Below are positions 1 to 64,000 of a DNA stretch of 64,000 nucleotides, one piece after another; the first letter of the stretch is position 1; the number at the start of each line of letters is the position of its first letter. The position numbers and the translations under genes are program-made. The stretch spans positions 682,001 to 746,000 of the forward strand of contig OZ218958.1 in assembly GCA_965112735.1 (NCBI GenBank). Direction: 5' to 3'. The stretch is from Phaeosaccion multiseriatum. Lineage: Eukaryota > Protista > Ochrophyta, other classes. Under the pieces are notes generated by a model. That model had not been told where the DNA came from. It did no database searches and worked only from the letters and a program-made list of their open reading frames with translations.

Positions 1-237
1 TGAAAGGTACACTGAGGTTTATGGGAGGGAGTTTCGGGTGGTGATGGGAGGAGAGGACGACGAGGACGAAGAAGGCACCAGCAGCGAGGAAGAGGACGAA
101 GATGATGATCATGTCGATTACGGCGACGAGGAGGAGGAGTACATACGGAGGAGACGTGCGCTCAGTGAGCAGCACCATCGGGAAGAGGGCGGCGATAGTG
201 GCGACTCGGGGGAGGAGGATCCTAGTGATGGTAGTAG

Positions 238-269
<32 letters not shown>

Positions 270-3200
270 TTGAGGACGATGATGATTGTGAGGACGGTGA
301 AGGAGAGGGCTCCGAATGTTGTGGTAGTGACGGGGAGCGAGAGGAGTCAGAGGAGTCAGGGCGGTATGAAGAGGAGGAGTATCAAGGCCACCAGTCAATA
401 CGCGTATCACCAACTGTTGCTGCTGCGTACCCGCCGCCGCCGGCGGTGGTTCTCCCCTCCAGCCGAAGGTCCGGGAAGGGAGATGTCGTGACGCCATTAG
501 CCGAGCTTGCCAGCCCTGCCCCCAGCCGGGTGGGAGAGTATGTCAGCCCTGCAGACAGTCCCGCAGGGCCCGCAGGGGGTTATGTCAGTGACTCCGGGGT
601 TGGTCGCTTGGTGTTTGGTGGGGGCGGTCGGACATCACCCCCCCGAGGTTTACCCTCCGAGGGGACCACCACCACCACCACTGCTCCGCCAGCTGCTACT
701 GCTACTGCTGCTGCTGCAGCTTCCGCCGGCGGCCGAGGCTCCTCCCGCCGTAGCCCCAAGCTGATGAAGTATCGGAGGCCTTTCACCTCTCCTACGAAGC
801 GAGCGACTGCAGCTGCAGCTGCCGCTGCCACCTCTGCTGGTGCCAGGGACAGCAACGAGGAGGAGGTGGAGGAGGAGGAGGAGGAGGAGGAGGGAGGGCA
901 AGCGACCGGAAAGCCCCCACCACAACAACGGGGGGGATACGAGCGACAGAAGGGCACACACCACTTGCTCCCGTCAAGAGAGAGTGCGGAGATTCAGCAG
1001 GTAGTGATTGGGGTCGCTGCAGATGGCGACGGCGCAGGGGAAAAGGTGGAGGAGGAGGAGGAGGAGGGCGAGGAGGAGGAAGAGGAGCAGCTGCTGCTTG
1101 GAGAGCGTGGAATCGAACTCGCGGTGGAGGATGACCGAGGCTCTTTGTCCGAGCCTTCGGAGTGGACGGGGGATAAGTTGCTAGGAGCCACCGCCAAGAA
1201 GAAGGCGAGCAAGAGGAGGAGACTGATACTATTTGTGAAGGTAAGAGAGAGAGAGAGTGAGAGAGAGGAGAGAGAGAGAGAAAAGAGAACGAGAAATGGA
1301 GAGAATTGATACTTCCTCCTTGCCTGCTGCCCCTATCTACTCCAACTTCAACCCCCTTCATCCCCCCCCCCCCTTACCTGCCCCCCCACCAAAGTCGGGC
1401 TTTACGTCCTCCAAGGGCGGCAGCGCCTTCTCAGAGAGTGGTGGGGTAAGGCGACATCGCAAAGACAATCGTTCTTCGAGCCTGCCCGGCTCCGTGCCAG
1501 GCTCGGACGTGGAAGAAATGGAGCGCAAGCCACGGCGGAGGAGAAGGTTCAGGAGGTGGGAATATATTTACACAGACTCACAGACTGCAGACTCACTGAC
1601 TTACAAACCCAACCAGTGGGGGGGGGGGGGGGGCTGATGGGAGTTGATGATTCGCTCGTCACTGCACTGATCTAATTTGTGGTTATGGTGAGGTGTTCAC
1701 GATACATATATATATAGTCGCCACCTTCACCCCTCTCCTCCTTTGCAACGCAATATGTCTGTAGTTTTAGTCTCCGGGCCTTGATGCACACATCCCCCTC
1801 CCACGCCTCCCTCCTTCCCCTCTCTCTCTCCTCTGTTGTCTTGTCGGAGCAGACGAGGCAGAAAGGGGGCTCACGTCAGCAGGGCTCCGAGCATTAAATC
1901 GTCTGCCGAAGAGGAGGAAGAAGAAGAAGAAGAAGAAGAAGAAGAAGAGGGCGAGTACGATGAAAATGGGGTGCTACTGCCCAAGATCATGAAGCAGAAG
2001 AGATCACGTCATCAGGTTTCCGAGGCGAGGGTCGGTATTAGCGCCTACCCCAGACAGGAGGAAGGGGCGACTTTTGAAGACTCCGCTTGGCACTCGTGGA
2101 GAAGTGGGGCAGGGGAAGACTTTCAAGTGAGGACAAAGGGATATAACAAGAGCAAGATTAAAGGGCCGTCGGAGCAGGTGGGTGGGTGGTGTCAAGACCG
2201 GCCATCGGAGCGTGTGTCGGAGGTGGGAGGGAGGGAGGGAGGGACGGACGGAGGGAGGGCACCTAGACAGCCACACACAGAGAGAGTTGCAGATGTAGGA
2301 GAGTGGATACACAAGAGAAGCGAGAGGCGACGGTGGGGGGGGGGGGGGGCTTAGCAAAAGCGCCAACGAAGAGGAGATGCTTGAAACCTCCTGCTGAAAG
2401 CCTCCTGCTAGGAGCGTCCAGCACACTTGCATGTCCCGTTGGTCATCCGGCCTCTCCCCCGCTCTCTGCTCTTGCCCTAGTTCTTTCTATATCTGTCTAC
2501 TGTCTCTCTCTCACTCCCTCTCCACCCTCCCCCCCCCCCTTTGCACACACGCACGCACCCACAGGCAATGTTCGATCTCGTGGGCATGGACGGTTTCCAC
2601 TCCCTCACTCGCCTCAGTCGCGTGGTACCCATGATTGGGGGTCTGGACGAGATAGTGGGCAGCGCCCCCTCGGGTCACCCCGCGGTGCCAAACCTCCTTG
2701 TGATTAACGCTCAACTGCCCAACGAGGCGCCCCCCGGGGTCATGGCAGCGCCGCGCAGCGATGGCGTTACAGTCAACATCCTCTTCTACTTCAAGGCAAG
2801 TCGTGTGTGTACGTGTGCGACATGTCTCTCTTCGCCTCCCTCTCTCTCTCTTCTCTCTCCCCCCCACCCCCCCCCCTCCCCTCTCTCTCCCTCTTCATCT
2901 CTCCCTCTCTCTCTTCATCGGTTTACGTCCCAGCACCTTGGCAACTGAGCTCACATTCGAATGAAAGCTGCAACTCTAAACTAACCTGCGCAAGATGGCA
3001 CCCCTCCCTCCGTCTCTCCCGTCGCCTCTTTGTAACCGCCCCCCTCAGGCGTCTGCGTATCTGCGAGAGTGGCTCCTACCGGGCAAGCTTGAAGGTGCTC
3101 CAGAGAGCGTCCGACTCCTCGTCAGGTACGGAGGAGAGGAGAGGAGAGGAGAGAAGGAGGGAGAGGAGAGGAGAGGATAAGGAGCGAGAGGAGAAGGAGC

Positions 3201-4038
3201 GAGAGGAGAAGGAGGGAGAGGAGAAGGAGGGAGAGGAGATGGAGGGAGAGGAGAGGAGAAGGAGGGAGGGGGAGCGGTGGAGGAGGGGAGAGAAGAAGGA
3301 GGGGGAGGAGAGGAGAAGGAGGAGGAGGAGGAGGAGGAGGAGGAGGAGGAGGAGGAGGAGAAGGAGGAGGAGGAGGAGGGCGGTGGAGGAGGGGAGAGGA
3401 GAAGGAGGGAGGGGGAGGAGAGGGCAGGGATGATGAGACGGAGAAGTTGGGAGTACTGTGTGTGCGTGCGTGTGTGTGTGTGTGCGTGCCATCTATCCTC
3501 CATGTCGTGTAGCCACCATAGACAGCATCCATTGACCATTCATATGAGCTCTATATCTGAGCGTGTCGGCAGCCAGCCCCTCATAGAAACCTCCTCCATC
3601 TCTCTCTCTCTTTCTCTCACTCTCCTCTCTTCCATCTCACTCTCTCTCACTCACTCCCTCTCTCTCACACACACACTCACTCCCTCTCTCTCCCCCTCCC
3701 TCTCTCAGGTGGTTCGAGGAGGGTGAGCAAGACGATGAGGTCCGGGGGAGGTTCAAGCTCTTCGGCAATGTGCTCAACGCCGACGAGGTGAGGTACTTCA
3801 ACAAGGGGAGGGAGGGAGATGGTGGTAAGCTTGCCCTCCTTCATAGGGGGGCGCAGTAGCACCTCTGTCCTTTTCACCCGGGCCCGCACCTCCATTCCTT
3901 CCTTTCCTTCGCACTCCCACCCCCCATCTTTCAATCTGTCAACACTCTTACGTGTCTATCGATCCATCCATCCTTCCATCTATCCGTACATCCATGTATC
4001 TATGTATCCATCCGTCCATCTGTCCATCCATCCGTCCA

Positions 4039-4069
<31 letters not shown>

Positions 4070-4139
4070 CTGTGTGTGTCTGTGTGTGTGTGTGTGTATG
4101 TGTGTGTGTGCGTGTGTGTGCATGTGTGTGTGTGTGTCT

Positions 4140-4171
<32 letters not shown>

Positions 4172-5468
4172 CTGTGTGTATGTGTGTGTGTGTGTGTGTG
4201 TGCTCATCTCTGCCCTGCCGTCACCCAAGGCACACCCCATATATAAACACCCACGCCCCCCACCCCATCCACTGCCATCCTCCACTTCAGGTGGGCCTCC
4301 CCTCCGTCTGCCGAAGGTTCAACGGCAAACCCATCCTGATCCACGCCAAAGAGAGCACTTTGCACACAATCCCCAGCGTCAAGGATGATCGCTTTGGAGG
4401 ATGGGCGGAGCTCGACGTGAACGCCTTCTCCTTCTCGTGGTTCGGCAAGAAGGCGCTGTGGCAGGTGCAGGAGAATTGGCCGCTCTACGCGCTGAGGGTG
4501 GGGTTTTGCATTGAAGCTCGCTCGGATGAGGAGCAGCCCGAGCAGGTGAGAGAGAGAGAGAGGGAGATGAAATGCATTCCTGTTTTCCAAGTATTACGTA
4601 GTATTGCGTAAACTGACGAGACAAGCAGGCGACCACACGCGCACTTAAGAAAAACGAAGGGAGGACGTCAGTAAGTTAGTGGGGGAGGGGTGTACGTAAG
4701 TCAGGGGGACGGGGGTGAGTGGGGCTGAGTGGGTTTTACATGAAGTGTGGGAAAGCGCAACCGGAGGGGTGGGGAGAGCGAGGTAGAGAGAGGGGAGAGA
4801 GGGACACAGATAGAGGTAGAGAGAGAGAGAGAGAGAGATGTATTCCCTGCCTACGCTCCTTTTATCTCTTTGTTGATTGCCTTCCTTCCATGCAGTTGAC
4901 TGTGCTGTTGTCCTCCTGTTACTTTTTGTTGTTTTGTAACTCCGCGTCCTCTCGACCTGCTGGTGGGGGACACAAGCTACACAAGCACGCCCCCCTGACT
5001 TACGTACATCACTCCCCCACTGACTTACTGACACCCCCTCCCCTCTCAGGTGCTGGGGGCGGCTCTGCTCAAGGGCCTTCGTATAAATAACCTTCCAAGC
5101 GCACGGCTATCCGACGACGGCGCCAGGATACTCGTCAACGACGGAGAGGAGGAGGAGGAGGAGGAGGAGGAGGAGGAGGAGGAGGAGGAGGATGGTGGCA
5201 CCGACTCGGAAGAGGGGAGAGGGGCGAGGGGGGGTGCCGGCAGCGAGGCGGGTGGCAAGGCAAGCAGCGCAGGTGAGCAGAGGCAGGAGCAGGAGGGCAG
5301 GAGCAGGGGCAGCAGTTGGTGATACAGCACTGTCGTTGTTGTCGGTGGGCGATGCGATGGGAGCCTCCTGACTCACAAATAGCTCCTGAGAGATATGCCT
5401 GATACATGTCCCGACTTGTCGCGATGGCATATGGGAGCGTGCAGGGATGTGTGTGTGTGTGTGTGTGA

Positions 5469-5516
<48 letters not shown>

Positions 5517-5936
5517 ATGGGTGGGTGGGTGGGTGGGTGGGTGCATGTGTCTGTGTGTGTATGGGTGGGTGGGTGGGTGTGTGCATATGTCTGTGTATAT
5601 GGGTGTGAGGGTGGGTGCAGTGTGTGTGTGTGGGAGGGTGGGCCTATGTATATGTGTTTGGGTGGGCGGGCGGTAGCCTCCTTATTGCACGCACACGCAC
5701 ACCAGACCCTGGTCGTCTGTTCTCTCGCGCTCCCATGGGATGGGCATTGCTCTAATACTCCGTTTGGCCCACTTCCGTCCGGCCATCTTCCTTTCCCCTT
5801 CATACCGCCCCTCCTCCTACTACTACCACAACTCCACCCCTACTTCTCATCCTCTTCTTCTTCTTCTTCTTCTTCCTTCTCCCCTTCGCTGTCCTGGACA
5901 CCACAGCGGCTCAACCAATGAAGCGAAAAAAGAAAT

Positions 5937-5968
<32 letters not shown>

Positions 5969-6292
5969 GAGAGCGGGTGGTTCAAGGCCGTCCAAAGCAG
6001 CGTCGCCTGCGTCTTCCGCCTGGCCAGCTCTGTCCTCTGCACCGACGGGCTCCTCTTCATCCTCTTACTCATGGCACTCACTGCGCTTTGCTTTCAGCAC
6101 CAAGCTATGCAGAGAAGAGGGTTAGGACCAAGGTCAGGGCCGGACTCAGCTGGCTCAGGGATAGGGTCAGGGTCAGAAGGAGCGGGCTCGGAGCCGTCGT
6201 CGGACGCGTTGAGTCATTTCTTCGAGCACGCCGGGGCGACTGCTGCGGACTTCTTGAGCGGGGGGGGGGTGGCTGCTGAGACCGACGACTGA
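1..6292 (+). CDS. Multi-exon protein, 5'-truncated by the window edge: acidic low-complexity N-terminus, EDR2 C-terminal (DUF1336)-like domain, C-terminal transmembrane segment
   Basis: Exons ~1-1240, 1395-1555, 1853-2177, 2565-2795, 3049-3125, 3709-3787, 4291-4545, 5050-5272 and 5907-6292 splice in frame. Motifs FQVRTKGYNKSKIKGPS, LLVINAQLP, RFKLFGNVLN, FNGKPILI, ELDVN and GFCIEARSDEEQPEQVLG match DUF1336. Hydrophobic GLLFILLLMALTALCF lies near the C-terminus. The frame is open from base 2. Confidence 0.85.
4667..5032. repeat. 42-bp imperfect inverted repeat inside an intron (arms 4667-4708 and 4991-5032)
   Basis: GTCAGTAAGTTAGTGGGGGAGGGGTGTACGTAAGTCAGGGGG versus CCCCCTGACTTACGTACATCACTCCCCCACTGACTTACTGAC: 3 non-Watson-Crick positions, 2 of which would be G-U pairs in RNA. 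Confidence 0.9.
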
Positions 6293-7369
6293 TCTGGATT
6301 ACAAGTGCTCTCCTTCCTACTTGGATGCGCTGGTGCTGCTGTTGCTTGTAGTTAGTTGCTCCTCGGCTCTAGTGTGGGCAGCAGCGGGAGGAGTAGGTTG
6401 GTGATTCAGCAGCACGATGCAGTCTTGGTTTTGTCTTATTGCTTCACCCTTCGGACCACCACCCTGAGCAGGTCGGCAGCATGGTCTACTCGTACTCTCT
6501 CACTACTTGGAAGGGGAAGAAGTAGAGATACCTATTTCTCTATATATCCCAAAGCGTAAGGCCAGGCCAGCTGCTCAAGGCTTCCAGCCCTTCTGGATCG
6601 AGCCAGCCGCAGAAACGGCTGTTGCGGCGTGGGAGCGTGTGAAACGATGTTTCTTCTTCCTTCCTTCCAGCTACATTGCTTTGTGTCTGGTCGAACGATG
6701 AGGAGCGTGGTCTCTCCTCTCCGGGCAGACTTTCATGCTTATAAATGTGTTACAAGTTCAATGCAATTCTCGCACAATCGCGGCGTCACACGTGTGGATC
6801 GATCGCCTCTCCTTTCGTCGCATTCCCTCAGCCTCGGTGGCTCGATGTCCGCCTACTAGTGTAATACTAGGATCGATTGCAAGCCCACTTTCAGGAGGGA
6901 CCCAAGTCCACGCTGCTCGGGGCATAGTCTTCTCAAGCCAAAGCCCTTGAAAGCCTTCCTTCCCCCCACACACGCACTTTGGTAAGGCCGCGCTCTACTT
7001 GAAGACCCGCCTAGGAGCCTAGCTACGGGGGGGGCGCTCGTTGGGCGCGTCACGCATCGCACTCTCCCGCCAAAAGCAGCAGCTGCACGGAGCCAAGCTG
7101 ACTGTCACGGGTCAGGGAAAGCGAGTATACGAGGCAGTAGCAAGAGTAGCTTTAAAAAGCAGGGTTGCCGGCCTCACATGCATTGGTTCTCTTTCGCTCC
7201 TGCACTTTGGCACTTTGGGTTGATTGGGTCAGTAAGCAAATTGGGTTCTTCGACGCGTTGTGTCTGCTCTGGCTACCGACCACAGTGTGCGCCGGCCATA
7301 ATCAGTAATCAGGCCGACGCTACGGGCATATGATCTCTAGTGACGCCAATCGAAGACAAGGAGGTGACG

Positions 7370-8371
7370 ATGAGCTCAGCCTGCGCGAATGTGTTGTCTC
7401 AGAAAGACGCGATGAGGAAGGTGATGGACATCTTAGGCGAGGGGCATCACCTCTTCGTCGCGGGGGCGAGCAAGCGCTGGAGGAGCCTGTACATCGCCTC
7501 ATATCCAGCGTTGACGACCTCTCTTCGTAGCGTGGTGGGGTCTGTGGAGTGCGTCGAGTGGGTCATCCGGGGGGTGGAGGACGGGAATTTAATGCACCCA
7601 CGCACTATGGCAGCGGCTGCGCAGTTGGGAACTGTGAGCATCTGCCAGGCTCTCGAACCCAGTTGGCCTCCCTTCAGAACGGAGGACGTGTGCCAAGGTG
7701 CTGCGCGGAATGCTCAAAACGGCCTCAGCATTCTCAAGTGGCTCCGCTCGGATGATCGACCCACCAAGTGGCGGGGTGTATTCCAGCGACTCTGCTCCAC
7801 TGGCGGCGCTCATGCTAAGCGCCCGTGCCCATGGAACGAGACTGCGTGCGCTGAAGCTGCTTGGCGAGGGGACGTGGAGATGCTGACTTGGCTGCTGTCG
7901 GATGACGCCAACGCCCCCTTTGACCACAATGTCTGGGGTGGAGCTGCGAGGAAAGGGTGCATCAACGTGCTGGAGATGCTTCTGGCCCACCCCAAGGTCA
8001 GAGCTGTGCTGGAAGCAGCAGCAGAGTATGAAGGGGGTGAGGCGACAGAGCACGATGGTGGCAATCGGTGGAAGTACGGTGCTTACTGTGCCGCGAGTGG
8101 CGGGAAAGTGGAAGTACTGAGCTGGCTGTATGCACACGCTCAGGACTTGTGCCATTGGGACCGCTGGGTTTGCTGTAATGCCGTTTGTGCCAAGAGTTTG
8201 GCCACGTTGAAGTGGCTGCGATCAGAGAGTGTCATGTGTGCCTGGGACGAGCGCTCGTGCCCTGAACAGGTACTGCGCAAGGGGTTGAAGTGCATAGAGA
8301 GGGATGCGCGCTTCGAAGACATCAAACAGTGGGTACACGCCAACGGGCACCCCTGCGACTGCGAGGACTGA
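7370..8371 (+). CDS. Intronless ankyrin-repeat-like protein of the algal/giant-virus type
   Basis: First ATG is at 7370 (the ORF track starts at GTG 7340). N-terminal ILGEGHHLFVAGASKRWRSLY is followed by repeats CPWNETACAEAAWRGDVEMLTWL, AARKGCINVLEML, AASGGKVEVLSWL and terminal QWVHANGHP. Confidence 0.8.
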   Translation: MSSACANVLSQKDAMRKVMDILGEGHHLFVAGASKRWRSLYIASYPALTTSLRSVVGSVECVEWVIRGVEDGNLMHPRTMAAAAQLGTVSICQALEPSWPPFRTEDVCQGAARNAQNGLSILKWLRSDDRPTKWRGVFQRLCSTGGAHAKRPCPWNETACAEAAWRGDVEMLTWLLSDDANAPFDHNVWGGAARKGCINVLEMLLAHPKVRAVLEAAAEYEGGEATEHDGGNRWKYGAYCAASGGKVEVLSWLYAHAQDLCHWDRWVCCNAVCAKSLATLKWLRSESVMCAWDERSCPEQVLRKGLKCIERDARFEDIKQWVHANGHPCDCED

Positions 8372-9730
8372 GCTAAAACGGGCAGGCACTCCCGCAACTG
8401 CTGCGAGCCGCACTCCTTTTCTCACTCCTTGGTGGTTGTGATCGGATGTTTTGGACTTGAAAGGACGTCCACTCGGGCTCGGGCTCGGGCTCGTAAGCTG
8501 CTGGATCTTTGGGTTGCATGGAGCGGCCGGGGCCAGGCGCGCGTATGCCCTCCTCCGTGCGCTCTCGTCGCTGCTCACAAGAAAGGGACTTGTCTACAAT
8601 AGTAACGATAAAGGATAAATGATACCCCTCGATTAAAACAAATTCATTCAAGACTCCAGTAGAGAAGGTGCCATAGAGCTGTGGCAGAGATACACTCCAT
8701 TCTCGCGGAGGGCACATTCGCCCTTACTCGCCCTCCCGTCGCCTTCGGAGCCGCTGGTCCCTCCCCCTCACCCGCGAAGCCTCTGGTCTTGCTGCTCTCT
8801 CCCCCTGCTCCATCCCGCGCGTGTGCGTGCGTGCTCGCCTTCGACTCATTTGTGTACACGAAGCCTCTACCCGGAGCCTAGTGTACGGCATATAATGTCA
8901 CGGCACTGCCTCGCCCGAGCTACTGCTGCTGCGCATTACAGACACTCACCCACGCGACAAATGCGATAGAGCTCTCTCTCACTCTCACTCTCTCTCTCTC
9001 TCACTCTCACTCTCTCTCTCTCTCCCTCTCTCTCACTCTCACTCTCTCTCTCACTCTCTCTCTCTCTCTCTCTCTCCCTGGAAGGACCGCAGCCACTCAC
9101 ACCCCTTTCGTCAAAGAGGTCTGGCGAGAGGTGTGGGGGAAGAACGGTCGAGTCCGTCACCGTCACCACGCTCCTCTCAACAACGCCTTGCGCTTCAGCA
9201 GTTTCTACTGCTGTCAGCGGACTGGTATCAGCAGCACGACCATTACCATGGTCAACATGAGCATGCCCATATGACCATGATGAACATGACCAGCGATGAG
9301 ACCCCTACCGACAGCTACGCGCTTTTCTCCTTTCTCCTTTCTCCTGTGTTTGGCCACCGAAGAGCGAGCGCCGTCGTCGCTGTCTTTCATCTCCCTCCGT
9401 CTCTGCGTCTCTCTCCCTTCATCAGAGTCGAGGGCAGCTTCGGTAACGGATACAGACAGAGAGAGAGACCGGACAAGAGAGGGGAGAGGGGGAGAGAGCA
9501 GCCGGGTGAATGCTGCAGCTCTTGCACTCCCAAGGTCTTGGCACTTTGTCTGTTCAAAGTCACTCTCAGTCGCAGCGGGTACCCTTCCCCCATACGCTGC
9601 TATGCTATGCTCTGTTGCTGCTGCTGCTGCTGCTGTATCGCCAATTGCTGCTGCTGCTCGCGCTGCTTCGTGTCTTCCACCAAGAGCAGCAGAGGGCTTC
9701 GAGTGTGGTAATACAGCCATGCGAAGACCG

Positions 9731-10793
9731 TCACATGTCATTGAAAGGCCTTCCGTCTTCCCGCTGCAGCCAATTGTCAGCTGGATACGTCACGCCCTCC
9801 TTCCCCTGCCAACAGCACGCCAATACCACGCCAAGACCACGCCAATAGCATGCCAATACCACGCCAATAGCATGCCAATAGCACGCCAACAGCACGTCAA
9901 TAGCACGGACAGAGAGTACAACACACAACACGACAAGGAGGGCGCAAACAACAAGGGGGGGAGCCGTGAGATGAAGAGCAGAGTATAGTCAAGAGGGAGC
10001 AGTAGTGTAGAGTCAGACTATAGTCACTATAGTCAAGACAGAGCACAAGTGTCAAATAGTATAGGTATAGAGTACGTGCAGTTGCCAAGATCAAGCCCTT
10101 GCCCAGACAGAGTAGATGGCAGTAGATGGCCCTCCTTCACTCCCTGTCAGACAGCCACACCATGTGTTTTGCCCTAGCGACTAGCTCGCAAGCAAGCATG
10201 CATATGCCAGTCAGCAACGGGCTATGGTATGGGAAGGGTGTGTGTGTGTGTACGTGTGTGTGTGTGTGTGTGTGTGTGTACTCACATCAACGACGTGTGG
10301 GGTATGGGGGTATAGGGAGTCAACAAGGGGCATGGTATAGGGTAGATGGTGTACTCACATCAGTCAACAATGGGCATGGTGTTTTCAGCTGATGTGATCA
10401 TATCAATATAGGGGGTACTCAGTGTAGCTCAATACTCACATCAACGACGTGCAGGGTGTAGGCATGCCTCGACTTGTCAGATTTGTTCTCCAAGCTGTAG
10501 TGGACAACAGCACTGAGTTGAGGGAGGCGTGTGGAGGGAGGGGAGGGGGGGGGGTGGTGAGGAGGAGAGAGAGGGAGGGGGAGGGAGAGAGAAAGAACGG
10601 GAGGGGGGGAGGAAGTGAGTGAGAGAGGGAAGGGAGAGAGGGGAGAGGGGGGGGAGAGAGGAGGGAGAGGGAAAGAGGAGGAAGAGAGCGAATCAAAGGG
10701 ATAGATGTGGCTGAAGGGATGGGCAAGTAGTGGAGGCAGAGGGGGGCAACCTCGCACTACATCTACACAAATACACATAATATATATACATGT

Positions 10794-10845
<52 letters not shown>

Positions 10846-11074
10846 GTGCAGTAAGACAAGCGTGCCAGCCTTGACGGGCAGCGACACGGCACCCTCAAGG
10901 TCAAAGTCCTCCTCCGGTGCCGTGAATTCCAGCCCCGAGTCATCGGCCTTGCGTTTGAAGCGGCGGCACACGCCTCTCTAGGGAGTCAGTCGTGAGATGG
11001 AGGGTGGGAGAGGGAGGGGCGAGGGCGGGAGGAAGTGGGAGAGGGAGAGAGGGGGGGGGGAGGAGGAAGAGAGA

Positions 11075-11142
<68 letters not shown>

Positions 11143-14100
11143 AGAGAGAGTGGAGGGAGGGAGGGAGGGAGGGAGGGAGGGAGGGGGGGGATATGCGCAG
11201 GATATAGACAGGACAAGGTGAGCAGCAGTGTCGGGGGGGGGGGGGGGAAGAAGGGATAAAGCACGTTCCAGTTTACAGTTCCAATTCACAGCCACACCAG
11301 TTGTTACCTTATGCGATCCTGGGACGGCCCAGAGACATCCGTTGGTGAGTGAGCAGTCCTCCAGAGCCCACCAAAAGCCGATGACGCTCTGCGGCTGGCG
11401 ACGACGAGGGTGGATTCGAGGCGCGGAGGGAGAGGGAGGGAGGGAGGGAGGGAGGGAGGGAGGGAGGGAGGGAGGGAGGGAGGGAGGGAGGAAGGGAGGG
11501 AGGGAGGGAGGGAGGGAGGGAGGGCCAGTCGAGGGGACGAAAGAAGACGCAAAGGGCCAAAAGGTCAGGACGAGGGAAGCTCCTCCACAACTGCTACTAT
11601 GTACTAGCAAGGTATACTCCTGCTACTATTCTACTCCCCTTCTACTACTATTTAATACTACTACTACTACTACTTCTTCTACCTAATACTACTACTACTA
11701 CCACTAGTGCTACTGCTCCTACTGGTCTCACCTCTGTGTAAATGAAGGTCCCGTCGCGGTGGGCCCCGACCTTGCCTGCGCAGCGTGACGCAAGGGAGAG
11801 TGCCGTGTGTGGACAGAGCAGGAAGGAATACACGCACACACGCACACGCATACACACAACATACAGACATCCATGCACGCAGACACACACACCTAAACAC
11901 ACACATACACACACACCTAAACACACACATACACACACACCTAAACAAACACACACATACACACACCTAAACACGCACTAACCTCCGATCTTGGGCTGTT
12001 TGAAGATGTACATGGACTGCACCGCTTGGGGCCGCTGCACGCCAAGGTCCCTCGACATCTGAGGAAGAGGAACGGTTTGGGTTTGAGGTGTTGAGGTAGG
12101 TGGTGAGTTTAGAGTTTGAGTTTGTGAGTTTGAAGGTGGTGAAGTGGGCGAGGGAGAAGAGCACGCCGCCACGGAGAGGAGAGGAGCGGAGCTGCAGCGC
12201 TTCGCCACACCACGGGGCCGGCCTGTACCCACGCACTGCATGCCCCCACCTGCATGTAGTGGCCTGACCGCTCGTCCGAGTGCCACACACACTCTGTCCC
12301 TCTCTTTCTATGTCGCTATCTCTCACTTTCTTTCTGTCGCTCTCTCTCTCTCCCTCACTCTCTGTCTCCTTCTCGCTGTGCGTGCGCGTGTGTGTATTCG
12401 TGTGTGTATTCTTGTGTGCGTTTGTGTGTGCGTGAGTGAATTTGTGTGCGTGTGTGTGTGCGCATGTGTGTGTGCGCTATTACCTGGCCGATACGGGGGT
12501 CGTAGGAGAGGCGCTGAAACGCTTCGTCAAGGTCGTGGAGGCCATGACCTGCACAGTGGTAGACGAGACAGTAAGGCAATGGAATGACCCAGTCAGTCAG
12601 TCAGTCAGTCAGTCAGTTAGTGAGGCAGTCAGCCAGTTCAGTCAGTGAGTCAGTGAGTCAGTGAGTCAGTAGGTTAGGGACCAGATGCAAACTGACCGGA
12701 CGGACAGAGGCTGAAAGCGTGCTGTGAATGAGGGCGGAGGGACACGCGGGCAGCCGAGACAGAGACCATGCGCTGCCGTCTGCTGCCATCCTTCTCGCCT
12801 CTCCGTACCTATCTTGTTGATACACATGGAGCGGTCGGGTTGGGTGAAGTTGCCGGCCTCGTCAAAGGCATCGGCCTCCCAGAAGAAGCGGATCTGTCGC
12901 CAGCCAGATTTGCCATTAGGTGCCATCCGACAGTGGACAGCGAGAGGGGTTTGGCCATGATACGGGGGAGGAGGGAGAGGGGAGGGAGGGCGGGCAGTAG
13001 TAGTAAGATATGGGAGATAGAGGCAGCGTTGGGCGTCGGCAGGGTGGAGAGTGAGGGCAACAAGCAGACCGATCGTGTGAGATGTTGCTGCAGCACAAGG
13101 GTGGGGGCTGTGCGGGGGATTGTGAGTACAGTTTTCAGTACCACAAATAAGATCTATATCCAAGCTTCTGTGCCTACTCCAAGGAGAAGCGTCTGAAGAA
13201 TCAGGAGGATCCAACCGTGCCCGGGCTTCCACTCAACTTCTCCTTGTGATTGCCGGTGGATTAAACTGTTGAAACTGTTGAAACAGTTTTTGTGTTGTAG
13301 CTATGGCTGACGCTGACTTACTTTATCTCCGCTGCCGATGAAGTACTTGTTGCTCGTCGCCTCCCGCTGCTGCTCATCGGTGGTGAAGATTGTCCTTGGG
13401 CGGTCAAGGAAGAGGGGAGGGGAGGGGGAAGGGGGAAAGGCAAGTGAGAAGGGGTGGGGGGGGGGTAGAAGAAGCACAGAAGAGTGGAGAGGAAAAATTC
13501 AAGGAAGCTTTAGGAGCAATGGGGAGGAAGAAACTCATGGAAGCTTTAAGAGTAATGGGGAGGAGGGTTGCGGAAGGACAGCAAGGGGGGGGTAGAAGAG
13601 AAGGGGGATCGGCGCGGTGCGAAAGGAAGGGGGAGAGCGAAACGGGAGGCTGCGTAACACTCACTTTGACTCGGTTAAGTCCGACCGGGTAAGGATGTTG
13701 GCGATACTTTCCTACGCACGAGGAGCACATGCAGAGGCGAGAATCAATGACAATGGCAACAAGGCGTGTGAGGCCACTCCTCCCCTCCCAATCCGACAAG
13801 GACAACTCCCGACAGGGAGGATACAGGACCATCCAGTCCCAGTCCTCCCATGCCTTTGAGAAGTGTGTGAGGAAGAGCTTGAAGGGTGAAGACCCTGAAG
13901 GGAATGGGCTCTCTGGTGGACCCACGCTCTCCCTCTCTTTGGAGCTTCTACCGGCCGGTCCCCCTTTAATCACACTGCTCCGCCCACACTTACCCTTGCC
14001 GCGTTGACCTCGGATGCATCCCAAAAGCCTGGAAGGACCAGGTACCCATCTCTGTTGAAGGCATTGCACTCCTGGGCGGAGGAAGGAGGACAAAGATGCA

Positions 14101-14411
14101 GCAGAGAGATGGAACGGAAAGCATTGCGAAAGGAAGGGCATAGCATGGGCGTCAAGAGCGGGATTAGCACCAGGAGGGAATCAAGTACAGTAGGGTTATG
14201 TGCCAGAGTAGCGTGAATATGACTCTCGTCCACTCAGGGAGAAGGGAGTAAATGTGGAAGAAGGGGGAAGGGGAGGGGGATGCGGGGGTGGTGGGTGCGT
14301 TAAAAAGGAGAGGGAAGGCAGATGGTGGAAGAACTCAGGCGTCCCACATAGCATGTCTCACAGCGTGCCCCTCACCTCTTCCGAGAGCTGCCTCGTCCCC
14401 ATGTCTCCCAT
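9731..14411 (-). CDS. PHYHD1: Phytanoyl-CoA dioxygenase domain protein (PHYHD1-like, PhyH family Fe(II)/2-oxoglutarate oxygenase), ~12 exons
   Basis: Spliced product [28 protein letters not shown]...[19 protein letters not shown]...[12 protein letters not shown]...[23 protein letters not shown]...[24 protein letters not shown]...[49 protein letters not shown]. The HxD...H triad and the 2OG-binding Arg are present. Confidence 0.93.
9808..9908. repeat. 11-bp tandem repeat (GCCAATAGCAC-like), ~8-9 copies, abutting the last splice acceptor of PHYHD1
   Basis: Visible gccaataccac/gccaatagcat/gccaacagcac units. Confidence 0.85.
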
Positions 14412-14551
14412 CGTGGTGAGAAAGAAGAAAGGAAGAGAAGGTTGGGGAGGGGGACAACTGTGAGATTATGTATGCCCAACTTGGATAGTTACTTTCCTCC
14501 TTCCTACTCAAATAAATGACTGCTTCTCGTATCCACATCACATCCTCCTGC

Positions 14552-14700
14552 AGTTTCCCCTGTGGCTGCACCCGGCGCCTCTACCACTGCCCCTCGGACA
14601 TCGCGCTCGCCGCAATACATGTATTAAGACCTTAATTAATTTTTATTTTTTTATTACAATCTCACTCTGGTAGGCGCCGGGTGCAACCAGAGGGGAAACT
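14552..14700. repeat. 29-bp inverted repeat around a spacer with an AT-rich core, just upstream of PHYHD1; followed by a 30-bp-period direct duplication (14702-14756)
   Basis: AGTTTCCCCTGTGGCTGCACCCGGCGCCT (14552-14580) versus AGGCGCCGGGTGCAACCAGAGGGGAAACT (14672-14700), 2 mismatches. Confidence 0.85.
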
Positions 14701-15370
14701 TCAGCGGTATTCCCTCGCCATGGAGAAACCGCAGCGGTATTCCTTCGCCATGGAGAGTTCGTCGCGGTAGGGGAACACGATGGGGTGGCTGACAGCGCGA
14801 CTGTTTATTGGAGGCGGTGTCAGCGGTGTGGGGGGGAGGCGTGGGGATTGTGGGGTGGAGTGGTGTGGTGGGGTGTGGGCAAGGGTAGCTGCTGATGATG
14901 TATATCATTAGCCCCCCTTGGTGTGGGTGAGGAGGAGGCGGAAGAGAAGATAGTGCCGGTCCGGTTCGGAGTTCCTCCTGCTGGGCAGCCAGTTCGCTGT
15001 GCCGCTGCTCTACCTCAGCGTGTCCGGCTGGAAGGGGGTCCGTCGGAGCTGCTGGTGATGGGATCCGAGGCCGATCCTCCTCCTGGGTCGGCCGTGTGGG
15101 CGGCAAGAAGATGTACTTGAGAAAGAGGGCTGGTGCGGACTTCGGAGTACTTCCTTATCTTCCTTCCCCGCACAATATGGTCAGGAGATACCACATGGAC
15201 ATGACCCTCCGCCACAGTGCCCTATCTCTGGCGCCAGTGAACCAACACACGCCCACAACGCGCTCGACCTTACCCTCTTGCCGGACGGCCTTGAATGTGC
15301 TCCACGTGGACGTCAGGCCTAGCTATACCCGGCCGCAGCACCCCCACTACACCAACACAAACGACCCAGG

Positions 15371-15705
15371 TTGTTGTGCTCTGAATTCAAGAAACCCTTT
15401 GCTCTCCCTGCCTCGCTCAAGAAGGTCACATTTTGGTTTCGCTTCAATCAGCACGTTGTCCTCCCTTGTGGGTTGGAGGAGCAGGTGGCTGGAGGTTGGG
15501 GAAGGTTTCAACAAGCCTCTGGAGCTGCCCGCCTCGCTCAAGAGGATCAGTTTTGAGGAAGACTCTTGGTTCAATCAGCACTTGGTTCTCCCTGATGGTG
15601 TGGAGGAGGTGGAGATGGGGCGGGACTTTGACCTCTCTCTCTCGACCTCTCGGCCTCTCTGAAGAAGATCAAATATAGAGAGATATTCAATCAACGGGTG
15701 ATGAA
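15371..15705 (+). pseudogene. Degenerate FNIP-type leucine-rich repeat fragment with about two frameshifts
   Basis: Three successive segments that need frame changes: FKKPFALPASLKKVTFWFRFNQHVVLPCGLEE; LEVGEGFNKPLELPASLKRISFEEDSWFNQHLVLPDGVEEVEMGRDF; ASLKKIKYREIFNQ. They fit the FNxxxxLPxSLxxIxF pattern. Confidence 0.7.
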
Positions 15706-16430
15706 GATGGAGAGAGAGAGAGAGAGGGAGAGAGGGAGAGAGAGAGGGAGAGAAATGAGAGAGAGAGAGAGAGAGCTGGAGCGCGGAGAGGGAGAAAGTG
15801 ACAGAGAGTGACAGCGAGCAGATCCCTCTTGCTCTGTGGCTGCAATTTGCAGTTTGCGGGCAGCAGCACTGCCATAACGCACGGGAGCACATACAGCACA
15901 TACACATGAAAAGGAGCGATTCGCACTCATGTACTTGGATCACTAAAAGATGCCTCCTTTACAAACAACACGACCGACTGACTCGAGCTTTCTTCCTCTC
16001 ACACGCCCACGACACGTTCGCCCGGTGCGCCGTAACCGACCCTAGAGGGGGGAGGGGGGGGGTAGGCTTCGTCCATTCCCCACCCCTGCCCTCCCATTGG
16101 CCCCAGCCTATGACTTTTATAAGGTGGTGCCCCGGCGAGGGGCCCAATGGGTCCCGGCCTTTGATCCTTTCATGGTGGTCATGGTGGTGCTCCGGCCGCC
16201 GCCAGGGGCTCATCATATGCCCTGTATGGGGCTCGTTTCACGGAATCGTAACGGCTGTAACGGCTCTGTATGTGTTCTCAAAGGCCTCTCTGCCTCCTCC
16301 TTTCTTCCCTGCCTTCCCCTCTCCTGCCCTGCCCCCCTCCCCCCCTTACGTGTGTGCTGCCGTCATCACTGTAACGGCTGTAACGGCTGTAACGGCTGCA
16401 ACGGCTCGTCAACATCTCATTGCGTCACAT

Positions 16431-16940
16431 TCACATGTCCTGAATCTCAACGATGATCGCGTCTCTGGCGGCGGAGCTCTCGAAGATGGCGGTTACAAGC
16501 CCGCTCAGCTCGTCTGCGGAGAACAGGCGGAATGCACCTCGCACCAGCTGCTCGCCGATCTGTATACAGAGGGGAGGGGAGCGGCGGGGAGGAAGGGCGG
16601 GGGGGAGCGGAGGGGAGGAAGAGAGGAGGGAAGGGGAGAGGAGAAGATGGGAAGGGAGGAGAGGGGGAGGGAGAGGGGAGGGAGAGGGGAGGGAAGGGAG
16701 GTTATGACTGCCGTTCCCTGCTACGTCGTTCCACACAAAGACGCACGCGTGCACACACAAGACTCTTAAGAAGAGCACAAAGACCCAAAGACCTCTTTGC
16801 GCTTAGTGCAGTCAAGGGAGGGAGTACACAGAGTACACATCACCCCCCTTGTAGACAAGTTGTCGGTCACTCAGTCCATGCCATGCAATTGGTTCGTGTG
16901 GCGTCTCCATATTCAAAGTCATGAAGCTTGCATACACACG

Positions 16941-16986
<46 letters not shown>

Positions 16987-19900
16987 TCTGCCTCTCTCCT
17001 TTCCCCAACGAAAGACTCAAAAGGCGTTAAGGCGTTTAGGTGTGAAGGTGTGAAGGTGTTGAGGTGTTGAGGTAACTTGCCTGCTCGAGGCTGTAGTCCA
17101 TCACTTTGGTCAGTGTGCGCAGCTTGGCCCACCGGGGGCAGCACTGCTCCGCCTGCTCAGGCTCCTCGAACACCTTCACCAAGGGAAGAGGAGGGGAGGG
17201 GAGGGGAGGGGAGGGGAGGGGAGGGGAGGGGAGGAGGCCAAAGAGAGGGAGAGAGAGAAAGAGAAGGGGGGATGGGAGGGGCACAGGGGGAGGACAGGGG
17301 GAGAGAGAGGGAGAGGGAGAGAGGGAGAGGGAGAAGGGGGGGGGGGGGGAGGAACAGAGAGAGAGGGAGAGATGGAGAGGGAGATGGAGAGACAGAGAGA
17401 GCAAGAAAGAGGGATATTGAGACGGAGAGGGGGCAAGTTAGACACAAACGAAGGATGTGGTGTGGTCCTGTTTCATACACACATGAAGGGTAACTTTCTG
17501 GGCGGCAGTTTCAGTGTCAGCTTTGTGAGCCTTCCCTTACCTCCTCCACCTCGGCCAGCGCGTTGAGTGTGTGGTGTAGGCGTTGCGTCTGCTCCTCCGC
17601 GAACTCCGGGCAGGTGAGGATGGGGTCCATGACCGTGCCGACCACGGAAACCTCCAGTAGCTCGCCCATCACGCGTGCGTACAGGTCCTGAGACAGACGC
17701 ATCGCGCACACACACACACACACGCACATAGGACGGGAAACACAAAGTGGGGATTGCACGTAAGAAGGATGGTTTACCTTACATAAGAAGGACGGGGTAC
17801 CTTACATAAGAAGGATGGGTTACCTTACATAAGAAGGACGGGGTACCTTGCGTGTGAAGGATGGGCTACCCTTCCAGAAAACCAAGACCCAATCCAAGAC
17901 CCAATCAGGTGGGAGAGATATAAGGATGGGGAAAAGGTGTATGGGTACGCCGTCCCGGGGCTCCTCTCCCTCTCGGTCTCAGTCCATACGCTGTCGCTCC
18001 TTCCTCTCTCCTCTGCCTCTCTCTCTCTGCCCATAACGCTGTACCCCCCCCCCCCCCTTGCTCTCTGCTTCTTCTCTACCCACCCCCTATATGCCTCTCT
18101 CTCTCTGCCCATACACCTCTCTGCCTCACCTTGGCCAGCACATGCCTCCAGGCCTGAGCAAGTTGCCTCATGTGATACACCACCTTTCTCACGGCAGTCT
18201 CTGCTCGCCCCTCCCCTATGCCTCCGAGGCTGCCCAGCCCCAGTCCCATGCCCAAGTGGAGGCCGTCGTGGGGGGGCCTCCTCGATCCCTTTTGGGAAGG
18301 GCAGGAGGGGAGAGGAGGGAAGGGCAGGAGGGGAGAGGAGGGAAGGGGAGAGGTGGGAAGGGGAGAGGTGGGAGGGGGAGGGGAGGAGGGAGGGGATGGG
18401 GGGGAGGGGAGGGACAGGAGCAGAGAGAACGAATCAGGGAGTAGGAAAATGAAAGGAGAAGAAGACAGGAGGGCACAAGGAAGAGACCAGCAGGGACCGT
18501 AATCCGTGTGCTGTTTGTCGTCGGAGTCAGTCTTACTTACCCTGCCGCCGTCGGAGCCAGCACCCCCACCTTCCCCCTCCCAATGCGCGAAGTTCACTCC
18601 CTCCAGAAACTCCCTCAGCTGGGCGTGCTGCTTGCGGAGCTGATCCACAAACCTGATGGGCCAGGGAAGAGACAACCAGAGAGAGAGGAGAGAGAGAGGG
18701 GGGGGGGGGGGGGGGAGAGAGAGAGAGAGAGAGGAGAGAGAGAGGAGAGAGAGAGGAGAGAGAGAGAGGAGAGAGACGAGAGAGAGAGGAGAGAGAAAGA
18801 AAGAGAGGAGAGAGAGTGGGGAGAGGGGGGTAAGACCAGAAGACAAGGCCGGCTTCAGCGGACAGCAACCCAACCCAGTGGAGCAGGTAGCAGGGAGCAT
18901 AGCAGCAACTCACTCACTCACTCACTCACTCACTCCCTCACTCATTCAAATCATTCACTCATTCAAATCACTCACTCATTCAAATCACTCACTCACTAAC
19001 TCACTCACTCCCTCCCTCCCTCCCTCACTCACTCACTCATTCAAATCACTCACTCACTCACCCATTCAAATCACTCACTCACTCACTCCCTCCCTCACTC
19101 ACTCACTCACTCATTCAAATCACTCACTCACTCACCCATTCAAATCACTCACTCACTCACTCCCTCCCTCCCTCCCTCCCTCACTCACTCACCTGACCTC
19201 TCCAAGCTCTCTGAAGAGCGGCACCATGTCCACCATACTCGCCGTCTTGTTGATGGGAGGGGGTAGGCGCTGTCTGTACTGATGCCCGAGGCTCAGGAGA
19301 TGGTGGCTCAAGTACAGGCAGTCGTTGTGGAACAGAGCTGCGGTGGAGGCCAAGGAGAGGCGGGGAGGGAGGGAGGGACGGAGGGAGGGAGGGAGGGAGG
19401 GAAGGAGGGAGGGAGGGAGGGAGGGAGGGAGAAGGGAGGGAGGGAGGGAGGGAAGGAGGGAGGGAGGGAGGGAGGGAAGGAGGGAGGGAGGGAGGGAGGG
19501 AGGGAGGGAGGGAAGGAGGGAGGGGGGGAACGAGGGGGGGAGGGAGGAGAAGGAGGGAAGGAGGGAGGGAAGGGAAGGAGGACGTGTGAGGCTCGCACTC
19601 TCGCACTCGTCCCACGTACTGCCCGCCCCTTATTCGTTCCTACAGACACGAAACGGCAAAGCAAGGCAAAACGACGCGCCTTTGCCTCGCCTTTGCGCCG
19701 CCTTGCCTTGCATTGCCTTATGTACTTGTGTTACGTACGTGGGTACGTACGTGCGTACATATATAAATTCATAGATAGACACATACATACATACATACAT
19801 ACATACATACATACATACATACAAACATACATACATACGTACCTGCGATTCGAGGAACGTTCTCGATCTGATCGGCGTGGAAGACGGGCACCACAGCGCG

Positions 19901-21819
19901 GAAGAGGTCCAACATCTCCCTGCAGGTGCGGTACAGATCCTTGGCTGCAAGGGGGGGCATGACCTTTCGACAAGGCAAGGGGGGGGGGAGGGGAGGGGGG
20001 GGGAGGGGAGGGGAGGGGAGGGGAGGGGAGGGGAGGGGAGGGGAGGGGAGGGGAGGGGAGGGGAGGGGAGGGGAGGGGAGGGGAGGGGAGGGGAGGGGAG
20101 GGGACGAAAGAGAAGAGGAGGGAATGGGAAAGGAAGGGTAAGAGCCGTAGCAACCCGGGCAAGAAAGCAAGAAGAAAACTCGTGTGAAACTGAACCAAAG
20201 TTGCACAACGCCGCAGTCACACCTGGTCCGAGCATGCCGTCATGAGGGTTTGGTGCGCGAGCTCCACGAGTTGGTGAGCCACACAGGTCACGTGGCACGT
20301 TGGTAGTACAAACACACGGGTGTGTGTGCCTGTCAGCTTGCCGTGCTTGGGAGCGTGGCCTGTTGGTGATACAGCGGCAGTTGTTGATACACGTTGTATA
20401 GCAGCAGTTGGTGATCGGCAGTGGGGGATATACGTTGACAGCATATCGGTAAAGGGGGACATGGATCGATGATCCCATCTTACCTCGCTTGGAAGAGTCG
20501 GACGCCTCTGCCGACAGACTGCCTCGCTCCGTCGCATCGGAAACCTGTTGGTAGAGAGGGACGTACACGAACACGCACGTGGACACACACACACACACAC
20601 ACACACACAGAAGGGAAACGGGAGACGGAGAGAAGAGAGAGGCGGGGACGGACCGTGTCAGTGGAAGTGAGTCAACACACACATATCGACGACACGCACA
20701 CACACGCACACCCCCGCACACGCACACACACGCGCACGCACACACACGTACGCACACACATAAACACATACATATACATATACATATATAAACAAAAGCG
20801 AAGTCACACACCTGCACTGAGTTGTGATAGTCCCCTAACATGAGCTGTCGGGCCTCAGCGAGGAGGGTGCGACGCCGTTTGGCTGCAAAGTGCGCGTCCA
20901 AGCTGGCCAGGTAGCGGCTCAGGAGTTGCCAGGACGCAGGGGCAGAGGAGGAGGAGGAGGAGGGGGAGGAGGGGTGGGAGGGAGAGACTGACGATGTTGT
21001 TGTTGTTGGTGGTGCCGCAGGTGAAGGGTGGTTCGAAAGATTCTCGGTTGCTGCTTGTACCGCTTCACTTCCGAAGTAGCCCATCGCGCCTGCACGAGGC
21101 GGAAAGGAGCGGAGGGGAGGGAGGAGGGGATGGAGGAGAGAGGAGAGGAGAGCGCAGGGAAGAGAACAGAAAGGCAGAGAAGGGGGGGAGAGGAGAGGAG
21201 AGGAGAGGGGAGGAGAGGAGAGGAGAGGAGAGGAGAGGAGAGCAGAGGAGAGGAGAGAAGAGGAGAGGAGAGGAGAGGAGAGGAGATGAGAGGGGAGGAG
21301 AGAAGAGGAGGGGAGAGGAGAGGAGAGGAGAGGAGAGGAGATGAGAGGGAAGGAGAGAAGAGGAGGGGAGAGGAGAGGGGAGGGGCCATGTGGAAGGGCG
21401 TCAGCGCTGGGGAGAAGGAAGAAATGACGCCGTATCAGTGCCCGAAACCGAACTACCGAAATCTGGAAAAATCGACTGACCGAGTGATTCACTGAATCAC
21501 TGATTCACTGCACTGCCCGACTGGCTGACAGACCGACTAATTGACTGACGAACAGACACTCACGGAGTCACTGACTTACCAAGCGACATTTCGAAGCTCC
21601 TGCAGGGGGCCTCCAATCTCCGCTTGAAGCCCCCCAACTCCCCCGCAGACTCCGGCAGAGCCCCATCAATGGCCCTGAGCAGCTGCTGTACCACCTCGGC
21701 ACAGAAACCCTCCCCCTCCCTTTCACCAGCGGCGATGATGTCGGCGGCGGGTGGGGCGTCGAAGCTTGCCGGGGAGCACACAAGCCGAGCTCCGAGAGAA
21801 GCGGTAATGGGTACTTTGC

Positions 21820-21862
<43 letters not shown>

Positions 21863-22296
21863 CGTGCGTGTGTGTGTGTGTGAGCAGCCGTGACGACGAG
21901 GGGTGAGTGCATGAGAGATGGCACAAGAAGAGAGATCAGGTAAAGACATAAGGTTACATAAGGTTGGCACTGATCTTCATGCGCCCATTGTGTAAGCGTC
22001 GCATTGCCGCTTCCCTCCCTCCTTCTCTCCGTCCCTCCCTGCCTCCCTCCCTCCCAGCCCCCCTCCCCTCTCTCCCTCCCCTCCCCTCCCCTCCCTCCCT
22101 CTCCCGCCCTGTCCCCCTCCCCTCCCCCCCTCCCTCCCTTCCTCTTTACCTGCAGCACTTCCTCATGCACGAAGCTCAGCACATGGTGTGCCCTTGCCAA
22201 AAGCTCCACCGGAAGCTCCGCCGCCGTCCCTCCTCGCCCCATGTCACTGCTGCTGTGCCACCAACTATTGCCGCCGCCACTACTACTACTACTACC

Positions 22297-22328
<32 letters not shown>

Positions 22329-22949
22329 CCCTGCCCCTGTCACCACTTGCACCACTTCCACCAGTCCCTGTCTCATCTCCAGCGCTGCTGCTGTGGCTGT
22401 GACTTATGCTGCCGGGCAGACGCTTAACAGGTCCGTAGACAAAGGTGGCGGATCTTCCGTTGGCAGAGTGGGTGCGCTGGGGCGGTCCAGGCACCTGTCC
22501 TGCCGGAGACAGCATGAGCGGTTTCAGGAGGTGCATGTAGAGCCGCTGAGCAATTTCGGGGATGAAATCGTCCAGCAGCTCGAGGCGGTGCAGAGCCTTG
22601 AATATGTCACTGAGTGGCACAGGACGAGGGTACTTTCGGTCGCAAAAGTAACCGCTTAGGACCTGTTGGAAGTATTTGTGCGCACACACCGAATCGAAGG
22701 GTGGGGGGCAGGAGAGGAGGGGAGGGTGGAGGGGAGGGGGAGCCGTAGGACAGCATTGGGGGGGGGGTGTAAGAGAGAGGGAGGGAGGGGGAGAGAGGGG
22801 GAGAGAGAGGGACAGACGGGGAGGGAGAGAGAGAGAGGGCGAGAGGGGGAGAGAGGGGGGGCAGGGTTAGGTAACGCACGCATACGTAAAAAACGCGCGT
22901 AACGTATGCGTAGGAGAGGTGCTATACATATATATATATAACAAAACAT

Positions 22950-23007
<58 letters not shown>

Positions 23008-23673
23008 GTTACACATGTTTACGTAACCCCCTTACGTACCTTGACGACGGTGGCGGTGCTCTCTGTGGACAGGTCCATGGCGGCGGTGGCGGTGTCGCGA
23101 AGGGCGTTCTCTAGCATGGTGCGGCGCTTGCGGAGGAGACGTTTCATCACCTTGGGGGAGGAGGGGAGGGGAGGAGGGGAGAGGAGTGTTGGGGGCATAC
23201 GGGCAGAGCGGGGCAAAGGAGGGGAGAGGGGAGAGAAGTAAGTCAGTGGACAGTGCAGGGGTAGCACAGCCTGCAGAGAATACAGCCGCAGCCGAGATCA
23301 GATGGAGAGACACTGAGTAAGTCAGTGGGTACACACGAGTACATGAGAAGAGACGGGAGAGGAAGTGAGTAAGTCAGTGGATGGATCTCACCTTGACTAC
23401 TTGCTCGTCTGCCTGCCCCGTGGGTACCTCGAAGTCGTGTGCGTCGGCCCTGCTCACAGCGCTCTTTGGAAGTGTAAGGGCGAGGAGGAGAGAGGGCAAG
23501 GGTCAGGAGGGGCCGTGAGTAAGTCAGTGAGTGAGTGAGTGAGTGAGTGAGTGAGTGAGTGAGTGGGTAGTGGGAGGGTGGGAGTGGGGTAGTGAGTGAG
23601 TGAGTGTGGAGATAGGTAGTGTGTAAAGAAAGGTAAGACAGATAGACAGACAAACACACAACCAGGCAGACAG

Positions 23674-23707
<34 letters not shown>

Positions 23708-25177
23708 AGTCAGACAGACACACACACACAGGCAGACATAGACGCTTAGACGCACCTGCACTTGGCAGATGAGGCCCTCCGCCCGCACAAGCATATCGGC
23801 AGCCTCCGCAGGTTTCCCGTCACCGATGCGCCCGTCGATGCCCACCAGGATCTCGTTCACCTTTGAGCATTCATCCCACATAAATACAGGGGTGGGGTGG
23901 TGAGTGGTGAGGTGAGGTTGAGGGTGGGGAGGTTGAGAGGTTGGTTGTTCGGTTGCTTGAGCAGAGACGGAGGATGAGGAGGAGAGGAGGAGGAGGAGGA
24001 GGAGGAGGAGGAGGAGGAGGAGGAGGAGGAGGAGGAGGAGGAGGAGGAGGAGGAGGAGGAGGAGGAGGAGGAGGAGGAGGAGGAGGGGACGACGGCTGTG
24101 ATAAGGTACAGGAGAGAGGGGAGAACAATTCCCCCGCCGCTCTGTCCTGCTTGCAGACGCGGAACACTCGCATTCGAGGGCACCGTAGCGCTTGTATGTC
24201 GGTGCATGTATGTACGTATCTGTACTTCTTCCCCATTCATTACTCACCGAGCAAATGTCGCCAAGCACGTTGATGAGGGCCTCGCACACTCTGGCCTGGC
24301 TGTTGAGGCGGCTGTTGCGTCCCGCATGCTGTGCCACCAGTGCCGTCAAGTTCAGACCCCCTCCACCGCCATTGTTGTTGTTGTTGGTGGTGGTGGTGGT
24401 GGTGGTGGTGGTGTTGCTGTCCACCGATTCCGCCAGCATCTTATTGTGAACGAATGGTGTCATAGTGACAGGTGCGAGGGTAGGAGAGGGAGGGAAAGCG
24501 GGAGGAGAAGAGATAAGATGTTGGCGCGGGAATCTCCGCTGTGTAGACAGTCTATCTCATCTCTGTCTCTTGTCTCTACTGCATCGGGCGGCCTCGCGCT
24601 CTCTCTCCCCCTCTCTCTCTTCGTCAAGCATCTTGACAAGCAACGCCTATGCAAGAGTCTGCATGTATTACCGTGCCTATTCTTAGCCCAAAGCCAATCC
24701 GACGTGGATACGGTACCGATAGACCTCTTTGTCAGGCACAGGCCCAACGTCTATCCCAGTCGTGAACTCAACGCACCCTCACTTCCATCTTCAGTTGCTC
24801 AAAGCGCCGCTCCGCCTCATCGCTGGCGTCGAAGGAGCCGTCTCCTGCCCCATGCTGCACCTTCAGCGCAGAGAATACCTGGTCATCGGCGCCAGCAGTA
24901 GCCCCCGCGGCAGCAAGCAAAGGGGGGGGCGGCAATGAGATGGGAGAGGGGGAGGAGGGGGGGGAGAGGCTTCAAGAGAGAGATGGGCAATAGGAGAGAA
25001 AGTGAATCACGTCCTTCCACCAGTCTTCATCACACGCCGTATCGACTCTCCTCCTTCCTTCTTCCCCCTCTCTCTCTCTTTCTCTCTCCTCACCTTGGCC
25101 CTTACAGAGGCCAGCTCCTCGTTGAGCTCATCCAGCCGCTCCTGCACCTCCGTCGGAGAGAGTACAGTGGGTCGCAT
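16431..25177 (-). CDS. ZW10: Centromere/kinetochore protein ZW10 homolog (RZZ/Dsl1 complex), many exons
   Basis: Exons give LYRTCREMLDLFRAVVPVFHADQIENVPRIAALFHNDCLYLSHHL, MVDMVPLFRELG, KVVYHMRQLAQAWRHVL and terminal FSADELSGLVTAIFESSAARDAIIVEIQDM*. The start MRPTVLSPTEVQERLDELNEEL at 25177 is inferred. Confidence 0.85.
17761..17872. repeat. 23-bp minisatellite, ~4.5 copies, in a ZW10 intron
   Basis: Unit TAAGAAGGAYGGKKTACCTTACA. Confidence 0.85.
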
Positions 25178-25477
25178 AGCTCCTCTACGCTTTACACACG
25201 CTTAGGCTTTGGCTTATGGCTGCTCTTTCCTAATCAAACTGCCGAATCGATATCGAGTTTCAATGCATCGTCAACCTTTGCTACGGCTACTCCAATCACA
25301 ACTGTCACAACTGTTCTCTTCTTCCCCCTCCCTTCTTCCCCAGGCGCTGCTTGTGAGTCCCGCGTCACCTCCTCTCTGTCTGTGCCTTGCGTCATTTCGT
25401 AGCGCAAGAGCATAGGCCTAGACGGGAAGGGAAGGAGGGAGAAGAGGGAGGGTGGGGGGGAAGGGGGGGGAGCGAAG

Positions 25478-28400
25478 ATGACCGACAACCGCGGCGGCGG
25501 CGGCGGCAGCAGCAGCAGCGGTGGGCGCAAGGAAGCGGAAGTGCGAAGAGGAGGACCGGGGAACAACCACAGACGAGCTCGGCCGGGAAGTCCGGGCCCC
25601 TTCGCCTACGGGTACGGGTATGACCTGAACTGGACGAGAGGAGGAGGAGGCGAGAACAATGGTAGCGCTGGACCCAGGCCGCTTGTGTACGGCACCTTGT
25701 TCTTTGCAGCCCTAGCTGTGTCACTTCAGCTCTTCGTGGCCATGCTGGGAGATGTGCCGGGTCTGGGAGTGCCCTTTGCGAGCATTGGTAGTGGCGGGGC
25801 CTCCACCTCCAGCAGCAGGAGCCAACAACAACGACCGCCCTCGGTGATACAGTCGGCTACAGGGGCTGGGGGTGGAGTTGGAGAGAGTACCGGGGGGGAA
25901 GGAGGGATGGGTAGCTGTGCTCCAGTGGGGCAGACCAATGAAAGTGTCGGAGCGTGCATTGAGGACTCGGCCTTCGCTGAGGTGAGGTAGCCGCTTTCAT
26001 AATTGTCTCCCTCTCTCTGACTCTCCTGGAGATCCTGGTGAGACTTCTGCTCCCCTCTGCCTCTCACCCCCCACGCCGCCCCTGTGTTTCTCTGCTTCCT
26101 TCTCTCTTTCTCTCTCTCTCTCTGTCCATCTATGTCTATCTACCTCACTCCTTCTATCTCTCTCTCCCATCTCTCCCGTCTCTCTCTGTGTGTGTGTTTG
26201 CCTCTTTCTCTCTCCAGGCCTTCTTCTCTCGCCAAGTGGCAGAGCTGCAGCGGGAATTGTCCAGTCAGAAAGAGAGGCACGAGGCGGCGCGCGCGGTCTC
26301 CGAGCAGGCGTGGTCGCAGCTCGAGAGCATCACCAAAGAGTACCAGGCCACACAGGAGGAGGTACGGCACAGCCATTTCCCCTCTTTCGTGTCACTTTTA
26401 GTTATCTCGACGCCCTCGCGTCTCTGCCCAGGACTCCTCAACCTCGCATTCTCTTTTGTCTTTTCTCCTTCTATCACGTGCGCACACCTTTCTCTTATCG
26501 CGATATGCCGCTCTCTTTTCTCTCCATCTCCGTGACTATTCTCGCTCTGTCTCTCTCTTGACTGTCCCAGGTTTCTGAGCTGGCTCTTCGAGTGAGTGCT
26601 CTGGCAGAGACGCCTCCCATCCCAGCAGAAACAGTGCCCGACACTCATCATCTGGAGGCACACACCCCCACCGAGGGCCCTCCAAAGGTGAGAGGAGCAA
26701 TGGCACGGGGAGGAGGAAGGAAGCGGATGGCCGTGGATTTTTATTATGGATGGCAGTGGATGGTTATTTCGGATAGGATCACCATCACCCCCCCCCCCCC
26801 CACCCCCTCATAACACTTGCGAGCCTTCAGAGAGGAATCAAAGTTGGCACAACAGCACACTTTGCTGTGGTGTGGAGGGGGAAGACATGTCAACTCTTCC
26901 GTCCGTCAGGCCAACATGTACCCCCCCCCCCCCCCCCCCCCCAACACACACCCACACCCACACACACCCATACACACCACCCACACATCACCCACCCCGG
27001 TCCTCGTCCTTCATCGTTGTCGTTGGAAGCATCTCTCCTCTCTGGAGCAGGAGTGGAGCGCCAGCCTGGAGAAGCTCGGAGCTGCCATCTCAGAGCAGGA
27101 GAGTAAGATGAGGGCAGAGCTATCCCGGATCGAAGAGGTGCATGAGAAGGGGCAGGAGGGGGCGAGGGAGAGCCTGGAGAGGCAGGCCAAGGAGCAGCAG
27201 CACATGGGCGAGCGGCTGCAGACTCAGTTGCAGAGCCAACGCGAGGAGAAGGAGTTGCTGAAGCTGCAGCTGCAGACTTTGGAGGGGCAGATGGCAGCTG
27301 AGGGTAGGGAGGGAGAGGATTGCGCGGGAAGGCTACAGCAGCTGCAGAGGGAGGCACAGGAGGCGCAGCAGGAGAAGGCGTCCGCAGGTGGGTGGGCGGA
27401 TGGGTGGGTGGGAGGATGGATGGATGGATGGGTGGGTGGATTGGTGGATGGGTGGGTGGATGGGTGGGTGGGTGGGTGGGTGGGTGGATTGGTGGATGGG
27501 TGGGTGGGTGGATGAGTGGGTGGGCGGCTGGGTGGGTGGGTGGGTGGGTGGATGGGTGAGGGTGTGGTACGGTGGCATGGCTGCTCATTGCATCCGATCC
27601 GATTGACTGCTAGAGGGAGGCGTATGGGTATGCCATGTATTGAGGGGCGTGTGTGCGTGTGTGTGTGTATGTGTGTGTGTGTGTGTGCGTGTGTGCGTGT
27701 GTGCGTGTGTGTGTGTATGAGGGCTTGGTTTCAGGAGTAGAAGTACGTACCAAACAGCCGCTGCGGCACTCCACCATTTGTTGGTCATGGCCCTTGCTGC
27801 TGCCCCCCTTCCCGTTCGAGACAGAATGCTTGACTTGTCGTTTGGCTTCGTGTTGTCTTTTTTTGCTGCGACTTGTTGACTTGGTTGCTTCTTCTTCGTC
27901 ATTCTCTGAGCTTCATGTTCACACGGATGACCCCTCATTCCTCAACGCTCTCTCACGCGCACGCGCCCACCCACGCACGCACGCACGCACCCGCAGCTTC
28001 GGTCCTGTCTCAGGTGGACGGGGCCAAGAGCAGCGTGTCCGACCTCGAGGCTCAGGCCAAGGAGATGGCAGTGAACGTCTTTGAGCTGAAGCAGATGGTG
28101 CGTGCCTCTTATCCCCTGCGTTCGCAAATGAGCACTTTACATTGCCGCAAGCTCACTGTGTAGGGGGCTATTTGGGGGTTACTTCAGCCCCCTAATCTCA
28201 TCTACGTGGACCCTCTTTCTCTCCCTTTCCCTGTCTCACCACTCTAAACCCTGGCTATGCTCTGGTCTGCTCTGCATCACCAACTACTGTGCTCGACTGC
28301 CACAGCTCGGAGACATGTCGGAAGAGCAAAGCGGCACCGAAAGCGTGACGCGGGCCGAGGTGGAGCAGATCATCACAGAGAGCTGTGCTGCAGGTGAGTG

Positions 28401-29533
28401 AGCGCCACTGCTTAGGTCAAGGGCTCCTTGCTTGGGTCAAGGCCTCTCTATCAAGGGTTGGAGGAAGGCTGACGGGCCGACTGGCAGGCGGGCATGCAGG
28501 CATACAGACAGGCGTGTGCGCAGGCAGGCAGACTGACGGACTGACTGACCGACCGACTGACTGACTGACTGGTCGACTGAGGAGGGCACTCCAACTGCTC
28601 TCACGCGAGGGTTTGCCCCGACTCACAGACGATATCTACCCCCCCCCTTACCCTTTGCAATACTGCTGCTGCTACTGTATCACCAACTGCTACTGCTCTT
28701 GCTACTGCGACTTTCAGCCTCGGGAAGCATGGGTGCCTCCACTGCCGGCGAGAGGGAGAAGGTGTACCTCATGCCTAACGACGCGGAAACCGAGCAATTG
28801 GTCCTTGCCAAGCTGCAAGAGGCCAAGGACGGCGTGTTGGTGGAGCTGGAGGACGTTGTAGAGAGCCTACAGGACCGGATAAAGAGCATGCAGAGAGAGG
28901 CGGAGGAGCAGCAGGAGTTGGTGATACAGCAGAAGCATCAACAGCAGCAGCAGCAGGAGGAGGAGGAGAAGGCAGGAGGAGGAGGAGGAGGAGGAGGAGG
29001 AGGAGGAGGGGCAGGGAGAGGGGCAGGAGGAGACGGTGCTGGGGACTGCGTGAGAGAGGCGGAGGTGAAGGCGATGGTGGGCGAGGAGCTGTCGAAGTTC
29101 AGCGCAGACAGAACGGGCAGGTGCGTGGCGCGGCCCCGTGGAGGAGGAGGAGAGGGGGGGGGGGTTACAGAGGTGTGGTGCTCGTGGGAGGAGAAGGGAT
29201 GCTACCCTCCTGACCCCTCGCCGTCGTGACCCCTCGACCCTCACCCGTCACCCTTCAACCCTCACCCTTCACTCCTCACTCTTCACCCCTCACCCTTCAC
29301 CCCTCACTCTTCACCCCTCACCCCTCACTCTTCACCCCTCACCCTTCACTCCTCACCTTTCACCCCTCACCCTTCACTCCTCACCCCTCACCCCTCACTC
29401 CTCACCCCTCACTCTTCACCCCTCACCCTTCACTCCTCACTCTTCACCCCTCACCCTTCAACCCTCACCCTTCACTCCTCACTCTTCACCCCTCACCCCT
29501 TACCCTCCCGACACCTCGACACCTGACACTTGG

Positions 29534-29574
<41 letters not shown>

Positions 29575-31251
29575 GGATCACGCCTCATACGCGCTCGGAG
29601 GACGTGTGGTGAACAGCAACGGCCTCACCTCCCCGACTCTCACCCCGGCCTCGTGGAAGATACAGAGCGACTTGTGGCTCAAGCTCGGTTGGGAAGTGGG
29701 GTAAGTCAAGTGGAAGTGGCCCTAGCCTAGCGATAGATGGAGTAAGACGAGACAGAAAGGGAGGAAATAGGTCAGTCAGTGAGGTTGGGAAGTGGGGTAA
29801 GTGAAGTGGCCCTAGCCTAGCGATAGATGGAGTAAGACGAGACAGAAAGGGAGGAAGAAGGTTGACCCTGGTTCTGTTGGACAAGACGGTAAAAGTGAGG
29901 AAATAGGTCAGTCAGTGAGGTTGGGAAGTGGGGCAAGTGAAGTGGCCCTAGCCTAGCGATAGATGGAGTAAGACGAGACAGAAAGGGAGGAAGAAGGTTG
30001 ACCCTGGTTCTGTTGGACAAGACGGTAAAAGTGAGGAAATAGGTCAGGTGAGGTTGGGCAGTGGGGCAAGTGGAGTGGCCCTAGCCTAGCGATAGATGGA
30101 GTAAGACGAGACAGAAAGGGAGGAAGAAGGTTGAACCCTGGTACTGTAGGACAAGAAGGGAAAAGTGAGGAAATAGGTCAGGTGAGGTTGGGCGGTGGGG
30201 CAAGTGAAGTGGCCCTAGATGGAGTAAGACGAGACAGAAAGGGAGGAAGAAGGTTGAACCCTGGTTCTGTTGGACAAGACGGTAAAAGTGAGGAAATTAG
30301 GTCAGGTGAGGTTGGGCAGTGGGGCAAGTGGAGTGGCCCTAGCCTAGCGATAGGTGGATGTGTTGCAGCGCTGGGAAGAGGGGTAAGACGAAACTGCCAC
30401 TGGACAAGTAGAGTTTCGACCCTCCGTTCCAGGCTATCTCCGGCCGTCATTTCATCCCCCCAAGACTCTGCAAAACTTTCGCCCCGTCTCTGCTCCTCTC
30501 TACTTCACAAGACCAGTTTCCCATTGTTGCTAGTGCCAGCGCTGCTATTGCTGCTGCTAGCGCTATTGCCATCTCTGCTCCTGATGCTGCTGCTTCCGCT
30601 GCCATTGCTCTGCTGGTGCTGGTGGTGGTGCTTGGGTCATGTTTATTGTGCCGAATTCGCACCAACTTACATCATCTTCCCGTCTTGTGTGTGTGCGTGT
30701 GTGCGTGCGTGTGTGTGCGCGCGCGCGTGTGTGTGTGTTCTCGTGTGCGAGTCAGAGTGGGAGGACCGGTAGAGGCTCTGTCCCCCTCCGCGTCCCTGTC
30801 CAGCTGCTGGGCCATGGGTGGCAGCAGAGGGCAGTTCACGGTGCAGATGCCCCACTCCGTCCGCGTTGACGCCATCACCCTGCAGCACGCCTCCAAGGTG
30901 AGGGAGGGAGGGAGGGAAGGAGGGAAGGAGGGAGGGAGGGAGGGAAGTGAGTCGTGGAGGTCGTGCAGTCTCTTTGCCTATTCAGCAGCAGCTGGGTACC
31001 TCACCTCTCTCATGTGTTCCTTTCTTTCTCCCCTGTCGCCTCCTCCTCGCACCCTCCCTCCCCTCCCCCACCCCCCCTCCCTCCCCTCCCCCACCCCCCT
31101 CCTCCATCTTTCCGCGGCACACGGCGTGCGTCTTCTACCTGTGTGTATGTTTGTGTGTGTGTGTGTCCATCTGTCTGTCTGTCTGTCTGTCTGTCTGCCT
31201 GTCTGCCTGCCTGTCCGCCTGTCTGTCTGTCTGTCTTTCTGCGTGTCTGCC

Positions 31252-31290
<39 letters not shown>

Positions 31291-31399
31291 CCGTCTGTCT
31301 GTCTGTCTGTCTGTCTGCCTGTCTGTCTGTCTGTCTGTCTGCCTGTCTGTCTGTCTGTCTGTCCGTCTGTCCGTCTGTCTGCCTGTCTGTCTGTCTGCC

Positions 31400-31439
<40 letters not shown>

Positions 31440-31495
31440 CGCCTGTCTGTCTGCCTGTCTGTCTGTCTGTCTGTCTGTCTGTCTGCCTGTCTCCC

Positions 31496-31532
<37 letters not shown>

Positions 31533-31539
31533 GCCTGCC

Positions 31540-31572
<33 letters not shown>

Positions 31573-31651
31573 GCGTGTCTGTCTGCGTGTCTGCGTGTCT
31601 GCGTGTCTGCCTGTCTGTCTGCGTGTCTGCCTATCTATCTGCCTGTCTGCC

Positions 31652-31720
<69 letters not shown>

Positions 31721-32232
31721 GCTTGTCTGTCTGCCTGTCTGTCTGTCTGTCTGTCTGCCTGCCTGTCTGTCTGTCTGCCTGTCTACCTTTATCTCTGTGT
31801 GTTGTCCCTCCTGTGTGTCTGCCTTTTGTCTCTTCTGTGTATGTGCGTACGCGCCTCGTACCACCCTCCTCCTCAGCTGGTGGCTCCGAGCATGGACACG
31901 GCGCTCAGGGAGTTCGCCGCTTACGGACTGCAGAGCGAGGACGACAGGGACCCGCTGCTGCTCACCACAGGTTAGTCATGTGGGTCAGCGGTTTAGTATG
32001 GGTTAGTCATATGGGTCAGCATTTTAGTATGGGCCAGTCATATGGGTCTGTCTTACCGTAAGGTACGATATGTGGAGGGGTACATAGGTCAGCCTAAGTT
32101 CAGTCGTATGTGTCAGTTCCATCGGTTATTTGTAGGGGTCAGTCATATGTGCGGTCATGTGTACGGGGGGGTCAGCGTTTGAATGGGCTAATCAGACCGC
32201 GGACTGCTCTTTCGCTCTCTCTCTCTTTCTCT

Positions 32233-32300
<68 letters not shown>

Positions 32301-32503
32301 ATCCGCGCTTCTTCCTGTTTTCCTCTCTCAACACGACGACAACAACAGGCACGTTCGACGCCCAAGGCTCCGACGTGCAAACGTTCCCGGTGGCGTACCC
32401 CCGTTCCGTCCGGTTGGTGAACCTCCACATCCAGAGCAACTGGGGACACCCGGACTACACCTGTCTCTACCGCCTGCGTGTGCATGGGACGACAAGCGAA
32501 TAG
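25478..32503 (+). CDS. SUN (Sad1/UNC-84) domain nuclear-envelope protein: TM helix, long coiled coil, C-terminal SUN domain
   Basis: [25 protein letters not shown]; coiled-coil exons; SUN motifs [48 protein letters not shown] and [24 protein letters not shown], ending at TAG 32501-32503. Confidence 0.92.
29230..29505. repeat. Heptamer tandem array (CCCTCAC/CCTTCAC/TCCTCAC) in a SUN intron
   Basis: Continuous 7-bp periodicity over ~270 bp. Confidence 0.85.
29687..30353. repeat. ~96-136-bp tandem repeat (5 full units plus a partial sixth) starting at an exon/intron junction
   Basis: Units begin GGTTGGG at 29687, 29783, 29919, 30052, 30186 and 30310. Confidence 0.92.
31170..31785. repeat. (CTGT)n microsatellite, ~600 bp, in a SUN intron
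   Basis: Direct observation. Confidence 0.95.
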
Positions 32504-32845
32504 CGAGCGAGTGGACTTTTGAACAGACAAGGTCTTCCCGCACTCTCTCTGTCTCTGTGATGTCAGTCCAATTGATTTAACTCTTTTCTCTCCTTTATTC
32601 ATTTAAACTTATATTCCAAAATCTATGTCGTCTTTTGTCTTCTAATTGTGTGTGTTCCGATCAGAGAGAGAGAGCAAGCTCCGCACAGTGCTCCAATCAA
32701 ACCGAAGTTTCAAACTGTGCCCAAGGGTTCCAAGCTTCCAAGCCAAGCTCCTCTTCCTTCCTTCCTTTCTTCCTTCCTTCCTTCCTGTCAGCCCCCCCCC
32801 CCCTTGCATCCCGCCTGGCCTGATCCTGCCCTGCCATCACCCTCA

Positions 32846-33022
32846 CTAAGTCCTTAAGTCCCTCAGTCCCTCAGTCCCTCAGTCCCTAAGTCCCTCAGTC
32901 CCTCAGTCCCTCAGTCCCTCAGTCCCTCAATCACTCAGTCCCTCAGTCCCTCAGTCCCTCAGTCCCTAAGTCCCTAAGTCCCTCAGTCCCTCAGTCCCTC
33001 AGTCCCTCAGTCCCTCAGTCCC
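32846..33022. repeat. 8-bp tandem repeat (CTCAGTCC/CTAAGTCC)n, ~22 copies, overlapping the FKBP stop codon
   Basis: On the minus strand it reads ...CAGCGGGAC-TGA-GGGACTGA-GGGACTGA/GGGACTTA... Confidence 0.92.
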
Positions 33023-34480
33023 GCTGTCTGCTCTGCGGGATGCCTCCCTCGTCAAGCTGAGGGTCCGCGGGGTTGGTGCCGGGCAAGGCCTCTAGCCTCG
33101 TCTTGGCGCCCGAGAACTGATCTGTCCTTGTGACAAACTCCTTCACTTCCTCAATGTCGAGCCCCTCATCCTCATAGTAGCCCTGATCGGCGTCATCGTC
33201 CCAAAAGTCGAGCAACTCGACATCCACCACCAAAGCACCTTGTTTCGTGCCCGCGCTTCTCTGTTCGTCAAACGCATCCAAGGCCTTGTTGAGCTTCTTG
33301 CGGTTCCCCGCAGAGGCCGGGAACGGTCCCAGACCGCTCACCACATAAGTCAGTGAAGGAGGGATGATGAGTCTGCGCTTGCCTCCCATCTTCATTGTGT
33401 GCAAGCCCTCTTCCAGACCCTTGATTTGGCGGCCGTTGCCGTGCTTCAGCAAGAAGGCCTCCTTGTTGTTGTCTGACTTGTCGATCTCCGTGAGGGGCCC
33501 ATTGGGTTCCGTCTGCCCACCGCGAAAGGGAAGGGGGGGGGGGGGGTGGAGGGGGGCGATGTCGTGTTTACGTTTGCGTAGGAGATGTTCCACACGGGGA
33601 GAACATAAAGGTGGAATGAATGACCAGGCGCAAGACTGGGGTGAGGAGGGGGGAAGGCTTTGCAGAGTCTTAAGACTTGCCACAGACAGACGCCTCTGAC
33701 AAATCCCGTCACGCTATCCTCCCTCGAGCATGCCGACTCTGGTCCTCGCTGACACCTCCCTCCCTTCCTTACCCACTCAGAGGCTTGAGAGCTTGGAGTT
33801 GAACTCCCTGGAGCACACCGCACCCCGCACTCGCTCCTCAACACCCCAAGACAAGACAAGACAAGACAAGACCCTAAGCGCTACCTATTCCATACCTGCG
33901 CATACGTCTTGTACTTGATGCTGCACGCCTGTCCCCACTTGGGCGTCTCTCCCTGACCCTCCCGATACTCGAAGTACACTAGGCCCGATTTGGTGCTCTT
34001 CCCCACATCACTCAACGCTTCCTGCGCCGAGCCTTTGCTCCCTGAGAAGGGAAATGCTGCATTGGATGCCGCGGCTCCTCCTGTTGCTACCTCTATTGCT
34101 ATCACTGCTGCTGCTGCTCCTGGACCACCCAGGAGAAGGCGCTGCAGAATCTCTCTCCGACACAGCCCTTCCTCACCCCTCCCCGTGCCTACCTCTCCCC
34201 CTGTGTCACTGCCTCTCCTCATCTCCAATCTCTTCGCTCCCACCCTACAGCAGTGGCCACAACAGCAGCGGGGAGCCGCACGATCCGCAGTGGTCGTCCC
34301 AGCACGCCGTGAGCAACCTTCTGCTTGCCTCCACGGCCCTGCATCATATTTCGACCAAGGAGCAGCAGAACCAGCCGTCGTGGCTACAAATGCTCGCACA
34401 CTGAACTCTCCCAGCAGCAGCAGCCAAACCAGAAGGGGCTGCTGCAAGAGCGCCAGCCTCCTCCTCTTTCCTTGAAGCAT
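33015..34480 (-). CDS. FKBP-type peptidyl-prolyl isomerase, predicted plastid thylakoid lumen (2 exons: 34480-33896, 33512-33015)
   Basis: Signal peptide ending VRA-FV; RREIL twin-Arg-like motif followed by a hydrophobic stretch ending ASNA; FKBP motifs TKSGLVYFEYREGQGETP, GRQIKGLEEGLHTMKMGGKRRLIIPPSLTY and LVVDVELL. Confidence 0.9.
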
Positions 34481-34700
34481 GGTGGTTGCAGTGGCGCCGG
34501 AGGGCCGGGAGGAGAGAAATCGAGGAGAGCAAAATTCAGTTTCAGTTTCAGCTGGGTATCCTTTTTTGCTTTTTTGCTTTTTTGCTCTGAATAATCTCTC
34601 ACGGTTTGGCTCAACTTACTTGTACGATACAGAGAAAGAGGGGCATAGAGCGCAGGCAAGGCTCTCCTGGTGTAAGTACTTGGTCTAGGTTACTCCGGAG

Positions 34701-35692
34701 ATGTCGTCCGTGTCGGCGACGGAGGAGGCGGAGGCCAACGGCACTCCCAAAGCCGTTCCCTTAATCCAGATCGAGGATGATGAGACATTCCAAGTCAACC
34801 CCGAGGCTGTGGCCTTGCTCAAGGCAATAGAGGGACCAGTGGCTGTGATTGCAATCTGCGTAAGTGTCCTGCCGTCCGACGTCCTTGCTGCGTCTACTTT
34901 GGTTGTGTATTGAAACACATAAGTCCCCTGCGTTGGCCGCGTGTGCAATGGCGGGGGGAGCGGGCCACTTGTGCTACATATACTTTAACACCTCTCTGTC
35001 CCACTTGTCCTCCCTGCTATCGAACAGGGCCTCTACCGCACCGGCAAGAGCTCTTTGCTGAATTGGCTCCTGGACAGACCCTCCGGCTTCGCTGTTGGAC
35101 CAACAGTAGAGCGATGCACGAGAGGTAAGCAAAAGCGAGCTGACGTTGCTTGGGGGCCCACAGTCTGCACTCGATGGGATACGCTCGCTAATGACATGGA
35201 GAGATAAAGCGCATTTCGTCTTTATTCCTCCTTCGGTTGCTTCAAAGCCCTAGCGTGCGCTTCTCTAATGGCAGTTTGTAGGGCCCGCGGCTTGCTCTTG
35301 TGGTGTTCAAAACTTGTGTCGTGGTCCCGATTTGAACTGTGATTGCTCTACGTGTGCGCTCCTTCCCCTGTGTGTGTCTCTCTCTCTCTCTGTGCCCAGG
35401 CCTGTGGATATGGGATCAGCCCGAGAAAGTAACACTGAGCACGGGGGAGGAGGTGAGAGAATGGAGGAGAGAGCACAAGGGAGGGAGGGATTTATGGAGA
35501 GGGGGAGAGCGGGGAGCAGTGTGAGGTAGTGGAGCTGGAGAGAAGATGGAGAGAGAGAAAGTGAATGAGAGACAGCGAGACAGAGGGCGGAGAGAGCGGA
35601 GAGGGGGGGGGCAGGGAAAGAGCGACAAAAGCAAGTGGGGAGGTATTGGAGCTCTAGCGAAAGGAGAAGGTAGAATAGAGGGAGAGCGTGGT

Positions 35693-35728
<36 letters not shown>

Positions 35729-38700
35729 CTGATGGCGAATGAGTCACCCCACGGCCTTCTCGCTGATATTTTGCCTTCCGTCCCTTGTGTTCGCGCCAAA
35801 TAGGTGTCTGTGCTGATGCTCGACAGCGAAGGCATCGGCGGCATTGAGGCCGACAGCCAATACGACGCACGAATCTTCAGTCTGGGGGTACTCTTGTGTA
35901 GGTAAGTGGGGGGGGGGGGGTTGCTTTGACTCTTGACTCTGAGAGAGGGGGAGGTGGAGAGGGAGGGGAGGGAGGGAGCGAGGGAGTCCTTTAATCCCTT
36001 CGAGCCATCGTTTGGATCTTTTCTGTTCTCTTTCGGTGGGGGCAATGCACGCACCCACTCACATCCCCCCCTTTGCTGCTTCTGCCTGGCCACTATCTTT
36101 GCTTTACTCTGTCTCCCTTGTCCCTCTCCCCTTTCCTCCCTCTCTCCTCCCTCTGACCCCTTCCCCGTCTTGTTCTCCCTTCCTCTTGCTCCCCCCCCTC
36201 TCTCTGTCTCTCTTCTCAGTACCCTGGTGTACAACAGCCTGGGCAGCATCGACGAGACGGCCATCAGCAGCCTCTCCTTCGTGGCCAATCTCACTAAGCA
36301 CATTCGCATCACGGCAGACCAGTCGCCAGATGTAAGTCAGTAACTTATTAGTCATCACCCCTGACTTGACAGGGGCTATGACCGAGAGAGAGGGAGAGAG
36401 ATAGACGGAGAAAAGAGAAGGAGAGAGAGAAGGGGGGAGAGGCAGACAGAAGGGATGACAGCGAGAGAGAAGAGAGAGAAGGAGGGAGAGAGACATGACA
36501 GAGAGAAGGAGAGGGACAGCGGCTAACCCTCTCCATCCGCTCGCCCCGCCTACCCACCCTCTTCCTCCCCTCCCCCCGTCCACTGCCATTCCCCCCCCCC
36601 TCCCCCCCCCCTCAAGGCGGCGAGCAAAGAGGCTGCGGACTTCCATCAGTTCTTCCCGAGCTTTACATGGGTCGTGCGAGATTTCGCTCTGGTGCGTTGA
36701 GAGATGGCAGTGGAAGGGGAAGGGGAAGGGGGGGATGGCAGTGGACAGTGGACGGGGGATGGAGATGATGGCAGTGGACAGTGGACGGGGGGGGGGCGAA
36801 TGCTGCGGTCGAGTTGACGTGTGCTTGCGTCATCACTTGTCTCGACTTGTAGTCGCTCTCCTTTCTAATGTTGGGTATCCGCCTCTGCGATGTTCATGCA
36901 TGTGTCATTCGAAACCGACGCGTCTCGTCTTTTCCTCCTCCTCCTGCTCCCCCTCCCTCTCCCCCTCCTGCTGCTGGTGCATCCCGACTCGGAGTGCAGG
37001 AGCTCGTTGATGACGACGACGAGCCCATCACATCGTCAGGTATGTGGGCATAGGGCACTGGGTATGAAGAGCATACATCATATGATTGACTCATGTGCAT
37101 TGCGATATCTCTCGCCGCCTCTCTCTTCTCTCTCTCTCCCTCCCTCTCTCTTTCCCGCCCCCCTCTCTCTCCTCTCTCTCTCTCCCCCCCCCCCCTCTCT
37201 CCCTCTCTCTCTCTCTCTCCCTCTCCCTATCTCTCTCCCTCTCTCTCTCTCTCTCCCCCACCCTCTCTCGCCATCCCTCCAACACCAACCCCACCAACAG
37301 AGTATCTGGAGCGCTCCCTCGCCCCCCAGCCTGGCTTCGACAAACCCACCCGCGAGAGGAACCGCACCCGCCAGATGCTCACCGCCTTCTTCTCGCAGAG
37401 GGGTTGTGTAACGCTCGTTAGGCCCCTGCTCGATGAGTCGCAGCTGCAGCAGGTAGGTGGAGGGGGCAGTCCATTCATTGCCTTACGCATCTACCCTACC
37501 GACCCATCCATCCGTCCACCCACTCACCCACCCTCCACCGCCATCTGTGACCCCCCCCCCCCCCCCTCCGCCCCTCTTCCCAGGTGGATAACCTCCCTAT
37601 CGAGAGCCTTCGACCCGAGTTCACAGAGGCCCTTGATGAGCTCAAGGACGAGCTCTTCACCAACTTGAGGCCCAAGACGCTGGAGGGTAGGACCATCAAT
37701 GGCGCCATGTATGCGGGTTTGGTGGAGGCGTTTGTGGCGGCCATTAACGAGGATGGAGTGCCGACGATTAGCACGGCGTGGGACGGGGTGTCTCTACAAG
37801 AGTGCAAGGTCAGTGCTTGGGTGAGGGAGGGAGGGAGGGAGGGAGGGAGGTGAGGGGTTGAAGGGAGGAGGAGGAGAAGGCGGAGTTGAAAGAGAAGAGG
37901 AGTGAATGCAGTATTCAACCCCAAGCCTTAACTTGTACTACGAAGTACAAGCATTCATCTCCTTCTCGTCCTCCTCCTCCCCCTCCTCTCCCTCCTCCTC
38001 CGCCTCTCATCCTTCCTCTCTCTCCCCCATCTGCGATATCACCAACTGCTGCCCCACACGCAGGATGCCGCGGAGGGCGCTTTGTCTGACTACACGGAGG
38101 CTCTCTCGCAGCTCTGCGGCGCCTCACAGGAGAAGCTCCCTGTGGATGACCAACTCCTCAACAAGGCAAGTGTGAGCTCAAGCCCTGGAGGGTCTCGGCT
38201 TCGGTATCGAAGCGATCGATACTGAATTGACCGAGGTCATATCCCTCTCTCCTTCACTCACGCACGCACTCACTACCTTACTCACTTCCCCGCTCCCCCA
38301 TACCCCGCTCACTCAGACACATGCCAGCGCTTCAAGGGCGGCGCTGACTCTGTACAGCGTCAGGGCAGTGGGCGAAGGCACCGTACGCCACAAGGAAGAG
38401 CTCACACACAACATAGAGAAGGCGTACAGCACGTGAGTCAGTCTGTCAGTCAGTCAGTAAGGGTGTGGTTTGTTGGCTCTTACGTAACGATCCGTACCGT
38501 TACATAACTACCCCTTACGATCCATGCCCACGCAGGGCTCGAACCGCGAACATGGAGAGCTCCATCACGTTCTGCGAATCGTGTCTACGAAAGCAGTTTC
38601 AGGTACGTTATCTTAGAGGAGAGAGAGAGGGGGAGAGGTGTGAGGAGTGGTTTAGTTTTAGTTTCAGCTTGCCCGCCTGCTTTCCTGGCGTTGTCGCTCA

Positions 38701-41061
38701 CTCCCTCCCTCTCTCTCTCCTCTCTCTCTCTCTTTCTCTATCACTCTCTCCCTCTCTCTCTATCACTCTCGCTTCCTCCCTCGCTCGGCAGGCAACGATG
38801 TACGACAAGCTCCATGGAGCGGAGGACCAATCCAAGGGGCTTTATGATAAGCTCCCTCAGGTGAGGGAGAGAGAGTGAGGGAGAGAGAGCGAGGGAGAGA
38901 GAGAGGTGCTCTTACGCTCATGTCCCCCCCAAACTGAAACTGAAACTATTGACTGTTACTTGTGCTTGGTGTCAGGTGGAGGCGGACTGGGCTACGGTGA
39001 GGGCCAATTACGAGAAGGAGGCGAGGGGCCCTGCCAAGGCGCAGGTGAGAGGCGAGGGATCAAGTGGTCAAGTTGAGGTCAAGGGGAGAAGCATATCTAG
39101 AAGGGCAAGGAGAAAGGACAAGTGAGAACTCTGTGATCAGGTCTACATGTATTTAATACTGAAACTGAACCCGAGTATGTCCATGGAAATGGCAACGACG
39201 CTGGGCAGGTGCTGGCGGACTTCGCCGAGGAGAAGTGGTCGGAGGCAGCGAGAGTATTGCTCACAAGGCACGCCGCTGCATCCGAGGAGAAGATCAATGG
39301 ACAGGAACTGAAGGTTAGGGGGGGGGGGGAGGGCCACTCATTCGCTCGCTCACTCATTCACTCACTCACTTCTCACCCACACTCACTCACCTACTCACTG
39401 TACTCACTCACTGTACTCACTCACTTACTGACCCACACCCACTCCCTGACTCGCCCACTCACTCACTCACTCACTCACTCGCTTACTCACTCACTCAATC
39501 ACTCACTCACTCACTCACTCAATCACTCACTCACTCACTTACTCACTCACTCACTCCCATGTGCTCCGCAGATGGCCGAGCTGCGGCGGTCTTTCTCCGT
39601 CCTTGAGGAGGAAGCAGGGGCCCTCAAGAAAGTGGCCAGCAGGACGCAGCAGGACAACGAGGGGCTGCTGTCTACCAAGGTGAGTGAGCCGTCCGAGAGA
39701 GGCAGGAAGATAAGAAGAGAGGGAGGATAGGGAAGAGAGGGAGAGAGGGAGCGGGGGGGCTACTCACTACCCAAGGCGAGTCGGTGGGGACAATTGCCCC
39801 TTGCCCACGGAATATTTGCCGCTTGCACGCGGAATGGCGCATTGGGCGAGAGGGAACAAGGGCAAGAGGAGGAGTGTGTGACGTCATGTGTTGTGTCACT
39901 TTATCATCACGACATTCACGAAGTCAGTACGTGTGCCGCCGGGAAGGACGGGGAGAGGGACGCTCCTCTTTTGCCGCTGTAGTTCGTCCTGTCCTCCTGT
40001 CCTTCTCACCTCTAGTGCCGTTATGGCGTGGGTCTTTCTTCTCTTCTCTCTTCCCCTCTTGTTCGCCTCTTTTCCGTTGATTCGATATGGTTCTGCATCA
40101 TCACAGGCCACGCTCGAGAGCCGAACAGGCCAGCAGGAAGAGAGGTGAGTGAATGAGTGCGTGAGTGAGTGAGTGAGTGACTGAGTGAGTGAATGAGTGC
40201 GTGAGTGAGTGAGTGAGTGAGTGAGTGCGTGAGTGCGTGAGTATGGTATGTGTGTGTTTGTTTGTTGATGGGTAAGTCTTACAACTCAACTTGCGCTGTC
40301 CTCCCTCTCTACAGACTGGCCAAGGCAACGGAGGAGCTACAGAGCCTGCGTACGTCACTGGACGAGGTGGAGGCGTCTCTCATGGCCGCACAGAGCGAGC
40401 TCGGCACGGAGAAGGAGAGCAAGGCCGTGCTCCTCACACAGCTTGACAATCTAGCCCCAGATCTACAGGTATGTAAGATTACGTATCGATTGTAGGGAGG
40501 AGGACACAGTGTATGGCGGTGGATGGCAGTGATGGAATGAGTGCCTCAAGTAGATGGCAGTGGATGGAGGAGAAGGAGGAGGAGGAAGAGGAGGGGGGAT
40601 GACGTTGGTCGTGGTTCCAAAACCCTTTTCACTCTCTCTGAAGGCAAGGCCGGCTTGCAAGAAGAGCATTCGTCCTTCCTCCCTCACTCGCAAACACAAC
40701 CCCCCGTCTTTCATCCGTACGCCTGACGTACCCACGCACCCACGCACCCACGCACCGGCTACAATGCACGACGCGCCCCTTCCTCCGTTCTCGCTCCTCC
40801 CTCGCTCTCTCTCTCTCACCCCTCTCTCCCCACCTCTCTATCACTCCCTCCGTCTCTCCTCATCCCTCTATCTCTCTCTCTCTCTTTCTCCTCTCTCTCT
40901 GTCTCTCTCAGGCCTTGAGGGCGCAGCTCGGAAAGGAGAAGCAAGCTCGAGTGGCTGCTGAAGCTCGGGCACTCAAGGCCGAAGCGGAGGTCCAGCAACT
41001 GGAGAGGGACAAGGACGGTTTCGCGCTGGGGGATGCAGGGGGCTGCTGCACTCCAATGTAG
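34701..41061 (+). CDS. Guanylate-binding protein (GBP/atlastin-family large GTPase) with C-terminal coiled coil and CaaX-like end
   Basis: VAVIAICGLYRTGKSSLLN (G1), CTRGLWIW (G2), MLDSEG (G3), VYNSLGSIDE, FPSFTWVVRDF (G4), CVTLVRP, LRPEF, INGAM and AINEDGVPTISTAW. The last exon ends DAGGCCTPM-TAG (41059-41061). Confidence 0.92.
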
Positions 41062-42075
41062 ACGGTCTCTCTCTCTCTCTCTCTCTGTCTGTCTGTCTGT
41101 CTCTAGCCTCCTTTCACACAGCATGTATGAGTGAGAGTGGCAGTATTATATATTTAGACAGCCGGTGTGCAGGAGAAGTGACACGCACACACGCACACAC
41201 ATGCACGGCTCTGGTGGTCGGGGTTCAGTTTGGATTCCGTTCGATTCGGTTCGGTTCGCTCATAGAGGCATACCGGCAAGCGCAGCGTTTGCGTTGGGAG
41301 CTTTGGAGCCGCGCGGGTACTTGTAAGTGCTGCAAAAGCCGCAGGAGGGGGGAGGGATGCCGTGCAACGCAACCGCTATCGATGTGTGTGGGGGTGTCGG
41401 GTGTGGGGTGTGCATCAGAGGCGAGGCGACGTATTCACTTGGGAGAGGAGCATGAGCGCAAATGACAACAGCGAACTCGATCCATCGATTTATTATATCG
41501 ATCGAAATTATTATTTATGGTATGGGTGTGCCCCCCTTCGTCGGCATGCCACACAGCTCTGCCTCCCCAGGGATAGCCTGTTTTTTGTTGTTGGCTTTGC
41601 TTTGCTTTCACACCTACTTTTCCGCTCCGCCGAGGGCCCTTCAGTCTCTCAGTCTCCTCAGAGCTTCGACAGAACTGCCAATCCATCCTCATCTACGCGA
41701 TCCATCACGGTTGCCGTATTGGCCCCCCGGCGGCCAGCTGAAGCAAGCGATGTGGTGATATGAATCACAAATGGTTCCTTCTTGGAAAGGTACGGAGGCG
41801 ATTAGCAGTGGCGCTTCAGAGAGCTCGGCACGAACGCTCGATTCGACACAGGGTTCTGGCTGGTATCAACTTTGTCCCGATGGGGAGGACTGACGAGTCG
41901 GAGGGATACGACCTCGGGGACTGGAGTCCCCAGTTCCCAGGGGGCGCGTGAAACCTTCCTCCTTTCCTTCTTACTCCAGTTGTTGTTCCTTTGTTTTGCC
42001 TTCTTCACGCCTTTCCCCTGGCCAATAGAAGTGTAGTATTAACATGTATGCCAGCAAAAGGCCACCGAAAATTAT

Positions 42076-46619
<4,544 letters not shown>

Positions 46620-47016
46620 TTTGAGCTACTATACCTGGCCTACACCCCCTGCGTCTACTGCGGGATGGTGTGGCAGGAGCACCAGCAGCACCTCGGCCTG
46701 GCGATGCCTTTCTCTGTATCTCGGGTTTTCACTGAAAATTGGAGTTTGAGCTGGGAGTTGACTTGAGACCCACCGGGGTAGGCCGCTCCATCTTACCACA
46801 CACCGACTTTGGGAAAAAGGAGGAGAAGGACAGGACCGAGCTTATACAGGACACCAGAGGAAAGGAGCAACTGGGAGAAAGGCTGCTGCGGCCAAGAAGA
46901 AGGGGAGAGGCGGGCAGGGGAAAGTCCACGAAGCAGGAGGGAAGAAACTCTGTGGAGTACGTAGGGAAGGAGACCGTGGAAGGGGCCCTGTCTCAGGGTC
47001 AAGGAGAGGAAGTCTA

Positions 47017-50000
47017 ATGGCGTCTTCGAAGAAGGCGGCCGGGGCGACGGCGGGGGAAGAGCCACTCAGTGAGGGCGAGGTGTTCGACTTGGTGTTGGAC
47101 TACTTGAACACGAAGGGCTATGAAGAGACGGAGAGCATGCTGCGGCGAGAGCACCGCGCCACTCCGCCCCGTCAAGGCAACCAGGCATCAGGTCAGTGCC
47201 GTAAAGACCCGTCCCATCTTCACTCTGTCTCCGGGGCCCGGCTGGGGTGCATGGTTGTCCAGAGACGTGTGTGATAGCCCGCACACACCTGCTCCGTGTG
47301 TATAGAATGTTTGGCGATTGAAAGAACCACAGGAAGTTTCCATAGAGGAGACTATGGTCATAAAGCTCGCTTACACGCGCTGGCTTGAATGCGATACTGC
47401 ATCGTGAGGTGGTGTGTATGCCCTGGGGTTGCTGCTGCCCCTCCACTCACTGCTTCATCGTCCGTCTCCTCTCACGTGCCCCAACACCACTCCTCCCCTT
47501 CCCCACTTGCTACCTTGGACCTCCCCCTCCTCTGCACGCACGCAGGCTCTCAACTCGAGAACATGCTCGAGAAGTCGCATGTGGCCGCCATCTTCGGAGG
47601 AGGGGATAGGAAGCGCGTCAAGAGGAGCCACCTCGATGCCAAGCTTGCGGACGACACGTGAGTGGTGGATTGACTTGCCGTGATGACTTGCGTACACGCA
47701 GTGCCAACCAATGCAGAGGACAGAAGACTGGCTGTCGCACGGATGGGCACAATGTATCTGCCCACGGGGCGGAGCAGGAGGTTCTCATACAGATGAGACA
47801 GGATGTTCAGGATGTTCATTAGAAACACCCCTGCCTGCGCTCACTCGCGCACGCCCTCGACCGCTTGGTTGTGAGGCTTGCTTCTGTGAGGGGGAGGCGC
47901 TGAAACGCCCCGACTTGACCAGTCGAGTCTTGATGTATATTGCAGGAGCAGAAAGGGACTAGGTCGACACTCGGCCCTCGTATGTTTATATTTGGAGAGA
48001 GAGAGAGAGAGAGAGAGACGGCCAGGCCCTCGATACCCTCTTTTCTCCCCCCTCCCCCCAACTTCTGCCTACCTGCCTGCCTGCCTGCCTGCCTGCCTCC
48101 GACTGACTCTCCCCTGCCCCCCTCCCCTCTGGCCTCCCCTCTTCTCTCGCTGCCCTCCACCCGTCCCTGACCCCATCCCAACCCCACACCCACCCCTAGC
48201 AGCAAGGACCGATCCGCAGTAGAGGCGGCCAAATCCCTTGCCAACCAGCCGCAGTCCATGGCCACTCAAATCGCGTCCTACAACCCCTGCAAGAAGGACC
48301 CGTACGGAGCCTCAAGCATGCCCATCTACCAAGTGTCCACCTTTGCACAACCCTCCGCCACGACTTTCGGGGAGTTTGACTACTCTCGAAGCGGAAACCC
48401 TACCCGAGAGGCCATTGAAAAGCAAGTGGCCGAGCTGGAGGGAGGGCACCGCGCCTTTGCCTTCACCAGCGGTATGGCTGCCCTTAGTGCGGTGACCCGT
48501 CTGGTGCGCTCCGGTCAGGAGATTGTCCTGAATGACGACTCTTACGGAGGCACTTACCGCCTCCTCTCCAAGGTCGCCGCCAGGAACAACATACAGGTGT
48601 GTGTTTGTGTGCGTGGGCGTGTGCGTGGGCGTGTGCGTGGGTGCGTTGTGTGTGTGTGTGTGGGTTTGTGCGTATGCGTGTGTGTGTGTAGTGTGTGGGT
48701 GTGGGAGAGGGTAGGTGTAGGTGAGGTGCCCAGAGAAGTTGGGGGTCTCTGAAGTGTTCCAACGTCGTCCTGACGTGGCTTTGGCGTGCCACCTCCCTCC
48801 CTGTCCTCCTCCTTCTCCGTCTCCCCCCTTTTCTCCTCCCCCCCCTCCTTTTCCTCCTTCTCAGATTCGCTACGTGGATATGACTGGCGATGCCGGCCCC
48901 GCTAACCTTCAGGCCGTGATGAGCGAGAACACCGCCCTGGTCATGCTGGAGAGCCCCACCAACCCCATGGGGAGGGTCATCAACATCGCAGAGGTGTGCA
49001 GGGTGGCCCACAGCAAGGGCGCCATCGTGGAGGTGGACAGGTAAGGGGAAGGGGATGAGAGAGAGAGAGAGAGAGAGGAGGGTACCCCCGAGTATCGTTG
49101 CGGCACAGGTTTAGAAAGAGGGAGAATTTTTTCGCTCTTCCTGCTTTTGTGGCAGAACCACCCTCTTTTTTGTTTCCCCCCTCCCCCGTCCCCCGTCCCT
49201 CACTGAATAAGTGCCCCCGCCCGCCCACACCTCGCCCATCCACTGCCATCTCATCCCCTCCCCACAGCACCATGATGTCCCCCGTGCTCCAGAAGCCCAT
49301 CGACCTCGGGGCGGACCTCATTGTTCACAGCGCCACCAAATTCATCAGCGGACACGCCGACTGCATGGCGGGTATTGTCGTGTGCAAGACGCACGAGCTG
49401 AGCCAGGAAGTGTACTTTTATCAAAACGCAGAGGGCACCGGGTTGAGTCCTTTTGACAGCTGGCTGCTCCTGCGTGGCATAAAGACGATGCATCTTCGCG
49501 TGGAGAAGCAGCAGGCGAATGCCATGCTTGTGGCACGCTTCCTCGCGGCCCACCCAAGCGTGACGGAGGTGATGTACACGGGGCTCGAAAGCTGCCCGGG
49601 GCACGACATGCACAAGAAGCAGGCCAAGGGATCGGGCAGCGTCCTGTGCTTCAGAACGGGCAACCTTGCCTTCTCGCAGCACGTGGTGACGGTGACCAAG
49701 CTGTTTAAGATTACCGTGAGCTTTGGAAGTGTCAACAGCCTCATCTCTCTACCGGGCGCCATGTCGCACGCCTCCATCCCCGCGGAGGTACGCAAGGCAA
49801 GGGCGTTCCCTGAGGATCTGATTCGCCTCAGCATTGGCATTGAGAGTTCGGATGACCTCATCGCTGATTTGGGTTCGGCGTTCCAGAGCTTTGAGAGTCC
49901 TCCTCCTTCGGCGGCGGACACGGCCGCTGCAGGCAAGGGTGGCGGCAAGGGAAAGGGAAAGGCCAAGGCAGCAGCCGCAGCGGCCGCAGCAGGGGCGGCG

Positions 50001-50048
50001 GAGGCGAGGAAGGAGGCAGCGGGAGCGAGTGTTGATAAACCGGAGTAG
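47017..50048 (+). CDS. metC: Cystathionine beta-lyase (Cys/Met metabolism PLP family) with an N-terminal LisH-like motif (exons 47017-47191, 47546-47657, 48200-48596, 48865-49040, 49268-50048)
   Basis: DPYGASSMPIYQVSTF, FDYSRSGNPTR, FTSGMAA, YGGTYRL, LESPTNP, HSATKF (PLP Lys), GLSPFDSWLLLRGIKT, VSFGSVNSLISLP and IRLSIGIE. Upstream exons join in frame (phases 1 and 2). Beta-lyase rather than gamma-lyase is inferred from resemblance to plant CBL/yeast Str3 motifs. Confidence 0.88.
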
Positions 50049-51137
50049 AGCGAATAGGCGAATAGAGGAGGGGCAAGGGGTGATGATGGCGAGAGGGCGA
50101 TGGAAGGTCGACTGGCGACGGGAAAGGAAAATCGGGGGGGGGGGTTAGAGTTAGTACTATCGATGGGCCTTCTCACTTCAGCCGCGTGTGGATAGACAAT
50201 TGGAAAAATCATGCGGACGGACCTGCGACCGCGCGAGAGGGGAGATTGGTCCTCCCCATTGTGTGGGTGGACAGACAAGCGGGCAGGGCAAGAGGGGCAG
50301 TGTAAACGTGTAAATAGCCACGCGCGTCGCCCCCCCGCCCTTACATACAGAGATTGATGGGACTGGACTCCCTCCACCTGGAGGAGGAGGAGGGGGAGGA
50401 GGGCTCTCGCAGCCAGCGCCTCTCCTCGGCGATGGGAGGGAAGGGAAGGGGCGGACGGCGGAGATGCTGAGTGCCCGAGGGGTGGAGTGGTGGACACTTT
50501 CACCTACCACGATAGCTGAGGGAATGAGGATGGAAGGCTGGAGTGAATGGAGGACCTCACTTGTCACCTTCCATCTTCGGAGGGCAGAGGGGAAAGATTC
50601 GAGAGTCAAACTCAGCCTGTGCCTCTTCTGCCACGGAATGTGAAGAGCGTGACGTCTGCTGCCGGGATCAGGTTATGGCTGGTTGCTTCGGTTTGTTTTG
50701 GTTTGGTTTGGTTTGGTTTGTGTGTGTTTATTAGATAAAAAAAGGGGAAGAATGGGGGACGGTTTACCCGGGTTGGGTGGGGAAGGGTGGGAGGGGAGAG
50801 AAGAAGCTCGACTGAATCAGAGGGTCCTCGTTGGTGCTTTGTTCGATAAACGAACTCTCAGGCTGTGCTCCAGCTGGTACATAAAAGGAGGGTGGGCAAA
50901 AAAAGCAGATAAAAAAGCAAATATATTTTCATGTATCGTATTGGAAAGAGCAAAAGAAGTTATCCTGTGGTAAAAGAAAAGGTACGGGGGCCAATGATGG
51001 TGGATGATAGAAGATGAAAAATTGAAATTTCTGTAACGTCTTGATTTCTCTTCCCCATCTCTCACGGGAACCTCCTGCCTAGGAGGAAATTGCGAGCTGC
51101 CGCAGCCGCGAGCGATACGGGAGCTGCAGAAGTGGCG

Positions 51138-52480
51138 ATGGCGGCGTCGGTGTCCGTCTTGTCCAATGGGCAGGGCTCTTCGACTGTTCTGGATTCAGTC
51201 TCAGGAGGAGCGGGTGGTGGCAGCGGAACCATCGCTGGGGACAAAGGCGGGGGCGCTGTGGGCACGTACAAAAGGAGAAAGTTTGTACCCGTAGCAATGA
51301 TGAAAAGCAAAGGTGGCGGCGGCTCACCAGGAGTAGCGGCGGTAGTGAGCAGAACAAAGCTTCACAAGAACGTGGGCCTAGAGGTGTTGCACACGGTAAG
51401 GGAGGATAGTATGGAAGCCAGAGAGCATGGCATTGGGGCGAGGACCCTTTCGGTGCGACGGAGGCGCCAATTGTGGATCCCCGCGCAGCCAAGTCAAAAG
51501 TGTTCGCACGGAGGAAAGCCAGGACTCCGCATGCTATGTTTCTCTTCGTCTTTGTTATCTTACCTTCTCCCCGCCCCCCCCCCCCCCTTCTCTCCCTCCT
51601 TTAAAAGGTGCTGGAATCAGACACTGAAGCCGTGGAAGTGATGAAGCGCCAAGTGGTAAACTCGCAGGAGAATGAGGTGAAGACCTCTCACGAGCAACTT
51701 ACCATCCTCAAAAAGGCATACAATAAGCTCGTGGTGCAGGCCAATATGCTCCACAGAGAGAATGAGGTGCGTGAGGCGTAGACGTGTGCTGTGTGCTGTG
51801 TGCTGTGAAAGGAAAGGCTTAGTCGCGCTCCTCTAAGAGCCTCGCGTTGGCCCTGAGAGCAGGGGAGGGGAGATGTATGAGACAGAGAAACTTGCTCTTA
51901 CATAGCCATGTGGGTACCTACGTCCTTGCTTACTTAATTTCCCCCCTCCTCTCGCCTCTCCCGCTCGCTCCCTCCCTCCCTCCTTCCCTCCCTGTGATCA
52001 GGTGCTTGAGCAAGAAGTAGACGAAGTGAAGAAGACGCTCACCAGCTACGAAAAGGGCACGGAGCCCGAGAACCGCCTGAGGAAGCTGCATGAAAACCTC
52101 GACAAGTACGACACTCTGGTGCGAGAGAACGGCATTGCCAAAGAGAGAATGATTTTCATGACGAAGCGGCTCAACAAGGATGTGTTGGAGACCAAAAAGG
52201 AGGCTCGGCTGCTGCAGGCACAGCTGCACAGCACGTTCAACGAGCTCAGCAGCTGCGAGTCCCAGTACCAGCAGTCCAAGCAGGAGCTCAAGAGCGAGGA
52301 GGACAAGTTGCTCCGACTGAGGGCCAAGGTGGAGGGCCGAAGGGTCCTACAAGACGAGAGTCTTACAGGCTTGGGTCGCATCATGGAGGAACGCTCCGTG
52401 CAGATGGCGCGCAAGGGGGATCGCACTAAGCGAATGAACGATGCCATCTCCAGGAATACGGGAGAAATGCAAGCAGGTAG

Positions 52481-52539
<59 letters not shown>

Positions 52540-53275
52540 GGTGGGTGTATGTGTGTATGCCTGGTGGCAGGGAGGGAATCGCTGCTTGTCTTCGCTTTTG
52601 GCTAATCCTTTGAGAGTCCTTTGCACTCCCGGCCTTCTCCCTCCTCGTCTAACCCATCCAATCACACCACATCACATCACATCCGTGTGCGCGTGTCTGT
52701 GTGCGTGCGTATGCTTCCGTACCTCCGTCTGTGGCACTCTCTCTCTCTCTCAAGACGAGGAGGGTAAGCTTGCGTGCATGTGCGTGGTGAGGAATGTTTA
52801 TAGCTCCATGCTGCAGAAGAAGGTGGAGGAGGAGCAGGCTCATTTGAACAGGTGAGTGAGTAAGTGAGTGAGTGAGTGAGTGAGTGAGTGAGTGAGTGAG
52901 TGAGTGAGTGAGTGAGTGAGTGAGTGAGTGAGTGAGTGAGTGAGTGAGTGAGTGAGTAAGTGAGTGAGTGAGTGAGTGAGTGAGTGAGTGAGTGAGTGAG
53001 TGAGTGAGTGAGTGAGTGAGTGAGTGAGTGAGTGAGTGAGTGAGTGAGTGAGTGAGTGAGTGAGTGAGTGAGTGAGTGAGTGAGTGAGTGAGTGAGTGAG
53101 TGAGTGAGTGAGTGAGTGAGTGAGTGAGTGAGTGAGTGAGTGAGTGAGTGAGTGGGCTAGCCATAGGGGGGAGCGAAGAGGGGGATAAGGAGGAGGCAGG
53201 TGGTCTGAGTTTCCCTTTGCAGAGAGAGAAGTGGGAGCAAACGAACATCCACCCACACGTGCTCACCCAGACTCC

Positions 53276-53306
<31 letters not shown>

Positions 53307-53336
53307 GCACGCACACGCTTGTGCGCGCGCACACAC

Positions 53337-53403
<67 letters not shown>

Positions 53404-53961
53404 TACATATACACGTTCTCTATCCACAACAGCCTGGAGACGACGTTCCAGCAAATAAAGAACGCGACAGGGCTGGTACAAGCGGACGCCATCATCGCCC
53501 GGTACCAGTCCAGAGCGAGCAAGAACCAGCAACTGCACCAGATAGCAGAGGACATTCGCCAGCGGATAGAAGCCCTCCGCAAGGACAATCAGCAGCAGCG
53601 CCAGTTGCTGGAGGGACTGGGGGCTGTTTCGGAGGCCAACTCGGGCAACAGGGAGATGTATCAGGAGGTGGACCTCATTGATGTTGCGCTCAACTCAGGT
53701 AAGAACACATGTGACAAGATAACACGAGGGAAGATAAGACAGGCAAAGAGAAGACAAGACATGAGAAGACAAGCGCCGGAGGGTGTCCCCCCTCACCCCT
53801 GCAGTCATTCACGTGGCTGGCTGGCTGGCTGGCTGACTGACTGACTGACTGACTGACTGACTGACTGACTGACTGACTGGCTGACTGACTGACTGGCGTA
53901 AAACCCCTACACTCCCTTCTATCTCACTCTGTTCGCTACACAAACACACATACCCGCACAT

Positions 53962-54055
<94 letters not shown>

Positions 54056-55007
54056 AGCGCGTAAGCAAGGAGAAGACAGTAGAGAGCGGGCCAATCGCTG
54101 CAGTGTAACGGTGGACCGTATGCGTGAGGCCCTCGCTCGCTTCATGTCCAAGGTGGACGCCAAGCCTCACGCTCCCGTGAGCGACGAGAAGCTGCCTGAG
54201 ACGTTCGCACAGCTCGACAATAAGATTAGCCATATTTTGAAGAACGTTAACGCTGCTCTCATTAAGGACGATCGACCTCGCGGGGGAGGAGCAGGCGGAG
54301 CGGGATCGGCAGGGGCGGGAGGGCAGGCCGCTGGTGGCGCTGGAGGAAGCGGAGGAGGAGGAGCAGGAGGGGCGGGAGGAGGAGGAGGAGGAGGAGGAGG
54401 AGGAGGAGGAGGGGGTGATGGAAGTGGTGCAGGTACAAGCGGAAAGGAGGCGAACAAGATGGACAGGGCCAATGTGAGTCGTGTGTTGTACTACAACATG
54501 ATGAATGCGCGGCTCGACACCACTCCGAACAACATTCGGGTCACGCCTCGGAAAGCAGTGGACGACGACAAGAGCAAGAGGAAGATCTTACTCGGGGCGG
54601 AGTACCACAGCGATGGTGATGACGATGACGAAGGCACGGAGACCAACTCGTATGCTCCTGTCGGTGGTGGAGGAGGAGGAGGAGGGGGGGGGGGGGGAGG
54701 AGGAGGAGGAGCAGGAGGGGGTGGAGGAGGGGGTGGTGGTGGTGGTGGTGGCGGAGGAGGAGGAGGGGCAGGAGGGAGCGGAGGGGGCGCCGCCGGCGGA
54801 GGCGGGGGTGGGGGGGCGGGTGGCGAAGGAGGTGGTGGGGGTGGGGGAGGAGAGGAGGGGCGCAAGGAGAAGGAGTCATTGGCCCACTCCGCAGCGGTGG
54901 ATCCATACGTCAACCGGGAAACCATTAAGAAGCTGTCGAGTCTCATCCTGGGCCGGGATGTCAAGACACGAAACACACGAAAGCGGCGGGCAAGAAGAGA
55001 CGACTGA
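51138..55007 (+). CDS. Long coiled-coil protein resembling flagellar outer-dynein-arm docking complex subunits (CCDC151/CCDC114-like)
   Basis: Coiled-coil exons at ~51609-51766, 52002-52457, 52754-52851, 53433-53698 and 54058-55007. LETTFQQIKNATGLVQADAIIARY resembles the AFxKIKxATGxxDxxExVxRF motif of ODA-DC proteins. A Gly-rich insert lies near the C-terminus. Confidence 0.6.
52852..53155. repeat. (GAGT)n microsatellite, ~300 bp, starting at a splice donor
   Basis: AG|GTGAGTGAGTAAGTGAGTGAGT... Confidence 0.95.
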
Positions 55008-55538
55008 TGATGTCGATGAGGACAGTAAAGTAATCAGAACGACTCAAGGCACTTTCGTAACCGTAGAACAAAAACTATTTTCCTTTTGTTGGATATTGGA
55101 GACAAATTGTTTAGCATCGTAATGACTTTATTTCTCTTTCCTTCATTGTGAGTGAGTGGCGAAGACTGAGACTGTGCAACGAGCGAACATGTCCCACGGG
55201 TGGAGATCCCCTCTGCTTGGCTCATGGACATGGAAACTATAGGAAACAAAAAAGAAGAAAGAAAGAAACAAAAAAGGAGTGGGGCTCAAATGCCATACAA
55301 ATGTGCACGTACCAGAGAGAGAGAGAGAGAGAGAGAGCCGAGGGATAAATATGTTGACTTATAAGAATCAACCTAAGAATTACGTTTGTGTGTGTATGTG
55401 TGTGTCGAGGGACGACATCAGCTTTTTTTTTTTTTTTACACTGTGAAGAACAAGCAGGCGCTGTGTACATCCCCCACTCTGGGGGGTCAGGCGATCGTTA
55501 TACTCCTCCTCTTGCTCCTGGGGGTTGGCATCTGGCAC

Positions 55539-56468
55539 TCACACCCCGGGGGGTTTGGTCATGCACCGTGTGGCCTGCGGGTCGCACCCGTCGTACACGC
55601 CGAACTCGGGGTGAGACGTGGCAAAACCGCCCGTCACGCACGTACACCGCTTCTTGCTCTCGCTGCCGCCCCCCACCAGGTCTGGGGGCAGCAATCGCGG
55701 CACCCTCTCCACGCTCTTGCCTCCCTCCTTGTCCTCCTCAGGAGTGGTGCACCAGACAAAGCCGCCCTCCTCGGAGGACCAGCGGCTGTTGCACTTGGGG
55801 TACTGCTTGAGTGCTTCCTTGCTGCGCTCGGCCTCCCTCTGGCCCTCCTTGGCGCAGTCTTTGAAGCGTTGGAGAGGCTCCAGTGGCGTGGCACGTCGTC
55901 CCCCCTTGTCGCCCCAGAACCTTCCTTCCAGTAGCCCCACCTGCGGGTACTTGGGGTCCTTCTGATAGAAGTCAAGCCAGTCCTGCAGGGCGAGGCATTC
56001 CCTGGGCTTAAGCCCCTCCAAGTCGTCCGTGAGTCCCGCCGGGGTAAAGTCCCCGGACACAAAGGCCCGCGAGGCATCTCTGCCCACAAAGCCGCTATAG
56101 GACTGACCAGGCCCGTAGTGTTTGGCGCCGCTGGTCACATCGAACACGTGTCCCACCAGCACGAGCAGCAGCGTGCCCTTGGCCGCGTCCTCCTCCATCC
56201 TCTCCGCCGAGAACAGCGTGCCGTGCTGCCCCATGAGGCTCGCCACAGTCTCCGTCACCGAGCCCCACCCGGCCTTCAGGAAGGAAAAGCATTGCTCGAG
56301 CTGTCCCTGCTTCTGCAGGTGGGCCAGCGAGTACACTAGAGCGAGTCCCAGAGCAGGGAGAAGAAGAAGAACAAACCACCGCAGGACGGAGCTGTCTTGC
56401 TCCTCCTTGCGTGCGGGGGTGGCCGCTGTTTCGTCTCCTTCTGTCGCAGCAGTCTGGCGCCTTCGCAT
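55539..56468 (-). CDS. CYB5D2: Neuferricin-like membrane-associated cytochrome b5 heme/steroid-binding protein (MAPR family), intronless
   Basis: N-terminal TM; LLVLVGHVFDVTSGAKHYGPGQSYSGFVGRDASRAFVSGDF; WLDFYQKDPKYPQVGLLEGRF; Cys-rich tail PKCNSRWSSEEGGFVWC...RCTC. Confidence 0.92.
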   Translation of the reverse strand: MRRRQTAATEGDETAATPARKEEQDSSVLRWFVLLLLPALGLALVYSLAHLQKQGQLEQCFSFLKAGWGSVTETVASLMGQHGTLFSAERMEEDAAKGTLLLVLVGHVFDVTSGAKHYGPGQSYSGFVGRDASRAFVSGDFTPAGLTDDLEGLKPRECLALQDWLDFYQKDPKYPQVGLLEGRFWGDKGGRRATPLEPLQRFKDCAKEGQREAERSKEALKQYPKCNSRWSSEEGGFVWCTTPEEDKEGGKSVERVPRLLPPDLVGGGSESKKRCTCVTGGFATSHPEFGVYDGCDPQATRCMTKPPGV

Positions 56469-56668
56469 CGTGGAGCTGTCCCGCTGCTCCTACCGCAGGG
56501 AGAAAAGAGAGAGGAGGTGTCCTTCCCTCCCCACCTGTTGCTGCCGCTTCTGGAGTTGTGATGGTTGGGAAGTTCGAGAGTTAGGGGAGGTGCACGTATT
56601 GGTGCTCCAGACTCACAGCGGCGACTAGCCTCACGACGGGACATGCAGCTGTCGACGGATTTCGAAGA

Positions 56669-57800
56669 ATGAAAAAAGTCATCAGCTTTACCATTCTCGC
56701 CCTACTGCAGATCTTCGTCTGCAATGCATTCACGCAGCCCGTGCTCCGGCCAGCCAGGACAAGAGAGGAAGGCTTCCTTCAAAGGGTAAGTGGGGGGGTC
56801 CTCGATTTTTTTCAAGTGAACCAACCCGCGGCGGCTGCTCCCGTATTTCTCACCGTATGGGCTTGCCTGACCTGATCCTTTCCCCTTCTCTAGTATTTTT
56901 ACAAGTCCCCCTTCTCGTGTGGTGCCTGTCTCCCTCACTTGTCCCTGAAGACACTGGCGAAGGAGTTGATGAACCCCCTGAACATCGATCCCAGGCGGTT
57001 CATCATCGCGGAGGGAGACAACAAGGAGATCCTCGGATTTGGACAGGTGCGTGGGTGCGTGTGTGACAAACGCCGTTTTAAAGAAGATCGCGAGCAAGCT
57101 TTGCCAACCAATGCCTGCATGTGTATTCATTCCTGAGTGAGTATGTCCTGTGTCGTTTGTATCGCTCGTCCACGCCTGCTCCTCAGGTCCGCCCCCTGCC
57201 TCAAGTGCGAGCCTACGAGCTGTCCTCCCTCTTTGTCGTGGATAAGGCTCGGGGGCGTGGGGTGGGCTCGGCTATCGTGAACAAGCTCATCGATCAGCTC
57301 CCTACAGATGAGCGGAAGAACATTTACCTTCTCACGCTGGAGAAGACCACAGGTGAGGTCTTTCCCCCCCGTGAAGCTGTAGGCAGAGAGAGAGAGAGAG
57401 GGAGGGAGAAATAGAAAGAGAGAGACAGAGCGAGACGGAGAGAGAGAAAGGGGGCGAGATTGACAGAGAAAGCAATGGAGAGAGAAAGATATGGTGAGGC
57501 AGTGTCCTTCGTGAATGTTCCTTCCATACCTGAACCCGGGATTGGTGGAGTATCCTTCTCGCTCGCGTAAGGCCCGTTCGACTTACCCTCCCTTCCCCTC
57601 CCCTCCCCACCCTCTCCTGGGCCTCACACACAGACTTCTACACGAAGTTAGGTTTTTCCGTGATTGGGACCCCCAAGGACAAAGATGCCATTCCAGACCC
57701 GCTTAGGGTGGAGATGGTGGCAGGGTCGGCATTGCAGTCGCTCTTTGGAAATACCCTGGTGTGTATGCAGTTTGGTGCCGGGGGCAAGGGGAAGCGCTAA
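56669..57800 (+). CDS. GNAT-family N-acetyltransferase with a putative plastid presequence (4 exons)
   Basis: Signal peptide ending CNA-FT; ELMNPLNIDPRRFIIA, ILGFGQVR, ELSSLFVVDKARGRGVGSAIV (acetyl-CoA motif A), IYLLT and FYTKLGF; stop TAA at 57798-57800. Confidence 0.88.
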
Positions 57801-59250
57801 TCAGCATCGATGAGGGCAGCAAAGAAAGGCGGAGGCGGCGGAAGGGAAGAGGAGGAGGTTGAGGAACGAGAGGAGGAGGAGGAGGAGGAGGAGGAGGAGG
57901 AGGAGGCTGCTGAGGAAGAGGAGAAGAATCAAGGGGTGGACGTTGAGGTGGAGGAGGACTTCCAAAGGGATGACCACAAAGGGGAGGACGCGCCCTTGCC
58001 TTGACGCCTTGATTGAAGATGGGGCATCTTGTCTCGGGTACTGAGGAGAAGCGAAAAAAGAAACGTCACTCCCTTTGGAAGGGTGTGACTTGAAACTGAT
58101 CTCTATTGGACGCTTAGGCGCTTGTAGTCACAGGGCAGGAAGGTCCCTGGGTGGGGGGGGGGCGAGAGGTGAGCGCTACGCAAGAAGGGCTACGTCCACC
58201 TTGACCCCCTGTACACCCCCGAGGGGCAAGAGGGCACGGAGCAGCTCTGCAGCTCCCCTGAAGGGAGGGTGGAGCATCTGCTGCTTCAGTGCCGTTGGTT
58301 CAGGGGGGGATGGTTCTGGTTCACAGCTGGCGCACCACATACAGCGATCGATGCACGGCAGAGCCCCAACGCGGCACCCCACCTCTGGTACACCTCTAGC
58401 CCATCGATATCGGCGCTCGATATTGGTCGGGGTCAATACTCTGAAGCTGAAACTGAAGCCTGTTGTCTGATCGTCGCCTTGTACCCAAGTCAAGTCCATG
58501 AGGGAGGGAGGGAGGTCTTACGTAGGTCTAGCGGGGTATACGGAGGGCTGACGGAAGGCCTCAGGCCTCTGTGAGGGGGTGGTGCGGCACAGGCATGGCC
58601 ACAGCTCCAGCCCCGTCGTCACGACGATTGTCTTCATTTAGGAGGATTGGCAGAGCTCTGCCATTTAATTTATGTAAAATCCATTCTTTGATCACAATCA
58701 CAGTGAAATGTGTCAGCAAGACCACACCAGTGCTTGGCTGGAATGAAGTCCTCCTTTCTAGTTATCCGCACTGGTGACGAGGAAGGGAGGGGTGCCTTTC
58801 AGGTACCCACACACGCACACCTCCTTTCTTCCTCACCCTATCCGCCTGTGCCATGGCGCACATGGCGCACACGTAGACACGCACGCACACACGCAGGCAT
58901 TGTCCGCACGGCAAGCGTCTCCCCAATACTCAGTGCGCTGACGCCTTCCCTGAGCATTGCATGGGCCAAGGCTCTCTGCTCGGCCCTGTGGTAGCGTCAC
59001 CCCCCCGTCCCTCCCCTCCTCCGCGCTCACGTCGTCTTGTCTTATCCTCCCTCTTTCTTCGGCGCTCCTCCTTGCATCTCTGGAATGGTACGTGTCTCCT
59101 TTCGGGCGGCATGTGCCGTGCCTCTGTCCTCCTCCTCCTCCTCCTCCTCCTCCTCCTCCTCCTCCTCCTCCTCCTCCTCTTGCTCCTCCTTCTTTTCTTC
59201 GATGCTTGCTATCGTCCGTCCCCAAGTACTTTATCACCGCCCAGAGCACA

Positions 59251-60374
59251 CTACTGATTGGCGAAGTAGACACCGGCGGCAATGGTGGCTGCGAATCCCG
59301 CAAATGACCAGAACAGAATGGGCCCGTCGCCTCCATCCAGGGTCACGCCCACCTTGTCGCCCACCTAAGAGTGAGGCATATGGGCAGCAGAGAGAGAGAG
59401 GGGGGGGGGGGCGCGTGTACAGGTGTTCGAAGGTGTTGAGAGCTCTGACGTGCAAAGAGGATAGGGGGTTAGTTGCCCACATCCTTCGCAAAGGAGGAGC
59501 ACCTTGCTGAAGTGAGCGTCAGAAGCTGATTGATTGGGTCACCTGCTTATCACCTGATGCACTGCACTCTCTCCCCAAGGGGGCTGCATTGGGTAGTCCC
59601 TCCCTTCCTCCCCTCCTCCCTTCCCTCCCCCCCCCTCCTCTCCCCGTAGGTCTCCTCCACTCCCTGAAGGGCTGTGTGTGTGGTCCCACTCTCCCTCCCT
59701 CTTCCCGTGTGCCTCCACTCCCTGAGGCGCTGTGTGTCCCTCCCTCCCTCCCTCCCTTCCTCCGTCCTCCCTCCCTCCCTTCCTTCCTCCCTTCCTCCCT
59801 CCCTCTATCCCTCCCTCCGCCCCCTCCCTCCCTCACCCTGTGTGCCTCTACCCACCCACCTTCTTGGCGTATCTGCGGCGAGGGCCTCTGCACTGCGGGC
59901 AGATGAAGCCCTTGGGTTGGTCCTCGAACTTTATGCCACCGCACTCGCCCTGTGGGAGGCGTCACACACACACACACACACGCACACACAGTGAGCACAC
60001 AGAGTGGAAGGCTGAAGGCTGCAGCCTTTCCGGTGGCGTGTGGCAGGGGTGGTGTGTGGCAACAAAACTCTCTCCCTCCCGCTCTCTCTCTCTCTCCTTC
60101 TCTCCCAGTCGGCACACACCTCGTCGTAGATGTATCCGCAGTCCGCGCACACCCAGTCCCCCTCCCAGTACTCCGCCGTGCTGCGAAGCCTGCTGCTTGT
60201 GGGCCGCGCCAGCCCCCCCGCAGGCCTAAGCGGCGATGATGATGGAGCTGTGCGAGAGGCGAGGCCCTTCTTGGCGCTGCTCAAGAGGGGAGAGGAGGAG
60301 ATGGAGGGGGAGGGAACGAAGGCGTGGCTCACGGCGGCCAGCAGGGCAAGAGCGAAGAGCACGAGAAGCTTCAT
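59251..60374 (-). CDS. Plastid rubredoxin-like protein with a C-terminal TM anchor (3 exons)
   Basis: Signal peptide ending SHA-FVP plus an S/R-rich transit peptide; WVCADCGYIYD...FEDQPKGFICPQC; last exon VGDKVGVTLDGGDGPILFWSFAGFAATIAAGVYFANQ*. Confidence 0.88.
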
Positions 60375-60929
60375 GGCTGAGCTGGTGGCGGCGTGTTACT
60401 GAATCTGTCGAGATGGGGCAGAGTCGATGAGGGGTGACGGTGCATGTTAATACGTCAGGTTCGGGGTATCGGTGCATGTTCGCCAGCCACACAACCCCCT
60501 CGCCAATAGAATCCGGAGGGAGGGGGAATGGGAGAAAGGAGAAAGGCGTAGGCAGGGGTGGCTTGGACATGTGCGAGAATAGCAGGGAAGGGAGAGGGGA
60601 GAGGGAGGGAGGCGAGGTACCAGGCGAGAGGTTGAAGGGAGAGGAAAAAGTTCTAACGGGATGCGGAGAACAGGGAGGGATCAGCTGGGGTGGACCCGTC
60701 GCCAGACATCACTCCTTCCAACCTAACTATCCTCTGCGCTGTTCTCACCTGTATTTTTGGTTTTTGACTGGCCGCTCTTTTGGTGTGTGAAATCGGTGCA
60801 GGGTGCGGAGTACGAAACTGAAACTGAAATCCCGTTACGATTATTTTTTATTTTTCACGTCTTCCCCCTCTTTGTCCGCAGCTACTTAAAGCCCCCCCGA
60901 GAGAAAAGTTACAGGCAAGAGCGAGTAAG

Positions 60930-63900
60930 ATGGAGAGGGATAAGAAGGCTCTCAATGCCTTCTGCAGAGTGACGAAGGCCGATGAATGGAGCAGTCACGC
61001 GCAGGTACGGGACGCCAGAAAAGGGGTGTCGGCGGATGGCATGCCTAGCAGCTGCGAATGGAACGAAATTATCTTTCATGCCTCTCCCCTGACTTCCCTT
61101 CCTTGCGCCGTCTCTTGTGTGCTGTGGAAGGTGGGGTGGGTGACGAGAGTGAAGACGGTGCAGGACAACCGACCCGTGCTGCTGAGCGGCGACGAGAGGA
61201 CGAATAGGTGCGAGAGGAATGCAAAGGGAGGCGGGCTGAGGCCCTCCCCAGACAAGAATGTCTGTCCATCAGAGCTCAGAGTGGTGCTACTGCCTACTTT
61301 TCTCTCTCAGTGTGAATAAGCTAAGGCACCAACAACACTTCACTGCCTACTTACTCTCTCAGCAGACCCCACTGATCTGCAGTCAACACCCCCGTGTCCT
61401 ACTCAGCCAAATACCTAAAACCACACTCCATACCACTGTCCCCTCAGATTCCCGCGAGCTGGATCCCGCCAATTCGCCCAGACTTTGAAGGGAAGGAGGA
61501 GCCCGAGTCTCGATTCCGCAGACAGCGATTTCAAGGGGCAAGGCACTGGTCACGTTCACAGGAGCAGCAGCGGGAAAGTCTTCGCTTCCGGCACCCGGCC
61601 ACCTCTGAGCCTTGCCGTTACAGTGGGAGGTCGACTTGATAGCCGCATCAACAGCAGCGGCGGCGTCAACCGCAGTGGCAGCAACAGCAGCGGTAGCGCC
61701 CAACGAAGCAACGCCGCAAGCCTAACTCGCCGGCAAAGCGAGAGCCGACTGGGCATGGGCAGGCCGACAGGGGGAAGGCAGCCTTTGGGCGCTGCCATGT
61801 CCAAGTCTCGGGTGAGCAGTCCAGTTGGTGTCAGGACTCGCTCAGCCTCCGTGTCCCGGGGTGGAGGTGGTGGTGTGGGGCTGTACAACGGTTTCACGCC
61901 CATCTCTGAGCACCAACAGCGCCGCTTGAGCTTCCTCGCCGCGGGGGAAGACGGAAGCATTGCTGGTGGCGGCTGGGATGACGAGGACCAAGAGAACAGT
62001 GAGAATGCGGTGAACGACTCAGTGTCCGCTTGGTATGGCGTCAGCGTGGGCAAGGCGGGGAAAGACGAGGAAGGCAGAGTCACCAAGCTGCGTCTGGGCG
62101 GGGTGGGACTATCAGGTATCACGAGACCGCGAGAGTCACAGGAGCCGGGGCTGGGGCTGGGGCAGACACGACGAGAAGCTTTCCTTTACACCCTGGCTGG
62201 GCTCACCATTCCCTGGCGTCTTTTCCTCTGTCCATACGCGGCACCCCCCCCCCCCCCCCCATCCGCTTGACCCTGCTGCTACTCTCCTCTGTCCCCTCCG
62301 CCGCTGCCGTGCCTGCGCCCCTCCTCCCCTCCTGTCCGCCTCTCGACCAATGCCCCCGGAACGCACGCACACACATACCGTACACCCACACGCGCGCACA
62401 CACACACACACGCGCGCATACACCCACTCAACCACACACAAACACACACAGGGCCTATTCCTGCGGTGTTGGCCGAGCTCACCTTCCTCAGTGAGCTGTA
62501 CATGTACAAGAATGCCCTTTCTGGGCCCATTCCCCCCGATCTCTGCGCCATGCCGTCACTGCAGCTCCTCTACGTGGAGGGGAATCAGCTGTCGGGTTAG
62601 TGCGTGGGGCTATGGCCAGTGTGTCGTAGAGTTGTATACTCTTGTCACTTTAACGGCCTATCGGGCCGTCTCTTCCTTCCTCTGTCTCTCTCTCTCCCTC
62701 CCTCTCTCTCACACCCTCTCTCCTTCTCTCCCTCCCTCCCTCCCTCCCTCTCTTCCTCCCTCTCTCAGGGTCAATTCCAAGGAACATCAACTCCCTTCGC
62801 AAGCTCCGAGAGATCAATGTCAGCCACAACGAACTCGATGGTAAGGATGCTTACAGTCTGTCTGCAAAGTGTGTGGAGGCGTCGGTTACATGTGGTCTGT
62901 CTGTACAGTGGGCCAAGTGCATCGTTTGCGTGGGTGACACTCACTCCTTGCGAATGCACTTGAGGGACGCCATCTACTGCCATCTGTAGAACGATGATGC
63001 AAGCGTGAAGGCTCGTGCTGGCCTATCTTAGGGGTGATGTGTGCCCACTGCTCCCAGCTGAAACGCAAACTCCCCCCTGGGTGTCTCCGTGCCTGTCAGG
63101 TCCCATCCCAGAGGAGCTGGGAGACTGTTCGGAGCTGCGTCGGCTCGATCTCAGCCACAACACGTTCGAGGGTACGTAAGGTTACAAAAAGAATAGTTTC
63201 GAGGGAGGCTCTCCCTTGGTCATGCCACACGCCCCCCCACCCCCCAACCAGCACTGTCCGTCGCTGCTGCCGAAGGACGGAAGCCTACAGACAACCTACA
63301 CTACTCACATCGCTGCATCACCAACTGCTGCTGCTGCTGCTGCTGCGGCTGCGGCTTTCGAGCTCCGCGGCCTGCCACCCCCCTGCTCCCTCTGACGCCC
63401 GCACACATGCTGTGGACTGCCCCCGCCACGCTGGCGCTCTCCACTCACCCGTCTCCCCTCTTCCCCAGGCCACCTTCCGACGAAGTTAGGCCTTCTATCC
63501 AAAGTCAACTTCTTCTCCTTGGGAGCGAATCAGCTTTCAGGTGTGACGGTGTGTGTAGTGAAAGTAGCAATGCCTTGGTATGTATGTGTTTGTGTCGGCT
63601 TTGTGGTGTGTATGCATACGTGTGGCCGTGCTCGTGTATATCCGCATGTGCGTGTGTGTATGCGTCTGTGTGGCTCTCTCTCTCGGCGTGTGTGTGTGTG
63701 TGTGTGCGTACGTGTGTGCTGTGTGTGTGTGTGTGTGTGTGCGTGTGGGTGTGCACCCTCATGTCTGCGCCAGGGGCCCTTGATGCGTCAGTACAGTCGC
63801 AGAGGCACTTCGAAGCAGCATGTCTCATGTCTCATTCTGCCACTGTGGCCTTTCCTGCTCCTCCTCCCGCTGCTGCCGGACCCTGGTTACGGTTTCAGGC

Positions 63901-64000
63901 CCCATTCCGGCGTCCTTCGGAGGGCTCAAAAGCGCCACCTTTATCCTGCTGCAAGATAACAAGCTTTCAGGTCAGGGGAGTGTAAGGAGGCATCGTTTCT
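60930..64000 (+). CDS. Leucine-rich-repeat protein (plant/brown-alga-type 24-aa LRRs), 3'-truncated by the window edge
   Basis: N-cap DKKALNAFCRVT..W..GW / SAWYGV..GRVTKLRL. LRR exons 62452-62595 (144 nt) and 62769-62840, 63100-63171, 63469-63540, 63899-63970 (72 nt each), consensus LxxLxLxxNxLSGxIP. Confidence 0.9.

What the first reader, a model, noticed from the sequence alone, without database searches (positions are those of the whole stretch)
47017..48260. LisH-like dimerisation motif plus NLS-like patch spliced onto cystathionine beta-lyase
Seen: two upstream exons splice in frame into the PLP enzyme. They encode EVFDLVLDYLNTKGYEETESMLRRE and GDRKRVKRSHLD, and there is no signal/plastid presequence. 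Established: the first peptide fits the LisH consensus (LIxxYLxxxGYxETAxxLxxE) of LIS1, TOPLESS and GID/CTLH E3 ligase subunits; plant CBL instead carries a plastid transit peptide, and GID/CTLH targets metabolic enzymes. Inference: this methionine-pathway enzyme may be wired to a regulatory complex, or be nuclear (local homocysteine/SAM supply), or form higher-order assemblies. I do not know a description of this architecture, but I cannot check novelty.
Basis: partly seen in the sequence, partly recalled or inferred. Interest (0 to 1): 0.75.

Follow-up and report, generated by a model that had tools for sequence, protein, structure and literature searches.

The report
LisH module on stramenopile cystathionine beta-lyase
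This alga's methionine-pathway enzyme cystathionine beta-lyase really does carry an N-terminal LisH pairing motif, a second conserved helix and a basic patch, and the same add-on is found in brown algae, golden algae and oomycetes such as Phytophthora, yet no paper I could search describes it.

Summary
Exon 1 (47017-47191) encodes a LisH motif that passes Pfam's threshold. Exon 2 (47546-47657) encodes a helix motif (SQLENMLEKSHV) and the basic patch RKRVKRSHLDA. Both join in frame, through GT-AG introns, to a plant-type cystathionine beta-lyase (CBL) in exons 3-5, giving 546 aa.

No RNA data exist for this organism; the four runs that hold the locus are DNA. The gene model rests on relatives:
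- More than 60 orthologous CBLs carry the same three-part module. Named ones come from brown algae, Tribonema, Chrysoparadoxa, Fibrocapsa, Ochromonas and many oomycetes.
- Some are transcript-derived: MMETSP transcripts and uninterrupted mRNA-size contigs.
- Pylaiella has intron 1 in the same Gly codon and the same phase.

A profile search of 1.84 billion proteins found motifs 2 and 3 only on CBLs. Plant CBLs and a chrysophyte "MSEF" paralog lack the module.

Function is inferred. Most likely the LisH pairs N-termini of the tetrameric enzyme or docks it to a partner, and the basic patch may act as a nuclear import signal.

No searchable paper describes the architecture, and this scan had not noted it before. 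Verdict: a real, ancient, undescribed variant of a known enzyme; moderate interest.

The parts
47017..47191 (+). Exon 1: start codon, about 20 polar residues, the LisH motif and a short linker ending ..GNQASG. The last base is the first base of a split Gly codon (phase 1).
   Evidence: Sequence; ORF list; Pfam LisH; aligns with the N-termini of orthologs.
47077..47151 (+). LisH motif, residues E21-E45 (EVFDLVLDYLNTKGYEETESMLRRE).
   Evidence: PF08513 scores 25.3 bits against a cut-off of 21.6. A family profile hits the TAF5, SMU1 and LIS1 LisH motifs in PDB. AlphaFold2 on the orthologous module gives a two-helix hairpin with pLDDT 89-95.
47192..47545 (+). Intron 1 (GT..AG, 354 nt), phase 1.
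   Evidence: Sequence. Pylaiella littoralis has an intron at the same codon and phase..NQQSG|SRLE.
47546..47657 (+). Exon 2: motif 2 helix, a Gly-rich turn, the basic patch and the start of the acidic linker.
   Evidence: Sequence; aligns with orthologs at 60% identity to Ectocarpus.
47548..47583 (+). Motif 2, SQLENMLEKSHV (family consensus SRLEDLLEKSYVT). L, E, E, S and V are at least 90% conserved.
   Evidence: Alignments A1-A3. Predicted as a helix with pLDDT about 56-69. A profile search found it only on CBLs.
47608..47640 (+). Basic patch plus LD core, RKRVKRSHLDA. It fits the classical monopartite NLS pattern K-[KR]-x-[KR] and the family core R-[TSA]-[NH]-L-D-[AG].
   Evidence: 27 of 30 orthologs have at least 3 K/R in the 10 residues before LD; L and D are at least 90% conserved.
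47658..48199 (+). Intron 2 (GTGAGT..AG, 542 nt), phase 2. It contains (GA)n and (CTGC)n simple repeats.
   Evidence: Sequence. Pylaiella has a phase-2 intron with a GTGAGT donor in the same variable linker.
48200..48596 (+). Exon 3: 19-codon variable linker, then the start of the CBL core (Met at 48258, ..SYNPCKKDPYGASSMPIYQ..).
   Evidence: PF01053 E 1.4e-30; TIGR01329 135 bits.
48865..49040 (+). Exon 4: middle part of the CBL core.
   Evidence: PF01053 E 5e-10; TIGR01329 34.5 bits.
49268..50048 (+). Exon 5: C-terminal two thirds of the CBL core, with the PLP-binding Lys codon at 49338-49340 in the SATKF motif. It ends in a Lys/Gly/Ala-rich tail of about 50 aa and a TAG stop at 50046-48.
   Evidence: PF01053 E 6e-81. 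Best solved relative is Arabidopsis CBL 1IBJ at E 3e-82, against 6e-54 for the next. TIGR01329 310 bits.

Best explanation
One five-exon gene (47017-50048, + strand) encodes a 546-aa cystathionine beta-lyase. It has no organelle presequence.

The plant-type PLP catalytic core is preceded by a conserved N-terminal module of about 95 residues and a variable acidic linker. The module has three parts:
1. A LisH two-helix hairpin.
2. After a variable linker, an amphipathic helix motif (consensus SRLEDLLEKSYVT).
3. A basic patch ending in R-[TSA]-[NH]-L-D.

Shown here:
- the exon structure is in frame;
- the LisH call;
- the CBL identity of the core;
- conservation of the whole architecture in ochrophyte algae and oomycetes;
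- restriction of motifs 2 and 3 to CBLs.

Inferred:
- The enzyme still makes homocysteine from cystathionine. The PLP lysine and the family-invariant residues are present.
- The LisH acts as in LIS1, TBL1, SMU1 and TAF5, pairing with a second LisH in a four-helix bundle. On a tetrameric enzyme this would either tie pairs of N-termini together within a tetramer, bridge tetramers, or dock the enzyme onto another LisH protein.
- Motif 2 and the basic patch are short docking elements on a flexible tether. The basic patch is a plausible importin-alpha (NLS) site.

The module therefore most likely controls where the enzyme sits, or in what assembly, rather than its chemistry.
For: Gene model:
- Canonical GT-AG introns and a continuous frame.
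- Exons 1, 2 and 3 align colinearly with the N-termini of 33 orthologs. The conserved string NQxSGSRLE spans the exon 1/2 junction.
- Pylaiella genomic DNA has intron 1 in the same Gly codon and phase, and a phase-2 intron 2 in the same linker.
- LisH and CBL lie on one uninterrupted ORF in MMETSP transcripts of Fibrocapsa and Ochromonas. The same holds for 1.7-4.3 kb contigs of three runs of a brown-alga-like species.

LisH:
- Pfam scores 25.3 bits, above the 21.6 cut-off.
- 18 of 36 family members match at E<=0.01.
- The family profile's best PDB hits are the LisH motifs of TAF5 (E 3e-4), SMU1 and LIS1.
- AlphaFold2 gives a hairpin with pLDDT 89-95 and 71-86 in the full-length ortholog.
- The top Foldseek rows are SMU1 (0.8 A over 31 residues), LIS1 and TBL1.
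- Language-model neighbours are LisH clusters.

CBL core:
- PF01053.
- 1IBJ at E 3e-82.
- The TIGR01329 equivalog scores 513 bits, above the 487.5 cut-off, for Ectocarpus P0004.

Constraint on the module:
- L31, V32, Y35, L36, L48, L73, E74, L77, E78, S80, V82, L98 and D99 are at least 90% conserved across 45 ochrophyte and oomycete proteins.

Specificity of the module:
- The profile search of 1.84e9 representatives gave 60 hits. Every hit that covers motifs 2 and 3 and is long enough continues into a CBL core.
- Both word searches returned CBLs only.
- On a quick tree, all 65 module-bearing CBLs fall in one clade with SH-aLRT 100, apart from the plant CBLs.
Against: - There is no transcript evidence from this organism itself.
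- LisH dimerisation, any partner and any nuclear import are untested.
- The Foldseek matches to LisH structures are not statistically significant (E>1), because the element is only about 31 residues long.
- Motif 2 is modelled with only moderate confidence.
- The K/R run is weak in several oomycetes, for example PKPAHRTNLD in Saprolegnia and PRGIRSDLN in Albugo. This argues that the patch is not simply an NLS.
- A module-less 'MSEF...' CBL paralog exists in the chrysophyte Chlorochromonas danica, so the module is not needed for catalysis.
Confidence: 0.62

Rival explanations
1. Nuclear or partner-bound moonlighting enzyme. The module's main job is to take CBL into the nucleus through the basic patch, or onto a LisH-containing complex such as TFIID/SAGA through the TAF5-like LisH. 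This would couple homocysteine/methionine/SAM supply to chromatin or transcription.
For: - A K-[KR]-x-[KR] pattern is present in the window and in about 20 of 30 orthologs, and 27 of 30 have at least 3 K/R.
- The nearest solved LisH motifs by sequence are those of TAF5.
- There is no organelle presequence.
- A module-less paralog coexists in a chrysophyte, which hints at a specialised role.
Against: - No localisation data were found in any searchable paper.
- The TAF5 similarity is only 24 bits on a 27-residue motif.
- No TAF5 appeared in the 1.84e9-protein profile search.
- The basic run is degenerate in several oomycetes.
Confidence: 0.2
2. Turnover control. The LisH module sets the half-life of the enzyme, or is a handle for regulated degradation. 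This includes the reader's GID/CTLH idea.
For: - LisH has been reported to affect protein half-life as well as dimerisation and localisation (Gerlitz et al. 2005, seen only as a cited reference in PMC9564828).
- GID/CTLH does target oligomeric metabolic enzymes in yeast (PMC8189437, title and abstract).
Against: - No CTLH or CRA domain follows the LisH.
- From my own knowledge, GID substrates are recognised through N-terminal degrons, not through a LisH of their own.
- Nothing in the sequence links this protein to that ligase.
Confidence: 0.1
3. Two genes merged by the reader: a small stand-alone LisH protein (exons 1-2, stopping at TGA 47659-61) followed by an ordinary CBL that starts at ATG 48258.
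For: - An in-frame stop follows directly if intron 2 is retained.
- A Met at 48258 is conserved in brown algae and Tribonema.
- There is no RNA from this organism.
Against: - More than 60 orthologs carry the module and the CBL in one protein, including transcript-derived ones.
- Intron phases are conserved with Pylaiella, where the same read-through TGA exists.
- The Met is absent at that site in chrysophyte-like and oomycete orthologs.
- No complete stand-alone protein was identified among the hits fetched; the short hits read were exon-1 ORFs running into intron or truncated CBLs.
Confidence: 0.03
4. Chance LisH resemblance: the extension is just a disordered spacer with no function.
For: - The LisH score is modest (25 bits) and only half of the family members reach E<=0.01 individually.
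- Most of the linker is predicted to be disordered.
Against: - Thirteen positions are at least 90% conserved across the ochrophyte-oomycete split.
- The hairpin is predicted with confidence.
- The profile hits bona fide LisH structures.
Confidence: 0.03

Closest known systems
Arabidopsis thaliana cystathionine beta-lyase (PDB 1IBJ; plant-type CBL, TIGR01329)
   Same: The catalytic core matches. Exon 5 hits 1IBJ at E 3e-82, far ahead of gamma-synthases and gamma-lyases. It is about 62-65% identical to plant CBLs. The SATKF PLP-lysine motif and the YxR-SGNPTR phosphate loop are present.
   Different: Plant CBLs carry a chloroplast transit peptide. This protein instead carries a LisH + motif 2 + basic patch module with no presequence. 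Plant CBLs form a separate clade without the module.
LisH motifs of TAF5 (6HQA_B, 6T9I_D), SMU1 (6Q8J), LIS1 (1UUJ) and TBL1 (2XTC)
   Same: A 25-30-residue two-helix motif with the same hydrophobic pattern. TAF5's ..IVLEYLNKKGYHKTESMLR.. is the closest solved sequence. SMU1's LisH superposes at 0.8 A over 31 residues on the model.
   Different: Those LisH motifs are followed by NTD2/WD40, CTLH/WD40, a coiled coil/WD40 or F-box-like/WD40 parts in scaffold proteins. Here the LisH sits on a PLP enzyme of amino-acid synthesis and is followed by motifs not found elsewhere.
GID/CTLH E3 ligase subunits (LisH-CTLH-CRA modules)
   Same: They share a LisH motif, and GID/CTLH deals with oligomeric metabolic enzymes (PMC8189437, PMC13061415, abstracts).
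   Different: There is no CTLH or CRA domain. Nothing indicates that this protein is a subunit or a substrate of that ligase.
Module-less 'MSEF...' CBLs (e.g. Chlorochromonas danica EP01039_P001892, P0112)
   Same: They belong to the same CBL clade as the module-bearing proteins.
   Different: They have only 15-43 residues before the core and no LisH, motif 2 or basic patch. This shows that catalysis does not need the module.

Membership tests
LisH motif (Pfam PF08513) | Sequence match to the LisH HMM at or above the curated gathering score | tested here: met
   Exon 1 scores 25.3 bits against a 21.6 cut-off, E 1.4e-5, residues 25-45. 18 of 36 family members match at E<=0.01.
LisH motif (Pfam PF08513) | Two short helices forming a hairpin | tested here: met
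   AlphaFold2 on the orthologous module gives H3-17 and H20-33 with pLDDT 89-95. The same helices appear in full-length P0004. The top Foldseek rows are LisH proteins, but at E>1.
LisH motif (Pfam PF08513) | Homodimerisation through a four-helix bundle | not testable with these tools
   Only monomer prediction is available. This needs AlphaFold-Multimer or SEC-MALS.
Cystathionine beta-lyase, eukaryotic/plant type (TIGR01329, EC 4.4.1.13) | Cys/Met-metabolism PLP fold over the whole core | tested here: met
   PF01053 positions 6-118, 124-173 and 175-380 of 381 are covered by exons 3, 4 and 5.
Cystathionine beta-lyase, eukaryotic/plant type (TIGR01329, EC 4.4.1.13) | Whole-protein score above the equivalog cut-off (487.5 bits) | tested here: inconclusive
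The window was scanned exon by exon only: 135.3 + 34.5 + 309.7 bits. The Ectocarpus ortholog P0004 scores 513 bits and passes.
Cystathionine beta-lyase, eukaryotic/plant type (TIGR01329, EC 4.4.1.13) | PLP-binding lysine and closest solved relative being a CBL | tested here: met
   SATKF has its Lys codon at 49338-49340. 1IBJ is the best PDB hit by 28 orders of magnitude in E-value.
Cystathionine beta-lyase, eukaryotic/plant type (TIGR01329, EC 4.4.1.13) | Beta-cleavage of cystathionine to homocysteine | not testable with these tools
   This needs an enzyme assay or complementation of a metC or str3 mutant.
GID/CTLH-type LisH-CTLH-CRA proteins | CTLH and CRA domains directly after the LisH | tested here: not met
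   No CTLH or CRA family hit at E<=1 on exons 1-2, nor at E<=0.01 on 36 module sequences.
Classical monopartite nuclear localisation signal | K-[KR]-x-[KR] basic cluster in an exposed, disordered segment | tested here: met
   The window has KRVK within RKRVKR. About 20 of 30 orthologs fit the pattern and 27 of 30 have at least 3 K/R. The segment has pLDDT below 50 in the model. Actual import was not tested.
Plastid-targeted CBL (plant transit peptide, or stramenopile signal plus transit peptide) | N-terminal hydrophobic signal peptide or Ser/Thr-rich transit peptide | tested here: not met
   By inspection, the first 20 residues are polar or acidic and are followed at once by the LisH. No predictor was available.

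The most novel reading that the evidence does not exclude
The LisH module recruits a methionine-pathway enzyme into a LisH-based assembly. This could be a nuclear complex, through the TAF5-like LisH and the NLS-like patch, or LisH-bridged enzyme polymers. Homocysteine/methionine/SAM supply would then be spatially coupled to transcription or chromatin, or switched by polymerisation, in all module-bearing stramenopiles, including oomycete pathogens and brown algae.
Probability: 0.12. Interest if true: 0.8.

Novelty: new variant of a known kind. Interest (0 to 1): 0.5.

Why it matters
CBL is a core enzyme of methionine synthesis. Methionine biosynthesis is discussed as a fungicide target; in the searches run here that discussion concerns fungi (titles).

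A conserved LisH-containing module, kept since the common ancestor of ochrophyte algae and oomycetes and found on no other protein family, implies a lineage-specific layer of control over this enzyme. That control could act on assembly, location or partners. It is not annotated in most database entries: only 2 of the listed hits carry a precomputed LisH call. It is described in no paper I could search.

It is a cheap experimental target. Delete or mutate the module in Phytophthora, Ectocarpus or Nannochloropsis-like systems, then look at oligomer state, localisation and methionine prototrophy.

The finding also warns annotators. Several public models lack exon 1 or exons 1-2, namely those of Ascophyllum, Phaeothamnion and a JGI model.

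Tried and rejected
- RNA evidence.
- Word search with the Ectocarpus N-terminus. It returned 8 hits, all CBLs, so it was too narrow. It was repeated with a chrysophyte-like N-terminus and returned 45 hits, all CBLs.
- Cluster look-ups to name the environmental orthologs. They gave almost no organism names. The presence of the module in diatoms, pelagophytes, eustigmatophytes, labyrinthulids or non-stramenopiles therefore stays open. The T. pseudonana 'CBL-like' model in PMC4523565 is 456 aa with no extension noted.
- Weak non-CBL profile hits. P0185, P0191 and P0203 are LisH plus a LESML-like string in a low-complexity protein. P0183 is a fungal Zn2Cys6 protein with two LisH motifs. P0187 is a TPR protein and P0178 a repeat protein. 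I judged these to be LisH-only or spurious matches.
- Motif 2 as a leucine-rich nuclear export signal. I checked it by eye against the NES spacing classes; it fits none, so I rejected this.
- Foldseek of the module against PDB. Nothing reached E<=0.001.
- The careful maximum-likelihood tree did not finish in the time allowed. The tree cited is the quick one.
Full report
**What is in the window**

- An ATG at 47017 opens exon 1 (47017-47191, donor GT at 47192).
- Exon 2 runs from 47546 to 47657. Its acceptor AG is at 47544-45 and its donor GTGAGT is at 47658. An in-frame TGA follows if this intron is retained.
- Exon 3 starts at 48200 and reaches the Met at 48258 in frame, since 175 + 112 + 58 nt make 115 codons.
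- Exons 3 (48200-48596), 4 (48865-49040) and 5 (49268-50048, TAG stop) complete a 546-codon frame.

Every search on the window was done exon by exon, by reference. The Ectocarpus ortholog P0004 served as the full-length proxy.

**Domain calls**

- Exon 1 matches Pfam LisH (PF08513) at 25.3 bits, above the gathering score of 21.6, over residues 25-45.
- Exon 2 alone matches no family.
- Exons 3-5 cover Cys_Met_Meta_PP (PF01053) from position 6 to 380 of 381.
- Exon 5's best solved relative is Arabidopsis cystathionine beta-lyase 1IBJ (E 3e-82). The next hit, a gamma-lyase, is at 6e-54.
- The NCBIfam equivalog for eukaryotic CBL (TIGR01329) is the top family for exons 3 and 5. It scores 135.3, 34.5 and 309.7 bits on exons 3, 4 and 5.
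- The full-length Ectocarpus ortholog scores 513 bits against a cut-off of 487.5.
- The PLP lysine lies in SATKF (codon 49338-40).

**Transcript evidence**

None exists for this organism. The single run search returned four runs of one sample. All hold the introns, with no joints, so they are DNA.

**Evidence from relatives**

A search with the exon-5 ORF found CBLs of 495-548 aa. This is about 100-130 residues longer than a bare core. Named sources are:
- brown algae (Ectocarpus, Pylaiella, Undaria);
- Tribonema;
- Chrysoparadoxa;
- an MMETSP transcript of Fibrocapsa;
- an MMETSP transcript of Ochromonas;
- many oomycetes (Phytophthora, Pythium, Albugo, Saprolegnia, Aphanomyces, Lagenidium and others).

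Their N-termini share the following order of elements:
1. LisH (..VFDLVxDYLxTKGFxEAExxLRxE).
2. A variable linker that often contains NQ.
3. Motif 2 (SRLEDLLEKSYVT..SG).
4. A basic patch ending R-[TSA]-[NH]-L-D-[AG].
5. A variable acidic linker.
6. The CBL core.

The window's exons 1, 2 and 3 align colinearly with these (A1). The conserved string NQxSGSRLE spans the exon 1/2 junction.

In Pylaiella genomic DNA the gene spans 12.6 kb. Intron 1 splits the same Gly codon in the same phase, and intron 2 is a phase-2 GTGAGT intron in the same linker.

A brown-alga-like ortholog (P0005) is one uninterrupted ORF on 1.7-4.3 kb contigs of three independent runs. This is spliced mRNA carrying LisH and CBL together.

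The two-gene alternative is therefore very unlikely.

**Is the LisH real?**

- 18 of 36 module sequences match Pfam LisH at E<=0.01.
- A profile of the module hits, in PDB, the LisH motifs of TAF5 (E 3e-4 and 5e-4), then SMU1 and LIS1.
- AlphaFold2 predicts two helices with pLDDT 89-95 for the isolated module and 71-86 in the full-length protein.
- The best-ranked Foldseek rows are SMU1 (0.8 A over 31 residues), LIS1 and TBL1, although none is significant for so short an element.
- Language-model neighbours are LisH clusters.

**The rest of the module**

Motif 2 is the best-conserved part of the extension; L, E, E, S and V are at least 90% conserved. It is predicted as a helix of moderate confidence.

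In the basic patch, 27 of 30 orthologs have at least 3 K/R, and about 20 fit K-[KR]-x-[KR]. The invariant part, however, is the following L-D, and several oomycetes have a weak K/R run. The patch is therefore NLS-like but probably more than an NLS.

All linkers are predicted to be disordered.

**Specificity and distribution**

A profile of the trimmed module (A2) was scored against 1.84 billion representatives. It gave only 60 hits at E<=1e-3.
- Every hit that covers motifs 2 and 3 and is long enough continues into a CBL core.
- The short hits are exon-1 ORFs or truncated contigs.
- A few weak non-CBL hits share only the LisH.
- Two word searches with N-termini returned CBLs only.

On a quick maximum-likelihood tree of 98 CBL cores, all 65 module-bearing proteins fall in one clade with SH-aLRT 100, apart from the plant CBLs. 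I left out rows with cores shorter than 340 aa.

That clade also holds a group of complete, module-less 'MSEF...' CBLs. One of them is from the chrysophyte Chlorochromonas danica. It also holds obviously truncated models (Ascophyllum). So the module is ancient, and it has been lost or is absent in a paralog in some lineages.

**How it probably works**

Shown:
- a single protein with a flexible N-terminal tether that carries three conserved elements;
- an intact CBL core.

Inferred from established knowledge of LisH (LIS1, TBL1, SMU1, TAF5):
- The hairpin pairs with another LisH.
- Because Cys/Met PLP enzymes are tetramers, four LisH motifs per particle could pair within a tetramer, bridge tetramers, or bind a foreign LisH protein.
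- The basic patch may bind importin.
- The existence of a module-less paralog suggests the module adds regulation or location, not catalysis.

**Novelty**

- Full-text searches for LisH with cystathionine (beta-lyase), and for LisH domain with Phytophthora, found nothing relevant.
- Searches for CBL with oomycete or Phytophthora also found nothing relevant.
- A diatom methionine-pathway survey does not mention such an extension (PMC4523565).
- The proteins sit in databases as plain 'cystathionine beta-lyase'. Only 2 of the listed entries carry a precomputed LisH call.
It had noted another methyl-cycle fusion in the same genome.

The joined window protein was not searched or folded.

Noticed in passing
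window 42076-46619 (- strand): The upstream neighbour is transcribed divergently. It is a long ORF with AMP-binding/acyl-activating-like peptides, and its coding region is interrupted by (GT)n and (GA)n microsatellites around 45300-45570. About 400 bp separate its start from ATG 47017, so the two genes may share a bidirectional promoter.
   Followed up: no
window 49880-50045: The CBL ends in a low-complexity tail of about 50 residues, rich in Ala, Gly and Lys (..GKGGGKGKGKAKAAAA..), beyond the Pfam domain. Orthologs have Ala-rich tails of variable length, but not the Lys-Gly repeats.
   Followed up: no
window 47995-48100 and 48597-48690: The introns carry simple repeats: (GA)n and (CTGC)n in intron 2, and a GTGTGCGTGGGC-type tandem repeat plus (GT)n in intron 3. 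Logan contigs break at exactly these places.
   Followed up: partly
P0112 (Chlorochromonas danica), P0057, P0059, P0060, P0077, P0110, P0111, P0118: This is a group of complete CBLs of about 400-430 aa that start MSEF.. and lack the whole module. They nest in the same clade as the module-bearing CBLs. A module-less paralog therefore coexists with the LisH form, at least in chrysophytes.
   Followed up: partly
P0015 (MMETSP transcript, 465 aa) versus P0010: P0015 is 83% identical to P0010 in the core, but it has a different N-terminus rich in Ser, Arg and Gly (MIIRFVLSSATGCTSRPLL..) in place of the module. This could be an organelle-targeted paralog or isoform.
   Followed up: partly
P0001 (Phaeothamnion), P0006 (Ascophyllum), P0007 (JGI), P0011/P0013 (Tribonema): These public gene models look incomplete. 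P0006 starts in the linker. P0007 has motifs 2 and 3 but a different first exon. P0001 lacks the N-terminus. Both Tribonema models lack about 30 core residues before LGADIVVHS. Exon 1 lies behind a long intron (4.3 kb in Pylaiella) and is easily missed.
   Followed up: no
oomycete orthologs (P0019, P0031, P0036, P0040, P0041, P0046): The oomycete proteins carry an extra conserved insert, EKIFVPRHE, between motif 2 and the basic patch. It is absent from the algal proteins.
   Followed up: no
P0098, P0107, P0108, P0119 (chrysophyte-like, 540-545 aa): Some models extend 35-50 residues upstream of the LisH with a hydrophobic stretch. This could be a read-through of the 5' UTR or a real signal anchor. 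The 504-aa forms of the same proteins start just before the LisH.
   Followed up: no
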